Origin: Escherichia coli
Lineage (GTDB): Bacteria > Pseudomonadota > Gammaproteobacteria > Enterobacterales > Enterobacteriaceae
DNA: 9,131 nt
NCBI RefSeq assembly: GCF_003334785.1
Contig: NZ_QOWV01000034.1
Strand: one strand, 5' to 3'
Shown here: one piece after another, positions 1-9,131 of the stretch
Layout: every line of letters begins with the position of its first letter
How positions within the stretch are numbered: the stretch's first letter is position 1
Position numbers and translations under genes: made by a program
Notes under the pieces: model-generated
The model's input: the letters and a program-made list of their open reading frames with translations, nothing else
What the model was told of the DNA's origin: nothing
Databases searched by the model: none

Positions 1-75
1 ATTCAGCGCAGTAGCTATCGCACGAATGCTCATTTTGGCTGACAAACCAGCTCGTATCTCCTCGCGCTCAGACAG

Positions 76-100
76 TGAACCGCCCCGGGAATCCTGGAGA
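76..100. repeat. Left terminal inverted repeat (IRL) of the IS element
   Basis: 25-bp sequence starting TGAAC, matching the reverse complement of 1361-1385 at 23/25 positions. Confidence 0.8.
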
Positions 101-129
101 CTAAACTTCCTGAGAAAGAGGTAAACAGG

Positions 130-456
130 ATGACTAAAAATACTCGTTTTTCCCCCGAAGTCCGTCAACGGGCAGTCCGTATGGTTCTGGAAAGTCAGAG
201 CGAATATGACTCACAATGGGCGACAATTTGTTCCATTGCTCCAAAGATTGGCTGTACGCCGGAGACTCTGCGTGTCTGGGTTCGCCAGCATGAGCGGGAT
301 ACCGGGGGCGGTGATGGTGGGCTCACCAGCGCTGAACGTCAGCGTCTGAAAGAGCTGGAACGTGAAAATCGTGAACTGCGCCGCAGTAACGATATCCTTC
401 GCCAGGCTTCCGCTTATTTTGCGAAGGCGGAGTTCGACCGCCTCTGGAAAAAATGA
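130..456 (+). CDS. IS3-family transposase OrfA (helix-turn-helix DNA-binding subunit with leucine-zipper-like C-terminus)
   Basis: 108-aa ORF. N-terminal HTH-like segment ([13 protein letters not shown]...[14 protein letters not shown]) and C-terminal heptad-like segment ([27 protein letters not shown]), as in IS3-family OrfA. Ends at the A6 slippery tract. Confidence 0.85.
448..456 (+). other. Candidate programmed -1 ribosomal frameshift / translational coupling site (A6 tract, AAAAAATGA) joining orfA and orfB
   Basis: A6 run at 448-453 directly before the overlapping ATGA. IS3-family elements commonly make an OrfAB fusion by -1 frameshifting on A-rich slippery sites. No downstream structure was evaluated. 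Confidence 0.4.
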
Positions 457-1343
457 TGCCACTGCTGGATAAGCTGCGTGAGCAGTACGGGGTCGGACCG
501 CTATGCAGCGAACTGCATATTGCCCCGTCAACGTATTACCACTGTCAGCAACAGCGACATCATCCGGATAAACGCAGTGCCCGTGCGCAGCGCGATGACT
601 GGCTGAAGAAAGAGATACAGCGCGTATACGATGAAAATCACAAGGTATACGGTGTGCGTAAAGTCTGGCGTCAGTTGTTACGGGAAGGTATCAGAGTGGC
701 CAGATGCACTGTGGCACGTCTCATGGCGGTTATGGGACTTGCCGGTGTTCTCCGGGGTAAAAAGGTCCGTACGACCATCAGCCGGAAAGCCGTTGCCGCA
801 GGCGACCGCGTAAACCGTCAGTTCGTGGCAGAACGACCTGACCAGCTGTGGGTGGCTGATTTTACTTACGTCAGCACATGGCAGGGCTTCGTCTATGTGG
901 CGTTTATCATTGATGTGTTTGCCGGATACATCGTGGGGTGGCGGGTCTCATCGTCTATGGAAACGACATTCGTGCTGGATGCGCTGGAGCAGGCGTTGTG
1001 GGCCCGTCGTCCGTCTGGCACCATCCATCACAGCGATAAAGGCTCTCAGTATGTGTCACTGGCCTATACGGAGCGACTAAAAGAAGCCGGATTACTGGCA
1101 TCAACAGGGAGTACAGGCGACTCGTATGACAACGCGATGGCGGAGAGCATCAATGGTCTTTACAAAGCGGAGGTAATACACCGTAAGAGCTGGAAAAACC
1201 GTGCAGAAGTGGAACTGGCCACACTAACGTGGGTGGACTGGTATAACAATCGACGATTGCTGGGAAGGCTGGGCCATACTCCTCCGGCAGAAGCAGAAAA
1301 AGCTTATTATGCTTCCATCGGAAACGATGATCTGGCAGCCTGA
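453..1343 (+). CDS. IS3-family transposase OrfB (DDE catalytic/integrase-core subunit)
   Basis: 296-aa ORF in the -1 frame relative to orfA. Candidate DDE residues in [16 protein letters not shown] and [13 protein letters not shown] (RNase-H-like transposase core). ATG at 453-455 overlaps orfA stop TGA at 454-456. Confidence 0.85.
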
Positions 1344-1360
1344 GTTCACAGATAAAACAC

Positions 1361-1385
1361 TCTCCAGGAAACCCGGGGCGGTTCA
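1361..1385. repeat. Right terminal inverted repeat (IRR) of the IS element
   Basis: Reverse complement TGAACCGCCCCGGGTTTCCTGGAGA pairs with 76-100; located 18 bp after the orfB stop codon (1341-1343). Confidence 0.8.
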
Positions 1386-1428
1386 TACTGTACGAAGAAA
1401 GAAACTACCGACTTCCGCGGAGATCACA

Positions 1429-1437
1429 TGGTAGAAT
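1429..1437 (+). promoter_or_regulatory. Candidate extended -10 promoter element (TGGTAGAAT) upstream of the 1507-2082 membrane protein gene
   Basis: TGnTAGAAT resembles an extended -10 (TG + TATAAT, 5/6 match) about 70 nt upstream of the ATG at 1507. No convincing -35. A GAGG Shine-Dalgarno lies about 6 nt before the ATG. Sequence-only guess. Confidence 0.25.
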
Positions 1438-1506
1438 GCTATGTGATAAAAAATGAGGTTGTGGTTGCCCGGGCCCAGATTGAAGTTCCCATAAGCTGAG
1501 GTTTTT

Positions 1507-2082
1507 ATGACGCAATCAGAGATGCTGAAATTAATCGCCCGACATGGTTATAACGTTGGATTTGGCGCTAAGAAAAACTTTGCCACCTATGATCTGATTT
1601 GTAAGGCATCCGGTTGGATTAGCTTTATTTCTCTTGCTGTCGGTGTGTTCGCCCTTTTTATTCCTGAGCTGGCCACAAACGTCATTTCCGCGATATTAAT
1701 TATATTTGGTGTTGCTACAATGTACATTCAGTTTTATGACTCGGAAAAGCAGAGTTATGAAAGTGCGGGGATTGAGCAGACCAAAATTTTTAATGAACTT
1801 GAAGTCATCTACCGCAACGTAAAAAGCGATGCAAACTTTGACTATCAGCGTACACAACAATCCATCGACGCTATCATGTCCCGGTTTTACGGCACGGTCA
1901 TCAGCAAACAGATCTTCGGAAGTAACTGGTACGCACATTATAAATTTTACTGTGAATTTGAAAAAGCATGGGTTGAAGAAGAGCTGAACCTGACACTGAA
2001 GGACAAAATCCCGCTTTCGCTCTGCTTTCTCGCCGGTCTGGCGATCATTTTTACTATAGCTGTCATCTGGAAAACGCCCTGA
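1507..2082 (+). CDS. Small multi-pass membrane protein of unknown function (two adjacent N-proximal hydrophobic helices plus a C-terminal one; SLATT-like or Abi-like effector topology is a guess)
   Basis: 191-aa ORF with GAGG RBS. Hydrophobic segments WISFISLAVGVFALFIPEL and ISAILIIFGVATMYIQF (about residues 36-76) and IPLSLCFLAGLAIIFTIAVIW (about 168-188), separated by a charged, presumably soluble ~90-aa region. AT-rich codon usage like the neighbouring defence operon. Confidence 0.7.
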   Translation: MTQSEMLKLIARHGYNVGFGAKKNFATYDLICKASGWISFISLAVGVFALFIPELATNVISAILIIFGVATMYIQFYDSEKQSYESAGIEQTKIFNELEVIYRNVKSDANFDYQRTQQSIDAIMSRFYGTVISKQIFGSNWYAHYKFYCEFEKAWVEEELNLTLKDKIPLSLCFLAGLAIIFTIAVIWKTP

Positions 2083-2634
2083 TGCTGCAGCCAATGAAAA
2101 ATTCAGCAAGCTGACTGTCAAATATGCGATGTATAGCCGGTATCACCATCCAGTGTACGTTCTATAAGGGGGGGCGCTTGGAAAACGGGTAGAGTCAAGA
2201 TGTGGCGCGGTAATTTTACAGGTCAGGCATATCTGTTGCCGCCTCTTTCGATTGGCGGAGCCTTACTGTCCTGACCATAAATCCTGTTTCCACACCCCGC
2301 TCATCGAAGCGGACATGCGCTTCTAACACATCCGGCTCTCGGACAGAATCATGCCTTCGCCCACGGAAACCTCTGCGGGAGCTTCGGTGCATATTTTCAT
2401 GGAAGGGGATCACCCAATAACTTCCATCGAGATCGGGTCATAACGGCCAATCCGTGATCGAATAGAGCGGAATACGCACTCTGACGAACTGCTTACATTT
2501 AAACTAATTACAAACTATATAAATCCGCCTTGCTCATTCACAGGGTAGATATATTCTTACTTTTAATTTTATGTGTAATTAACTGATGACGAAAAATGAA
2601 TTGAACTGTAAATGCATATCTAAGTTTTTCATTC

Positions 2635-3360
2635 TTATGATGTACATAATACCTTAAAATTATCAACTAGCTGAGCATTAACCTCCATCTGACTAATCCC
2701 CCATAATGCGGCTAACTGTTTCTCTGCAATCCCACTATCCCATGGCATTAGTGGGTCATTACGAAACTTAGCAAATGGCCCATCTGTTTCTGTAAGAATG
2801 CGTGATTTGGGTATTTTCAAAACTAAGGCCTTACCCTTTATTGTATCGAGCATAGCAGGCCCCACTGAGAACCAGCATCCTAAATCAATTGCCCTTTCAA
2901 GCTGCTTAGGTGTTCCAGTGAACCAATGCAATATTGCCACCCCATCGATATTTTCAATCTCATCAAGCACCGCTGATGCACTTCCCCGACTATGGATAGT
3001 CATAATCTTGCCACCAGCCCGATTTACACTGTTGAGAATGTGTCGGAACACTTTCAATTGAATATCCCAATGTTCTTTAAATCCCTGTCCACCATCAAGC
3101 CCTATTTCCCCTACATACTTAGTTTCCGAAAGCAATGAATCAAACAGGTCTAACTCATGCGATCTTTGATGCGCGATTTGAGGATGTAGCCCAAGAGCAG
3201 TTCGGATTCGTTGACTTTCTTTAGCCAATAAAGAAGTACCATGCCATGCTTTAGGTGTTGTTGTCACCGACAGAATATAAGTCCCTCGACGTTTACTTTC
3301 TTCAGCCACGAGGTCTGGCCGAGGATATAAGTCTAGATGACAGTGCATATCGATGCTCAT
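2635..3360 (-). CDS. qatD: TatD-family metal-dependent hydrolase/DNase, QatD of a Qat defence system
   Basis: 241-aa ORF beginning MSIDMHCHLDLY (the HxH metal-binding motif that opens TatD-family TIM-barrel hydrolases), with further conserved His/Asp/Glu positions. ATGA start/stop overlap with the upstream QueC-like gene at 3357-3360. Last gene of the operon. Confidence 0.85.
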   Translation of the reverse strand: MSIDMHCHLDLYPRPDLVAEESKRRGTYILSVTTTPKAWHGTSLLAKESQRIRTALGLHPQIAHQRSHELDLFDSLLSETKYVGEIGLDGGQGFKEHWDIQLKVFRHILNSVNRAGGKIMTIHSRGSASAVLDEIENIDGVAILHWFTGTPKQLERAIDLGCWFSVGPAMLDTIKGKALVLKIPKSRILTETDGPFAKFRNDPLMPWDSGIAEKQLAALWGISQMEVNAQLVDNFKVLCTS

Positions 3361-4676
3361 ACTATGTTCTCACTCAGTAAATAGCTTTCAACCTCATCTA
3401 GGCCATCCTTAAATACTTGCTTGAAATTATCAAATTCTGCCGTAGGCAAAGGGCCACTTTTGGCAATCCATGTACCTATTTTCAAAGTCGATTTCTGCGT
3501 GATCGCAATCCTAAGGGCGATCAGGTCGTCCCTGCGATCTATTTCATTCATTACTTTAGCTAAGGACTGGAAAATATATTCAACATCTCTACTAATTCCC
3601 CCTGCATGAAGTGATGCTCGTCGAATGATACACGGTATACATACCCCACATTGCTGCCCCATTCGTTTCCAATGACTGCAGGATACTGTACTTTCCACAA
3701 TTTTAGATAAGAGCTGCTTATTTGAACATTCGGAGATCATTTTTCCTTTTGTCTTAAACTGATATGGATTGATTATTTGACAAGAAATACCGAGCGCATC
3801 AAAGATCTTTTGTATGCTCGTAATAAAATGTGGATGTGTTGTTCGTGTGCTCAGCGAACCTATCCGCCGTGGAGTAAGTGGTGCATTTAATGAGATAAAT
3901 CCATTTTCAGGTACGAACAAATCAATCTTTTCTTGTTGAGATATCTCTTGTACGGCACAAGCACCTACGGCCGCAAGGGCAAGAAAATTGAGGCTACGAG
4001 TTCGCATCGTAATATCAGTCACGCCTTGATAAATGTGTGGGTCAGCATTAATCTCAAAGCGCGAAAATTGGCCACTTAATTTTTCAGCAATCTGATCTTG
4101 ACGAGACTTATCCCCTTTATAAGCATGACTAACCAAAAGTGGAGCGCGCCCTGCAGCCAGAAGATCTATTGCACCAATAGCTGAATCCAGACCTCCTGAA
4201 AATAAGCTGACACAGTCAAGCCCTTTTAGCTTAATCAGACGATGCCTTGAATGCTGGCTATAAGGCTCTGGCGGTGCATAACCATCGTCACAAAATTCGA
4301 AATCCCAGATGTCTCCACTAAGAAAATGCAAAGCACTCTCAAGTTCTTTCTTTAGACTAATCCATCTGGATGGTTCATGAAGGGGGAGTCGTAACGACAA
4401 TTGGCGGGTCCAACCATCCTCGGAACTTTCACGCTGAACGAAAGTATCTGCTGCAGTTACTGCTAATGCAACACTCAGAAAATCCATGACCTTAGCTGGA
4501 AGCTGTACTCCCAAACGTCTGATCCGATCAATCGCAGGATTCCCGATAACAGATATATCTCCGCGCCTCTGACCACTTAATCCATATAGCTGAACAGGTA
4601 ACACTTTCTCACTTGCTGGCGGCAAATGGTGATGTTTATGATGGAAAACTAATTGTGTCACTGGTATGCCTCCCAT
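3357..4676 (-). CDS. qatC: QueC-like PP-loop ATPase (7-cyano-7-deazaguanine synthase family) with an N-terminal extension, QatC
   Basis: 439-aa ORF. PP-loop motif SGGLDS at residues 160-165 (nt 4182-4199, minus strand). C-terminal cysteine cluster CSHWKRMGQQCGVCIPC resembling the QueC zinc site. Operon context with KAP NTPase and TatD. Confidence 0.8.
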   Translation of the reverse strand: MGGIPVTQLVFHHKHHHLPPASEKVLPVQLYGLSGQRRGDISVIGNPAIDRIRRLGVQLPAKVMDFLSVALAVTAADTFVQRESSEDGWTRQLSLRLPLHEPSRWISLKKELESALHFLSGDIWDFEFCDDGYAPPEPYSQHSRHRLIKLKGLDCVSLFSGGLDSAIGAIDLLAAGRAPLLVSHAYKGDKSRQDQIAEKLSGQFSRFEINADPHIYQGVTDITMRTRSLNFLALAAVGACAVQEISQQEKIDLFVPENGFISLNAPLTPRRIGSLSTRTTHPHFITSIQKIFDALGISCQIINPYQFKTKGKMISECSNKQLLSKIVESTVSCSHWKRMGQQCGVCIPCIIRRASLHAGGISRDVEYIFQSLAKVMNEIDRRDDLIALRIAITQKSTLKIGTWIAKSGPLPTAEFDNFKQVFKDGLDEVESYLLSENIV

Positions 4677-5410
4677 TCTTGCCAGGCCTCAATAATGGCC
4701 TGACGTTCAATTTTTACCATTTGGTTTCGTGTGAACGATCTTATGTTACCGGCAAGTTTTGGTGCCATATGTTTATCAACAACAACTTTAATCAATTCCC
4801 GGAGTTCAATTTCTGCATGAATTGCCTTTGAAGGTGTATCTGCTTTGTTCCATGCCCTATTAGAATCCATTACCATCTGAAGGAAAATACTTTCCGCTAG
4901 ATAACCAATCATTGTGTCAACAATCAAACCATCAGTTATTTTTTGAGGATCGAAAATTTCTACGCCATCAAGAGCCTCCACTAAAGCATGGTTCATGGCC
5001 GCACAGATCTTTTCTGAGTCACCATCCTGTGATGTTAAAGCTTGAGCAATAGTTGATATTGCTATTTCGCATGGAAGGCCTGCCAAACTGCCCAAATCGA
5101 TGCTTGGTTCTCCGGGAGCCGAAGGCATTCCCACTAAAGCCCCAAATAATTCGGCCCCAGCTTGCGTGACACTCCCTAATCGCCGAGCAGCGTTACTGCT
5201 CCCTCCGGAGGCTTTTCGCGCGTAGTGCCCTATGGCTTTTCTGAAATCTGCTCGATTTCCATTTGATACCGCATTTCCCAACGATTCTCGAAATGGCGCA
5301 AACCTCCTTTCTTGCGGCGAGGGTAACGGTTGCTGTGGCTGATCATCAGCCCATGGTGGAACCAGCGGAGAGCCACCTCCTGGACCTTTACTTGATTGTG
5401 ATGTTCCCAT
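4658..5410 (-). CDS. qatB: QatB, protein of unknown function (Gly/Pro/Ser-rich N-terminal ~100 aa followed by a helical domain)
   Basis: 250-aa ORF between the KAP NTPase and QueC-like genes. Start ATG shares one nucleotide with the qatA stop (TAATG at 5408-5412) and the 3' end overlaps the qatC start by 19 nt. Assignment is by operon position; no motif recognised. Confidence 0.6.
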   Translation of the reverse strand: MGTSQSSKGPGGGSPLVPPWADDQPQQPLPSPQERRFAPFRESLGNAVSNGNRADFRKAIGHYARKASGGSSNAARRLGSVTQAGAELFGALVGMPSAPGEPSIDLGSLAGLPCEIAISTIAQALTSQDGDSEKICAAMNHALVEALDGVEIFDPQKITDGLIVDTMIGYLAESIFLQMVMDSNRAWNKADTPSKAIHAEIELRELIKVVVDKHMAPKLAGNIRSFTRNQMVKIERQAIIEAWQEWEAYQ

Positions 5411-7194
5411 TAAGCGTCCTTATTCCATTGTTCATCTTTTAATGCTGCAGTCATCCACGCTGGTCGTTTCATCCCCAACTGTAATTCCTGTAGATAACGA
5501 ATTAATATGCTGGCTGCATCTGTTGAGTAGCGGGCCAACAGACATGCGCCGGAAAAGCCTCTGGGCTTACGATCCCAATCTGATACCTGCCGTAACTGGT
5601 TAATTAAACCTTCCATTACAGGTATTTGCTCCTCACGAGGAAGTGCTTTCAAAAGGTTTTCTGCTGTAGGAGAACTAGTGTTTTTCAATTCAATTAGTGC
5701 ATTTAGTACTTCCCGTCCAGATGGCGATAAACCAACCACATATGCACCTATTGGCATAGTTTCTCGGGACAGATATATGGCGGCCCTTAAGTCAATCCCA
5801 CCAAGACGAGGTTCAAGTTGGGCCCATTGACTGATGAAAGATTTAGTCGTTGGACTATCAGTCCATGTCTTTGGTGCATCAGTAGGTATTTGACCGCCAT
5901 TATCGTCAAGCTGTTTAAGTATCTGGGGAACACCTTGTTCAATATCCACGAGATGATATAAATCAGCGGTGCCATCCACTCCAACACAGCGTTCAAAAAT
6001 TACTAGCTTAGTAATAATTGCTTCATCCAAAGGCATTGCTCGTCGCTTCGCAATTTGAGATCGCATTTTCACAACATTCAACAAGCGTTTAACGATCCTG
6101 GGATTACCATGAATAATTGGAGAGTTGGCTAAAATGGGAGCAATACGGTCAGCACGCGCAAACGCCAGCGCGAGGTTGCTATCATCCGCTTCACCAGTCA
6201 TTTTTAAGGCCTCCTGACGTGAGATTGGTTCATCTTTCCAGGATTGCTGTAACGCCTTCTCTAAGCCCTCACGGAGCATAGTTATTTTTTCGCCTTCTAA
6301 GCCATGTTCAATGGCATAAAGCATGAACAGATACGAACGGATCTCACGGACCCCAGCCTTAGGCACCCGAATAGGAACCTGGATTAGCTTATCCAGATAA
6401 TCTATTTGATGGCGCTGTGATGCCCCTTTGAAGTAATCAGCCACAGAAGAGCGAATCATGTCCTCATCTGCTGCAATAATAAAGGCTGTATTAGTCAAGA
6501 AAAGGAATAGCCTGATAGCTTCAAGTGTATGGATAGCATTGGCAGGGAGACAGCGGTCTAGGTTATCTATTACCACAATGAGTGGCTTTCCAAGTTCTTC
6601 TAGAATTTCCCCATATTCCTTACGAAAGGCATCAATCTGCTGAGGGGGGCTTTTTTTTGTTTGTGGTTTAATCAAACCACAAGCAGTTTCTTTACCTTCT
6701 TTAGCTATATTGCCTAAAGCCTCATACTCTTCCTGGCTCTGGATGCCATCGGTGATATTTCTTAATGCACCAATCCCCCTAGAAAGCAAACCGCCAGTAG
6801 GTAATCCTGCCATTAAAGCTGTACCCTCAGCTAGTAATCCCATAGCTCTAAAACCATCAACTCGACTAAGGAGTCTCTTAGTTTTTGATATAAGGGTAGA
6901 ATTACCTTCAGCAGCTTTTGTCAATTCTGTAGCGATGACTTCAAGAAGTGCGGCACGGGCGTCGTCGTACCCCTGATAGAGCCAAGAGTCAAAATTGATA
7001 ACAATCCAATCTTTGTCGTCTTGCTCAAGTTTTTGCTCTATCAGTTTTAACAGAGAGGATTTACCTGCCCCCCAGTTTCCAAAAATTCCGATAGATACTG
7101 GTAACATATCTTTCGTGGTAAGTACATCCACGGCTAACTGAGATACTTCACCAAAATTTAGGTAGTCTTCTGATGACTCTTTGTCTGACCACAT
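5410..7194 (-). CDS. qatA: KAP-family P-loop NTPase, QatA
   Basis: 594-aa ORF. Walker A GNWGAGKSS at residues 39-47 (nt 7057-7080). Walker B-like PLIVVIDNLDRC, the hhhhDxLDR signature typical of KAP NTPases. AAGGAT RBS 6 nt upstream of ATG. First gene of the four-gene operon. Confidence 0.8.
   Translation of the reverse strand: MWSDKESSEDYLNFGEVSQLAVDVLTTKDMLPVSIGIFGNWGAGKSSLLKLIEQKLEQDDKDWIVINFDSWLYQGYDDARAALLEVIATELTKAAEGNSTLISKTKRLLSRVDGFRAMGLLAEGTALMAGLPTGGLLSRGIGALRNITDGIQSQEEYEALGNIAKEGKETACGLIKPQTKKSPPQQIDAFRKEYGEILEELGKPLIVVIDNLDRCLPANAIHTLEAIRLFLFLTNTAFIIAADEDMIRSSVADYFKGASQRHQIDYLDKLIQVPIRVPKAGVREIRSYLFMLYAIEHGLEGEKITMLREGLEKALQQSWKDEPISRQEALKMTGEADDSNLALAFARADRIAPILANSPIIHGNPRIVKRLLNVVKMRSQIAKRRAMPLDEAIITKLVIFERCVGVDGTADLYHLVDIEQGVPQILKQLDDNGGQIPTDAPKTWTDSPTTKSFISQWAQLEPRLGGIDLRAAIYLSRETMPIGAYVVGLSPSGREVLNALIELKNTSSPTAENLLKALPREEQIPVMEGLINQLRQVSDWDRKPRGFSGACLLARYSTDAASILIRYLQELQLGMKRPAWMTAALKDEQWNKDA

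Positions 7195-9131: not shown

Follow-up and report, generated by a model that had tools for sequence, protein, structure and literature searches.

A local deletion beside an IS629-family element very probably truncated a CBASS cyclase gene in Escherichia coli

The stretch of Escherichia coli DNA analysed here (9,131 nt, hereafter the window) carries a complete IS629-family element, and its two flanks were very probably brought together by a local, IS629-associated deletion of some 2.7 kb. To the left of the element lies internal sequence of an IS30 transposase gene, to the right the 3' end of a CBASS cyclase gene. The first-pass annotation had reported intact IS ends without a flanking duplication, had taken the two flanks to be once non-contiguous and had proposed an IS-associated rearrangement as the cause. 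The first two points are confirmed by the bases at the junctions (gacag on the left, tactg on the right, around an element at 76-1385) and by the identity of the flanks, and the third is supported by the comparisons given below.

The element spans 1,310 bp on the plus strand (76-1385), reads TGAACCGC...GCGGTTCA with the termini TGAACC...GGTTCA, and is 98% identical to IS629/IS1203 copies elsewhere. Its 25-nt arms (76-100 and 1361-1385), 92% complementary, form the sole long inverted repeat within positions 1-1600. The left repeat (IRL, 76-100, plus strand), recovered by the inverted-repeat search, is TGAACCGCCCCGGGAATCCTGGAGA; the right repeat (IRR, 1361-1385, plus strand) has the 3' end ...GGCGGTTCA, and its terminus abuts the cyclase DNA directly. 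As for the coding content, two frames on the plus strand were taken from the list of open reading frames: orfA (130-456, 108 aa), the N-terminal part of the transposase, which corresponds to positions 1-86 of the NCBIfam IS3 transposase model NF033516, and orfB (453-1343, 296 aa), the catalytic part, which covers positions 93-369 of that model with 317 bits (cutoff 160). The ALIL pseudoknot, the programmed -1 frameshift signal of IS3-family elements, is matched over its full length at 411-527 on the plus strand (Rfam RF01497, 120.2 bits against a gathering score of 50). The overlap of orfA and orfB, with the pseudoknot downstream, is the frameshift layout of the IS3 family. By its repeats, reading frames, pseudoknot and transposase model, the element belongs to the IS629 group of this family, and the finer name IS629, as against IS1203 or IS3411, is provisional. 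In TW10722, PGAP uses the label “IS3-like element IS629 family”; its labels for the copies sharing this junction are IS629 or IS3411, and the copy in CUVET20-416 is named IS1203.

Directly outside the element, positions 67-75 read ...ctcagacag and positions 1386-1394 read tactgtacg...; the adjoining triplets are cag and tac, and no 3- or 4-mer is common to both flanks. The chance of a 3-mer match between unrelated flanks is 1/64, so that no match is the expected outcome; the missing match is informative only because simple IS629 insertions leave duplications. Six other IS629-family insertions with the same termini in the fetched loci have clean ones: CAAG in AHB12, ATC in qatB of SCU-116, AAA within IS30 in 300709, CAG in O157 TW14359, GAC in DLI.6n and GTG in pMS1718-1. 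Since identical termini give clean duplications at these six sites, the IS ends are correctly assigned. Furthermore, a duplication belongs to the insertion event and not to the element, and its loss is therefore the mark of a secondary rearrangement. In O157 genomes, 21 of 47 IS629 sites have duplications. Three independent complete genomes (TW10722, WS4437A-1 and 300709) share both junctions of the window exactly, so the junctions are not an assembly artefact.

The left flank (1-75, minus strand) is an internal fragment of an IS30 transposase gene. It translates as LSEREEIRAGLSAKMSIRAIATALN and matches intact IS30 copies at 100% (CFT073, MFDS1001074 and BS74R-D); in TW10722, PGAP annotates it as “IS30-like element, missing N-terminus”. 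The 243 bp of IS30 past the breakpoint, with the N-terminal coding part and the terminal repeat (CFT073 8076-8318), are absent. At the identical IS30 position, O157:H7 TW14359 reads ...cagacag-IS629-cag tgtcagg..., and intact IS30 reads cagacag tgtcagg. Compared with TW14359, the CAG at 73-75 is what remains, on the left, of the 3-bp target duplication that the entry of IS629 into IS30 produced, the right copy being gone because it was lost with the deletion. There is a 2-bp ambiguity at this junction, as the IS629 terminus and the continuing IS30 sequence both read “TG”.

Junction-centred queries of 64-70 nt were searched with tight E-values against 5,426 complete E. coli genomes. Of these, 25 contain the left junction, in three unrelated contexts, and in 23 genomes it is half of a simple insertion. 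At the prophage position occupied in TW14359, 230 genomes have an uninterrupted IS30, an empty site which indicates that the TW14359-type insertion happened in situ. The left context of the window lineage is found with an intact IS30 in strain 042 and many others. The left junction is best read, from these comparisons, as the original insertion junction. A longer chimeric query of 203 nt for the IS30 side gave 95 “full coverage” matches, which were discarded; they are two joined pieces (spans of 285-768 bp) from IS629 copies located elsewhere in IS30. We also considered an IS30::IS629 composite moving as a unit. This is disfavoured by the uninterrupted resident IS30 at the same positions in the relatives of both lineages, by the 2-5% differences between the IS629 copies and by the existence of neighbouring insertions in the opposite orientation. 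Transfer by gene conversion between IS30 copies may have occurred.

On the right, positions 1386-1499 (plus strand, aligned to CFT073 10772-10885) hold the 3'-terminal 114 bp of a CBASS oligonucleotide-cyclase (CD-NTase) gene, namely 37 codons and the stop. The intact gene in CFT073 (9557-10885) has 442 codons, and its protein matches PADLOC Cyclase PDLC00796 over the full length (E = 1.8e-176); the loss amounts to 405 of the 442 codons, or 92% of the gene. Next to the remnant lies an intact SLATT/2TM CBASS effector gene (1507-2082, plus strand; PADLOC Effector 2TM PDLC00695, E = 1.8e-82), annotated in relatives as SLATT domain protein WP_000194394.1. No intact CD-NTase cyclase stands beside this effector in the window. 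The gene pair to the right of the IS in relatives fits the PADLOC models for Type I CBASS (CD-NTase and 2TM/SLATT effector) over the full length, whereas the window keeps only 37 cyclase codons. With so little of the cyclase left, CBASS function is predicted to be lost. The effect of the event, as read from the gene content, would be an orphaned SLATT 2TM effector beside Qat, with CBASS dead and Qat intact. No outward IS promoter for the SLATT gene was detected by a simple sigma-70 scan of positions 1250-1560. The right junction is far rarer than the left one and occurs only in three close relatives among the 5,426 genomes.

The interval that separated the two flanks can be followed in other genomes. 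The order in CFT073 is IS911-like 5' part::intact IS30::IS911-like 3' part, ISEc23 remnant, cyclase, SLATT and qatDCBA. There the left flank ends at 8075 and the right flank starts at 10772, on the same strand and in the same order and orientation, with 2,696 bp between them. Because order and orientation are kept, the event was a local deletion and not an inversion or a long-range join. Among the options offered by the first-pass annotation (deletion, inversion or recombination between copies), deletion is thus upheld and inversion is not. SCU-116 and AHB12 represent a stage prior to the arrival of IS30. TW10690 has the left context of the window lineage (S8 peptidase, methylase, helicase, hypothetical protein and IS911-like::IS30) joined to an intact cyclase, and the two sides were therefore already neighbours. 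For the same reason, the proposed relevance of the IS to the joining of the defence island with the left-hand DNA does not stand, as the IS3-family::IS30 scar is already its neighbour in CFT073 and TW10690. A previously contiguous pair of flanks with slightly offset IS ends is excluded; no empty site joins the flanks. For the probable content of the deleted interval in the true ancestor, CFT073 and TW10690 serve as models.

A second deletion starts from the same place. In CUVET20-416 the left junction is identical and IS30 resumes 51 bp further on at the right, a 54-bp deletion. Both in the window and in CUVET20-416, the IS terminus ...GGTTCA is kept to the base and there is 0 bp of microhomology on either side.

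Some candidates and predicted forms were searched for and discarded or not found. A 5.9-kb query reconstructing the uninterrupted ancestor (left context of the window lineage, intact IS30, IS911-like 3' part and cyclase) was covered to at least 80% by no genome, the best being TW10690 with 76%. A simple CAG-flanked insertion upstream of an intact cyclase was found in the window lineage in none of the 5,426 genomes, and such insertions occur only in other genomic contexts; the junction predicted for this intermediate is GGGGCGGTTCA-CAG-TGTCAGGTGAGCTACAG, within the IS911-like::IS30 context with an intact cyclase. As no genome of the lineage in this collection has the intermediate, the order of events rests on comparison with other lineages. 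AHB12 and SCU-116, which match the IS and the right flank, were rejected as intermediates; they carry unrelated IS629 insertions at the cyclase 5' end and in qatB, respectively. FCI23 was rejected as the closest relative; its island is of the CFT073 type and carries an ISEc43 insertion that is unrelated. The reciprocal junction, which had been suggested as a check, was also sought: the cyclase side (...ggcggctac followed by the IS629 left end, GGACGGCGGCTAC-TGAACCGCCCC) is present in 0 of the 5,426 genomes. The product of such a deletion is a non-replicating circle, and hence a reciprocal junction is not expected.

The route that we regard as probable, with some reserve, is insertion at a hotspot in IS30 first and a transposase-mediated deletion from the right end of the IS afterwards. 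IS629 would have entered a resident IS30 at a recurrently used position in the palindrome GACAGTGTC, making the CAG duplication; this IS30 would have been located within an IS911-like IS3-family element, upstream of the two-gene CBASS and qatABCD. Later, the 3' end of the right IS terminus would have been transferred to a site about 2.7 kb downstream on the same DNA molecule, into the cyclase gene, in an “adjacent deletion” or sloppy one-ended strand transfer, with replication or repair fixing the deleted form. The loss would comprise 2,699 bp: the right CAG, 243 bp of IS30, the IS911-like 3' part, the ISEc23 remnant and 405 of the 442 cyclase codons. Since the left junction is unchanged, the right junction new and the IS complete, no duplication would be left. 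The anatomy, the ancestral interval, the simple insertion at the same site elsewhere and the lack of microhomology are direct observations; which step came first and how the transposase acted are inferred from them. Of the features expected for an IS-adjacent deletion, we find a complete IS, an exact terminus, a contiguous interval in relatives and one junction of a simple insertion; the pre-deletion intermediate within the same lineage is the one that the genomes searched do not contain. For the “sloppy attack” model see bioRxiv 10.1101/2023.06.07.543989, where the resolution of such deletions by copy-out-paste-in elements is treated as unsettled in the literature.

Homologous recombination offers another way to the same product. 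A RecA-dependent crossover between two direct IS629 copies, one in IS30 (CAG) and one in the cyclase (TAC or CTAC), would delete one copy together with 2.7 kb and leave a single hybrid IS with one flank from each parent, no duplication and no need of microhomology at the IS ends. Missing duplications are known to result from recombination between ISs (PMC11708052), IS629 copies are often close together, and in 300709 this IS30 fragment holds another copy. The IS in the window is indeed a chimera of two IS629 variants about 2% apart, as a crossover would yield. In the alignment of IS copies it is of the relatives' type up to about position 700 and IS1203-like from 808 onward; the segment 883-1264 (plus strand) differs from the same-junction copies in three relatives, the window agreeing with the IS1203-like type at 20 of the 20 differences in 883-1109, and the divergent tract could extend to the right end of the IS. 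However, the IS is not chimeric in the three relatives that share both junctions, and the chimerism is more simply read as a later conversion in the window's own lineage. The crossover also requires a second copy in the cyclase, and no IS629 left end at that site was seen in the 5,426 genomes. It would demand another insertion just 51 bp away for the 54-bp loss in CUVET20-416, and it takes two insertions and a crossover against one insertion and one deletion. We therefore consider it unlikely.

The steps could also have come in reverse, with an insertion in the cyclase followed by a leftward adjacent deletion from the left IS end into IS30. The product would be identical, and if GACAGTGTC in IS30 attracts strand transfer, an intramolecular attack could reach the same nucleotide. 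The distribution of the junctions makes this improbable, as the right one is in three genomes only, whereas the left one belongs to a simple insertion in 23 genomes and has also stayed fixed in another deletion; a cyclase insertion with a duplication was not found in the 5,426 genomes, and the endpoint of the deletion would have to equal a known insertion junction to the base and in orientation. The same coincidence weighs on a single-step event, in which IS629 was captured in a break or gap from IS30 to the cyclase, or inserted at staggered cuts 2.7 kb apart, and no intermediate ever existed. IS moves without duplication that coincide with deletions have been proposed for other ISs (PMC11708052), and the intermediate is not seen in the 5,426-genome collection. 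Still, the left junction is exactly a recurrent simple-insertion site, an unrelated break must end precisely at the hotspot, and the IS3-family cases in the long-term evolution experiment were all multistep (PMC11708052); we give this reading little credence. Finally, the lack of a duplication might reflect no rearrangement at all, with mis-called ends or a point-mutated duplication, or else an inversion. The 2-bp “TG” ambiguity would leave some room for the former, but clean duplications surround the six controls that share its termini, and with cyclase DNA instead of IS30 on the right no offset yields a duplication; an inversion conflicts with the kept order and orientation of the flanks. 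Both can be practically dismissed. Insertion followed by right-end deletion would be favoured by finding the intermediate junction alone, and two-copy recombination or the reversed order by finding the cyclase-side junction.

IS629 copies without duplications and IS-adjacent deletions are already well known. Adjacent deletions by IS629 and the IS3 family have been reported both from E. coli O157 and from experiments with IS3/IEE (Kusumoto et al. 2011, cited through PMC9943667; Kanai et al. 2022, PMC8860574). The window resembles these cases in that the IS is complete, the loss begins exactly at one terminus, the other junction is unchanged, and there is no duplication and little or no homology at the endpoint; the reported sizes, from a few nt to more than 40 kb, include that of the loss seen here. 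It differs in being a natural chromosomal case, inferred by comparison and not observed in real time, with the donor junction in IS30 at a recurrent site. Documented IS3-family deletions adjoining a pre-existing insertion range from 14 bp to 49 kb, lack duplications and are sometimes extended stepwise. The losses of 54 bp (CUVET20-416) and 2.7 kb (window) from the same junction are comparable to that series. There, however, the prior insertion was seen at earlier time points, whereas the intermediate of the window is seen in other lineages only.

IS629 insertions cluster in a 9-bp palindrome, GACAGTGTC, in the IS30 transposase gene. Two neighbouring positions, 2 bp away on each side, have received insertions in the opposite orientation, with GAC and GTG duplications. 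In total there are at least five apparently independent events at the palindrome, in both orientations, with GAC, CAG or GTG duplications in a 7-bp span. We tentatively suggest, as a serious possibility, that GACAGTGTC is a sequence-specific IS629 hotspot at which the right end repeatedly sheds its flank (54 bp, 2.7 kb), so that IS30 copies are disabled and their neighbours eroded. If so, this would be at odds with published work, in which IS629 shows no target preference based on sequence (PMC3271280).

The main value of these results lies in the annotation and history of the locus, and no new question is opened by them. In practical terms, defence-system inventories would miscount this strain if scored on the SLATT gene alone. 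The simple insertion, the 54-bp loss and the 2.7-kb loss, all at the same IS end, form a clean natural series that supports transposase-driven one-ended IS629 deletions in the wild. The junction marks the defence island as one that IS activity erodes and does not assemble. If the hotspot reading is true, IS629 would systematically disable IS30 and then erode the adjoining DNA, in this case a CBASS defence.

The IS629-family element near the left end of the window is 1,310 bp long, running TGAACCGC...GCGGTTCA between inverted-repeat arms at 76-100 and 1361-1385, the sole long inverted repeat in the first 1.6 kb. It carries orfA (130-456), orfB (453-1343; 317 bits against the NCBIfam IS3-transposase model, cutoff 160) and a full-length ALIL frameshift pseudoknot (411-527; Rfam RF01497, 120 bits). 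In related genomes, the copies that share its junction carry the PGAP label “IS629” or “IS3411” family. Immediately outside the element lie ...cagacag (left) and tactgtacg... (right), which have no 3- or 4-mer in common, and the first-pass annotation described both the ends and the duplication-free flanks accurately. Six other IS629-family insertions in the loci compared share these termini and are flanked by clean duplications: CAAG in AHB12, ATC in qatB of SCU-116, AAA at the second copy of 300709, CAG in O157:H7 TW14359, GAC in DLI.6n and GTG in plasmid pMS1718-1. Hence the duplication is truly absent, not hidden by a coordinate error, and offset IS ends with a mis-assigned duplication are ruled out. 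Nor is its absence an assembly artefact, since both junctions are identical in the independent complete genomes of TW10722, WS4437A-1 and 300709. A group II intron (ltrA) in TW10722 (L001 6870-9132) and ISCro1 in 300709 (L004 8597-11297) further split the IS629 copy at this junction, which is uninterrupted in the window.

On the left, the 75 bases before the element translate on the minus strand as LSEREEIRAGLSAKMSIRAIATALN and match an internal part of IS30 at 100% identity; past the breakpoint, intact IS30 continues from ...cagacag into tgtcaggtgagc. The right flank is the final 114 bp (37 codons and the stop) of a 442-codon gene, named “nucleotide-binding domain-containing protein” by PGAP, whose intact product is a full-length match to the PADLOC CBASS oligonucleotide-cyclase model (E = 1.8e-176). 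Next after this remnant comes a SLATT gene (1507-2082) matching the CBASS 2TM effector model (E = 1.8e-82), followed by qatDCBA. At its right end, about 9057-9131, the window enters an IS66-family element (ISEc23 in TW10722) and a VasL-domain gene is truncated; WS4437A-1 and 300709 match the window only up to 9056.

In CFT073 the corresponding locus has an IS911-like IS3-family element split by an intact minus-strand IS30, with its 5' part before IS30 and its 3' part after; then follow a short transposase fragment, an intact cyclase, SLATT and qatDCBA, in this order. There the left flank of the window ends at 8075 and the right flank starts at 10772, with 2,696 bp between them, so the flanks were indeed not originally contiguous. 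Among the deletion, inversion or recombination that had been proposed, deletion holds and inversion does not, because flank order and orientation are the same in the window and CFT073. An earlier state, the IS911-like element without the IS30 interruption, is found in SCU-116 and AHB12. Left of the IS911-like element, CFT073 and the window lineage differ. As homology starts exactly at its left inverted repeat (TGAAGTGG..., position 6760 in both L005, from CFT073, and L008, from the window lineage), CFT073 is a model of the ancestor and not the ancestor itself. The outer flank holds methylase, helicase and hypothetical protein genes in one lineage versus an alcohol-dehydrogenase fragment in the other, making this IS end another rearrangement boundary.

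The sister strain TW10690 has the left context of the window lineage (S8 peptidase, methylase, helicase, hypothetical protein, IS911-like::IS30). Its match to CFT073 stops at position 7817 and resumes at 9235, continuing through the intact cyclase, and a full ISEc23 separates the two stretches. This context next to an intact cyclase means that the CBASS-Qat island already adjoined the left-hand DNA, and the IS event did not bring them together as had been supposed. From the same comparison, the short transposase fragment of CFT073 is the 3' end of ISEc23. In TW10690 (L011 7817-10131), ISEc23 cuts IS30 at another point than the breakpoint of the window, and its right end keeps the ancestral location 135 bp upstream of the intact cyclase. 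Here DNA of this interval was deleted a second time, independently and again with an IS at the boundary, probably via the ISEc23 3' remnant seen in CFT073. The DNA left of the scar (1-10382 in L012, from strain 042; 1-6382 in L008) encodes an SNF2-related protein, AAA ATPase, S8 peptidase, DNA methyltransferase and DEAD/DEAH helicase, and looks like another defence-type gene cluster adjoining CBASS-Qat.

Junction-centred queries were run against 5,426 complete genomes. The left junction (IS30 to the IS629 left end) is present in 25 of them, the right junction (IS629 right end to cyclase) only in TW10722, WS4437A-1 and 300709. A hypothetical junction of the IS629 right end, CAG and the IS30 continuation was found in 23 genomes, all of O157:H7 TW14359/EC4115 type. 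TW14359 reads ...cagacag, IS629, cag tgtcagg: a simple insertion with a CAG duplication, placed at the nucleotide and in the orientation of the IS629 copy in the window. The empty site, an uninterrupted IS30 at the TW14359 prophage position, occurs in 230 genomes, EDL933 among them, at 100% identity, so this insertion took place in situ. The host IS30 of TW14359 (L009, about 9230) has an internal deletion of ~48 bp relative to the CFT073 IS30 that takes out the transposase start region, also present in the uninterrupted copies of the 230 genomes (query match 100%). The left context of the window lineage is found with an intact IS30 in strain 042 and in many EAEC and O104:H4 genomes, which indicates an in-situ IS629 hit there too. 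CUVET20-416, a third context, has the same left junction, with IS30 picking up again 51 bp further along at the right, a loss of 54 bp with the duplicate CAG counted. The opposite intermediate, in which cyclase sequence ...ggcggctac runs into the IS629 left end, was seen in 0/5,426 genomes; this is also the reciprocal flank for which a second IS629 copy had been proposed. As the reciprocal product of a deletion would be a non-replicating circle, no reciprocal junction is to be expected.

We infer, with somewhat better than even confidence in the order of events and the chemistry, an insertion into IS30 followed by an adjacent deletion from the right end. IS629 would have entered the IS30 site in one insertion, and 2,699 bp would then have been lost from the IS right end. 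The terminus ...GGTTCA is kept to the base in both deletions (window and CUVET20-416), and in each of them microhomology is absent from both sides of the breakpoints. Such endpoints speak against end-joining and slippage at short repeats; they favour a transposase-catalysed reaction in which the 3'-OH of the right end is transferred to a nearby site on the same molecule. Among the 5,426 genomes, no pre-deletion intermediate was found in the lineage of the window, and the reconstructed uninterrupted ancestor had no full match. Such activity is documented for the IS3 family: IS3 deleted flanking DNA from its inverted repeats, with up to 6 bp of homology and also without IEE (PMC8860574). All 14 deletions associated with IS150 in three long-term evolution populations lacked duplications, each following an earlier simple insertion (PMC11708052). 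A “sloppy strand transfer” model, with its unresolved aspects, has been described (bioRxiv 10.1101/2023.06.07.543989).

If IS30 and the cyclase gene each held an IS629 copy in direct orientation, a crossover between the two would yield an identical product, and the IS copy of the window, being a chimera, lends this route some colour. Up to about IS position 700 it matches the variant of its three same-junction relatives, and from position 808 onward 20/20 diagnostic sites match the IS1203-like variant of CUVET20-416; this tract covers window 883-1264 (IS positions 808-1189), possibly through to the right end. Such a chimera points to exchange with another IS629-family copy of the source genome, by gene conversion or recombination. 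However, the three relatives have a uniform IS, so that a later conversion in the lineage of the window is the simpler account of the chimera, and no cyclase-side insertion was seen in the collection, so we regard the crossover as unlikely. The reversed order, a cyclase-gene insertion with a later leftward deletion into IS30, needs an endpoint coinciding exactly with a known insertion junction and seems quite improbable. One-step insertion with deletion has no positive support, and we give it very little weight. Mis-called ends, a decayed duplication and inversion are all refuted by the control insertions and the preserved flank order and orientation.

The missing duplication is not unusual, and the first-pass annotation correctly read a common kind of scar. 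Matching 3-4 bp duplications were reported at only 21 of 47 IS629 sites in O157 genomes (Rump et al., PMC3271280), and the duplication is missing in three of the nine IS629 events examined here. In SCU-116, an IS629 copy without duplication (L006 19156-20465; flanks ...cgggta and gaaggcc...) has a truncated gene on each side, fragments for a DNA-binding protein and for CbtA, and is probably another IS629-associated rearrangement.

IS629-family insertions cluster in a 9-bp palindrome of IS30, GACAGTGTC (window 67-75 and its continuation; L005 8071-8079). Their duplications (GAC, CAG and GTG) lie at CFT073 positions 8071-8077, and the insertions use both orientations, in at least five contexts. 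CAG belongs to the O157 TW14359 clade, with the same junction in the window lineage and CUVET20-416; GAC (DLI.6n) and GTG (pMS1718-1) mark insertions of the opposite orientation. IS629 is reported to have no sequence-based target preference (PMC3271280), and several IS629 insertions in IS30 lie outside this palindrome. As an IS629 hotspot it may be the sole point here beyond the literature, a lead and not a result. IS30 itself sits at a homologous “...ILKKA” codon position in orfA of two different IS3-family elements, one IS911-like and one other (L001 5091-5104 versus 15921-15931 in a further locus, L002). The junction of aaaaaaggctac with tgtagattcaat is near-identical in both, which suggests an IS30 target hotspot within IS3-family orfA.

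As for the defence genes, the 2TM effector gene is intact, 7 bp downstream of the stop codon of the cyclase remnant, and a simple scan for promoters turned up no sigma-70-like site from the IS end to the SLATT gene. By removing 405 of the 442 cyclase codons, the deletion inactivated the two-gene CBASS system but left Qat untouched.

Follow-up and report, generated by a model that had tools for sequence, protein, structure and literature searches.

Organization of the locus

The window analysed here is a 9,131-nucleotide stretch of Escherichia coli DNA (assembly GCF_003334785.1, contig NZ_QOWV01000034.1). Coordinates for its features are given in Table 1. A short piece of an IS30 transposase gene occupies the left edge and is followed directly by an IS629 element that appears intact. 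To the right of the IS629 lie the 3′ end of a CBASS cyclase gene and a set of further genes that includes a complete QatABCD anti-phage system.

Table 1. Features of the window, with positions counted from its first base.
Feature	Position	Strand	Remarks
IS30 transposase gene fragment, codons 61-85	1-75	-	Nucleotide identity and peptide identity; gene runs on leftwards past the window
ATG for internal Met75 of the IS30 transposase	31-33	-	Assigned from its place in the peptide; not a start codon
32-codon ATG open reading frame	26-124	+	Spans the IS30/IS629 junction and is made by it; no support as a gene
Left junction	75-76		IS30 nt 243, then IS629 IRL: ...CTCAGACAG / TGAACC...; same as the bona fide IS629-in-IS30 site of other strains
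IS629/IS1203-type element, IS3 family	76-1385	+	1,310 bp; IRL 76-100, IRR 1361-1385; appears intact
IS629 orfA	130-456	+	Overlaps orfB; programmed -1 frameshift arrangement
IS629 orfB	453-1343	+	NCBIfam transpos_IS3, E = 1.6e-94
Right junction	1385-1386		IS629 IRR, then CBASS cyclase codon 406: ...GGTTCA / TACTGT...; no target duplication
CBASS oligonucleotide cyclase 3′ remnant	1386-1499	+	Codons 406-442 and stop (37 codons); far end of the deletion
SLATT/2TM effector gene	1507-2082	+	Intact, orphaned
QatABCD system	2635-7194	-	Complete
qatD	2635-3360	-	PADLOC
qatC	3357-4676	-	PADLOC
qatB	4658-5410	-	PADLOC
qatA	5410-7194	-	PADLOC
Hypothetical gene	7326-8447		Length varies between strains
Suggested internal repeat of the hypothetical gene	7414-7465		Possibly variable in copy number
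Probable end of another IS	9056-9131		Next to a VasL-domain gene remnant

The organization of the IS629 is that of the IS629/IS1203/IS3411 elements of E. coli and Shigella (IS3 family, IS3 group), with which it shares a length of ~1.3 kb, terminal inverted repeats and overlapping orfA and orfB. Both ends are complete to the last base, and the terminal inverted repeats (25 nt, beginning TGAACCGCCCC) are 92% complementary. In strain TW10722, RefSeq names the copy at the same locus an IS3-like element IS629 family transposase, and a frameshift pseudoknot is marked by RefSeq in the same-locus copies. The window element differs from three other IS629/IS1203 copies at 24-27 of 1,310 positions (98% identity). 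Elements of the IS629 group generate a 3-4 bp target duplication, but none is found here, where CAG precedes the element and TAC follows it.

The window element is a mosaic of two IS629 variants, unlike the copy at the same junction in WS4437A-1. Approximately 260 nt, from about nt 790 to nt 1050 of the element (window ~865-1125), are of the O157 IS1203 type, and the remainder is of the type seen in WS4437A-1 and SCU-116. This patch carries 20 of the 26 differences between the window element and the same-locus copy. The pattern indicates gene conversion between IS629 copies, which would have occurred after the junction formed, since the patch is present in the window and lacking from WS4437A-1, where the junction is the same. 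We considered the mosaic as a trace of the deletion pathway discussed below and rejected it, because a patch later than the junction is uninformative on how the junction arose. In other strains the same IS629 has itself been interrupted. TW10722 carries a group II intron (ltrA) inside it (L001 4870-7132), and 300709 carries ISCro1 there; the IS30 remnant of 300709 also holds another IS629, in the opposite orientation (L008 4577-5886 and 6582-9282).

The translation of positions 1386-1499 is identical to the C-terminus of a 442-aa CFT073 protein that matches the PADLOC Cyclase model PDLC00796 at E = 1.8e-176, and RefSeq annotates the cyclase remnant of the sibling strains as incomplete, missing the N-terminus. 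The SLATT/2TM effector gene lies directly downstream of the IS629 in the same orientation and is now orphaned, and the two-gene CBASS system is presumably inactive. All four qat genes have strong PADLOC matches. The hypothetical gene beyond them is split or frameshifted in some strains. BLAST alignments of this gene to five strains overlap over the same short interval, which suggests an internal repeat that may vary in copy number, and PADLOC gives the gene only a weak hit, to PD-Lambda-4_B (E = 3.6e-6). The last 76 positions of the window match CFT073 locus L006 6377-6452 at 94.7% in inverted orientation, beside transposase fragments, and their TW10722 counterpart abuts the IS66-family element ISEc23. 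They probably belong to the end of a further IS, one that truncates the remnant of a VasL-domain (type VI secretion) gene.

Identity of the left-edge reading frame

An earlier note on this DNA, made from the letters of the window, had reported an open minus-strand frame at the left edge. The reverse complement of positions 1-75 is indeed free of stops and translates, exactly as given there, to LSEREEIRAGLSAKMSIRAIATALN. The minus-strand ATG that the note placed within it is also present, and the plus strand reads CAT at these bases. The caution that a 25-codon frame is weak evidence was well judged, as about 30% of random 25-codon stretches lack a stop.

The 75 nucleotides are a fragment of IS30. 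They match the IS30 transposase gene with 100% identity over 75 of 75 positions (77 when a 2-nt overlap into the end of the IS629 is counted), and full-length matches are present in 3,504 of 5,426 complete E. coli genomes (E = 1e-30). IS30 is a 1,221 bp element of E. coli and the IS30 family, encoding a 383-aa DDE transposase with N-terminal helix-turn-helix (HTH) domains. The match covers nt 243-317 of the element, with window position 75 corresponding to nt 243 and window position 1 to nt 317, and LSEREEIRAGLSAKMSIRAIATALN is identical to residues 61-85 of the intact protein.

The resemblance to an HTH peptide from a transposase N-terminus, remarked on in the note, is real. Pfam HTH_38 matches residues 58-98 of the intact IS30 transposase (E = 1.3e-18), a region that contains residues 61-85, and the break in the window copy removes residues 58-60 of this domain. 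A second, weaker HTH_38 match (residues 6-41, E = 0.014) lies entirely in the lost portion. Nagy and colleagues (2004) reportedly studied the functions of both N-terminal HTH motifs of IS30. The catalytic core (Pfam rve) comprises residues 229-320 and is encoded beyond the window's left edge, while the NCBIfam model transpos_IS30 (NF033563) spans residues 89-364. The supposition that the gene began upstream of the methionine at 31-33 is borne out as well: Met75 is internal, and 60 codons are missing. Leftward extension, which the note had proposed as a check, was carried out in sibling genomes with the same junction and adds 298 codons that end at the native IS30 stop; the early stops that would have spoken against the note's reading do not occur.

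State of the IS30 remnant

Compared with intact IS30, the window copy lacks nt 1-242, and with them the left inverted repeat, promoter, 5′ UTR and codons 1-60. IS30 has two 26-bp terminal inverted repeats, and neither the window nor the sibling loci have the left one (nt 1-26). What remains at the sibling loci is nt 241-1221, so that the copy extends through its native stop to the right-hand terminus of the element. The sibling frames contain no frameshift, differ from the CFT073 protein at two amino acids, and are open through the DDE core region. The siblings suggest that in this genome, too, the portion of IS30 beyond the left edge is intact.

A simple consensus scan of window positions 1-1600, which covered both strands and also included terminators, found no sigma-70-like promoter. 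Where the IS30 frame continues into the IS629, no Met codon occurs before a stop is reached. By its sequence the remnant is a pseudogene, predicted neither to make transposase nor to transpose as a unit, because the left inverted repeat, promoter, 5′ UTR, start codon and first 60 codons, including the N-terminal HTH, are gone. From the consensus scan, it is probably not expressed. The retained right end of IS30 could still attract other IS30 copies. Automatic annotation already recognizes such remnants: in TW10722, WS4437A-1 and 300709, RefSeq labels the sibling copies as an incomplete IS30 family transposase missing the N-terminus, or as a fragment of a helix-turn-helix domain-containing protein. 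Positions 1-75 are thus a known kind of object, ordinary mobile-element wreckage.

Junctions and lost DNA

The insertion point of the IS629 lies between IS30 nt 242 and 243, at the boundary of codons 60 and 61 and inside the HTH_38 domain. The earlier note had the frame cut off by insertion of an IS. The frame does end exactly at the IS629 left inverted repeat, and that part of the claim stands; the event was not a plain insertion, as the far side of the element demonstrates. The remainder of the window contains no further IS30 sequence; the one match among its 9,131 bases is 18 nt long and due to chance.

CFT073 provides a reference for what has been lost. In that strain the order of features is an intact IS30, the rest of an IS3-family element that the IS30 had entered, a transposase fragment, the full-length cyclase gene, SLATT and QatDCBA. 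Window positions 1-77 correspond to 5001-5077 of the CFT073 locus (L006), and the window from 1386 onward corresponds to L006 from 7772 onward. Relative to CFT073, the 2,696 bp at L006 5076-7771 are replaced by the IS629. This segment held IS30 nt 1-242, the IS3-family remnants and cyclase codons 1-405, meaning that the IS30 5′ part has gone together with ~2.45 kb of neighbouring DNA, a total of ~2.7 kb. Leftward from the break, the window lineage is collinear with CFT073 over 1,316 nt, as read from sibling sequence, and beyond the 3′ end of the cyclase gene it is collinear throughout. The difference is most parsimoniously described as a local loss.

Distribution of the junctions among genomes

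The right junction is rare, occurring in 3 of 5,426 complete genomes (TW10722, WS4437A-1 and 300709, all of them human stool isolates). The left junction is found in 23 of the same 5,426, and a search of the plasmid collection gave no full matches to it. These 23 genomes fall into three settings. In the three genomes of the window lineage the junction adjoins the CBASS/Qat island and 2,696 bp are lost to the right of the IS629. Nineteen genomes belong to an O157:H7 group around TW14359 and EC4115, where the junction lies in a P2-like prophage remnant near pgsA and uvrC, CAG is duplicated, and the IS30 5′ part follows directly. The remaining genome is that of the dog isolate CUVET20-416, in which the IS30 sits within an IS600 remnant near galF and the IS629 abuts IS30 nt 191, a 51-bp loss. 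The losses at the right end of the IS629 therefore form a series of 0, 51 and 2,696 bp.

Matches to a junction of the IS629 right end, CAG and IS30 were mostly non-contiguous two-piece alignments, and the matter was settled by direct reading of TW14359. In that O157:H7 strain the left junction belongs to a simple IS629 insertion with a CAG duplication, and this makes the left junction of the window a genuine insertion site produced by the transposase. Two other matches resembled the ancestral right junction and proved to be other IS629 insertions, one in the 5′ end of the cyclase gene and one in qatB.

Origin of the arrangement

It is very probable that an IS30 copy was cut by IS629 at nt 242/243, that the DNA to its right was lost as far as cyclase codon 405, and that the remnant was left as a pseudogene. 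In the proposed sequence of events, IS629 would have inserted at the CAG of a resident IS30 in a CFT073-like ancestor. The right-hand DNA would then have disappeared in one of two ways: through a deletion having the right end of the IS629 as its fixed point, or through recombination between this copy and another IS629 lying in direct repeat within the cyclase gene. Sequence comparison makes both the insertion and the loss evident; the proposed order and the routes of deletion are the likely reconstruction. The presumed intermediate, with IS629 in IS30 and both halves present next to the CBASS island, was found in no genome of the collection. A clean insertion of IS629 in the cyclase gene at TAC (cyclase...TAC followed by the IS629 left end) occurs in 0 of 5,426 genomes, and the route through recombination of two copies is without direct support because this intermediate is absent. 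The missing target duplication would be explained by loss of the original right flank.

Rump et al. (2011, PMC3271280) found that only 21 of 47 O157 IS629 copies keep the 3-4 bp duplication and that 26 of 47 do not. Calvo et al. (2023, PMC9943667) attribute many gene inactivations and genomic deletions to IS629. IS629-associated deletions and gene inactivations in EHEC O157 are described in these two studies and, reportedly, by Kusumoto et al. (2011, PMID 21224843). Given such frequent loss of the duplication and such deletions, the architecture of the window is ordinary. The window resembles the EHEC O157 deletions in having a single IS629 between two unrelated truncated genes, no duplication, and loss of the intervening DNA. 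IEE-type excision takes out the IS itself and seems a poor fit here, where the IS629 is retained with both ends exact.

The alternatives differ first in what they take the left-edge frame to be. A chance feature of non-coding DNA would agree with the frequency of stop-free stretches given above, and we give this reading no credence in view of a perfect 75-nt match to a known gene that recurs in thousands of genomes. The frame could also be the start of an HTH regulator gene unrelated to the IS, beginning at the in-frame ATG at 31-33, after which the sequence is HTH-like. Such a gene can be set aside with near certainty, because identity to IS30 is 100% on both sides of the ATG and the codon is that of Met75 within HTH_38. 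The 25 nt upstream of the ATG (GATACGAGCTGGTTTGTCAGCCAAA) contain no GGAGG-like ribosome-binding site, no promoter-like site was found in positions 1-1600, and initiation at that codon would yield a product missing the beginning of the HTH domain. With the frame assigned to IS30, one account of the junction is a simple IS629 insertion that splits the element and leaves its 5′ half just beyond the IS. O157:H7 TW14359 has precisely this arrangement. For the window it is extremely improbable, since the right flank is the 3′ end of the cyclase gene, no other IS30 sequence lies within the window, and the flanks read CAG and TAC.

The order of the two junctions could also be reversed. IS629 would then have entered the CBASS cyclase gene first, after which its left end would have attacked a nearby IS30 site intramolecularly, deleting the DNA between and creating the IS30 junction as a secondary product. 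A seemingly preferred IS629 target in IS30, hit at the same nucleotide at three loci, would suit this order, as would the exact ends of the IS629 and the absence of a target duplication. We nevertheless consider it unlikely. The copy-out-paste-in mechanism of the IS3 family, as reviewed in 10.1101/2023.06.07.543989, does not by itself explain deletions at the donor and would not be expected to delete donor DNA in this way, and the clean insertion at TAC that the scheme starts from is the one absent from the genomes searched. The right end of the IS629 also varies between CUVET20-416 and the window while the IS30 junction stays constant, which fits an IS30 junction that is primary. Insertion into IS30 followed by rightward loss accordingly remains our preferred reading.

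A possible IS629 hot spot in IS30

Three unrelated chromosomal loci have an IS629-type element at the same IS30 nucleotide (242/243), all in one orientation. The shared junction is at 75/76 in the window and at L007 6060/6061, L010 6025/6026 and L009 4060/4061. The three loci carry three different IS629 variants. That of WS4437A-1 has 2 differences from the SCU-116 type, that of CUVET20-416 has 4 differences from the O157 IS1203 type, and that of TW14359 has 61-69 differences from all others, the variants differing by 4-5%. At two of the three loci, related genomes have the resident IS30 without IS629. For the island locus this is the case in CFT073. For the prophage locus, the junction between prophage and IS30 is present in 264 genomes and the IS629 junction in only 19, with PA11 as an example of IS30 without IS629.

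Different variants at one junction, combined with IS629-free resident copies in relatives, point to independent hits. These comparisons raise the possibility of a nucleotide-precise, orientation-specific hot spot for the IS629 group between nt 242 and 243 of IS30, in the HTH-coding region, with insertions made in place and independently; we judge the chances of this to be even. Another possibility is that an IS30 allele already carrying IS629 spread between IS30 copies by gene conversion, and the mosaic structure of the window element shows that conversion between IS629 copies happens. No shared target motif was found in the flanks of eight IS629 copies, and IS629 has been reported to lack a sequence-specific target (PMC3271280).

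Significance

For annotation, the value of these results is that the left edge of the window is IS30 debris and not a regulator gene. The IS629 beside it is the sign of a deletion to which the cyclase of an adjacent CBASS anti-phage system was also lost. A hot spot, if real, would run against the published view of IS629 as an element without a sequence-specific target, and one IS family would be repeatedly knocking out another at a fixed point. It would then be a small, testable addition to what is understood of target choice in the IS3 family.

Follow-up and report, generated by a model that had tools for sequence, protein, structure and literature searches.

In an insertion sequence whose two transposase frames overlap, where do ribosomes leave the first frame for the second? 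An element near one end of a 9,131-nucleotide stretch of Escherichia coli DNA (contig NZ_QOWV01000034.1), which we call the window, raises this question. A sequence-only reading drew attention to the junction of its orfA and orfB genes, where a run of six A residues (A6) meets overlapping stop and start codons, and proposed two routes to OrfB: −1 frameshifting on the A-run, which would give an OrfAB fusion, or independent initiation at the overlapping ATG.

The element and its orfA/orfB junction

The insertion sequence occupies positions 76-1385 (1310 bp) and has the following parts.

76-100, plus strand: left terminal inverted repeat (IRL), TGAACCGCCCCGGGAATCCTGGAGA, which begins with TG and agrees with the reverse complement of 1361-1385 at 23 of 25 positions
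130-456, plus strand: orfA, encoding the DNA-binding/regulatory OrfA (108 aa), which corresponds to the N-terminal part of the IS3 transposase in NCBIfam
453-1343, plus strand: orfB, encoding the catalytic domain (296 aa); this −1 frame is open from 390
1361-1385, plus strand: right terminal inverted repeat (IRR), which ends with CA

These features agree with those by which the IS3 family is recognized, namely a length of 1.2-1.5 kb, imperfect TG...CA repeats, overlapping ORFs in frames 0 and −1, a DDE triad with K or R seven residues past the E, and a match to the family profile. OrfB scores 317 bits against NCBIfam NF033516, for which the cut-off is 160, and the record of the fusion protein carries the Pfam rve and HTH domains. 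The names in NCBI point to a narrower group. The exact OrfA protein is present there, with one record called 'IS3 family IS3411 transposase ORF A', proteins that share 98-99% identity with OrfAB carry the name IS1203 family, and a copy at the same locus in E. coli TW10722 is named IS629 family.

At the nucleotide level, the element with short flanks matched 7010 E. coli records, of which 5818 are 95-99% identical. It is 98.0% identical to the same-locus copy in strain WS4437A-1 (26 differences in 1310 positions) and, when the query includes short flanks, 97.8% identical to a copy named IS1203 family. Under the ISfinder rule, isoforms share at least about 95% nucleotide identity with the reference. 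IS1203 and IS3411 are treated as isoforms of IS629 (PMC3271280). With these copies as proxies for the reference, the element, a member of the IS3 family, most probably belongs to the IS629/IS1203/IS3411 isoform group. The original description of an IS629-type element agrees both with the NF033516 score and with the NCBI names of nearly identical proteins.

The catalytic residues are D136, D195, E231 and K238 of OrfB (D244, D303, E339 and K346 of the fusion), encoded at 858-860, 1035-1037, 1143-1145 and 1164-1166, with spacings of 59 and 36 between the acidic residues. They are kept in 35-36 of 36 relatives, and the inverted repeats show no nucleotide difference from those of two other intact copies. 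With its inverted repeats, both ORFs and the D-D-E-K residues in place, the element looks intact and competent. The sequence-only reading had regarded the intact junction as a sign that the element is probably active, and had named disabling mutations in the junction or in the DDE residues as the observation that would speak against this. The junction carries no disabling change, and the DDE residues are intact as judged by the residues conserved among the 36 relatives. An intact junction is nevertheless weak evidence of activity, for which the whole intact element is a better argument.

Positions 448-456 of the window read AAAAAATGA and can be divided as follows.

448-453, plus strand: A-run of exactly six A, read as AAA AAA in orfA and as GAA AAA A in the −1 frame; located in the linker that separates the RNA stem-loops described below
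454-456, plus strand: TGA, the stop codon of orfA
453-458, plus strand: two in-frame ATG codons of orfB (453-455 and 456-458), which overlap the TGA and form a candidate termination-reinitiation site

The orfB frame is −1 relative to orfA, so that both the coordinates and the phase given earlier for an overlap at A6 and ATGA are borne out. However, the opening of the −1 frame at 390 creates a dual-frame region of 67 nt, which is larger than the 4-nt ATGA. The AAAAAATGA string by itself is statistically unremarkable. It occurs twice in the window (at 448 and 1448) against 0.28 expected occurrences, and two matches were reached by 10 of 200 shuffles, which is not significant. The window also has six A-runs of at least six bases. 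Therefore, the string can have meaning only through its position at the orfA stop. The second exact copy, at 1448-1456, lies exactly 1000 bases 3′ of the first, in a gene remnant upstream of a SLATT gene, and this spacing is probably a coincidence.

The U-run and the ALIL pseudoknot

The only Rfam family found in the window is the ALIL pseudoknot (RF01497). The match spans 411-527, covers the full model (1-117) and scores 120.2 bits, where the gathering score is 50. The region has three relevant features.

417-420, plus strand: U_UUU slippery tetramer, within TAT TTT GCG in the orfA frame and part of a 'TTTTG' motif (417-421); the putative main −1 site
426-442, plus strand: ALIL stem-loop 1 (SL1), GGCGG and CCGCC around an AGUUCGA loop, placed by the Rfam alignment; RNAfold energy −9.8 kcal/mol
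488-527, plus strand: ALIL stem-loop 2 (SL2), with the internal loop UCGGAC at 493-498; RNAfold energy −18.6 kcal/mol, z = −2.95

Bases 432-437 of the SL1 loop (GUUCGA) are complementary to the SL2 internal loop and would form a pseudoknot helix of six pairs. The spacer between U_UUU and SL1 is 5 nt and the gap between the stem-loops is 45 nt. These distances fall within the known range of ALIL elements, in which SL1 lies a few nucleotides 3′ of the slippery motif and SL2 lies 44-104 nt further 3′ (PMC5009743). Stimulation of −1 frameshifting by ALIL has been demonstrated for IS3411 (PMC5009743). Given this geometry, the shift site is expected 5′ of position 426, and the sole slippery motif there is U_UUU at 417-420. 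Among tetramers combined with a pseudoknot, U_UUU ranks above A_AAA (PMC4066793).

For the comparison with relatives, one scan of species-representative genomes yielded 80 loci whose OrfB proteins are 54-98% identical to that of the window. Besides Enterobacterales, they come from Nitrosomonas, Comamonas, Sphingomonadales and various metagenome bins. ALIL matched without gaps over 117 nt in all 40 of the diverse loci that were tested. Loci were stacked with the window in alignment A1, leaving out a second, reverse-strand match in locus L033 and a 114-nt match in locus L077. The conservation counts below refer to 40 aligned sequences, with OrfB 54-100% identical.

The structure is well conserved among these sequences. 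In SL1, 94.5% of the cells are paired, and in the helix between the loop and the internal loop the value is 98.8%, with compensatory changes at two of the six pairs. The named structure as a whole is 90.6% paired on alignment A1, compared with 32-42% in slid controls, and none of 500 shuffles of this alignment reached the observed pairing or covariation score. Relative to GCUCGA/UCGAGC, which is both the common form and the Rfam consensus, the GUUCGA/UCGGAC helix of the window has one compensatory pair (C-G to U-A) and one U-G pair in place of U-A.

The slippery motif is conserved as well. At the aligned position, 39 of 40 sequences have U_UUY in phase with orfA, including 12 full U_UUU_UUY heptamers, and 39 of 40 have a −1 frame that is open onward from this site. 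The OrfA peptide A-Y/F-F-A is itself conserved, which partly confounds the conservation of the U-run. This confounding is addressed by the Tyr codon preceding the run, whose third-position T is needed for re-pairing but is not read in the −1 frame, so that the choice of TAT over TAC serves as a synonymous test. The codon is TAT in 22 of 22 cases, against a background of 194 TAT to 273 TAC in the same elements. The naive probability of this outcome is about 10^-8.6, a value that is overstated because the sequences are related and were treated as independent.

NCBI annotates the same junction.

join(130..420,420..1343), plus strand: OrfAB transposase, 404 aa, with the upstream side of the junction reading ...ASAYF; exact match to WP_434059341.1

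This accession, recorded on a single contig of 9131 bases that is evidently the window, is the NCBI fusion protein for the contig and is joined at the U-run. All 120 related fusion proteins retrieved from NCBI/nr have an upstream junction of the U-run type, and NCBI annotates an ALIL feature and a 'programmed frameshift' on sister copies. The fusion expected from the A-run, with the junction LWKK-MMPLL, is absent from the NCBI protein collection. These junctions show the curated model and reflect annotation practice; they are not evidence of mechanism. Separately, 13 database fusions (P0019, P0039, P0057 and 10 others) read AYF-G-EGGVRPP at the junction. A simple −1 shift on TTTTGCGAAGG does not yield this peptide, which may result from a different annotation convention or a sequence variant.

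The arrangement has close counterparts among known systems. It is the same as in the ALIL region of IS3411, IS629 and IS1203 (RF01497; Mazauric et al. 2008), with the same two stem-loops, 6-bp pairing, 45-nt gap and position of the slip motif 5 nt 5′ of SL1. Nothing of substance differs, although this copy looks like a mosaic of sub-types. In IS3, orfA and orfB have an ATGA overlap; here, ATGA lies about 30 nt 3′ of the slip site, inside the structure. The element shares with IS3 its family, its ORF layout, and the combination of a tetramer slip site with a downstream pseudoknot (PMC4066793). However, the slip motif is U_UUU instead of A_AAG, and the H-type pseudoknot of IS3 is replaced by an ALIL pseudoknot that spans about 100 nt.

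From the motifs, their phase and spacing, their conservation and the covariation of the pseudoknot, all of which were observed, we infer both the frameshifting and its site. OrfAB is probably made by programmed −1 frameshifting at U_UUU 417-420 with the ALIL pseudoknot, and not at A6. In the proposed sequence of events, a ribosome with the Phe codon UUU (418-420) in its A site would meet SL1 5 nt downstream, the apical loop of SL1 being locked by the six pairs to the internal loop of SL2. The tRNA-Phe would then re-pair on 417-419, reading would go on in the orfB frame, and the product would be the 404-aa OrfAB. Ribosomes that do not shift would end OrfA at UGA 454-456. Some of them may re-initiate at the AUG at 453 or 456 and make OrfB alone, and a few may slip on the A-run, giving another fusion in which the OrfA tail is complete.

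An antisense ORF that spans the frameshift region (211-531, minus strand, 106 aa, TTG start) was also considered. It is open in only 11 of the 40 sequences and is most likely a chance ORF.

The start codons and the A-run at the orfA stop

The second of the routes proposed earlier, production of OrfB on its own, is compatible with frameshifting at the U-run. OrfB would be made by initiation or termination-reinitiation at the AUG that overlaps the orfA stop, and would act as a regulator and not as a transposase. Of the 40 sequences, 28 have an orfB-frame ATG that shares bases with the orfA stop (10 as ATGA, 18 as UGAUG or UAAUG), and 5 more have GTG or TTG there. IS3 uses ATGA coupling of a similar kind. 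In a passage that cites Chen and Hu, one article reports that OrfB of IS629 lowers the frequency of transposition (PMC5771124), which would suit such a role. On the other hand, 7 of the 40 relatives have no start codon at this place, among them close enterobacterial ones in which A6 is followed by TAG. Upstream of orfB, the Shine-Dalgarno match is reduced to a weak GGA at 446-448, the Met could be a mere residue of OrfAB, and OrfB alone would be without the DNA-binding N-terminus. The common start/stop overlap fits the earlier proposal, which the start-less relatives and the weak Shine-Dalgarno match weaken, and we give independent OrfB synthesis slightly less than an even chance.

The A-run is less widespread. 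A6 is found in 7 of the 40 sequences, with A5G in one more, and all of these are from Enterobacterales with OrfB 76-100% identical; elsewhere the position reads, for example, CCGAAGTGATG or CAAGAGTTAAT. The overlap of stop and start codons is therefore more widespread than the A-run. Conservation of A6 within its clade does not require slippage, since a change at any A would alter the protein in either orfA (WKK and stop) or the −1 frame (LEK). For the same reason, selection on A6 is not open to a synonymous-site test.

The surroundings of the A-run offer little that could stimulate a shift. It lies 6 nt 3′ of SL1, and no stimulatory structure was found directly 3′ of it with RNAfold (457-487; z = −0.3, with an unstructured centroid). 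SL2 starts 34 nt past the run, and in the folded model it is too distant to act on a ribosome at that point. The phase of the run is G_AAA_AAA followed by UGA, which does not give an X_XXZ_ZZN heptamer, and the fold 5-9 nt downstream that characterizes sites of the IS911/IS150/dnaX type is missing. GGAG at 429-432, which resembles a Shine-Dalgarno sequence, was also considered as an element that might promote A-run slippage from upstream. The optimal spacing of such stimulators is 10-14 nt, whereas here it is 15-17 nt, and these bases are explained by SL1; the candidate was rejected.

The sequence-only reading had presented A6 as the frameshift signal expected for the family, evidently on the model of IS911 and IS150. 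These elements belong to the same family and likewise make OrfAB transposase by a −1 shift. However, they use an A_AAA_AAG heptamer and a stem-loop, whereas the G_AAA_AAA of the window directly precedes a stop codon, is followed by no adjoining structure and is not kept across the group. The signal that is conserved is U_UUU 417-420 with ALIL, and the description of A6 as the expected signal cannot be upheld.

A lesser role for the A-run is easier to accommodate. A6 could be a minor, clade-specific second −1 site beside the U-run, and the additional OrfAB isoform would differ from the first at 11 residues. The phase is correct at both sites, each fusion would have 404 aa, and the A-run persists over the enterobacterial relatives named above. 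Its restriction to one clade, the want of a nearby stimulator and the double coding that already accounts for its conservation make this reading somewhat doubtful, if quite possible. Chen and Hu are said to have reported in 2006 that the TTTTG motif and the A-run motif of IS629 both act as −1 signals and yield two frameshift products. If this holds, the A-run is not inert.

Two related copies differ at the sites in question. In locus L024, a Martelella alba contig that is 80% identical, a C-to-T change creates a −1 frame TGA inside the SL1 loop (1183-1185 of that locus) but retains a U-G pair in the pseudoknot. Frameshifting at the U-run would be unproductive in this copy, and a fusion could come only from its A6 run; the copy is either dead or a natural test case. 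The intact copy in E. coli 20KM2762 (L001), which is 99.3% identical, has the change 453A>G and reads AAAAAGTGA. This change makes an A_AAG tetramer before the stop and replaces the first ATG by GTG; the copy also has five changes in or near SL2.

That A6 is the main −1 site is much harder to maintain. Under this explanation, the Lys-tRNA slips on AAA AAA before UGA and joins the proteins as ...LWKK-MMPLL.... In E. coli, A-runs read by tRNA-Lys are a classic kind of slippery sequence, and the adjoining stop codon could slow decoding. The run is kept throughout the enterobacterial clade, it would be the sole productive route in L024, and the IS629 result reportedly obtained in 2006 speaks for a functional A-run. 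In addition, A_AAA is measurably shifty when a stimulator is present (PMC4066793). However, A6 occurs in only 7 of 40 sequences, whereas the U-run occurs in virtually all (U_UUY in 39 of 40) and ALIL in all. The phase and the missing 3′ structure are unfavourable, double coding can explain the conservation, and the nearly identical L001 has G in place of the sixth A. NCBI lacks the corresponding protein, while all 120 annotated fusions use the other junction. We therefore regard A6 as a very improbable main site.

Known cases of transcriptional slippage involve at least about nine identical bases in a row. Slippage of RNA polymerase on A6, which would yield mRNAs with both frames fused and has precedents on A or T runs in some IS families (PMC5009743), is scarcely credible here, because six A are too few, most relatives lack the run and a dedicated ribosomal signal is present.

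With the U-run as the preferred shift site, the A6/ATGA sequence is best read as the terminator of orfA and a possible re-initiation site for OrfB, and as a second slip site it would be minor at most.

History, surroundings and significance of this copy

A target-site duplication of 3-4 bp was sought at the ends of the element and none was found (left flank CAG, right flank TAC). Such duplications occur at only 21 of 47 IS629 sites in O157:H7 (PMC3271280). The missing duplication speaks to the history of the copy, not to its family membership.

Both flanks are remnants. The left flank (1-75) derives from an IS30 element, and the right flank (1386-1500) contains the last ~115 nt of a gene for a nucleotide-binding-domain protein. 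In strain MFDS1001074 this gene is intact (1329 nt) and lies directly upstream of the SLATT gene; in the window, the SLATT-domain gene is at 1507-2082. With an IS30 remnant at one end and a truncated gene at the other, the copy sits at a rearrangement junction. A likely two-gene system, consisting of the nucleotide-binding-domain gene and the SLATT gene, has lost its first gene at the end of the element.

The copy itself looks recombinant between sub-types of IS629. It differs from the same-locus copy in WS4437A-1 at 26 positions, 24 of which cluster in 883-1264, inside orfB. Over the part compared, the TW10722 copy follows this pattern: counted from the right end, its first 12 mismatches fall at the same positions. 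At the protein level, differences from IS1203-type proteins occur only at or before residue 217, in the N-terminal half, while differences from the commonest type are mostly at or after residue 252, in the C-terminal half. The TW10722 copy (L002) is interrupted by a group II intron with ltrA at the equivalent of position ~870; the element in the window is uninterrupted.

Further downstream, the window contains a complete QatABCD anti-phage system (2635-7194, minus strand).

2635-3360, minus strand: QatD, above the NCBIfam cut-off
3357-4676, minus strand: QatC, above the NCBIfam cut-off
4658-5410, minus strand: QatB, below the NCBIfam cut-off
5410-7194, minus strand: QatA, below the NCBIfam cut-off

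A minus-strand gene for a hypothetical protein (7326-8447) contains a perfect 9-bp tandem repeat at 7414-7465, with 5.8 copies encoding (AEV)n. Its orthologue in MFDS1001074 has about 29 copies, which indicates a variable-number repeat.

Everything found here matches the described IS3411/IS629 system and is in this sense already known. One broader reading, which we consider rather unlikely, is that in enterobacterial ALIL elements A6-UGA-AUG is an added, second decision point in the linker of the pseudoknot, where ribosomes that miss the shift at the U-run would terminate, slip late or re-initiate. Transposition would then proceed at a rate determined by the ratio of three or four products. 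The two IS629 frameshift products were apparently published in 2006. If this reading is true, its new part would be only comparative: the late site is clade-specific, and the stop/start overlap is widespread.

In practice, the competence of an IS629-type element should be checked at the U-run (417-420 here), both ALIL stem-loops and the −1 frame from 420, and not at the ATGA alone. The main relevance of the finding lies in correct annotation, and the understanding of recoding in the IS3 family is unchanged. As a competent-looking copy, the element could still rearrange the defence island in which it resides, with its QatABCD system and its SLATT gene with a truncated partner.

Follow-up and report, generated by a model that had tools for sequence, protein, structure and literature searches.

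An orphaned SLATT_6 membrane effector beside a Qat operon of Escherichia coli is the remnant of a type I CBASS operon

Introduction

The SLATT_6 family was reportedly defined by Burroughs et al. in 2015 as an SMODS- and SLOG-associated 2TM effector. In a type I CBASS operon, an effector gene adjoins an intact CD-NTase (cyclase) gene, and cap2/cap3 and HORMA/TRIP13 genes are absent. Richmond-Buccola et al. cloned 17 such operons, including EcCdnF04-SLATT6 and EcCdnF05-SLATT6 from E. coli BIDMC103, the cyclases of which carry AGS-C fusions; strong phage defence was reported for these two E. coli operons, with EcCdnF04-SLATT6 restricting phages from five families by at least 10,000-fold, and in vitro no clade F enzyme was seen to yield a nucleotide product (10.1101/2023.05.21.541620). 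SLATT6 is among the common membrane effectors of CBASS (PMC12480259).

Several other CBASS effectors, namely Cap15 (2TM plus a β-barrel), 2TM-SAVED/Cap14 and the 4TM effectors, appear to share a common logic with SLATT_6, in which a cyclic nucleotide would activate a membrane effector and the infection would be aborted. The mechanism of Cap15, a membrane-anchored effector that is activated by a cyclic nucleotide and disrupts the membrane, is said to have been described by Duncan-Lowey et al. in 2021. The 2TM-SAVED effector is harmless alone and kills only with a signal supplied by its cyclase. Members of the same SLATT superfamily, the SLATT_5 effectors, serve the reverse transcriptase (RT) defence systems DRT10/UG17 and DRT3, where their partners are a reverse transcriptase and a non-coding RNA.

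Here, we analysed a 9,131-nucleotide stretch of E. coli DNA (contig NZ_QOWV01000034.1 of assembly GCF_003334785.1; hereafter, the window), in which the gene of a small membrane protein faces a Qat operon (Table 1). A sequence-only reading of the window had presented this gene as either an independent single-gene defence or toxin module or unrelated cargo. We find instead that it represents one half, the effector, of a type I CBASS operon of two genes.

Table 1 Features of the window and their coordinates
Feature	Position	Strand	Remarks
IS30 transposase gene fragment	1–75	−	Translation LSEREEIRAGLSAKMSIRAIATALN; abuts the left end of IS629
IS629 (IS3 family)	76–1385	+	1310 bp; same orientation as the SLATT gene; right end coincides with the cyclase breakpoint
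IS629 terminal inverted repeats	76–100 and 1361–1385		25 nt, 92% complementary
IS629 orfA	130–456	+	From the ORF list
ALIL frameshift pseudoknot in IS629	411–527		Rfam, 120 bits
IS629 orfB	453–1343	+	From the ORF list
Cyclase 3′ remnant (SMODS + AGS-C CD-NTase)	1386–1499	+	114 nt; last 37 codons and stop
SLATT_6 gene	1507–2082	+	ATG start; 191 aa; CBASS membrane effector; profile matches
SLATT–qatD spacer	2083–2634	.	552 bp, non-coding; conserved with the island; no Rfam match
qatDCBA operon	2635–7194	−	Separate, complete Qat system; converges on the SLATT gene
qatD	2635–3360	−	Convergent with the SLATT gene, 552 bp apart
Hypothetical ORF, 373 aa	7326–8447	−	Directly upstream of qatA, same strand; most AT-rich part (29–36% G+C)
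126-aa ORF	8686–9066	−	VasL-domain protein in RefSeq homologous loci

Results

The gene encodes a full-length SLATT_6 protein

The protein encoded in the window is intact and identical to RefSeq WP_000194394.1, an accession that is annotated in both intact and orphan loci, and its start codon is preceded at a distance of 7 nt by a Shine-Dalgarno-like GAGG motif, a good ribosome-binding site. It matches the Pfam SLATT_6 model (PF18169) at model positions 1–173 of 176 (E 5.6e-63), the NCBIfam model NF033630 with 223.8 bits, where the curated cutoff is 100 (residues 1–174 on model positions 1–177 of 180), and the PADLOC CBASS model "Effector 2TM" (PDLC00695, E 1.8e-82). The SLATT-type resemblance suspected in the sequence-only reading is thus true homology, and a comparison with the SLATT families, which it had proposed, puts the SLATT_6 match far above threshold. 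The match to SLATT_5 is marginal (E 7.9e-4 for Pfam and E 6.8e-5 for NCBIfam), the SLATT_6 match being about 60 orders of magnitude stronger. SLATT_5 effectors have an RT and a non-coding RNA as partners, whereas the partner here is a nucleotide cyclase, and no reverse transcriptase ORF, the mark of the RT-SLATT (DRT10/UG17) systems, stands next to the SLATT gene in the window. All three defining features of SLATT_6 that we tested, namely a full-length profile match, two closely spaced transmembrane helices and association with an SMODS cyclase, were found, and the protein displays no substantive difference from the family.

The Kyte-Doolittle hydropathy profile, calculated with a 19-aa window, contains a long hydrophobic block (windows starting at residues 30–59, peak 2.11) that is split by a short loop, P53-E-L-A-T57, into a hairpin of helices at about residues 35–53 and 58–77. 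It is followed by a charged cytoplasmic segment (residues 78–167, 11 K/R and 15 D/E) and by a C-terminal hydrophobic helix (residues 170–188, peak 2.53). The AlphaFold2 model, for which 24 sequences were aligned, is all-helical (helices 3–51, 58–75 and 170–189) and has a mean pLDDT of 88.6; hydropathy and model agree with the 191-residue layout of the sequence-only reading, which had an N-proximal transmembrane hairpin, a charged region of about 90 residues and a C-terminal helix. The distribution of charges suggests that the N-terminus faces in and the C-terminus out. The third, C-terminal hydrophobic helix is barely covered by the Pfam SLATT_6 model, the end of which is reached at residue 173, and is found in 78/78 evaluable SLATT_6 homologues. 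The predicted three-helix layout is a trait of the SLATT_6 family, although the family name says "2TM".

Structural neighbours of the model in AFDB50 are all annotated as SLATT proteins. A PDB sequence search with the family profile returned no relative, and the best Foldseek match in the PDB was not below E 0.4, so that no solved structure resembles the protein. Unlike Cap15, 2TM-SAVED and the 4TM effectors, the SLATT protein of the window has no SAVED domain, β-barrel or other recognised nucleotide-sensor domain; its soluble part is a helical region of about 90 residues that has no solved structural relative.

There are 854 database homologues at E ≤ 0.001 and 36 invariant columns in the 24-sequence alignment, in which identity falls to 44%, and these place the coding reality of the SLATT gene far beyond chance. 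Two motifs remain near-invariant down to 44% identity: G14-YNVGFGAKKxFATYD-29, which precedes the hairpin, and S133-KQIFGSNWYAHYKF-147 (SKQIFGSNWYAHYKF) in the soluble region. These conserved cytoplasmic motifs readily suggest themselves as candidates for a surface of ligand binding or oligomerisation. Two other ORFs of this region, a 141-aa ORF antisense to the gene (1696–2121, minus strand) and a 65-aa ORF in the spacer (2216–2413, minus strand; no NCBIfam match), were treated as spurious.

A prophage holin, or another housekeeping membrane protein, could have the same small multi-TM architecture, and one PHROG match (phrog_23029, E 2.7e-37) points towards phages. As phrog_23029, like every PHROG matched, is of unknown function and outside the lysis category, as there is no lysis cassette or other phage gene around, the neighbours being IS elements and Qat, and as the SLATT_6 match and the cyclase linkage fully account for the protein, such an identity has virtually no probability.

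IS629 ends where the cyclase remnant begins

The sequence-only reading missed the 114-nt remnant at 1386–1499 and the IS629 element that ends exactly there. The translation of the remnant, YCTKKETTDFRGDHMVECYVIKNEVVVARAQIEVPIS*, is identical to the C-terminus (residues 406–442 of 442) of the protein encoded at L001:7786–9114, the partner of the SLATT protein in the intact locus of another E. coli strain. The window lacks the catalytic SMODS domain and the greater part of the AGS-C domain. The DNA of the window is identical to that of the intact locus from position 1386 on and unrelated to it before, which puts the breakpoint at 1385/1386. RefSeq annotates a homologous remnant as an N-terminally truncated pseudogene and names the homologous IS copy "IS3-like element IS629 family transposase".

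No target-site duplication surrounds IS629, the flanking bases being CAG and TAC. The left flank is IS30 DNA, not cyclase DNA, and in the homologous locus of strain WS4437A-1 a truncated IS30 transposase gene is likewise annotated immediately left of IS629. A simple insertion of IS629 into the cyclase gene was rejected in favour of a deletion or rearrangement on account of the left flank and the lack of a duplication, and no precursor of such an insertion came to light either: the only other E. coli genome with an IS in this gene, AHB12, has it at a different site near the 5′ end. The cyclase was lost through such an IS629-associated event, which orphaned the effector. Lacking the intact CD-NTase gene that a type I CBASS operon has, the window holds a CBASS remnant and not a functional type I CBASS.

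A scan of the plus strand from the end of IS629 to the SLATT ATG returned no σ70-like promoter, and an Rfam scan of the whole window returned only the ALIL element of IS629, with no RNA element near the SLATT gene. The region left of the remnant is a pile-up of nested IS fragments (IS3, IS30 and IS629), to which sister strains add a group II intron or IS66.

The intact locus is a two-gene type I CBASS operon

The intact locus is that of E. coli strain BS74R-D (L001), in which the cyclase gene ends 7 nt before the SLATT start codon on the same strand. Its 442-aa product, WP_000019626.1, consists of an SMODS nucleotidyltransferase domain (residues 1–161) and an AGS-C domain (residues 313–442), matches the PADLOC Cyclase model PDLC00796 (E 9.4e-177) and is annotated in intact strains as a "nucleotide-binding domain-containing protein". 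The two genes lie between IS fragments and Qat, and no ancillary CBASS genes are annotated; with an effector that adjoins a cyclase and neither cap2/cap3 nor HORMA/TRIP13 genes, the locus has the make-up of a type I CBASS. In BS74R-D, CBASS and Qat share an island that adjoins genes for a tRNA-Phe and an integrase.

In architecture, this intact form fits the description of EcCdnF04-SLATT6 and EcCdnF05-SLATT6 exactly: the species is the same, as are the two genes (an AGS-C-fused CD-NTase and SLATT6), and ancillary genes are absent. Judging by this architecture (E. coli, AGS-C fusion, SLATT6), the partner cyclase would be a clade F CD-NTase. The window differs from these operons in that the cyclase has been deleted except for 37 codons.

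The residues of the nucleotidyltransferase signature (G53-S54, D66, D68 and E125) are invariant in 75 partner cyclases. The third acidic position of the active site is thus a glutamate, E125, throughout this set; in CD-NTases, this residue is usually an aspartate. One may speculate that E125 might bear on the absence of an in vitro product for clade F enzymes.

SLATT_6 and the cyclase are neighbours across bacterial phyla

To extend the comparison beyond E. coli, one genome per GTDB species was scanned with conserved peptides of the SLATT alignment, which yielded 80 loci from phyla including Proteobacteria, Bacillota, Cyanobacteria, Bacteroidota, Verrucomicrobia and Spirochaetes. These loci were screened for the cyclase and for Qat only; within that scope, no endolysin or spanin genes came to light in them. 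In a tblastn search with the E. coli cyclase, a homologue adjoined the SLATT gene on the same strand in 79/80 loci, with an identity to the query of 36–76%; in the single exception, the SLATT gene lies at a contig end. The cyclase gene is upstream in 59 and downstream in 19 of the 78 loci with an evaluable SLATT ORF, and always on the same strand. SLATT_6 and the cyclase are therefore near-obligate neighbours across bacterial phyla. A QatA, B, C or D homologue within 6 kb was found in none of the 80 loci.

The neighbourhood analysis that the sequence-only reading had called for thus turns up a CBASS cyclase as the conserved partner, and neither Qat nor a stand-alone gene. A stand-alone abortive-infection or toxin module that needs no partner is what one might expect of a small membrane protein encoded in a defence island, in a window that has no intact partner gene; we regard this as very unlikely, considering (i) the remnant of the partner that is physically present at 1386–1499, (ii) the adjacent partner in 79/80 other species and in 258 E. 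coli genomes, and (iii) the Pfam name, which defines the family as a cyclase-associated effector.

Among complete E. coli genomes, the orphan junction occurs in three closely related ones

The region was compared by megablast with 5426 complete E. coli genomes, and most matching strains align only from window position 1386 onward. The cyclase–SLATT pair gave a match of any length in 272/5426 genomes and a match over at least 80% of its length in 258/5426, CFT073 and the type strain ATCC 11775 being among the carriers; the Qat operon of the window is present in 259/5426 and the SLATT–spacer–qatD stretch in about 246/5426. The exact junction of IS629 and the remnant occurs in only three of the 5426 complete genomes, those of strains 300709, TW10722 and WS4437A-1, all of which are from human stool, closely related and of the ETEC lineage. 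Their SLATT protein is that of intact operons (WP_000194394.1), an identity that would fit a recent orphaning event. None of the three is like the window in all details: in TW10722, a group II intron lies inside IS629, and WS4437A-1 and 300709 have an IS66 in the spacer.

E. coli chromosomes almost always have the CBASS pair and Qat side by side, within one island next to a tRNA-Phe gene. Conjugative E. coli plasmids of about 40 kb carry the pair at 96.8% identity, beside HEPN genes and without Qat, and thus in another kind of defence island. On plasmid pVE-V10-F_3 (L003, 8001–12286), two HEPN-domain genes follow the pair in the same direction, and DinQ-like type I toxin genes surround it.

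Qat is a co-located but separate system

All four genes of the operon that converges on the SLATT gene match their PADLOC models (QatD, E 5.8e-97; QatC, E 1.1e-140; QatB, E 2.3e-130; QatA, E 0). The G+C content of the SLATT gene is about 41–42%, close to the 40–45% of the Qat genes, and that of IS629 is 52–56%. This bears out the compositional match to Qat noted in the sequence-only reading, and the two are indeed convergent; the single AT-rich block in which it had placed them is, however, not continuous, as the spacer between the SLATT gene and qatD includes a stretch of about 51% G+C.

We considered the possibility that the SLATT protein is an accessory membrane effector of Qat, acquired and functioning together with qatABCD. 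Apart from the similar G+C content, this idea draws on the conserved 552-bp spacer, which joins the SLATT gene to qatD in about 246 genomes of E. coli. It is extremely improbable given that not one of the 80 SLATT_6 loci of other species has a QatA–D homologue within 6 kb, that the plasmid-borne cyclase–SLATT pairs of E. coli lack Qat, that the convergent orientation leaves no shared transcript, and that IS66 sits in the separating spacer in sister strains. The absence of Qat near related loci and from the plasmids identifies the two as co-located cargo and not as one system, and conserved co-occurrence of the SLATT gene with qatABCD was not found. The functional independence from Qat that the sequence-only reading allowed for is thereby supported; the joint acquisition that it proposed holds only within limits, as the two systems are seen to be linked on E. 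coli chromosomes but not in other species.

The spacer occurs in full in 244 genomes and is a hot spot for IS66 in sister strains, with an IS66 (ISCro1) inserted in WS4437A-1 and 300709. A 35–36-nt element of the spacer (about 2445–2481) is found again, with 95–100% identity, on hundreds of chromosomes and plasmids of E. coli. In two contexts examined, it was situated immediately outside IS21-like or IS66-like elements, and it probably represents an IS-end scar.

Two ORFs beyond qatA complete the window. The hypothetical 373-aa ORF contains a perfect 9-nt tandem repeat, TCAGCAACC, in 5.8 copies (7414–7465), which encodes (AEV)n; the BS74R-D allele has 472 residues and differs essentially by about 99 extra residues at the repeat. 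With a weak PADLOC match to PD-Lambda-4_B (E 3.6e-6), this ORF could be a defence gene in its own right, with a repeat of the contingency type. The VasL-domain ORF adjoins other degraded type VI secretion genes in homologous loci, and the island contains T6SS remnants.

Discussion

Combining these findings, we propose that the gene very probably encodes the SLATT_6 effector of a minimal type I CBASS, the cyclase of which was deleted via IS629, and that it is most likely an inert, recent remnant functionally unrelated to Qat. In the intact operon, infection would activate the cGAS/DncV-like nucleotidyltransferase that is encoded upstream and carries the C-terminal AGS-C domain. The activated cyclase would then make a nucleotide second messenger, which may bind to the cytoplasmic part of the SLATT protein, where the two conserved motifs are located. 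Held in the inner membrane by its helical hairpin and C-terminal anchor, the SLATT protein would oligomerise and damage that membrane, possibly by pore formation or depolarisation, and the infected cell would die or arrest before phage release, so that the infection is aborted.

The window no longer has the signal generator, and the plus strand upstream of the gene displays no promoter-like site; the effector is thus most probably silent or unactivatable, and we infer that the orphan is most likely inert. It could still be functional if read-through from IS629 expressed it and another CD-NTase or cyclase activated it in trans, which would leave it with some defensive or toxic activity. Consistent with this, the ORF has no defects and its product is identical to that of intact operons, a good ribosome-binding site has been kept, IS629 lies upstream in the same orientation, and CBASS effectors are known to pass from one cyclase to another. 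We nevertheless consider residual function unlikely. The junction is found in three closely related genomes only, where intactness may simply reflect recency, and no promoter-like site precedes the gene on its strand. Furthermore, 79/80 homologues keep their own adjacent cyclase, which argues for the need of a cognate partner, and another CBASS membrane effector, 2TM-SAVED, has no effect on growth when alone. It is more doubtful still that the orphan SLATT6, transcribed from IS629, has been wired to another cyclase or to a phage-derived nucleotide, or that the adjacency of CBASS and Qat amounts to functional cooperation.

The type of system that decayed here, a type I CBASS, is already known: it has been described and experimentally validated, and in RefSeq the protein already figures as a SLATT domain protein and the remnant as a truncated pseudogene. 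Defence-system finders would report Qat in this region and pass over the SLATT gene, and an unwary reader could take that gene for a new single-gene toxin or for a missing Qat effector. Once it is recognised as a CBASS effector that IS629 has orphaned, neither misreading arises, and the value of the finding lies mainly in annotation. With three ETEC-lineage genomes set against 258 that have an intact pair, the locus also provides a small, dated example of how IS elements erode defence islands.

Follow-up and report, generated by a model that had tools for sequence, protein, structure and literature searches.

The gap between the CBASS effector gene and qatD

The window, the whole 9,131-nt stretch of Escherichia coli DNA analysed here, contains two convergent genes from neighbouring anti-phage operons, a CBASS cyclase/2TM-effector pair and QatABCD. 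The gene at 1507–2082 on the plus strand encodes a CBASS 2TM/SLATT effector (PADLOC PDLC00695, 273.6 bits) and that at 2635–3360 on the minus strand encodes QatD (322 bits). Between their stop codons lie 552 bp of noncoding DNA (2083–2634), a gap that a preliminary description, made from the sequence alone, had put at about 550 bp. All the features of the gap that it listed are present where it placed them, save for a 2-base offset of one stem. A G7 tract at 2168–2174 is the sole run of at least seven G or C in the window. The outer stem of a nested hairpin is an exact match (GGTCAGG at 2221–2227 with CCTGACC at 2270–2276), and the inner stem CCGCC/GGCGG also pairs exactly, at 2239–2243 with 2254–2258, 2 bases away from the position first noted. 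The GC-rich patch is visible as 55% GC in 2189–2387, compared with 42% in 2083–2167 and 28% in 2480–2634. A single ORF of at least 60 aa lies wholly inside the gap, at 2216–2413 on the minus strand (65 aa, GTG start).

The gap resolves completely into relics of four mobile elements plus native flanks:

2083–2167, plus strand: native 3′ flank of the CBASS 2TM/SLATT effector gene (85 bp, 42% GC), outside the former transposon
2168–2188, plus strand: outer 21 bp of a Tn3-family 38-bp terminal inverted repeat, GGGGGGGCGCTTGGAAAACGG, also the intron 3′ exon; includes the G7 tract 2168–2174
2189–2387, minus strand: last 199 nt (3′ end) of a class F group II intron, E.c.F10a/b, from homology to an intact intron
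2189–2305, minus strand: extended intron domain VI, ~115 nt, with the nested hairpin 2221–2276 as its distal arm, from MFE folds and covariation
2306–2338, minus strand: intron domain V, decayed, with three substitutions relative to the intact copy
2349–2387, minus strand: end of the RT/maturase gene, 12 codons and a TGA stop (PKLPQRFPWAKA, then stop), in frame with the intact protein end (...LPKLPQRLPWAKA, then stop)
2388–2445, plus strand: left terminal 58 bp of an ISEc12-like IS21-family element, starting TGCATATT... (TGCATATTTTCATGG...), from its match to ISEc12
2446–2479, plus strand: right terminal 34 bp of an ISSso4-type IS21-family element, ending ...GAATACGCA (...GAATAGAGCGGAATACGCA), from its match to ISSso4
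2480–2634, minus strand: AT-rich 3′ flank of qatD (28% GC), unique sequence

The Arg-rich 65-aa ORF, which the preliminary description had already regarded as spurious, was rejected as a gene because it crosses the junction between the IS21-family end and intron domains V–VI, runs out of frame with the RT/maturase gene (ltrA) and matched no NCBIfam family.

Flanks, surroundings and distribution

The left flank (2083–2167) accompanies the cyclase-effector module onto the E. coli IncF plasmid AP027407.1, which is 98.5% identical to window 2083–2288; no other homologues of this flank were found. On AP027407.1 (IncFIB/FII, conjugative; locus L006, 4001–4300), an intact CBASS cyclase and effector are followed by the repeat half and, next to it, the first 100 nt of the intron fragment, where an IS2 cuts it off at the position matching window 2288. 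The scar has thus travelled with the CBASS module. On the right, the qatD flank is contiguous with the ISSso4-type end in all 249 of the 249 E. coli genomes that have this qatD allele, and all it contains is a weak 19-nt imperfect inverted repeat (2505–2523 with 2563–2581), with no terminator-like site detected.

Several features lie outside the gap. A promoter and terminator scan found only one site, a terminator-like hairpin at 2030–2044 (TCGCCGGTCTGGCGA followed by TCATTTTTAC) within the last codons of the effector gene, which may be the real CBASS terminator. Within window 1–1506, an IS3-family element (ORFs 130–456 and 453–1343) ends at 1385 and carries an ALIL frameshift pseudoknot (RF01497, 411–527, 120 bits). 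This element has removed nearly all of the CBASS cyclase gene, leaving its last 114 nt (1386–1499), so the effector gene at 1507–2082 is an orphan in this strain; in CFT073 the cyclase is intact (442 aa). Upstream of qatA, GAGGTTGCT-type tandem repeats at 7414–7465 lie inside an ORF on the minus strand (7326–8447) and give a weak, spurious Rfam match to IS009. The alignment between the window and CFT073 breaks and overlaps at these repeats, implying a difference in repeat copy number, and the CFT073 counterpart of this gene is annotated as frameshifted.

At 99% identity or more, the whole gap occurs in 244 of 5426 complete E. coli genomes, among them CFT073 (in which window 2083 corresponds to 4296331), S88 and APEC O1. 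The island carrying this arrangement sits at different chromosomal positions among E. coli genomes, and RefSeq places no annotation within the gap in the carriers. This spread fits an inherited scar. About 488 further E. coli records, chromosomes and plasmids alike, share only 33–47 bp of the gap (about 2446–2480 of the window). As these short matches occur at up to 33 places per genome, part of the gap is repeated mobile DNA.

Searches for functional signals in the gap were negative. Rfam gave no match there when the whole window was searched at E ≤ 1 or at the gathering score, and when the gap was searched by itself at E ≤ 10 only a 14-bit echo of domain V appeared. No tRNA or tmRNA was found, and thus no integration-site tRNA, and no promoter or terminator match fell within 2083–2634.

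The GC-rich patch is the 3′ end of a group II intron

A sensitive BLASTN search of 2083–2445 against plasmids returned matches of 93.7–95.1% identity over 2165–2387 to regions of Buttiauxella and Xenorhabdus plasmids annotated as 'ltrA: group II intron reverse transcriptase/maturase'. The same search also returned many alpha-, beta- and gammaproteobacterial introns, and those of one planctomycete, at 73–80% identity. Over 2189–2387, the window is 95% identical to the intact Buttiauxella intron on pBTX_57 and 94% identical to the Xenorhabdus intron. The Buttiauxella intron is 1989 nt long and begins with GTGCG; the window aligns to its final 199 nt. It matches the Rfam model group-II-D1D4-4 at 104 bits, and its 464-aa ORF scores 347.5 bits against TIGR04416 (group II intron RT/maturase; cut-off 300). 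Homology to this RT/maturase-encoding intron, 95% over 2165–2387, identifies the fragment as a group II intron remnant. The preliminary description had offered the decayed 3′ end of a gene intact in relatives as the outcome of a BLASTN search that would refute its reading, and this describes well what the search returned: the fragment is intact elsewhere, on the Buttiauxella and Xenorhabdus plasmids.

Both limits of the fragment are sharp. When the 3′ ends of 11 related introns were aligned, homology stopped in all of them at ...CTCGACTCTAC, which corresponds to window 2189 (CTCTAC); this holds exactly for the nine that are more distant relatives. The 3′ splice site is therefore fixed. On the other side, the match to the intron breaks off precisely between 2387 and 2388, at the start of the ISEc12-like end.

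The domain V sequence, in intact form a 34-nt hairpin with an AGC triad, a 2-nt bulge and a tetraloop, is present at 2306–2338 on the minus strand, and the domain V of the relatives covaries. In the intact relative this domain (GAGCCGGAUGCGUUAGAAGCGCACGUCCGGUUC) gives an Rfam Intron_gpII score of 38.8 bits, just below the gathering score of 40; the window copy scores only 14.2 bits on a domain V model and yields no Intron_gpII match at E ≤ 10. Pair 32–58, which involves the partner of the catalytic-triad C, is C-C in the window copy only, among the aligned introns, and a further substitution in the window breaks domain VI pair 82–161. The window copy is thus decaying, with pair-breaking mutations and undetected by Rfam. 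Of the features of a functional intron, the 5′ GUGYG, domains I–IV and an intact protein ORF are all absent, as homology stops at 2387, and the window gives no D1–D4 Rfam match. Because it is without domains I–IV and an intron-encoded protein and has lost the pairing of the catalytic-triad C, the remaining piece would be unable to splice or move.

This intron lineage has left another 3′ fragment, truncated independently, on Enterobacter ludwigii IncFII plasmids (locus L022, 3001–3250; 91.5% identity). Its cut falls at a different point in ltrA, and past its 3′ end come the Tn3-type repeat half and, after that, unrelated DNA.

The nested hairpin belongs to intron domain VI

In MFE folds, domain VI carries a bulged A 7 nt before its 3′ end ...CUCUAC, in agreement with the expected A at 7–8 nt from an end in AY. 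The intact relative folds with a canonical domain V, and the nested hairpin forms the distal arm of its domain VI (z = −5.1). RNAalifold recovered the same structure from the 11 introns, with 13 compensatory pairs. Across this alignment, the 12 pairs of the hairpin as first described are paired in 88.6% of cells, compared with at most 50% when their partners are slid, and 6 of the 12 show changes on both sides, that is, compensatory ones. Their covariation score was reached by none of 500 shuffles, in an alignment of only 11 sequences with a structure derived from one of them. In the window itself, the hairpin region is more stable than shuffled sequence on both strands (z = −3.0 on the minus and −2.9 on the plus strand). 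Since the folds beat shuffles and the pairs are kept with compensatory changes, the hairpin stands above chance, and it is a genuine conserved RNA element that belongs to intron domain VI read on the minus strand.

As a role for the structure in its present place, the preliminary description had suggested a terminator or a structured small RNA. The hairpins might act as a bidirectional terminator or insulator lacking U-tracts between the convergent CBASS and qat operons, as the genes do converge, the stems are stable (the 160-nt domain V–VI segment 2189–2348 has an MFE of −57 kcal/mol) and the gap contains no canonical terminator for either operon. However, neither stem is followed by a T/U run, intact introns already possess the structure and use it in splicing, and the distance from the hairpin is 140 bp to the effector stop and 360 bp to the qatD stop. 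A hairpin with a T-run is moreover already present at the end of the effector gene (2030–2044), and the scan detected no terminator-like or promoter-like site in 2083–2634. We consider such a terminator very improbable.

A functional small RNA or cis-regulatory RNA on either strand, exapted from intron domains V–VI, is if anything slightly less probable still. In its favour, the region folds more stably than its shuffles whichever strand is read (z about −3), introns of this lineage do conserve the hairpin as an RNA structure, and the fragment has been kept in 244 genomes. Against this, no Rfam family matches at threshold in the gap, no promoter-like or terminator-like site brackets the region, and the window substitutions break pairs 32–58 and 82–161, which points to relaxed constraint. 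Intron ancestry explains the structure fully, and retention fits clonal or island inheritance: the ~99.6% conservation of the fragment among carriers is equally expected from recent shared ancestry.

The intron lies in a Tn3-family inverted repeat

Past the intron 3′ end, the window and the Buttiauxella and Xenorhabdus copies have ~21–24 nt in common, and further out all three differ. The two intact introns also have ~21 nt in common upstream of their 5′ ends. A composite empty site, made of the Buttiauxella 5′ exon and the window 3′ exon, matched at least 5000 plasmids, often several times each. On a Yersinia plasmid with three copies, the uninterrupted repeat reads GGGGTCCGCTTGGAAAACGGAAAATATCCTACGTTAAG, and two inverted copies 17 kb apart enclose a resolvase, a Tn3-family transposase and cargo genes. 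These two are full 38-bp copies with the same outer half, at 19809 (plus strand) and 37270 (minus strand) of Yersinia locus L023. Repeats of the pattern GGGG...ACGYTAAG are typical of the Tn3 family, and the repeat identified here has the length (~38 bp), the GGGG start, the ACGYTAAG end and the inverted pairing around a Tn3-family tnpA by which such repeats are recognized; the window itself holds only the outer 21 bp. The G7 tract is the GGGG terminus of this repeat, which ends at 2168. With this origin it is accounted for, and by itself it would not be significant.

On the Yersinia hibernica plasmid (L023, 19809–20096), two 38-bp Tn3-family repeats face each other ~210 bp apart, an arrangement suggestive of a transposon-derived miniature inverted-repeat element. 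The inner repeat of this facing pair is the exact variant that forms the 5′ exon of the Buttiauxella intron.

The same repeat half is found beyond the intron 3′ end in four independent contexts (the window, Buttiauxella, Xenorhabdus and E. ludwigii). This pattern of insertion sites suggests, with slightly less than even credence on our part, that the class F lineage comprising E.c.F10 and its Buttiauxella and Xenorhabdus relatives homes to a fixed position in the Tn3-family 38-bp repeat. A search for EBS1/IBS1 pairings that would prove retrohoming into the repeat turned up an A/U-rich loop at intron nt 214–222 (AAAUUU) capable of pairing with exon positions −1 to −5. The two intact introns differ there at a single position, which does not compensate for the difference between their exons, and the pairing carries no weight in our reading.

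Two IS21-family ends form a deletion remnant

The 92-bp segment at 2388–2479 starts with TG and ends with CA and contains neither istA nor istB. Its left part (2388–2445) is identical at 52 of 57 positions to the left end (IRL) of an intact ISEc12 (locus L011), a reference copy flanked by the 5-bp target duplication GTCGT. Its right part (2446–2479) is identical at all 34 positions to the ISSso4 right end (IRR), which lies directly downstream of istB in an intact copy (locus L002); 33–35 bp of this end occur in 733 E. coli records, at up to 33 places per genome. Compared with an IS21-family insertion sequence, which has istA and istB, TG...CA ends and a 4–8-bp target duplication, only the ends are present. 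No target duplication surrounds 2388–2479 (TTCGG on the left, CTCTG on the right), the exact 92-bp unit was not found outside this locus in E. coli genomes or plasmids, and its two ends bear the subterminal repeat motifs of two different IS21-family elements. Because of these four properties, namely no istA or istB, no target duplication, motifs of two elements and no copy elsewhere, we conclude that the segment is a deletion remnant and not an active miniature element.

An active, MITE-like miniature derived from IS21 and inserted as a unit would share the TG start and CA end of IS21-family elements and would have parallels in similar miniatures with abutted ends elsewhere (66 bp in L004; L009 and L010), and the evidence just given, together with the fact that the intron does not resume to the right of 2479, so that this is not a simple insertion, makes it about as improbable as an exapted RNA.

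Position 2446–2479 was also considered as the 5′ end of a group II intron, as its reverse complement starts with GTGCG, and was rejected because it is the ISSso4 right end that directly follows istB.

Miniatures built from related ends are found on other plasmids. Many E. coli plasmids carry a 66-bp miniature of ISSso4 IRL and IRR (locus L004, 3966–4036), and among the plasmid miniatures at L009 (3505–3600) and L010 (3509–3712) an ISEc12-like IRL is joined to an inverted ISSso4-like IRL. A 212-bp element on a Salmonella plasmid pairs an ISEc12-like left end with an ISSso4-like right end, as in the window, with a different internal junction. As this element has the same pairing of ends, it is conceivable that the ISEc12-like and ISSso4-like ends could instead come from one unsampled IS21-family element.

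A layered scar of successive mobile-element events

The third origin named in the preliminary description, a remnant of an older element or integration site, is the one borne out, as the gap holds remnants of four mobile elements. We are strongly confident that the gap is a non-functional scar of successive mobile-element events between two anti-phage operons on an E. coli selC-type island. The terminator, the exapted RNA and the active miniature have no positive support beyond fold stability, and they are disfavoured because of the pair-breaking mutations, the missing promoter and terminator signals and the lack of other copies. In the gap as a whole, the searches for an Rfam family, a tRNA, a terminator or a promoter returned no signal of function, and the sequence is consistent with a locus that would have no present role.

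Each piece is identified and its boundaries are exact, and the hairpin has its place in the distal arm of domain VI. We infer the following order of events. A Tn3-family transposon would have lain beside the CBASS module, its 38-bp inverted repeat reaching to 2168. Into this repeat, ~21 bp from the tip and on the minus strand, a class F group II intron would then have retrohomed. An ISEc12-like IS21-family element would have inserted into the 3′ end of the RT/maturase gene, at 2387/2388. Finally, deletion or recombination with an ISSso4-type element would have taken out the internal parts of both insertion sequences together with the 5′ 1.8 kb of the intron and the remaining transposon sequence, joining what was left to the qatD flank at 2479/2480. 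The order is not provable, because our searches found no genome in an intermediate state, with an intact transposon or an intact intron beside this CBASS module.

A scar of this kind accounts for the G7 tract, the hairpin and the step in GC content without a new RNA, and it shows CBASS and Qat modules made neighbours by transposon and insertion-sequence traffic. Its biological importance is small and the finding is an ordinary one; it serves as a worked example of how long 'noncoding' gaps between the modules of defence islands can be read as layered mobile-element scars.

Comparison with known elements

The main piece of the gap, the dead 3′ end of the intron, has been known since 2012. Leclercq & Cordaux (PLoS One 2012, PMC3522654) list 'E.c.F10a, NC_004431 4296437-4296613, -, 77% (D.a.I1)', a 177-bp class F fragment in the selC pathogenicity island of E. 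coli CFT073, and E.c.F10b as the same fragment in APEC O1 and S88 (PMC3522654). The coordinates in NC_004431 (minus strand) correspond to window 2189–2365, as do those given for NC_008563 and NC_011742. The catalogued and present fragments are the same sequence with an identical 3′ boundary; they differ in length, 177 bp in the catalogue and 199 bp here, where the 5′ boundary lies 22 nt further out (to 2387). The catalogue entry is shorter because the nearest reference at that time was only 77% similar, whereas a 95%-identical Buttiauxella intron is now available. Our analysis thus refines E.c.F10 by its 199-nt limits, an intact relative of 95% identity, its truncation at an IS21-family end and the Tn3-family repeat that is its 3′ exon and target.

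The class F-type introns of Buttiauxella sp. pBTX_57 (NZ_CP033075) and of the Xenorhabdus sp. TH1 plasmid (NZ_CP147735) resemble the window fragment at 94–95% identity across their final 199 nt. They agree with it in domain V, in the long domain VI with its nested hairpin, in the 3′ end CUCUAC and in having a Tn3-type inverted-repeat half as 3′ exon. Unlike the window fragment, the two plasmid introns are complete (1989 nt, with a 5′ GUGCG, domains I–IV and a 464-aa RT/maturase); of such an intron the window retains just the 3′ tenth, and this carries pair-breaking mutations. With ISEc12 and ISSso4 the window shares TG...CA ends of 58 bp (52/57 to the ISEc12 IRL) and 34 bp (34/34 to the ISSso4 IRR), but the window unit differs from both in having no istA, istB or target duplication and in taking its ends from two different elements.

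The one mildly novel aspect is that the intron lineage appears specific for the Tn3-family repeat. In the literature searched, we found no description of introns that target Tn3-family repeats; such cases may be recorded in the Zimmerly intron database. If the specificity is real, it would describe a retroelement riding on, and possibly disabling, transposon ends that are abundant on enterobacterial plasmids, and on confirmation this retroelement would join a short list of elements that parasitize transposon ends. IS4321 and IS5075 are the closest parallels, being mobile elements that prefer a fixed position inside the Tn3-family terminal inverted repeat, as the intron lineage would; they are DNA transposons, whereas the invader here is a group II intron retroelement, with its targeting suggested by four insertions.

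What the first reader, a model, noticed from the sequence alone, without database searches (positions are those of the whole stretch)
2635..7194. Four-gene operon with the QatABCD defence-system architecture (KAP NTPase, unknown, QueC-like, TatD)
Read from sequence: four co-directional minus-strand genes with overlapping junctions (TAATG at 5408-5412, 19-nt overlap at 4658-4676, ATGA at 3357-3360), so they are translationally coupled. Motifs: Walker A GNWGAGKSS and VIDNLDRC (KAP NTPase), SGGLDS PP-loop plus Cys cluster (QueC-like), MHCHLD (TatD). Established knowledge: this gene content and order defines the Qat anti-phage system (QueC-like / ATPase / TatD). Its mechanism is poorly understood, so a well-delimited, IS-flanked, AT-rich instance is a good experimental handle.
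Basis: partly seen in the sequence, partly recalled or inferred. Interest (0 to 1): 0.7.

Follow-up and report, generated by a model that had tools for sequence, protein, structure and literature searches.

The report
Known QatABCD anti-phage operon

Summary
Four co-directional, overlapping minus-strand genes lie at exactly the stated coordinates and carry the stated motifs. All four proteins match the PADLOC QatA/B/C/D profiles over their full length (E = 0, 2e-130, 1e-140, 6e-97). QatC and QatD pass the NCBIfam equivalog cut-offs. A predicted QatB structure matches only solved QatB chains. Every residue shown experimentally to be essential in other Qat systems is conserved.

The operon is 100 % identical to E. 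coli strain 300709 and at least 99 % identical in about 250 records, where RefSeq already names qatC and qatD. It is therefore already known.

Three refinements apply:
- This is a compact clade (594/250/434/241 aa) in which QatC is only 37-38 % identical to the two structurally studied systems. The clade may never have been tested directly.
- QatC most likely starts at GTG 4661, giving a 4-nt GTGA overlap rather than 19 nt.
- "IS-flanked" holds only loosely. An IS629-truncated CBASS remnant and an unrelated repeat-containing ORF lie between the insertion sequences and the operon.

The claim that the mechanism is poorly understood is partly outdated by three structural studies from 2025-2026.

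The parts
5410..7194 (-). qatA: KAP-family P-loop NTPase, 594 aa. Walker A GNWGAGKSS at 7054-7080 (K45). Walker B VIDNLDRC at 6550-6573 (D210). The C-terminal half (aa ~372-594) is an all-alpha helical-repeat domain. Shine-Dalgarno AAGGA at 7202-7206.
4658..5410 (-). qatB: 250-aa putative substrate/adaptor protein. It has a disordered N-terminal tail (aa 1-28, nt 5327-5410) beginning MGTSQS, followed by an all-alpha body. Its start overlaps the qatA stop (TAATG, 5408-5412).
   Evidence: PADLOC QatB PDLC02212 2.3e-130. Family members carry the precomputed Pfam PF28083 'QatB'. NCBIfam QatB 74.4 bits, below the 100 cut-off, over aa 69-243 only. Invariant in 16 sequences: M1 G2 T3 S4 Q5 S6 G9 S14 P15 L16 P18 W20 A21 D22. 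111 of 120 family representatives start MGTSQS. AF2 model pLDDT 83.8, residues 1-27 below 50. Foldseek against the PDB hits only QatB chains 9y01_A and 9y02_A (E 1.7e-6, probability 1.00, TM 0.59/0.67).
3357..4676 (-). qatC: QueC-like PP-loop ATP pyrophosphatase with N- and C-terminal extensions, 439 aa as the longest ORF and as PGAP calls it. The probable true start is GTG 4659-4661 (434 aa), with Shine-Dalgarno GGGAGG at 4669-4674. PP-loop SGGLDS at 4182-4199. STRTTHP (T277, T279) at 3831-3851. Zn cluster C333/C343/C346/C349 at 3630-3680.
   Evidence: PADLOC QatC 1.1e-140. NCBIfam QatC 414.2 bits, above the 280 cut-off. Pfam QueC only 3.3e-4. PDB QatC 9zee_B 1.1e-63 and 9vlk_A 2.3e-54, at 38.1 % and 37.1 % identity, with all tested catalytic and Zn residues conserved. 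The canonical QueC motifs YxQxHxxE, VPxRN and YPDC are absent. Start-codon evidence.
2635..3360 (-). qatD: TatD-family metal-dependent nuclease, 241 aa. HxH (H6, H8) at 3337-3345. H59. ETDGP with D193 at 2776-2790. Its start overlaps the qatC stop (ATGA, 3357-3360).
   Evidence: PADLOC QatD 5.8e-97. NCBIfam QatD 331.5 bits, above the 230 cut-off. Pfam TatD_DNase 3e-43. PDB 9xsn_A 5.6e-75 and 3gg7_A 6e-66. H59 and D193 have the same numbering as residues whose mutation abolished Qat defence in bioRxiv 10.1101/2022.06.16.496414.

Best explanation
The region is a complete and apparently intact QatABCD anti-phage defence operon in an E. coli tRNA-Phe/integrase genomic island. It belongs to a compact, highly conserved and horizontally mobile clade with proteins of about 594, 250, 434 and 241 aa.

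Shown here: the identity of all four genes, their order and coupling, the conservation of every residue reported as essential, the QatB fold, and the fact that the four genes move as a unit with no conserved neighbour.

Inferred by homology from work on other Qat systems: the four proteins are made from one polycistronic mRNA. QatB loses Met1, which exposes Gly2. Its helical body docks on the QatC-specific extensions, and its disordered tail (MGTS... P18, W20) threads into the QatC PP-loop active site. QatC uses ATP to adenylate a still-unidentified carboxylate and transfers it to the Gly2 alpha-amine, in parallel with Cap9 deazaguanylation of CdnD in type IV CBASS. The same QatB tail tethers the TatD nuclease QatD in a 1:1:1 QatBCD complex. 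QatA is a soluble, oligomeric, DNA-binding KAP NTPase that does not bind the other three, and it widens the range of phages restricted, possibly as a sensor. The output is restriction of phage replication, most plausibly by QatD-mediated DNA degradation once QatB is modified. Whether the infected cell survives is not settled.
For: Family assignment. RefSeq annotates qatC and qatD on identical DNA. QatB fold. Conserved functional residues: QatC S160/S165, T277/T279 and C333/C343/C346/C349; QatB G2, P18 and W20; QatA K45 and D210; QatD H6/H8, H59 and D193. The same four-gene module occurs in seven other loci (six located through QatB homologues, plus a Xenorhabdus IncC plasmid; taxa include Pectobacterium, a Shewanella plasmid and Nitrosomonas) with unrelated flanks. 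Mechanistic steps come from PMC13279940 (QatBC sufficient against lambda-vir; G2D and tail deletions abolish defence; QatA binds DNA and forms a 7-8-mer), PMC13376578 (Met1 removed; Gly2 sits in the active site), bioRxiv 10.1101/2025.11.03.686418 (QatBCD 1:1:1; QatB lacking residues 1-46 loses QatD), bioRxiv 10.1101/2022.06.16.496414 (purified QatD degrades DNA; H59A and D193A abolish defence) and PMC13329287 (QatC cannot replace QueC).
Against: No experiment exists for this clade, unless the unidentified 'E. coli 46-1' system belongs to it. QatA and QatB score below the NCBIfam equivalog cut-offs (386 against 600, 74 against 100), and QatB is only 17 % identical to the solved QatB. No sigma-70-like promoter or terminator was found for the operon, and the upstream region is not conserved between loci, so expression is unproven. 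In the literature QatC activity has never been reconstituted, the transferred group is unknown, and reports conflict on whether QatA and QatD are required and on whether defence is direct or abortive.
Confidence: 0.9

Rival explanations
1. The operon is intact in sequence but silent or on its way to decay, as a passenger in a degrading, IS-riddled island that contributes nothing to phage resistance in this strain.
For: The neighbours are decayed. The CBASS cyclase is truncated by IS629. T6SS VasL/ImpA genes survive only as remnants. The upstream ORF is frameshifted in CFT073 and disrupted in TW10722. No sigma-70-like promoter was found upstream of qatA. DNA at 28-44 % G+C in E. coli is a typical H-NS silencing target (established knowledge).
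Against: The operon is at least 99 % identical in 253 records and covers at least 80 % of its length in 243 genomes. All four ORFs and every catalytic residue are intact here. The simple promoter scan is weak evidence, because the same module functions behind unrelated upstream sequences in many taxa.
Confidence: 0.1
2. A rival mechanism from the PhageMaP preprint: Qat is an abortive-infection system in which QatB depolarises the membrane, QatC modifies host DNA to protect it, and QatD degrades unmodified phage DNA.
For: Bas63 genes 84 and 85 (RIIA/RIIB homologues) counter qatABCD, and deleting them lowers plating 10^4-10^5-fold. P. aeruginosa QatABCD cultures collapse at high MOI.
Against: QatB is modelled as a soluble all-alpha protein with a disordered tail, and its homologues crystallise as soluble 1:1 complexes with QatC. 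QatC lacks the nucleobase-binding motifs of QueC and does not restore queuosine synthesis. QatBC alone defends against lambda-vir without QatD. Growth curves with T4(C) argued against abortive infection.
Confidence: 0.12
3. The QueC-like gene is part of, or serves, a type IV CBASS system together with the neighbouring CBASS genes.
For: Both systems use a QueC-family enzyme that acts on a partner protein's N-terminal glycine. In intact islands a CBASS cyclase plus SLATT effector lies about 0.55 kb from qatD.
Against: The cyclase N-terminus is MSHREL rather than MGGS. There is no Cap9-sized (~185 aa) QueC and no Cap10 transglycosylase in the window. The two modules are convergently transcribed. 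The Qat module occurs without CBASS in seven other loci. In this window the cyclase has been destroyed.
Confidence: 0.01
4. It is a queuosine or 7-deazaguanine biosynthesis or DNA-modification cluster rather than a defence system.
For: Older annotations of homologues read '7-cyano-7-deazaguanine synthase'. There is a weak Pfam QueC match.
Against: TIGR00364 QueC scores 21 bits against a cut-off of 150. The QueC catalytic motifs YxQxHxxE, VPxRN and YPDC are absent. No QueD, QueE, QueF, Tgt or DpdA genes are present. A homologous QatC fails to complement an E. coli queC deletion.
Confidence: 0.01

Closest known systems
QatABCD of E. coli NCTC9009 (the founding system of Gao et al. 2020; QatC and QatBC structures 9vlk/9vll; PMC13376578, bioRxiv 10.1101/2025.11.03.686418)
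   Same: Same four families in the same order. The PP-loop serines, the Thr-x-Thr pair, the four Zn cysteines, QatB Gly2 and the QatA Walker B D210 are all conserved.
   Different: QatC is only 37.1 % identical. QatB matches 9vll_A only at E = 1.1e-8. The proteins here are shorter (QatC 434/439 aa against about 457; QatB 250 aa against about 275). This clade falls under separate PADLOC QatA and QatB profiles (PDLC02210 and PDLC02212, against PDLC02209 and PDLC02213) and below the NCBIfam QatA and QatB cut-offs.
QatABCD of Pseudomonas aeruginosa (QatBC structures 9zee/9zef and 9y01/9y02; PMC13279940)
   Same: The QatB MGTS motif and the Pro/Trp pair (Pa P16/W18, here P18/W20). QatC S156/S161, T278/T280 and the Cys4 cluster map to S160/S165, T277/T279 and C333/C343/C346/C349. 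The predicted QatB fold matches 9y01_A.
   Different: QatC identity is 38.1 % and QatB identity 17 %. The QatC basic patch R410/R414 is K395/K399 here. Whether QatBC alone is sufficient in this clade is unknown.
Type IV CBASS Cap9-CdnD (N-terminal deazaguanylation)
   Same: A QueC-family PP-loop enzyme bound to a partner protein whose Gly2 enters the active site, a mechanistic analogy taken from the literature.
   Different: Cap9 is about 185 aa and keeps the canonical QueC nucleobase-binding Tyr and Asp, whereas QatC replaces them with Thr and adds N- and C-terminal extensions. The partner is QatB rather than a CD-NTase. There is no Cap10.
Canonical QueC (7-cyano-7-deazaguanine synthase, TIGR00364/PF06508)
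   Same: Rossmann-like PP-loop fold, SGGxDS motif and a Cys4 zinc site.
   Different: It scores far below the family cut-off (21 against 150 bits). The catalytic motifs are absent. It is roughly twice the length, and the Cys spacing is C-x9-C rather than C-x8-C.
PifA (F-plasmid KAP NTPase, T7 exclusion) and PADLOC candidate PDC-S20
   Same: The QatA N-terminal KAP NTPase domain matches PifA (2.3e-27) and PDC-S20 (1.8e-26).
   Different: The similarity covers only the NTPase domain (aa 6-304). Those are stand-alone systems without QatB, QatC or QatD.

Membership tests
QatABCD (Qat) anti-phage system | QatA: KAP-family P-loop NTPase with intact Walker A and Walker B | tested here: met
   Pfam KAP_NTPase 1.8e-54. 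PADLOC QatA E=0 over the full length. K45 and D210 present.
QatABCD (Qat) anti-phage system | QatA reaches the curated NCBIfam equivalog score (NF041923, 600 bits) | tested here: not met
   385.8 bits. This explains the PGAP name 'KAP family P-loop NTPase fold protein'. It reflects the clade coverage of that one model rather than exclusion from the family, because the PADLOC clade-specific profile matches end to end and homologues form a continuous full-length series.
QatABCD (Qat) anti-phage system | QatB: all-alpha protein with a long disordered N-terminal tail starting MGTS (Gly2 acceptor) and a conserved Pro/Trp pair | tested here: met
   MGTSQS..P18..W20 invariant. Tail pLDDT below 50 with a helical body. 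The only significant PDB fold hits are QatB chains. PADLOC 2.3e-130. The NCBIfam QatB score is 74.4, below the 100 cut-off.
QatABCD (Qat) anti-phage system | QatC: QueC-like PP-loop enzyme with SGGxDS, a Cys4 Zn site, Thr-x-Thr in place of the QueC Tyr/Asp, and N- and C-terminal extensions | tested here: met
   NCBIfam QatC 414 bits, above 280. Residue mapping onto 9zee_B and 9vlk_A. Motif scan. Length of 434-439 aa against about 220 for QueC.
QatABCD (Qat) anti-phage system | QatD: TatD-family nuclease with metal-binding HxH and Asp | tested here: met
   NCBIfam QatD 331.5 bits, above 230. Pfam 3e-43. H6, H8, H59 and D193 present.
QatABCD (Qat) anti-phage system | All four genes adjacent, co-directional, in the order A-B-C-D | tested here: met
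   The same order is seen in seven other loci.
QatABCD (Qat) anti-phage system | QatB-QatC physical complex and dependence of defence on QatC catalysis and QatB Gly2 | not testable with these tools
   Shown only for the NCTC9009 and P. aeruginosa homologues. The interface basic patch is conservatively substituted here, R to K.
QatABCD (Qat) anti-phage system | Confers protection against phage | not testable with these tools
   No experimental record was found for this clade. The sequence of the 'E. coli 46-1' system could not be retrieved, and no paper links qatABCD with CFT073.
Type IV CBASS | CD-NTase with an N-terminal MGGS motif, a Cap9 (~185-aa QueC) and a Cap10 (TGT-like) in one operon | tested here: not met
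   The cyclase of the neighbouring module starts MSHREL and is truncated in the window. No Cap9- or Cap10-like ORF is present.
Canonical QueC / queuosine pathway | TIGR00364 equivalog score and the catalytic motifs YxQxHxxE, VPxRN and YPDC | tested here: not met
   21.3 bits against a cut-off of 150.3. All three motifs are absent.

The most novel reading that the evidence does not exclude
The compact 594/250/434/241-aa clade, with a QatB tail that is nearly invariant over its first 28 residues, may be a functionally distinct Qat subtype. It has not been tested experimentally and is only 37-38 % (QatC) and about 17 % (QatB) identical to the studied systems. It might attach a different group to QatB Gly2, or differ in its need for QatA and QatD or in its phage range. 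Its unusually high cross-phylum conservation (QatB 60-90 % identical, 84 of 120 representatives exactly 250 aa) might make it the homologue in which the missing QatC substrate can finally be identified.
Probability: 0.15. Interest if true: 0.4.

Novelty: already known. Interest (0 to 1): 0.15.

Why it matters
It matters little beyond correct annotation. Qat is an established defence system, and this exact operon is already in RefSeq with qatC and qatD named. Three points have practical value. First, qatA and qatB of this clade are systematically left unnamed by PGAP ('KAP family P-loop NTPase fold protein', 'hypothetical protein') because the NCBIfam equivalog cut-offs are tuned to another clade. 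Second, the qatC start is probably mis-set by five codons in most E. coli records. Third, anyone working on the open question of what QatC attaches to QatB has here a second, highly conserved E. coli clade, present in the well-studied strain CFT073, to compare with NCTC9009.

Tried and rejected

2. Regulatory signals. The sigma-70 promoter and terminator scan found nothing convincing for the operon and fewer sites than in shuffled sequence. Aligning 200 nt upstream of qatA from six loci showed no conservation beyond the ribosome-binding site. Rfam found only the IS3 frameshift pseudoknot.

3. Whether the tested 'E. coli 46-1' system is this clade. The preprint text gives no accession. The shared QatD numbering (H59, D193) is suggestive but not decisive.

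4. How common the NCTC9009 clade is in E. coli relative to this one. I could not obtain its DNA. The QatC homology search returned only same-clade sequences among the 120 listed, so this was not measured.

5. Linkage of the upstream 373-aa ORF or the SLATT gene to Qat. Rejected: neither is adjacent to Qat outside E. coli.

6. A phage origin for the operon. Rejected: only two weak Listeria-phage QueC-like hits.

7. A membrane-inserted KAP NTPase. Rejected: no hydrophobic segment above 1.65 on a 19-residue Kyte-Doolittle window.

8. Locus L003 could not be read from the script machine, so the built-in alignment tools were used instead.

Full report
OBSERVATION. Reading the junctions directly confirms TAATG at 5408-5412, a 19-nt overlap ATGGGAGGCATACCAGTGA at 4658-4676, and ATGA at 3357-3360. 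The motifs are present where stated: Walker A GNWGAGKSS with K45, Walker B VIDNLDRC with D210, PP-loop SGGLDS at QatC 160-165, the cluster C333-x9-C343-xx-C346-xx-C349, and MHCHLD at QatD 5-10. The operon is 43.8 % G+C.

IDENTITY. Against PADLOC-DB the four proteins hit QatA (E = 0, 1133 bits, residues 1-593 against profile 1-593), QatB (2.3e-130), QatC (1.1e-140) and QatD (5.8e-97), and no other system is called for them. NCBIfam equivalogs are passed by QatC (414 bits against a cut-off of 280) and QatD (331 against 230). QatA (386 against 600) and QatB (74 against 100, C-terminal part only) fall short. Pfam gives KAP_NTPase 1.8e-54, TatD_DNase 3e-43, a weak split QueC match (3.3e-4) and nothing for QatB in the library scanned. 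The precomputed Pfam annotation of QatB homologues is PF28083, which the context tool names 'QatB'.

Because QatB is the weakest link by sequence, I predicted its structure from a 16-sequence family alignment (pLDDT 83.8, residues 1-27 disordered, otherwise all-alpha) and searched the PDB. The only significant matches are the QatB chains of QatB-QatC complexes 9y01_A and 9y02_A (E 1.7e-6, probability 1.00, TM 0.59/0.67, 17 % identity), and the next hit has E = 0.27. Canonical QueC membership fails: TIGR00364 scores 21 against 150 bits, and the motifs YxQxHxxE, VPxRN and YPDC are absent.

ALREADY KNOWN. The window is E. coli chromosomal DNA. The operon is 100.0 % identical to strain 300709 (NZ_CP025903.1), at least 99 % identical in 253 records, and covered over at least 80 % of its length in 243 of 5,426 complete genomes, including CFT073. 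RefSeq names qatC and qatD there. QatA is 'KAP family P-loop NTPase fold protein' and QatB is usually 'hypothetical protein', which follows from the NCBIfam cut-offs. In strain BS74R-D the locus lies in an island next to tRNA-Phe and an integrase.

WHICH QAT. The founding system is from E. coli NCTC9009, and structures exist for that one and for a P. aeruginosa system. The window's QatC is 37.1 % identical to NCTC9009 QatC (9vlk_A) and 38.1 % to the P. aeruginosa protein (9zee_B). QatB matches the solved NCTC9009 QatB only at E = 1e-8. QatA has no solved relative. So this is a different clade from those studied.

The clade is large and strikingly uniform. There are 439 QatB homologues, and of the 120 listed 84 are exactly 250 aa, 111 begin MGTSQS, and they are 59-90 % identical across Enterobacterales, Shewanella, Aeromonas, Pseudomonas, Nitrosomonas and Desulfobulbaceae. 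Seven loci from distant genomes or plasmids all carry KAP (about 594 aa), QatB (about 250), a QueC-like gene (432-439) and TatD (237-247). Their flanks are entirely different: integrases, Trb conjugation genes, toxin-antitoxin pairs, restriction-modification, TIR, Fic and Tn3. A full copy at 85 % DNA identity sits on a conjugative IncC plasmid of Xenorhabdus. The four genes are therefore a self-contained mobile module. It is essentially absent from sequenced phages.

CONSERVED FUNCTIONAL RESIDUES. Mapping onto the solved proteins shows that every experimentally essential residue is present. These are the PP-loop S160/S165 (Pa and Ec S156/S161), T277/T279 (Pa T278/T280; Ec T276/T278), the Zn ligands C333/C343/C346/C349, and the basic patch K395/K399 (Pa R410/R414). 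In QatB, G2 and the P18/W20 pair (Pa P16/W18) are invariant. QatA D210 is the Walker B residue mutated by Gao et al. 2020, as cited in PMC13376578. QatD H59 and D193 carry the numbering of the inactivating mutations in the 46-1 system.

START CODON. The 19-nt overlap depends on using ATG 4676. In the alignment of seven QatB/QatC junctions, the column at window 4661 is GTG in five loci and ATG in two (L004, L005), always 7-10 nt after GGGAG(G). The upstream in-frame ATG is created by QatB's invariant Glu-Trp codons (GAA-TGG) and disappears where Glu is GAG (L004, L009). Protein alignment puts the L004 and L005 N-termini at our residue 6-7. 78 of 120 cluster representatives are 434 aa beginning MTQLVFHH, and some 439-aa calls have Met at position 6. 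PGAP uses the 434-aa form on the Xenorhabdus plasmid. I therefore favour GTG 4661, which gives 434 aa and a 4-nt GTGA overlap, at roughly 70 % confidence. Translational coupling holds either way. AAGGA Shine-Dalgarno sites precede qatA and qatB.

HOW IT WORKS. None of this can be shown from sequence, and the model is transferred from homologues. QatB and QatC form a 1:1 complex that is sufficient against lambda-vir. QatB G2D, deletion of tail residues 16-22, QatC active-site mutations and Zn-site mutations all abolish defence. Met1 is removed, and Gly2 sits where the second substrate of PP-loop enzymes binds. QatB also binds QatD through its tail, giving QatBCD at 1:1:1, while QatA binds none of them. 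QatA binds DNA and forms a 7-8-mer. Purified QatD degrades DNA. QatC cannot substitute for QueC.

The most likely mechanism is ATP-dependent ligation by QatC of an unidentified carboxylate onto QatB Gly2, analogous to Cap9-CdnD deazaguanylation, which licenses a QatD-linked nuclease response, with QatA acting as an accessory sensor or range-extender. Several questions remain open in the literature: the identity of the adduct (the Thr-x-Thr substitution argues against CDG), the absence of any in-vitro activity, the conflicting reports on whether QatA and QatD are required, and direct versus abortive defence. RIIA/RIIB-like counter-defence genes hint at a membrane or abortive component.

My attempt to add information on the QatA C-terminal half gave a confident all-alpha helical-repeat model with no specific structural relative outside KAP NTPases. 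QatA has no predicted membrane segment.

SURROUNDINGS. IS629 occupies 76-1385, with 25-nt inverted repeats, orfA/orfB and the ALIL frameshift pseudoknot. Its insertion removed all but the last 36 codons (1389-1499) of a 442-aa CBASS oligonucleotide cyclase, which is intact in CFT073 and BS74R-D (PADLOC Cyclase 1.8e-176). That leaves the SLATT 2TM effector gene (1507-2082, plus strand) orphaned.

Upstream of qatA, separated by 131 nt, is a 373-aa ORF at 28-35 % G+C (7326-8447). It has an in-frame 9-bp tandem repeat of 5.8 copies here and about 38 copies in BS74R-D. It has no Pfam, PHROG or NCBIfam match and only a weak PADLOC PD-Lambda-4_B hit. Its family is tiny and it is not linked to Qat elsewhere. 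Positions 8686-9066 are a T6SS VasL remnant according to PGAP, and 9057-9131 looks like an IS66-family end. 'IS-flanked' is therefore only loosely correct, and the window is a patchwork of decayed defence and secretion genes around one intact system.

VERDICT. The feature is a textbook instance of a known system, already annotated on identical public sequence. The only mildly interesting aspect is that it represents an unstudied, highly conserved clade. Interest is low.

Noticed in passing
window 7326-8447 (-), repeat at 7414-7465: A 373-aa ORF at 28-35 % G+C lies 131 nt upstream of qatA and runs in the same direction. It contains an in-frame 9-bp tandem repeat (TCAGCAACC, giving (AEV)n) with 5.8 copies here and about 38 in strain BS74R-D (472 aa). 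It is frameshifted in CFT073 and disrupted in TW10722. It has no Pfam, PHROG or NCBIfam match, only a weak PADLOC PD-Lambda-4_B hit (3.6e-6), and a family of just 15 clusters in Enterobacterales plus one Vibrio. Many database copies are 'partial' because contigs break at the repeat. It is not linked to Qat in other genera. Function unknown, and the repeat could make it length- or phase-variable.
   Followed up: yes
window 1389-2082 (+): Decayed type I CBASS. The SLATT 2TM effector gene (1507-2082) is intact. Its partner oligonucleotide cyclase (442 aa in CFT073, PADLOC Cyclase 1.8e-176) is reduced by the IS629 insertion to its last 36 codons (1389-1499). An orphan pore-forming effector gene without its activator may be silent or on its way to loss.
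   Followed up: yes
window 76-1385 (+): Full-length IS629 (IS3 family, 1,310 bp) with 25-nt terminal inverted repeats (76-100 and 1361-1385), orfA 130-456, orfB 453-1343, and the ALIL programmed-frameshift pseudoknot at 411-527 (Rfam RF01497, 120 bits). In strain TW10722 the same IS copy carries a group II intron insertion.
   Followed up: partly
window 8686-9066 (-) and 9057-9131: The 126-aa ORF is annotated by PGAP in related genomes as a truncated VasL-domain (type VI secretion) pseudogene. Homology to most E. coli genomes stops at 9056, and the last 75 nt start GTAAGCG, which looks like an IS66-family end (ISEc23 follows in TW10722).
   Followed up: partly
window 4658-7194 (annotation issue): PGAP leaves QatA and QatB of this clade unnamed in most of the roughly 250 E. 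coli records, because the NCBIfam equivalogs NF041923 and NF041924 score 386 against 600 and 74 against 100 bits. A few newer records do name QatB. The models appear tuned to the NCTC9009-type clade.
   Followed up: partly
window 2083-2634: The 552-nt convergent intergenic region between the SLATT gene and qatD has a locally G+C-rich patch (about 50 %, 2216-2413; a 65-aa ORF on the minus strand is probably spurious). The region as a whole is island-specific (244 genomes). A piece of about 35 nt (roughly 2446-2481) recurs at many other chromosomal and plasmid sites (up to 33 places per genome). Its nature was not determined.
   Followed up: partly
L004 5223-7000: In one distant genome, QatA of the same clade is split into two ORFs (267 aa with the KAP NTPase domain, then 319 aa). 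This is either a frameshifted pseudogene or a sequencing error, while QatB, QatC and QatD remain intact.
   Followed up: no

What the first reader, a model, noticed from the sequence alone, without database searches (positions are those of the whole stretch)
3357..4676. QueC-like QatC carries a ~150-residue N-terminal extension ahead of the PP-loop
In canonical QueC the SGGxDS PP-loop sits within the first ~15 residues. Here SGGLDS is at residues 160-165, preceded by a His-rich N-terminus (FHHKHHHLPP) and an extra domain of unknown function. The extension could be a substrate-recognition or regulatory module specific to the defence role. Caveat: the true start codon could be internal (non-ATG), which would shorten the extension, but no in-frame ATG exists between residue 1 and the PP-loop except M64.
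Basis: partly seen in the sequence, partly recalled or inferred. Interest (0 to 1): 0.45.

Follow-up and report, generated by a model that had tools for sequence, protein, structure and literature searches.

The report
QatC's known N-terminal extension domain
The extra ~150 residues ahead of the ATP-binding loop of this E. coli anti-phage enzyme (QatC) are real and strongly conserved, but they are the family's standard N-terminal domain, already crystallised and shown to be needed for defence in 2025-2026, so the finding is correct but not new.

Summary
The minus-strand ORF 3357-4676 encodes a QatC whose SGGLDS PP-loop lies at residues 160-165. It sits in a complete qatA-B-C-D operon of an E. 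coli chromosomal island.

The extension is a genuine domain:
- It matches curated QatC models and the crystallised QatC N-terminal regions.
- It is present in all 136 diverse full-length relatives examined (PP-loop start: median residue 152).
- Its dN/dS is 0.07-0.11, as low as the catalytic core.
- It folds confidently alone (pLDDT 92).

It is already known. Three structural papers describe it as a four-stranded parallel sheet with helices, and one reports that deleting it abolishes defence. A fourth paper lists its conserved motifs. Its precise role is still unassigned.

Refinements made here:
- The true start is probably the GTG at codon 6 (a GTGA overlap with the qatB stop, GGAGG 7 nt upstream), giving 434 aa.
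- The His run elaborates an FHHxH motif conserved only within this subfamily.

The parts
3357..4676 (-). qatC ORF as listed and as annotated in RefSeq (439 aa from ATG 4676; stop codon at 3357-3359)
   Evidence: PADLOC QatC 1.1e-140; NCBIfam QatC 414 bits against a cutoff of 280
4659..4661 (-). Probable true start codon GTG (codon 6 of the listed ORF). It overlaps the qatB stop as GTGA and gives a 434-aa QatC beginning (M)TQLVFHH
   Evidence: This position is ATG or GTG in all 8 loci compared. 78 of 120 homologues are annotated at 434 aa. Diverse family members start 1-3 residues before strand 1
4669..4673 (-). GGAGG Shine-Dalgarno sequence 7 nt upstream of the GTG. It lies inside the last codons of qatB and reads as 'GG' in the 439-aa version
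   Evidence: Junction gaATGGGAGGcctaccaRTGacac is conserved in 7 of 8 loci (GGGAGA in one). The upstream ATG is part of qatB's conserved GAA-TGG (E-W) codons
4290..4661 (-). Folded N-terminal extension domain, residues 1-124 (434-aa numbering). Strands 2-7, 20-25, (37-39), 87-93 and 118-124; helices 43-48, 56-74, 97-101 and 104-115
   Evidence: AF2 on the domain alone gives pLDDT 92.3 and pTM 0.87, with the same elements in the full-length model. Profile hits to crystallised QatC 9vlk_A and 9zee_B at E~1e-31. dN/dS 0.07-0.11
4221..4289 (-). Proline-rich linker, residues 125-147, between the N-domain and the PP-loop core. It is the least conserved part of the extension across the family
   Evidence: mostly coil, with one short helix at 136-141
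4626..4643 (-). His-rich stretch HHKHHH (residues 7-12) at the end of strand 1 and in the loop after it. H7, H8 and H10 form a subfamily-conserved FHHxH motif
   Evidence: At least 90% conserved in ~118 homologues of 65-99% identity. Not conserved in diverse representatives or in crystallised PaQatC
4404..4448 (-). Family-invariant motif D72-x4-R77-x6-W84-x-R86, corresponding to EcQatC/PaQatC D75, R80, W88 and R90. D60 (corresponding to D63) lies just upstream at 4482-4484
   Evidence: Invariant or at least 90% conserved in 86 N-domains and 94 full-length sequences. Mapped onto PaQatC. Listed as a conserved motif in PMC13329287
4305..4316 (-). Family-invariant G116-D117-x-W119 at the start of the last strand, corresponding to D121xW123 of EcQatC/PaQatC
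   Evidence: PMC13329287
4182..4199 (-). PP-loop SGGLDS (residues 155-160 in 434-aa numbering; 160-165 in 439-aa numbering)
   Evidence: maps to PaQatC S156/D160/S161, which bind the ATP phosphates
3579..4220 (-). QueC-like Rossmann/PP-loop core, residues 148-361. It includes STRTTHP (T272, T274) and the Zn-site cysteines C328, C338, C341 and C344
   Evidence: Alignment to PaQatC core 145-377 at 42% identity with all cited functional residues conserved. Weak Pfam QueC hits
3360..3578 (-). C-terminal helical extension, residues 362-434
   Evidence: it is the QatB-binding region in the published structures
4658..5410 (-). qatB, the presumed protein substrate of QatC. Its N-terminus is MGTSQSS...PLVPPW
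   Evidence: PADLOC QatB 2.3e-130. The MGTS motif is present and is required for defence in the published systems
5410..7194 (-). qatA (KAP-family P-loop NTPase). Its stop overlaps the qatB start as TAATG
2635..3360 (-). qatD (TatD-family nuclease). Its start overlaps the qatC stop as ATGA

Best explanation
Residues 1-~147 of this protein are the canonical N-terminal extension domain of QatC, the QueC-family enzyme of the qatABCD anti-phage system. It is a compact alpha/beta domain: a four-stranded parallel sheet (plus one short extra strand in the model) with helices. It is fused through a Pro-rich linker to the PP-loop ATP-pyrophosphatase core and packs rigidly against it. It is translated as part of one polypeptide, most likely from the GTG at window 4661, which is translationally coupled to qatB. 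Working model: QatC binds QatB 1:1 and holds QatB's free N-terminal glycine (Gly2, after Met removal) in the PP-loop active site. It uses ATP to adenylate a still unidentified carboxylate substrate and transfers that substrate to the QatB amine, by analogy with Cap9 deazaguanylation of CD-NTases in type IV CBASS. The N-domain is an obligatory structural part of this enzyme. It contributes part of the QatB-contacting surface and carries six family-invariant residues (D72, R77, R86, L114, D117, W119). These most likely form the interdomain interface or line the substrate cleft. Shown in the literature, on relatives about 28-42% identical by region: the crystal structure, the requirement for defence, and Var1 lying in the QatB interface. 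Inferred: the chemical reaction and the exact role of the N-domain and its invariant residues.
For: Family assignment over the full length. The N-domain alone hits crystallised QatC at E=1e-11 as a single sequence and ~1e-31 as a profile covering positions 6-137. Foldseek finds only QatC 9y02_B/9y01_B as significant PDB matches, and all 50 listed AFDB50 hits are QatC-like proteins or fragments of them. Universal in the family: the PP-loop starts at a median of residue 152 (range 128-165) in 136/136 diverse full-length representatives, with 602 representative clusters at E<=1e-30. Purifying selection: dN/dS is 0.07-0.11 in the extension against 0.06-0.12 in the core. Six of the 29 invariant columns lie in the N-domain. 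AF2 gives pLDDT 92.3 for the domain alone and pLDDT 94.7 with pTM 0.94 for the full length. All published functional residues are conserved after mapping. The qatABCD operon is intact with coupled junctions, and QatB carries MGTS. Literature: the N-extension structure and loss of defence on deletion (PMC13279940); Var1 residues 1-151 and Var1 in the QatB interface (PMC13376578); the same description for EcQatC (bioRxiv 10.1101/2025.11.03.686418); the conserved motifs D(x)4R(x)7WxR, DxW and D63 (PMC13329287).
Against: No experiment exists on this particular subtype. It is only 28% identical to PaQatC across the extension and 6% identical in the first 40 residues. The published deletion phenotype could simply reflect misfolding. 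No group has reconstituted QatC catalysis or detected a QatB modification, so the reaction is an analogy. The published basic patch that binds QatB (R407/R410/R414) aligns to Q389/T392/K394 here, in a poorly aligned region, so the interface may differ. I could not inspect coordinates, so the location of the invariant N-domain residues relative to the active site is inferred, not seen.
Confidence: 0.85

Rival explanations
1. The extension is an annotation artefact. Translation really starts near the PP-loop (at M64 or a non-ATG codon), and the upstream codons are not protein.
For: Canonical QueC and Cap9 have the PP-loop within the first ~15 residues. Pfam QueC matches only from residue 155. 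Candidate TTG/GTG/ATG codons exist at 18, 25, 55, 64, 93 and 116.
Against: dN/dS is 0.07-0.11 across residues 2-147 and 0.13-0.22 even in residues 2-40. There are no gaps in ~118 homologues. The region is homologous to the crystallised N-terminal regions from chain residue 12 onward. It folds confidently. All 136 diverse full-length relatives carry it. The only plausible correction is 5 codons.
Confidence: 0.02
2. The N-domain is a degenerate internal duplicate of the QueC/HUP-type nucleotide-binding domain that has lost its PP-loop and its first two helices. It acts as a built-in pseudo-partner for the active domain, so that QatC works as a monomer in a 1:1 complex whereas Cap9 forms a 2:2 complex with its substrate.
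Confidence: 0.3
3. The N-domain is a sensor or regulatory module. It binds a phage-derived trigger, the unknown first substrate, or QatA/QatD, and gates the PP-loop active site. That would explain why QatC is inactive in vitro.
For: It is required for defence yet lacks recognised catalytic motifs, and the authors suggest regulatory roles. It carries invariant charged and aromatic residues (D60, D72, R77, W84, R86, W100, D117, W119) typical of a binding site. The b1-loop-b2 hairpin (residues 1-40) evolves 2-3 times faster than the rest of the domain (dN/dS 0.13-0.22 against 0.04-0.08) and is unrelated in sequence between subtypes (6% identity), as expected for a specificity surface. No ATP pyrophosphatase activity was seen with QatC, QatBC or QatBCD.
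Against: No ligand, partner or conformational change has been observed. ATP binding leaves the complex unchanged. QatBC alone is enough for defence against some phages, so QatA and QatD are not obligatory partners. Invariant residues can equally be structural interface residues. The domain packs rigidly on the core in the model (pTM 0.94), with no sign of a mobile sensor.
Confidence: 0.25
4. The His-rich segment (FHHKHHH) is a metal-binding or catalytic site of the extension.
For: There are five His in six residues. H7, H8 and H10 are at least 90% conserved among ~118 homologues of 65-99% identity. The segment sits at the C-terminal end of strand 1 and the following loop, the usual ligand-binding position in Rossmann-like folds.
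Against: It is not conserved across the family. Diverse representatives and the crystallised Pa and Ec QatC have unrelated sequences there. H11 and H12 are specific to the E. coli lineage. No metal other than the Cys4 zinc and the ATP-bound Mg2+ is reported in the structures.
Confidence: 0.1

Closest known systems
QatC of qatABCD (P. aeruginosa WP_003160498, PDB 9ZEE/9ZEF and 9Y01/9Y02; E. coli NCTC9009, PDB 9VLK/9VLL)
   Same: The three-part architecture is the same: N-extension of ~145-150 aa, QueC-like PP-loop core and helical C-extension. SGGxDS is at ~155. The STRTTHP Thr pair, the Cys4 Zn site and the N-domain invariants D63/D75/R80/W88/R90/D121/W123 are all present. The operon and the QatB MGTS tail are also the same.
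   Different: This is a divergent subtype. Identity to PaQatC is 28% in the N-extension (6% in the first 40 residues), 42% in the core and 23% in the C-extension. It has a subfamily-specific FHHxH motif after strand 1. The first Zn cysteine is closer to the CxxCxxC motif (C328 then C338, against C334 then C354). QatA and QatB score below the NCBIfam cutoffs and match separate PADLOC models. There are no experimental data on this subtype.
Cap9 (type IV CBASS QueC-like protein ligase; PDB 9NTO)
   Same: It has a PP-loop QueC-family core and acts on the N-terminal glycine of a partner protein inserted in the active site. This is the proposed mechanistic analogue.
   Different: Cap9 is a minimal protein of ~185 aa with no N- or C-extension. 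It keeps the canonical Tyr/Asp CDG-binding residues and forms a 2:2 complex. QatC replaces Tyr/Asp with Thr/Thr, and its product is unknown.
Canonical QueC (7-cyano-7-deazaguanine synthase; TIGR00364, PF06508; PDB 3BL5)
   Same: Rossmann-like PP-loop fold, SGGxDS motif and Cys4 zinc site.
   Different: In QueC the PP-loop lies within the first ~15 residues and there is no N-domain. The window protein scores 21.3 bits against a cutoff of 150.3. QatC lacks YxQxHxxE, VPxRN and YPDC, and E. coli QatC fails to complement a queC deletion (PMC13329287).
[quoted passage not shown]
   Same: An N-terminal accessory region in front of the PP-loop core is a recurring theme in the superfamily (PMC13376578).
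   Different: The QatC N-domain has no sequence relative outside QatC: no Pfam match, PDB profile hits only to QatC, and AFDB50 top hits all QatC-like.

Membership tests
QatC (Qat anti-phage system QueC-like protein) | Full-length match to curated QatC profile models above threshold | tested here: met
   NCBIfam NF041925 equivalog at 414.2 bits (cutoff 280) over residues 53-433. PADLOC PDLC02214 at E=1.1e-140 over residues 7-433
QatC (Qat anti-phage system QueC-like protein) | N-terminal alpha/beta extension of ~145-150 residues preceding the PP-loop, with the motifs D(x)4R(x)6-7WxR and DxW plus a conserved Asp (D63 in Ec/Pa numbering) | tested here: met
   D60, D72, R77, W84, R86, D117 and W119 are present and map to Pa D63, D75, R80, W88, R90, D121 and W123. 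The AF2 fold matches the published description. The profile hits the QatC PDB chains at E~1e-31
QatC (Qat anti-phage system QueC-like protein) | SGGxDS PP-loop, the ATP-site Arg/Phe, an invariant Thr pair replacing the QueC Tyr/Asp, and a Cys4 Zn site | tested here: met
   S155-S160, H179, R222, F226, T272/T274, and C328/C338/C341/C344
QatC (Qat anti-phage system QueC-like protein) | Encoded in a qatA-qatB-qatC-qatD operon, with a QatB carrying the N-terminal MGTS motif | tested here: met
   PADLOC QatA E=0, QatB 2.3e-130, QatD 5.8e-97. The junctions overlap, and QatB starts MGTSQSS. The operon is the same in 7 related loci
QatC (Qat anti-phage system QueC-like protein) | Confers phage resistance; the N-extension and the PP-loop are required | not testable with these tools
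   Shown only for the P. aeruginosa and E. coli NCTC9009 systems (PMC13279940 Fig. 2c/3c, and the bioRxiv preprint)
Canonical QueC (preQ0 synthase) | Match to TIGR00364 above cutoff, with the PP-loop at the extreme N-terminus | tested here: not met
   21.3 bits against a cutoff of 150.3. The PP-loop starts at residue 155 or 160
HUP / PP-loop (QueC-like) fold, for the N-domain alone | Structural match to HUP-class domains with the same strand order and connectivity | tested here: inconclusive
HUP / PP-loop (QueC-like) fold, for the N-domain alone | Detectable sequence-profile homology to PP-loop domains, or a relic of the SGGxDS motif | tested here: not met
   hhalign probability 17.6% over 28 columns, not robust to controls. 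No PP-loop hits in the PDB profile search at E<=10. No Pfam hits. No S.G.DS in residues 1-147

The most novel reading that the evidence does not exclude
The QatC N-terminal extension is an ancient, degenerate duplicate of the QueC/HUP nucleotide-binding domain. It has lost its PP-loop and first two helices and now serves as an intramolecular pseudo-partner, with a fast-evolving b1-b2 hairpin and, in this subtype, an FHHxH motif. It shapes or gates the active site of the catalytic domain. None of the structural papers I read proposes this.
Probability: 0.3. Interest if true: 0.4.

Novelty: already known. Interest (0 to 1): 0.15.

Why it matters
For the scan, it matters mainly as a calibration point. 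That domain had already been described structurally and genetically in 2025-2026, and it is built into the curated QatC models.

What remains open in the field is what the N-extension actually does and what reaction QatC catalyses.
- the list of six invariant N-domain residues
- the faster-evolving first hairpin
- the fold-level resemblance of the N-domain to QueC itself

The start-codon correction (434 rather than 439 aa) matters for anyone cloning or tagging this E. coli subtype. One preprint reports that an N-terminal tag placed before QatB's Met1 severely reduced defence. The RefSeq QatC start adds five residues that are probably not translated.

Tried and rejected
1. A homologue search with only the first 159 residues returned mostly truncated fragments and was uninformative. 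It was replaced by full-length searches.

2. 'N-domain only' proteins of 148-251 aa in Acinetobacter looked like free-standing modules. Both lie at contig ends directly after qatA-qatB, so they are truncated qatC genes. Rejected.

3. M64 or another internal start. Rejected on conservation, selection and homology upstream of it.

4. A Pfam scan of the full protein and of all 86 N-domains found no family for the extension.

5. hhalign of the N-domain profile against QatC's own core gave only a 28-column helix match (probability 17.6%). Reversed controls scored lower (12.6 and 16.6 against 24.7). However, 17 of 60 block-shuffles reached the observed score, and that control preserves local segments, so the result is inconclusive.

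6. I searched for the 'D63 catalytic residue' attributed to Gao et al. 2026 by PMC13329287. It is not in the main text or the searchable supplements, so the claim is unverified.

7. The 'DNA-binding protein' names on homologues are not supported. The published EMSA was negative for DNA and RNA.

8. I could not obtain model or PDB coordinates. I therefore made no distance measurements from N-domain residues to ATP or to QatB Gly2.
Full report
**What is in the window.** The 9.1-kb window is an E. coli chromosomal island. The operon stretch 2635-7194 is 100% identical to several RefSeq chromosomes and is found in 259 of 5,426 complete E. coli genomes. On the minus strand it carries a complete qatA (5410-7194), qatB (4658-5410), qatC (3357-4676) and qatD (2635-3360) operon. 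All four genes are recognised by PADLOC and NCBIfam models. The operon is flanked by an IS3-type element, an orphan SLATT gene, an unknown 373-aa ORF and a VasL-like fragment.

**Checking the observation.** SGGLDS is at residues 160-165. The N-terminus reads MGGIPVTQLVFHHKHHHLPP, and the only Met codons before the PP-loop are M1 and M64. Pfam's QueC model matches only weakly, and only from residue 155 onward. The QatC-specific models cover nearly the whole protein: PADLOC residues 7-433 and NCBIfam residues 53-433 at 414 bits against a cutoff of 280. The 'extension' is thus already part of the family definition.

- Among ~118 homologues of 65-99% identity, residues 6-152 average 73% identity with no gaps. 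The core averages 79% and the C-terminal extension 67%.
- Codon-level Nei-Gojobori estimates on eight loci give dN/dS of 0.07-0.11 for the extension, indistinguishable from the core at 0.06-0.12.
- A search of 1.84 billion cluster representatives found 602 clusters at E<=1e-30. All 136 full-length proteins among the best 150 have the PP-loop starting between residues 128 and 165, with a median of 152.
- The N-domain alone is homologous to the N-terminal parts of the two crystallised QatC proteins: E=1e-11 as a single sequence and ~1e-31 as a profile covering positions 6-137.
- AlphaFold2 folds the isolated 150 residues with pLDDT 92.3 and pTM 0.87. The full-length protein gives pLDDT 94.7 and pTM 0.94, so it is one compact body.

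**Start codon.** There is one, but it lies only five codons in.
- Codon 6 is GTG (window 4661). It overlaps the qatB stop as GTGA and lies 7 nt downstream of GGAGG.
- In all eight loci compared, this position is ATG or GTG.
- The upstream ATG is simply the A of GAA plus the TG of TGG in qatB's conserved ...E-W-E-A-Y-Q* tail. Its conservation therefore says nothing about its use as a start.
- 78 of 120 close homologues are annotated at 434 aa beginning MTQLVFHH. In the 439-aa annotations, residue 6 is always M or V.
- Diverse family members begin 1-3 residues before strand 1.
- The other two junctions of the operon are also tight overlaps, TAATG and ATGA.
- The likely product is therefore 434 aa, with the PP-loop at 155-160. 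RefSeq annotates 439 aa.

**What is already known.** Three structural studies have solved QatC or the QatB-QatC complex. [quoted passage not shown] Gao et al. report that deletion constructs removing the N- or C-terminal extension abolish defence. The Var1 region is listed among the parts of QatC that contact QatB, although the main contacts are a core loop and the C-terminal helices. The authors state that the extensions 'lack obvious catalytic motifs' and 'may play additional regulatory roles'. A family-wide survey lists the conserved motifs D(x)4R(x)7WxR, DxW and D63 (PMC13329287). My alignments recover exactly these residues. D72, R77, R86, L114, D117 and W119 are invariant, and D60, W84, W100, L111, F113 and G116 are at least 90% conserved. 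They map one-to-one onto the published numbering. All cited active-site, Thr-pair and zinc-site residues are also conserved. The finding is therefore correct but already described.

**The His-rich stretch.** H7, H8 and H10 (434-aa numbering; FHHxH) are at least 90% conserved among relatives of 65% identity or more. H11 and H12 are peculiar to the E. coli lineage. In more distant QatCs, including both crystallised ones, this segment is unrelated. In the model it lies at the end of strand 1 and in the loop after it. It is a subfamily feature of unknown significance, not a family catalytic motif.

**Mechanism.** The best-supported model comes from the literature on relatives. QatC binds QatB 1:1, and QatB's Gly2 amine sits in the PP-loop active site next to ATP. 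The PP-loop serines, the Thr pair and the QatB MGTS tail are all required for defence. By analogy with Cap9, QatC is thought to adenylate a carboxylate and ligate it to QatB. No group has reconstituted the reaction or detected the modification, and the substrate is probably not CDG. Within this model, the N-domain is an obligatory, rigidly attached part of the enzyme. Whether its invariant residues line the substrate cleft, form the interdomain interface or bind a regulator is not established. I could not measure distances because no coordinates were available.

1. The start-codon correction described above.
2. This operon is a divergent Qat subtype.
   - QatC is 28% identical to PaQatC in the N-extension and 6% identical in the first 40 residues.
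   - QatA and QatB fall below the NCBIfam cutoffs.
   - PGAP therefore leaves qatA and qatB unnamed in most genomes.
3. Within the N-domain, residues 2-40 evolve 2-3 times faster (dN/dS 0.13-0.22) than residues 41-120 (0.04-0.08).

The evidence for point 4 is only fold-level. hhalign gives 17.6% probability and is not robust to controls. Profile searches find no PP-loop protein, and Pfam finds nothing. I rate this reading at about 0.3.

**Verdict.** The feature is a known, family-defining domain, so novelty is 'already known' and interest is low (0.15).

Noticed in passing
window 4659-4676 (-): RefSeq/PGAP annotates qatC from the ATG at 4676 (439 aa). The conserved RTG at 4661, the GGAGG 7 nt upstream and the GTGA overlap with the qatB stop indicate a 434-aa product. 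The upstream ATG is a by-product of qatB's conserved GAA-TGG codons.
   Followed up: yes
window 4658-7194 (-) (qatB, qatA): This operon is a divergent Qat subtype. NCBIfam QatA scores 385.8 (cutoff 600) and QatB 74.4 (cutoff 100), and PADLOC has separate models for them. PGAP therefore names qatA only 'KAP family P-loop NTPase fold protein' and qatB 'hypothetical protein' in most of the 259 E. coli genomes that carry the operon.
   Followed up: partly
window 7326-8447 (-): A 373-aa ORF lies directly upstream of qatA on the same strand. It has no Pfam match and only a weak PADLOC hit to PD-Lambda-4_B (E=3.6e-6). It contains a perfect 9-bp x 5.8 tandem repeat (7414-7465) encoding (AEV)n. The corresponding gene is annotated as 445 aa in NZ_CP127034. 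It could be another defence gene or an accessory gene.
   Followed up: partly
window 1507-2082 (+): A SLATT-domain two-transmembrane protein (NCBIfam SLATT_6; PADLOC CBASS-type '2TM effector', E=1.8e-82) is convergent with qatD. It has no visible partner genes and sits next to an IS3-family element (130-1343). In NZ_CP127034 an IS66 element occupies this side instead. It is probably an orphan remnant of another defence system.
   Followed up: no
window 3489-3503 (-) (QatC residues 387-391, 434-aa numbering; approximate, low-confidence alignment): The basic patch of PaQatC that binds QatB and is required for defence (R407/R410/R414) aligns to Q389/T392/K394 here. The alignment in this region is poor (23% identity in the C-extension). 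The QatB-QatC interface of this subtype may therefore differ.
   Followed up: no
literature (PMC13329287 against PMC13279940): [quoted passage not shown] 2026. D63 does not appear in that paper's main text or in its searchable supplements, so I could not verify the attribution.
   Followed up: partly
L009 4001-4447; L010 4001-4756: Database proteins of 148-251 aa that look like free-standing QatC N-domains (Acinetobacter) are qatC genes cut off at contig ends. They are not independent modules.
   Followed up: yes
window 4542-4658 (-) (QatC residues 2-40): The first beta-hairpin of the N-domain evolves 2-3 times faster (dN/dS 0.13-0.22) than the rest of the domain (0.04-0.08). It is unrelated in sequence between Qat subtypes, which would fit a specificity or interaction surface.
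   Followed up: partly

What the first reader, a model, noticed from the sequence alone, without database searches (positions are those of the whole stretch)
4658..5410. QatB has a Gly/Pro/Ser-rich, probably disordered N-terminal ~100 residues starting MGTSQSSKGPGGGS: a candidate substrate for the adjacent QueC-like enzyme
Seen in sequence: the first ~100 residues are low-complexity (G, P, S, Q, A rich) with Gly immediately after the initiator Met, followed by a helical-looking domain. As I recall, QueC-like enzymes in defence operons (for example Cap9 of type IV CBASS) have been reported to conjugate a 7-deazaguanine-type nucleobase to a partner protein rather than make queuosine precursors. 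Inference: QatB, wedged between the NTPase and the QueC-like gene with overlapping reading frames, would be the natural conjugation target here, possibly at its N-terminus.
Basis: inference. Interest (0 to 1): 0.55.

Follow-up and report, generated by a model that had tools for sequence, protein, structure and literature searches.

The report
QatB N-terminal tail, QatC's putative substrate
The glycine-tipped N-terminal tail of QatB is real and highly conserved, but its proposed role as the target of the neighbouring QueC-like enzyme QatC was published in 2025-2026, so this window adds only an untested short-tail E. coli variant.

Summary
The window carries an E. coli qatABCD anti-phage operon on the minus strand. 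QatB (4658-5410, 250 aa) does start MGTSQSSKGPGGGS. Its first 100 residues are 57% G/P/S/Q/A, against about 30% elsewhere.

"About 100 disordered residues" is an overestimate. AlphaFold2 places helices from residue 38, so only about 37 residues form a tail. That tail is a fixed-register conserved motif, (M)GTSxSxxGxxxxxPLVPPWAD, followed by a variable Pro-rich linker. 91 of 101 full-length cluster representatives start MGTS. A DNA pattern for the motif hit 120 genomic loci, all beside qatA and/or qatC.

The interpretation matches the published working model. Three 2025-2026 studies of distant homologues found:
- a 1:1 QatB-QatC complex;
- Gly2 in the QatC PP-loop site after Met1 removal;
- loss of defence with G2D.

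No adduct has been detected. QatC replaces the deazaguanine-binding Tyr/Asp with invariant Thr/Thr (T277/T279 here), so a 7-deazaguanine conjugate is doubtful.

This window's QatB belongs to a shorter, untested subtype. It is only remotely similar in sequence to the crystallised proteins, and RefSeq labels it "hypothetical protein".

Verdict: observation partly confirmed, interpretation supported, already known.

The parts
4658..5410 (-). qatB CDS (250 aa)
   Evidence: ORF. PADLOC QatB PDLC02212 E=2e-130. NCBIfam QatB NF041924 scores 74 bits, below its cutoff of 100, and covers residues 69-243 only. No Pfam hit. The AF2 model's only significant PDB matches are the QatB chains 9y01_A and 9y02_A.
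5345..5410 (-). Codons 1-22: conserved N-terminal acceptor motif M1-G2-T3-S4-x-S6-x-x-G9-x5-P15-L16-V17-P18-P19-W20-A21-D22
   Evidence: The register is fixed, with no indels, across 92 cluster representatives. M1, G2 and T3 are invariant; S4, G9, P15 and P18 are at least 90% conserved. Third codon positions vary freely, so selection acts on the protein. A DNA pattern for this motif found 120 loci, all with a qatA and/or qatC homologue in the fetched DNA.
5306..5344 (-). Codons 23-35: Pro/Gln-rich variable linker (DQPQQPLPSPQER)
   Evidence: Sequence and length vary among homologues. The downstream RFxxFR motif starts anywhere from residue 32 to 79. QatB lengths are bimodal at 240-259 and 270-309 aa.
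5288..5305 (-). Codons 36-41: RFAPFR motif at the start of helix 1
   Evidence: R41 is at least 90% conserved in A1 and F40 is invariant in A2. AF2 helix 1 begins at residue 38.
4670..5299 (-). Codons 38-247: all-alpha QatB body (10 helices)
   Evidence: AF2 mean pLDDT 97. Foldseek against QatB chains of QatB-QatC crystal structures gives E=1e-7, TM 0.60/0.68.
3357..4676 (-). qatC CDS (439 aa), a QueC-like PP-loop enzyme and the proposed modifier of QatB
   Evidence: PADLOC QatC E=1e-140. NCBIfam QatC NF041925 scores 414 bits, above its cutoff of 280. PDB QatC chains 9zee_B E=1e-63 and 9vlk_A E=2e-54. Weak Pfam QueC PF06508 hit, E=3e-4.
4182..4199 (-). QatC PP-loop S160-G-G-L-D164-S165 (ATP pyrophosphate binding)
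   Evidence: Regex. SGGxDS is present in 94 of 98 QatC genes downstream of QatB in other genomes. The equivalent S156A/S161A mutant abolishes defence in homologues (PMC13279940).
3840..3848 (-). QatC T277-R-T279, replacing the Tyr-x-Asp that binds 7-deazaguanine in QueC and Cap9
   Evidence: STRTTHP at residue 276. STRTxHP is present in 81 of 98 QatC homologues; I take most of the other 17 to be cut by locus ends, but did not check. It corresponds to Pa T278/T280 and Ec T276/T278 (PMC13279940; 10.1101/2025.11.03.686418).
3630..3680 (-). QatC zinc-site cysteines C333, C343, C346, C349
   Evidence: Regex. The alignment to 9zee_B pairs the SCS and CGxCxPC segments.
5410..7194 (-). qatA CDS (594 aa, KAP-family P-loop NTPase)
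   Evidence: PADLOC QatA PDLC02210, 1133 bits. NCBIfam QatA scores 386 bits, below its cutoff of 600.
2635..3360 (-). qatD CDS (241 aa, TatD-family nuclease)
   Evidence: PADLOC QatD E=6e-97. NCBIfam QatD scores 331 bits, above its cutoff of 230.

Best explanation
QatB is the protein substrate, the "second substrate", of the PP-loop enzyme QatC.

Proposed sequence of events:
1. Met1 is removed.
2. The free alpha-amine of Gly2, at the tip of a roughly 37-residue non-helical tail, sits in the QatC active site beside the ATP alpha-phosphate. The conserved GTSxSxxG and PLVPPW elements lie in the QatC cleft.
3. QatC uses ATP to adenylate a first substrate, probably a carboxylate.
4. The Gly2 amine attacks it and forms an N-terminal amide adduct that switches on defence.

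The first substrate is unknown. It is probably not 7-carboxy-7-deazaguanine, because the Tyr/Asp that read the deazaguanine are Thr/Thr in all QatC proteins. It may appear only during infection.

What is shown and what is inferred:
- Shown here: motif presence, conservation and Qat-specificity; the QatC catalytic motifs; a predicted QatB-QatC complex.
- Shown in the literature for homologues only: complex formation, Gly2 in the active site, Met1 removal, and the genetic essentiality of Gly2 and the PP-loop.
- Inferred: the covalent chemistry and its downstream effect.
For: - The window QatB has the full motif.
- 91 of 101 unselected full-length representatives start MGTS. The P18-x-W20 element is at a fixed distance from Gly2.
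- 7 of the 12 most conserved QatB positions lie within residues 1-18.
- Synonymous positions vary freely, so conservation is at the protein level.
- All 120 genomic hits to the motif pattern have a qatA and/or qatC homologue in the fetched DNA, across many phyla.
- The window QatC keeps the SGGLDS PP-loop and the Zn cysteines.
- The QatB AF2 model matches only crystallised QatB chains.
- A QatB-linker-QatC fusion modelled with 17 paired sequences gives pTM 0.86, with only the artificial linker disordered. This implies a confidently docked complex.
- Literature on homologues: PMC13279940, PMC13376578 and 10.1101/2025.11.03.686418. The precedent of Cap9-CdnD NDG conjugation is in 10.1101/2025.04.06.647259.
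Against: - No adduct has been detected on QatB expressed in bacteria or from in vitro reactions. No ATP pyrophosphatase activity was seen for QatC, QatBC or QatBCD, with or without CDG (10.1101/2025.11.03.686418; PMC13376578).
- A QatB 2-21 peptide does not bind QatC, and deleting residues 2-50 barely changes affinity (PMC13376578).
- The tail also binds QatD: deletion of residues 1-46 loses QatD binding.
- All experiments used long-tail homologues remotely related to this QatB (E=1e-8 and 2e-4).
- In my fused model the first 10 residues reach only pLDDT 67, and the tool gives no coordinates. Insertion into the active site is therefore untested for this subtype.
Confidence: 0.7

Rival explanations
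1. Literal deazaguanylation. QatC attaches 7-amido-7-deazaguanine (NDG), made from the queuosine precursor CDG, to Gly2 of QatB, exactly as Cap9 does to CdnD in type IV CBASS.
For: - QatC is a QueC-family PP-loop enzyme.
- MGTS closely resembles the CD-NTase MGGS acceptor motif (PMC13279940).
- The Gly2 amines of QatB and CdnD superpose within about 1.2 A (PMC13376578).
- E. coli makes CDG (general knowledge of the queuosine pathway).
Against: - The CDG-reading Tyr/Asp pair is Thr/Thr in this QatC (T277/T279). STRTxHP is present in 81 of 98 homologues; I take most of the other 17 to be truncated, but did not check.
- The canonical QueC motifs YxQxHxxE, VPxRN and YPDC are absent (PMC13329287).
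- Converting T/T to Y/D abolishes defence (PMC13279940).
- CDG is absent from soaked crystals, no activity is seen with CDG, and MS finds no NDG.
- QatC does not complement a queC deletion (PMC13329287).
- No TGT-like Cap10 reader is present in the operon.
Confidence: 0.15
2. No covalent chemistry on QatB. The tail is a docking or regulatory peptide. It acts as a pseudosubstrate plug of the QatC site and/or as the tether that holds the QatD nuclease, and it switches partners on infection.
For: - No modification or turnover has been detected despite extensive trials.
- QatB lacking residues 1-46 loses QatD binding but keeps QatC binding, and AF3 models place the tail on QatD.
- AF2 gives the tail high confidence even in a QatB-only model, suggesting it can pack in more than one place.
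Against: - QatC PP-loop (ATP-site) mutants abolish defence, so catalysis matters.
- Invariance of Gly2 with a required free N-terminus fits an amine nucleophile better than a docking peptide: G2D and an N-terminal His-tag both disrupt defence.
- QatBC alone, without QatD, defends against lambda-vir.
Confidence: 0.13
3. The N-terminal region is merely a compositionally biased, disordered spacer with no specific role. Gly after Met is coincidence.
For: G/P/S/Q/A-rich composition. The linker at residues 23-35 does vary in length and sequence.
Against: - Fixed-register conservation of residues 1-22 across clusters sharing at most 50% identity.
- 120 of 120 motif hits lie in Qat loci.
- Free synonymous variation.
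- Mutational data in homologues.
Confidence: 0.02

Closest known systems
E. coli NCTC9009 QatB-QatC complex (PDB 9VLL; also 9VLK for QatC alone; PMC13376578 and 10.1101/2025.11.03.686418). PDB 9Y01/9Y02 are QatB-QatC complex entries whose source organism was not checked here.
   Same: - Same four-gene operon.
- Same MGTS start and PxW element.
- Same all-alpha QatB fold (Foldseek to 9Y01_A E=1e-7, TM 0.60/0.68).
- QatC has the SGGxDS loop, Thr-x-Thr and a Zn site.
   Different: - QatB sequence similarity is remote (9vll_A E=1e-8; 17% identity to 9Y01_A).
- The chain is 282 aa against 250 here, so the Pro-rich linker is much shorter in the window.
- QatC has a Zn loop 10 residues shorter.
- The window's QatA and QatB fall under the NCBIfam equivalog cutoffs.
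- No experiment exists on this subtype.
P. aeruginosa QatB-QatC complex (PDB 9ZEE/9ZEF; PMC13279940)
   Same: MGTS motif. Pa P16/W18 correspond to P18/W20 here. T278/T280 correspond to T277/T279. QatC matches at E=1e-63.
   Different: - The Pa tail is 65 residues and is unresolved in the crystals. Here about 37 residues are non-helical and AF2 places them confidently.
- QatB similarity is marginal (E=2e-4).
Type IV CBASS Cap9-CdnD deazaguanylation (PDB 9NTO; 10.1101/2025.04.06.647259)
   Same: A QueC-fold PP-loop enzyme engages the N-terminal tail of a partner protein, whose Gly2 amine (after Met removal) is the nucleophile. The acceptor motif M-G-[G/T]-S is similar.
   Different: - The substrate is a CD-NTase with no fold similarity to QatB.
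- Cap9 keeps the Tyr/Asp CDG site; QatC does not.
- CBASS has a TGT-like reader, Cap10; Qat has a KAP NTPase and a TatD nuclease instead.
- The NDG adduct is demonstrated for CdnD and undetected for QatB.
Two-substrate PP-loop ATP pyrophosphatases (argininosuccinate synthetase, asparagine synthetase, NAD synthetase, LarE)
   Same: Adenylation of a first substrate's oxygen, followed by attack from an amine second substrate. QatB Gly2 overlays the second-substrate site of argininosuccinate synthetase (PMC13376578).
   Different: Here the nucleophile is a protein N-terminus and the first substrate is unknown.
Eukaryotic N-myristoylation signal (M-G-x-x-x-S/T), cited from my own knowledge as an analogy only
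   Same: Met removal exposes Gly2, whose amine is acylated. MGTSQS fits the G-x-x-x-S pattern.
   Different: The enzyme family and acyl donor are unrelated (GNAT-fold NMT with acyl-CoA). There is no evidence for lipidation of QatB.

Membership tests
QatABCD anti-phage system | Co-oriented operon qatA (KAP NTPase) - qatB - qatC (QueC-like) - qatD (TatD nuclease) | tested here: met
   ORFs. PADLOC hits for all four proteins. NCBIfam QatC and QatD score above their cutoffs; QatA and QatB score below theirs. Overlapping stop and start codons.
QatABCD anti-phage system | QatB fold: all-alpha body of about 10 helices behind an N-terminal tail | tested here: met
   AF2 pLDDT 97 with 10 helices. The only significant PDB matches are QatB chains 9y01_A and 9y02_A.
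QatABCD anti-phage system | Protects against phage | not testable with these tools
   No experiment on this CFT073/TW10722-type operon was found. Published assays used the NCTC9009 and P. aeruginosa operons.
QueC-enzyme protein substrate (criteria listed in PMC13279940) | N-terminal Met-Gly-Thr/Gly-Ser acceptor motif | tested here: met
   MGTS in the window. 91 of 101 representatives start MGTS. G2 and T3 are invariant.
QueC-enzyme protein substrate (criteria listed in PMC13279940) | Second conserved tail element (Pa P16/W18), required for defence | tested here: met
   P18 in 90 of 92 and W20 in 79 of 92, in fixed register. Its essentiality cannot be tested here.
QueC-enzyme protein substrate (criteria listed in PMC13279940) | Long unstructured N-terminus | tested here: inconclusive
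   Residues 1-37 have no regular secondary structure, but their pLDDT is 86-97 in the QatB-only model and 67-82 in the fusion. The tail is about half the length of the studied homologues.
QueC-enzyme protein substrate (criteria listed in PMC13279940) | Stable complex with the QueC-like enzyme | tested here: met
   Prediction only. The QatB-(GGGGS)10-QatC fusion gives pTM 0.86, with only the linker below pLDDT 50. Two independently placed domains of 249 and 439 residues would give roughly 0.55-0.6 (my inference).
QueC-enzyme protein substrate (criteria listed in PMC13279940) | N-terminal amine positioned in the PP-loop active site | tested here: inconclusive
   The structure tool returns no coordinates or contacts. 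pLDDT of residues 1-10 in the fusion is only 67. This is shown crystallographically for the NCTC9009 homologue only.
QueC-enzyme protein substrate (criteria listed in PMC13279940) | Covalent adduct on Gly2 | not testable with these tools
   Needs mass spectrometry. It has not been detected in homologues.
Canonical QueC (7-cyano-7-deazaguanine synthase, PF06508 / TIGR00364) | SGGxDS PP-loop and Zn-binding cysteine cluster | tested here: met
   S160GGLDS165; C333, C343, C346, C349.
Canonical QueC (7-cyano-7-deazaguanine synthase, PF06508 / TIGR00364) | CDG-recognition Tyr-x-Asp and the signature motifs YxQxHxxE, VPxRN, YPDC | tested here: not met
   None of these motifs is present. T277-R-T279 occupies the Tyr-x-Asp position. 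TIGR00364 scores 21 bits against a cutoff of 150. Pfam QueC hits only at E=3e-4.
Type IV CBASS deazaguanylation module | CD-NTase substrate plus a TGT-like Cap10 reader | tested here: not met
   No CD-NTase or TGT-like gene lies in the operon. The QatB fold is unrelated to CD-NTases.

The most novel reading that the evidence does not exclude
QatC does not deazaguanylate. It ligates a chemically different carboxylate onto the Gly2 amine of QatB, creating a previously unknown N-terminal protein modification. The carboxylate might be a metabolite that appears only during infection. An acyl group that sends QatB to the membrane would fit the report that RIIA/RIIB-like phage proteins counter Qat. 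The conserved 22-residue tail would then toggle between the QatC site and QatD. The short-tail subtype in this window may be an easier system in which to trap the adduct.
Probability: 0.4. Interest if true: 0.8.

Novelty: already known. Interest (0 to 1): 0.28.

Why it matters
Protein N-terminal modification by repurposed nucleobase-biosynthesis enzymes is a new theme in bacterial immunity. Qat is widespread: this subtype alone is in 250 of 5,426 complete E. coli genomes. The open problem is what QatC attaches and how that stops phage. This window does not solve it.

It does show three things:
- The acceptor motif is a strict, phylum-spanning hallmark that identifies QatB even where annotation fails.
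- A naturally short-tailed variant exists that nobody has tested.
- The curated NCBIfam QatB model leaves out the one segment known to be essential.

Tried and rejected
1. The search for related loci with QatB alignments A1 and A2 failed because no stretch was conserved enough. I replaced it with a degenerate DNA pattern for the 20-codon motif.
2. Pfam and PHROGs give nothing for QatB.
3. "About 100 disordered residues" is rejected. Helices start at residue 38, and residues 41-100 hold conserved positions.
4. I tried a fused QatB-linker-QatC AF2 model to see whether Gly2 reaches the PP-loop. It gives a confident overall assembly (pTM 0.86), but the tool reports no contacts. The N-terminal pLDDT fell to 67 with the shallow 17-sequence paired alignment, so that question stays open.
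5. I considered whether conservation of the first codons could come from overlap with qatA or from an RNA element. This is rejected: the overlap is 1 nt, third positions vary freely, and Rfam finds nothing there.
6. I considered mutual-information analysis between the QatB tail and QatC on 64 pairs. I did not run it because there are too few, phylogenetically structured sequences.
7. The promoter and terminator scans found no more sites than the shuffled controls.
Full report
**What is in the window.** The minus strand carries a complete qatABCD anti-phage operon:

| Gene | Coordinates | Product |
|---|---|---|
| qatA | 5410-7194 | KAP-family NTPase, 594 aa |
| qatB | 4658-5410 | 250 aa |
| qatC | 3357-4676 | QueC-like PP-loop enzyme, 439 aa |
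| qatD | 2635-3360 | TatD-family nuclease, 241 aa |

- The genes are translationally coupled. The junctions are TAATG at qatA/qatB and ATGA at qatC/qatD. qatB and qatC overlap by 19 nt, or by 4 nt if QatC starts at the GTG at 4661.
- The DNA is E. coli. It is 99.7% identical over its whole length to strain TW10722, and the qat part is shared with CFT073.
- The qatBC segment occurs at 99% identity or more in 250 of 5,426 complete E. coli genomes.

**Checking the observation.**
- The ORF, its coordinates and the sequence MGTSQSSKGPGGGS are correct.
- The composition bias is real. G+P+S+Q+A is 57% in residues 1-100, against 31% in residues 101-250 and 30% in the other window proteins.
- The structural reading is only partly right. 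AlphaFold2 on a 93-sequence alignment (mean pLDDT 97) places helices at 38-50, 53-67, 71-77 and 79-93, followed by six more. Only residues 1-37 lack secondary structure.
- The model's only significant matches in the PDB are QatB chains from QatB-QatC crystal structures (E=1e-7, TM 0.60/0.68).
- Residues 41-100 look Ala/Gly/Ser-rich but hold some of the family's most conserved positions: R41, G69, G70 and R77.

**The tail is a motif, not low complexity.**
- An exhaustive HMMER search of 1.84 billion cluster representatives found 454 relatives.
- Of the 101 full-length ones, 91 begin MGTS. Most of the others look like mis-called starts, for example MVPPW....
- Residues 1-22 align without any indel. 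M1, G2 and T3 are invariant. S4, G9, P15 and P18 are at least 90% conserved. S6, L16, V17, P19, W20, A21 and D22 are each the commonest residue at their position (54-79 of 92).
- After this comes a Pro-rich linker of variable length, then an RFxxFR motif at the start of helix 1.
- I converted the motif into a degenerate 60-nt DNA pattern and scanned 100,044 species genomes.
- Every one of the 120 has a qatA and/or qatC homologue in the fetched DNA. Among the hits, third codon positions vary freely (identity 0.36), so selection acts on the peptide.
- QatB lengths are bimodal, at 240-259 and 270-309 aa. The window's protein belongs to the short class. That class pairs with the QatC clade closest to the window's QatC.

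**QatC.**
- The window's QatC has the PP-loop S160GGLDS165 and the zinc cysteines C333, C343, C346 and C349.
- It lacks the canonical QueC motifs YxQxHxxE, VPxRN and YPDC.
- T277-R-T279 sits where QueC and Cap9 have the Tyr-x-Asp that binds 7-deazaguanine.
- STRTxHP is present in 81 of 98 QatC genes found downstream of QatB in other genomes, and SGGxDS in 94 of 98.

**What the literature already says.** Cap9 of type IV CBASS conjugates 7-amido-7-deazaguanine (NDG) to Gly2 of the CD-NTase CdnD (10.1101/2025.04.06.647259).
- **Gao, Wassarman and Kranzusch (PMC13279940).**
  - P. aeruginosa QatB and QatC form a 1:1 complex, and QatBC alone is sufficient for defence against lambda-vir.
  - The QatB tail carries a "highly conserved MGTS motif".
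  - G2D, deletion of residues 16-22 and PP-loop mutations all abolish defence.
  - Thr278 and Thr280 replace Tyr and Asp.
  - No activity could be reconstituted in vitro.
- **Oh and Bae (PMC13376578).**
  - In E. coli NCTC9009, QatB residues 2-10 lie in the QatC active-site cleft.
  - There is no ATP pyrophosphatase activity with CDG.
- **Gao Z. et al. (10.1101/2025.11.03.686418).**
  - They report the same structure, with the Gly2 amine contacting the ATP alpha-phosphate.
  - Mass spectrometry did not detect NDG on QatB.
  - QatB lacking residues 1-46 loses QatD binding.
- A QueC-family survey reports that QatC cannot complement a queC deletion (PMC13329287).

**How this locus relates to those studies.**
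- The window's QatB is only remotely similar in sequence to the crystallised proteins (E=1e-8 and 2e-4). QatC is closer (E=1e-63 and 2e-54).
- QatA and QatB fall below the NCBIfam equivalog cutoffs. The NCBIfam QatB model covers only residues 69-243, so RefSeq calls this protein "hypothetical".
- I found no paper that mentions both QatABCD and CFT073.
pTM was 0.86 and only the linker fell below pLDDT 50. This implies a confidently docked complex.
- The first ten residues reached only pLDDT 67, and the tool gives no contacts. Whether Gly2 reaches the PP-loop in this subtype remains unverified.

**Mechanism and rivals.**
- **Most likely (about 0.7).** Mature QatB presents its Gly2 amine in the QatC active site. 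It acts as the nucleophile on an ATP-activated first substrate of unknown identity.
- **A literal 7-deazaguanine adduct is unlikely (about 0.15).** The binding site is remodelled and the biochemistry is negative.
- **A non-covalent docking or QatD-tethering role stays possible (about 0.13)** until an adduct is seen.
- **A functionless disordered spacer is excluded** by the conservation data.
- A phage knockout screen found that RIIA/RIIB-like proteins counter Qat, and its authors proposed QatB as a membrane effector (10.1101/2024.10.10.617714). Combined with the myristoylation-like MGxxxS pattern, this suggests a speculative N-acylation idea. I list it only as the novel case.

**Verdict.** The new elements here are modest:
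- the strict specificity and fixed register of the 22-residue motif;
- a short-tail subtype that has not been tested;
- an annotation gap in the curated QatB model.

Noticed in passing
window 7414-7465, inside ORF 7326-8447 (-): A perfect 9-bp tandem repeat (TCAGCAACC, 5.8 copies) encodes (AEV)n in a 373-aa protein of unknown function. The gene lies 132 nt upstream of qatA on the same strand. In E. coli BS74R-D the same gene has 38.8 copies (472 aa), so this is an in-frame variable-number repeat. The only family hit is a weak PADLOC PD-Lambda-4_B match (E=4e-6). A promoter-like site lies upstream of it and none lies between it and qatA, so it may be co-transcribed with qat.
   Followed up: partly
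window 1-1500: An IS3-family insertion sequence (orfA 130-456, orfB 453-1343, ALIL frameshift pseudoknot 411-527) has replaced most of a 442-aa "nucleotide-binding domain" gene that precedes the SLATT gene in other strains. The SLATT/2TM effector gene (1507-2082, PADLOC 2TM effector E=2e-82) is left without its partner, so this looks like a disabled two-gene defence module.
   Followed up: partly
window 4655-4680 (-): QatC may start at the GTG at 4661 (Val6 of the annotated protein) rather than the ATG at 4676. GGGAGG lies 7 nt upstream of the GTG, and GTGA overlaps the qatB stop codon, a classic coupling arrangement. The family models align only from residue 7 (PADLOC) or residue 53 (NCBIfam).
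   Followed up: partly
window 4658-5410 (-) and RefSeq records: RefSeq mostly annotates this QatB as "hypothetical protein". The NCBIfam QatB model NF041924 has 179 positions, starts at residue 69 and so omits the essential N-terminal tail. This subtype scores 74 bits against a cutoff of 100. QatA is also under its cutoff (386 against 600).
   Followed up: yes
loci L002-L121 (genome contigs): QatB lengths are bimodal, at 240-259 aa (24 loci) and 270-309 aa (74 loci). The difference appears to lie in the Pro-rich linker after residue 22. The short class pairs with the QatC clade nearest the window's QatC, which suggests two co-evolving QatBC subtypes. All published structures are of the long class.
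   Followed up: partly
window 5300-5410 (-), QatB residues 1-37: AlphaFold2 gives the non-helical tail pLDDT 86-97 in a QatB-only model. In the QatB-QatC fusion it drops to 67-82, and a short helix appears at the PWA element. This is unexpected for a segment that is invisible in the P. aeruginosa crystals. It may mean the short tail packs on the QatB body, or that AF2 is overconfident.
   Followed up: no
window 8686-9066 (-): A remnant of a VasL-domain (type VI secretion) gene. In TW10722 it is followed by IS66 elements, and an ImpA-family T6SS gene fragment lies further along. The qat operon therefore sits in a decayed, IS-rich island.
   Followed up: no

What the first reader, a model, noticed from the sequence alone, without database searches (positions are those of the whole stretch)
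6644..6658. Adjacent homopolymer tracts (A8 followed by C6 on the coding strand) inside qatA
Plus-strand GGGGGG (6644-6649) and TTTTTTTT (6651-6658) encode ...TKKSPPQ... in QatA. Mononucleotide runs of 8 are slipped-strand mispairing hotspots, and a +/-1 change would truncate QatA after about 180 residues and, through translational coupling, likely lower expression of the whole operon. This could act as a stochastic ON/OFF switch for a potentially costly defence system, or simply be a hotspot for inactivating mutations.
Basis: inference. Interest (0 to 1): 0.4.

Follow-up and report, generated by a model that had tools for sequence, protein, structure and literature searches.

The report
Ordinary homopolymer indel hotspot in qatA
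The A8 and C6 runs inside the phage-defence gene qatA are real, but they are a by-product of how E. coli spells a conserved Lys-Lys-Ser-Pro-Pro motif and behave as an ordinary, rarely hit frameshift hotspot, not as a built-in on/off switch.

Summary
The coding strand reads ACA AAA AAA AGC CCC CCT CAG (T179-Q185 of the 594-aa QatA), and the gene heads a complete qatABCD operon in E. coli.

A phase-variation switch is not supported.
- **RefSeq complete genomes:** the site is present in 243 records. 238 are identical over 83 bp, none has an A7 or A9, and one has C5 (ETEC1703, with qatA split in two).
- **Homologues:** the SPPQQ residues are nearly invariant and KK is common. Other genera spell the site with interrupted codons (A7+C3 at most in the 90%-identical group; AAG AAA AGT CCA CCC further out).
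- **Larger public collection:** all four ±1 alleles exist in both E. coli allelic backgrounds, at roughly 0.9% of loci.
- **Controls:** shorter runs in the same operon and a Q154* nonsense allele are found as often or more often (57, 202 and 87 contigs).
- **Artefacts:** many −1 calls, including A7+C5 double deletions, come from one series of GenBank complete genomes and look like long-read homopolymer compression.
- **Published work:** QatB and QatC alone still defend against some phages, so a qatA frameshift need not switch the system off.

Verdict: a real tract and a modest mutational and sequencing-error hotspot. It is ordinary.

The parts
6651..6658 (-). A8 run on the coding strand (T8 on +). 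It spans the last base of ACA (T179), AAA AAA (K180, K181) and the first base of AGC (S182).
   Evidence: A7 and A9 alleles were confirmed at DNA level in public assemblies. None is present in 243 RefSeq complete-genome records.
6644..6649 (-). C6 run on the coding strand (G6 on +). It spans the last base of AGC, CCC (P183) and the first two bases of CCT (P184).
   Evidence: A C5 allele is present in ETEC1703. A synonymous CCC>CCT interruption is present in strains E62 and MSI001.
6640..6660 (-). Codons for T179-Q185 (TKKSPPQ), part of the conserved KKSPPQQIDAFRKEYGEIL block of QatA.
   Evidence: SPPQQ is nearly invariant in 120 homologues of 72-94% identity. [ST]PP[QKRE][QE]I is found in most of 80 genome loci down to about 40% identity.
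5410..7194 (-). qatA, a KAP-family P-loop NTPase of 594 aa. Walker A (GNWGAGKS) lies at residues 39-46 and the DNLDR Walker B region at residues 210-214, so the tract sits between them.
6600..6602 (-). TAG stop reached after a -1-nt change (A7 or C5). The product is 197 aa.
   Evidence: It is identical to the annotated N-terminal CDS of ETEC1703.
6632..6634 (-). TGA stop reached after a +1-nt change (A9 or C7). The product is 187 aa.
   Evidence: These products exist in public assemblies.
4658..5410 (-). qatB. Its ATG overlaps the qatA stop (TAATG).
3357..4676 (-). qatC (QueC-like). It overlaps qatB by 19 nt.
2635..3360 (-). qatD (TatD-family nuclease). It overlaps qatC by 4 nt.

Best explanation
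The A8-G-C6 tract is an incidental result of codon choice at a conserved QatA motif (K-K-S-P-P). AAA AAA for Lys-Lys plus AGC for Ser already gives A7 in the closest relatives. The E. coli allele adds a preceding ACA codon, which makes A8, and uses CCC instead of CCT, which makes C6.

Like any 6-8-nt run, it is somewhat prone to replication slippage and to homopolymer miscalls in sequencing. It therefore produces occasional +/-1 frameshift alleles that cut QatA between Walker A and Walker B. Such alleles are rare null or partial-loss mutations of an accessory defence gene. They are not a programmed, reversible switch.

Shown here: the tract, its coding context, its near-invariance in high-quality genomes, the lack of DNA-level conservation, and the existence and low frequency of +/-1 alleles. 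Inferred: slippage as the mutational mechanism, loss of QatA function in truncated alleles, and possible polarity on qatBCD.
For: 1. 243 RefSeq complete-genome records hold the 83-bp region. 238 are identical, and the 5 that differ are one C5, two A8>A7 by substitution (Ser>Gly) and two synonymous CCC>CCT. There is no A7 or A9 length variant.
2. The protein motif is conserved but the DNA is not homopolymeric elsewhere. Citrobacter, Brenneria, Photorhabdus and Rahnella (about 90% aa identity) have GCT AAA AAA AGC CCT CCT. More distant relatives have AAG AAA AGT CCA CCC and similar.
3. Frequency in about 12,000 index blocks of the main E. coli allele: WT 11,910 blocks, A7 46 blocks, C5 43 blocks, A9 17 contigs, C7 3 contigs. 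That is about 0.9% in total.
4. Control runs in the same operon are hit as often or more often. qatA G6 -1 is on 57 contigs, qatC C5 -1 on 202, qatB A6 -1 on 28 and the Q154* nonsense allele on 87.
5. In RefSeq complete genomes the tract frameshift (1 genome) equals a G5>G4 frameshift (1 genome) and Q154* (1 genome).
6. No enrichment of long runs in the window. The site is the only place in QatA where synonymous codons readily give an 8-run.
7. Lin and Kussell (PMC3315296) report that E. coli avoids simple sequence repeats in coding regions. Indel rate rises exponentially with run length (PMC8510543).
Against: - All five non-identical RefSeq records differ inside the 15-nt tract and nowhere else in the 83 bp. 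The tract is therefore clearly more mutable than its flanks.
- All four +/-1 alleles occur in both allelic backgrounds, so there were at least 8 independent events or errors.
- A9 alleles occur only on short-read contigs, so they are probably real. The control runs show almost no +1 alleles. The A8 run therefore behaves as a genuine two-way slippage site.
- A low frequency among isolates does not by itself exclude a slow reversible switch. Mycobacterial 7-C tracts are treated as phase-variable at similar frequencies (PMC10334774, listed; only its title and abstract start were seen).
- Reversion and within-culture heterogeneity could not be tested here.
Confidence: 0.8

Rival explanations
1. 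Contingency locus. The tract is a selected, reversible slipped-strand switch that turns QatA off and on. This would change the defence range, or by polarity the expression of the whole operon.
For: - The tract lies early enough to abolish the NTPase.
- +/-1 alleles of both runs exist in two backgrounds.
- One is in a clean complete genome.
- The qatA stop overlaps the qatB start.
- QatA affects the range of phages blocked.
Against: - No length polymorphism of A8 in 243 complete-genome records, and OFF alleles are about 0.4-0.9%.
- The tract is not conserved at DNA level in orthologues.
- Shorter control runs and a nonsense codon give as many null alleles.
- A8 and C6 are, from general knowledge, below the lengths typical of proven phase-variable tracts in mismatch-repair-proficient bacteria.
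- E. coli avoids coding repeats.
- QatBC defends without QatA.
Confidence: 0.07
2. Pure artefact. The tract-length variants in public data are sequencing or assembly errors at a homopolymer, and the tract is effectively stable in nature.
For: - -1 alleles are over-represented on contigs longer than 1 Mb: 18 blocks against 684 WT, or 2.6%, compared with about 0.8% on shorter contigs.
- Many come from one run of GenBank accessions (CP1635xx-CP1653xx).
- A7+C5 double deletions that do not restore frame occur on 16+3 contigs, with accessions that look like GenBank complete-genome records (the listed longest contigs are 5.0 and 5.2 Mb).
- Control runs show almost only -1 alleles, and none of these run variants appears in RefSeq complete genomes except one G5>G4.
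Against: - A9 alleles are all on contigs under 200 kb. They include NCBI isolate assemblies and metagenome scaffolds seen repeatedly.
- Most A7 blocks (41 of 46) and C5 blocks (30 of 43) are on contigs under 200 kb.
- ETEC1703 shows no frameshifted pseudogenes in a 50-kb core stretch.
- In the fetched loci the tract is the only indel from -240 to +2100, apart from one A-run indel upstream of qatA in L094 and a gap at a scaffold N-run in L086 and L106.
Confidence: 0.1
3. Recoding signal. A_AAA_AAA in the zero frame is a slippery heptamer or transcriptional-slippage site. It would let a fraction of ribosomes or transcripts make a 187- or 197-aa N-terminal QatA fragment from the intact gene.
For: The zero-frame reading AC[A AAA AAA] fits the X XXY YYZ pattern. 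The window's own IS3 element has an A6G run (448-454) at the overlap of its two ORFs, the place where, from general knowledge, IS3-family elements frameshift. From general knowledge, E. coli RNA polymerase slips on long A or T runs.
Against: - No significant downstream or local structure (fold z = -0.51).
- The heptamer is absent from orthologues (GCT AAA AAA AGC or AAG AAA AGT), so it is not conserved as a signal.
- No known role for a Walker-A-only fragment.
Confidence: 0.03

Closest known systems
Ordinary coding homopolymer indel hotspots in E. coli, where indel rate rises exponentially with run length (Foster lab mutation-accumulation work, PMC8510543 and its reference 18)
   Same: A short mononucleotide run in a coding sequence. 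Rare +/-1 changes give truncated products. Substitutions also cluster at the run, and the variation is not conserved.
   Different: Nothing material. The only particular point is that two runs lie next to each other, in a defence gene.
Repeat-mediated phase variation of phage defence. From general knowledge: homopolymer or tetranucleotide tracts in type I and type III restriction-modification mod/hsd genes of Haemophilus, Neisseria, Helicobacter and Campylobacter, and the G tract in pglX of the Streptomyces Pgl/BREX system.
   Same: A repeat inside the reading frame of a defence gene, where a +/-1 change abolishes the protein.
   Different: Those tracts are usually longer and are polymorphic among close relatives at high frequency, and the repeats recur in orthologues. 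Here the length is essentially fixed, OFF alleles are below 1%, the tract is allele-specific, and the affected protein is not required for core QatBC defence.
Homopolymer-tract phase variation in Mycobacterium tuberculosis (for example the glpK 7-C tract; PMC10334774 and bioRxiv 10.1101/717272, listed)
   Same: A short (7-8 nt) coding run with frameshift alleles at a low percentage among isolates.
   Different: From general knowledge, mycobacteria lack MutS/MutL mismatch repair, and reversibility and adaptive benefit have been shown by experiment. Neither holds or is known here, and control runs in the same operon show equal or higher counts.
QatABCD anti-phage system (PADLOC models; PMC13279940, PMC13376578)
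   Same: The four-gene operon in the window matches all four Qat models. QatA is the KAP NTPase.
   Different: In the text passages I searched, the Qat paper PMC13279940 does not mention a frameshift or a tract-based switch. This report adds only that natural qatA null alleles exist at low frequency.

Membership tests
QatABCD defence operon (the gene is qatA) | KAP-family P-loop NTPase matching a QatA model over its full length | tested here: met
   PADLOC PDLC02210 QatA, E=0, residues 1-593 against model positions 1-593 of 593. NCBIfam NF041923 QatA scores 385.8 bits, below its curated cut-off of 600. This probably explains the generic 'KAP family' name in RefSeq.
QatABCD defence operon (the gene is qatA) | Co-oriented qatB, qatC (QueC-like) and qatD (TatD nuclease) immediately downstream | tested here: met
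   PADLOC QatB 2.3e-130, QatC 1.1e-140, QatD 5.8e-97. The ORFs overlap or abut. RefSeq names qatC and qatD in identical loci.
Repeat-mediated phase-variable (contingency) locus | Tract length polymorphic among closely related isolates at appreciable frequency | tested here: not met
   242 of 243 RefSeq complete-genome records have the same lengths, and no A7 or A9 is present. About 0.9% variants in about 12,000 index blocks.
Repeat-mediated phase-variable (contingency) locus | The tract varies more than comparable sequence, i.e. more than shorter runs or other null mutations in the same genes | tested here: not met
   Control runs and Q154* are found on 57, 202, 28 and 87 contigs, against 27, 27, 11 and 3 for the tract alleles. 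In RefSeq the count is 1 each. Within its own 83-bp neighbourhood the tract is the only variable part.
Repeat-mediated phase-variable (contingency) locus | The repeat is retained at DNA level in orthologues beyond what the protein requires | tested here: not met
   The closest genera have A7+C3. Others have interrupted codons with runs of 3-5 in most cases.
Repeat-mediated phase-variable (contingency) locus | Both +1 and -1 alleles occur, so two-way switching is possible | tested here: met
   A7, A9, C5 and C7 are all present in two allelic backgrounds.
Repeat-mediated phase-variable (contingency) locus | High-rate, reversible switching within a clonal population, with a phenotype | not testable with these tools
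   This needs read-level data or experiments.
Programmed -1 ribosomal frameshift site | A slippery heptamer plus a conserved stimulatory element, retained in orthologues | tested here: not met
   The heptamer is present only in the E. coli allele. There is no significant structure.

The most novel reading that the evidence does not exclude
The A8/C6 tract is a slow, reversible contingency site. It toggles QatA, and with it the range of phages blocked, while leaving the QatBC core active. E. coli lineages could then shed a costly or self-toxic accessory activity and regain it later. The roughly 1% of frameshift alleles, seen in both directions and in both allelic backgrounds, would be the standing OFF fraction.
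Probability: 0.05. Interest if true: 0.45.

Novelty: already known. Interest (0 to 1): 0.12.

Why it matters
It matters little in itself: it is a known kind of mutational hotspot in a known defence gene.

There are two practical points.
- Automated defence-system calls and pseudogene counts at this locus will be affected by homopolymer miscalls. A7+C5 double deletions are found, with accessions that look like GenBank complete-genome records.
- Natural qatA null alleles exist while qatBCD stays intact: tract frameshifts, a G5>G4 frameshift and Q154*. This fits the published finding that QatBC is the core of the system and QatA an accessory that widens its range.

If the switch reading were true, it would be a rare case of repeat-based phase variation of a defence system in E. 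coli.

Tried and rejected
1. **DUST problem.** I first planned short variant queries that wild-type could not seed. BLAST's low-complexity filter would probably have masked the T8 and blocked seeding. I instead concatenated 83-mers of every +/-1 and +/-2 length variant and every single substitution in the tract, with an E-value cut-off set between a perfect match and a one-difference match. ETEC1703 served as the positive control. This worked and I reused it for control sites.
2. **Upstream gene length as a quality signal.** I read the variable length of the upstream gene product in the GenBank complete genomes (433-517 aa) as evidence of error-ridden assemblies. That was wrong. The lengths differ by multiples of 3 aa because of a 9-bp in-frame tandem repeat.
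3. **CBASS frameshift.** I suspected the ORF pair 130-456 / 453-1343 was a frameshifted CBASS cyclase. It is an IS3-family element that has replaced most of that gene.
4. **Hairpin next to the tract** (6657-6686, flagged as terminator-like on the + strand). The fold z-score is -0.51. It lies inside the coding sequence on the antisense strand and follows from the G-L-I-K-P codons. Rejected as a signal.
5. **Literature.** A search for the ETEC1703 sequencing method found nothing. Lee et al. 2012 (PNAS), wanted for per-run indel rates, is not held.
6. **T8 at 8581-8588.** I checked it as a possible variable tract. It is identical in the window and the two other strains that align over it (ETEC1703, ATCC 11775).

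Full report
**1. Observation**

The window has GGGGGG at 6644-6649, C at 6650 and TTTTTTTT at 6651-6658 on the + strand. The only long ORF across it is 5410..7194 on the - strand, 594 aa. On that strand the site reads ACA AAA AAA AGC CCC CCT CAG = T179-K-K-S-P-P-Q185.

The ORF matches the PADLOC QatA model end to end (E=0). QatB (4658-5410), QatC (3357-4676) and QatD (2635-3360) follow with overlapping or abutting ends. NCBIfam's QatA and QatB models hit below their curated cut-offs, which probably explains the generic RefSeq names.

The DNA is E. coli. qatA is 100% identical to several RefSeq chromosomes, and 252 of 5,426 complete genomes carry the gene.

A +1 change gives a 187-aa product and a -1 change a 197-aa product. 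Both end between Walker A (residues 39-46) and the DNLDR Walker B region (residues 210-214).

**2. Is it more than chance?**

- Runs of 8 or more: 2 in the window against 1.1 expected from dinucleotide shuffles, so not enriched.
- An 8-run within 3 nt of a 6-run appears in 6 of 500 shuffles.
- Resampling synonymous codons for PQTKKSPPQQ with the operon's own codon usage gives A>=8 in 7% of draws, C>=6 in 3.6% and both in 0.35%.
- This peptide is essentially the only place in QatA where an 8-run can arise.

The pairing is uncommon, but it was selected after the fact.

**3. Why the tract is there**

SPPQQ is almost invariant and KK is the commonest preceding pair in 120 homologues of 72-94% identity. 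[ST]PP[QKRE][QE]I is found in most of 80 loci from other species, down to about 40% identity. The residues are constrained.

The DNA is not.
- Citrobacter, Brenneria, Photorhabdus and Rahnella (about 90% aa identity) have GCT AAA AAA AGC CCT CCT, which is A7 and C3.
- Marine gammaproteobacteria have AAG AAA AGT CCA CCC.
- More distant taxa mostly have runs of 3-5.

The E. coli allele reached A8 through a preceding ACA codon and C6 through CCC in place of CCT.

**4. Variation in high-quality genomes**

243 RefSeq complete-genome records hold the 83-bp region 6610-6692, and 238 of them are identical.

To identify the other five, I searched with a concatenation of all length variants and all single substitutions of the tract. 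The E-value cut-off admitted only perfect 83-mers. The five records are:

| Strain | Change | Effect |
|---|---|---|
| ETEC1703 | G5 on + (C5 on the coding strand) | frameshift |
| MCJCHV-1, FCI23 | 6651 T>C | A8 becomes A7, Ser182Gly |
| E62, MSI001 | 6646 G>A | CCC>CCT, synonymous; the state seen in other genera |

No record has A7 or A9 by length change. In ETEC1703 qatA is annotated as two CDSs of 197 and 398 aa. A 50-kb core stretch of that chromosome has no frameshifted pseudogene, so the allele is probably real.

All five differences fall inside the 15-nt tract. The tract is therefore locally the most mutable part of the region.

**5. Variation in the larger collection**

I predicted the N-terminal products of A7, A9, C5 and C7 in the two common E. 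coli allelic backgrounds and looked them up by exact sequence. All eight exist.

| Background | C5 | A7 | A9 | C7 |
|---|---|---|---|---|
| B2-type allele (contigs) | 27 | 27 | 11 | 3 |
| Window-type allele (contigs) | 1 | 4 | 1 | 1 |

The DNA confirms the tract lengths in 25 fetched loci.

For the denominator, the wild-type B2-type protein is indexed in 11,910 blocks. A7 is in 46 blocks, C5 in 43 blocks, and A9 on 17 contigs. That is about 0.9% in total.

**6. How much of this is artefact?**

- On contigs longer than 1 Mb, C5 is in 13 blocks and A7 in 5, against 684 for wild type. That is 2.6%, compared with about 0.8% on shorter contigs.
- Many of these come from one run of GenBank accessions, CP1635xx-CP1653xx.
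- The clusters also hold a 186-aa product, TKKAPSAD, on 16+3 contigs, with accessions that look like GenBank complete-genome records (the listed longest contigs are 5.0 and 5.2 Mb). It requires both A7 and C5 together and does not restore frame. I read this as the signature of long-read homopolymer compression.
- By contrast, A9 occurs only on contigs under 200 kb. Most A7 and C5 blocks are also on contigs under 200 kb, so some alleles are real.

**7. Controls**

The same look-up for other runs in the operon (B2-type allele) gave the following:

| Site | -1 allele (contigs) | +1 allele (contigs) |
|---|---|---|
| qatA G6, nt 122 | 57 | none |
| qatA G5, nt 416 | 5 | none |
| qatA A6, nt 905 | none | 1 |
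| qatB A6 | 28 | none |
| qatC G5 | 4 | not tested |
| qatC C5 | 202 | not tested |

A Q154* nonsense allele is on 87 contigs.

In RefSeq complete genomes the same perfect-match trick found one G5>G4 genome (ExPEC XM), one Q154* genome (B771) and none of the other control-run variants tested (G6, A6, qatB A6, qatC C5, A7+C5). The tract, at 1 of 243, is no more often the site of inactivation than a 5-nt run or a single nonsense codon.

Its only distinguishing behaviour is that +1 alleles are also seen. That is expected of a longer run.

**8. Consequence of a frameshift**

The qatA stop overlaps the qatB start (TAATG), and the downstream genes also overlap. Coupling and polarity are therefore plausible but only inferred.

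PMC13279940 reports three relevant results.
- QatB and QatC alone, including a truncated E. coli operon, defend strongly against lambda-vir.
- Loss of QatA and QatD removes defence only against some phages (Bas25, Bas39).

A qatA frameshift is therefore more likely to narrow the defence range than to switch the system off.

**9. Comparison and verdict**

The tract fails three testable criteria of a contingency locus:
- polymorphism among relatives;
- excess variability over comparable sequence;
- DNA-level conservation of the repeat.

It meets one criterion, that both directions of change occur. Reversibility and rate could not be tested.

E. coli is reported to avoid coding repeats (PMC3315296), and indel rates rise exponentially with run length (PMC8510543). 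This fits a modest hotspot at A8.

A recoding signal is unlikely. The slippery heptamer is not conserved, and no significant structure accompanies it.

The finding is a real sequence feature with an ordinary explanation.

Noticed in passing
window 7414-7465 (- strand gene 7326-8447): A perfect 9-bp tandem repeat (TCAGCAACC on +; GCT GAG GTT = Ala-Glu-Val on the coding strand) lies near the 3' end of the family-less 373-aa gene just upstream of qatA. Copy number is 5 in the window but 12, 16, 28, 30 and 25-53 in complete E. coli genomes. It is always in frame, giving products of 367-517 aa. Short-read contigs break or collapse there. The gene is not found beside qatA in the other species' loci fetched here. 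This is far more variable than the homopolymer tract.
   Followed up: partly
window 1-1385 (ORFs 130-456 and 453-1343, + strand): An IS3-family element. The two ORFs hit the N- and C-terminal parts of the IS3 transposase model, and an A6G run at 448-454 lies at their overlap, where IS3-family elements typically frameshift. It has replaced most of a CBASS-type nucleotidyltransferase gene that is intact in ATCC 11775. Only about the last 115 nt of that gene remain (about 1386-1499).
   Followed up: partly
window 1507-2082 (+ strand): An intact SLATT / 2TM effector gene (NCBIfam SLATT_6, PADLOC '2TM effector') is left without its cyclase partner because of the IS insertion. It is an orphan effector next to the Qat operon.
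   Followed up: no
window 6651 and 6646: Both substitution alleles found in RefSeq genomes shorten or break the runs. 6651 T>C copies the neighbouring C, the pattern expected of transient misalignment at a run boundary. 6646 G>A restores the CCT codon used by other genera.
   Followed up: partly
qatA nt 460-462 (window 6733-6735) and nt 416-420 (window 6775-6779): Other natural qatA null alleles exist. Q154* is on 87 contigs and in RefSeq strain B771. G5>G4 is on 5 contigs and in RefSeq strain ExPEC XM. qatA is lost by several routes while qatBCD stays in place.
   Followed up: partly
qatC nt 291-295 (C5 run; window about 4382-4386): A C5>C4 frameshift product of QatC is on 202 contigs in the large collection, but no such allele is in RefSeq complete genomes. 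It is either a clonal lineage with dead qatC or a systematic sequencing error. This is unresolved.
   Followed up: no
L003 (MCJCHV-1) 4311-4795 compared with window 8420-8900: The 5' part of the gene upstream of qatA, and the sequence beyond it, differ between strains. MCJCHV-1 has about 400 nt that the other three strains lack in the stretch aligned. Strain 300709 carries the gene as a frameshifted pseudogene. In strain 300709 an IS66-like element (ISCro1 family) lies just beyond a shortened qatD.
   Followed up: no
window 6657-6686 (+ strand): A 13-pair inverted repeat directly next to the T8 was flagged as terminator-like on the antisense strand. The fold is not significant (z = -0.51) and the repeat follows from the G-L-I-K-P codons.
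   Followed up: yes
window 5410-7194 and 4658-5410: NCBIfam QatA and QatB equivalog models score below their curated cut-offs (385.8 against 600; 74.4 against 100). RefSeq therefore mostly labels these E. coli genes 'KAP family P-loop NTPase fold protein' and 'hypothetical protein', even though qatC and qatD are named.
   Followed up: yes
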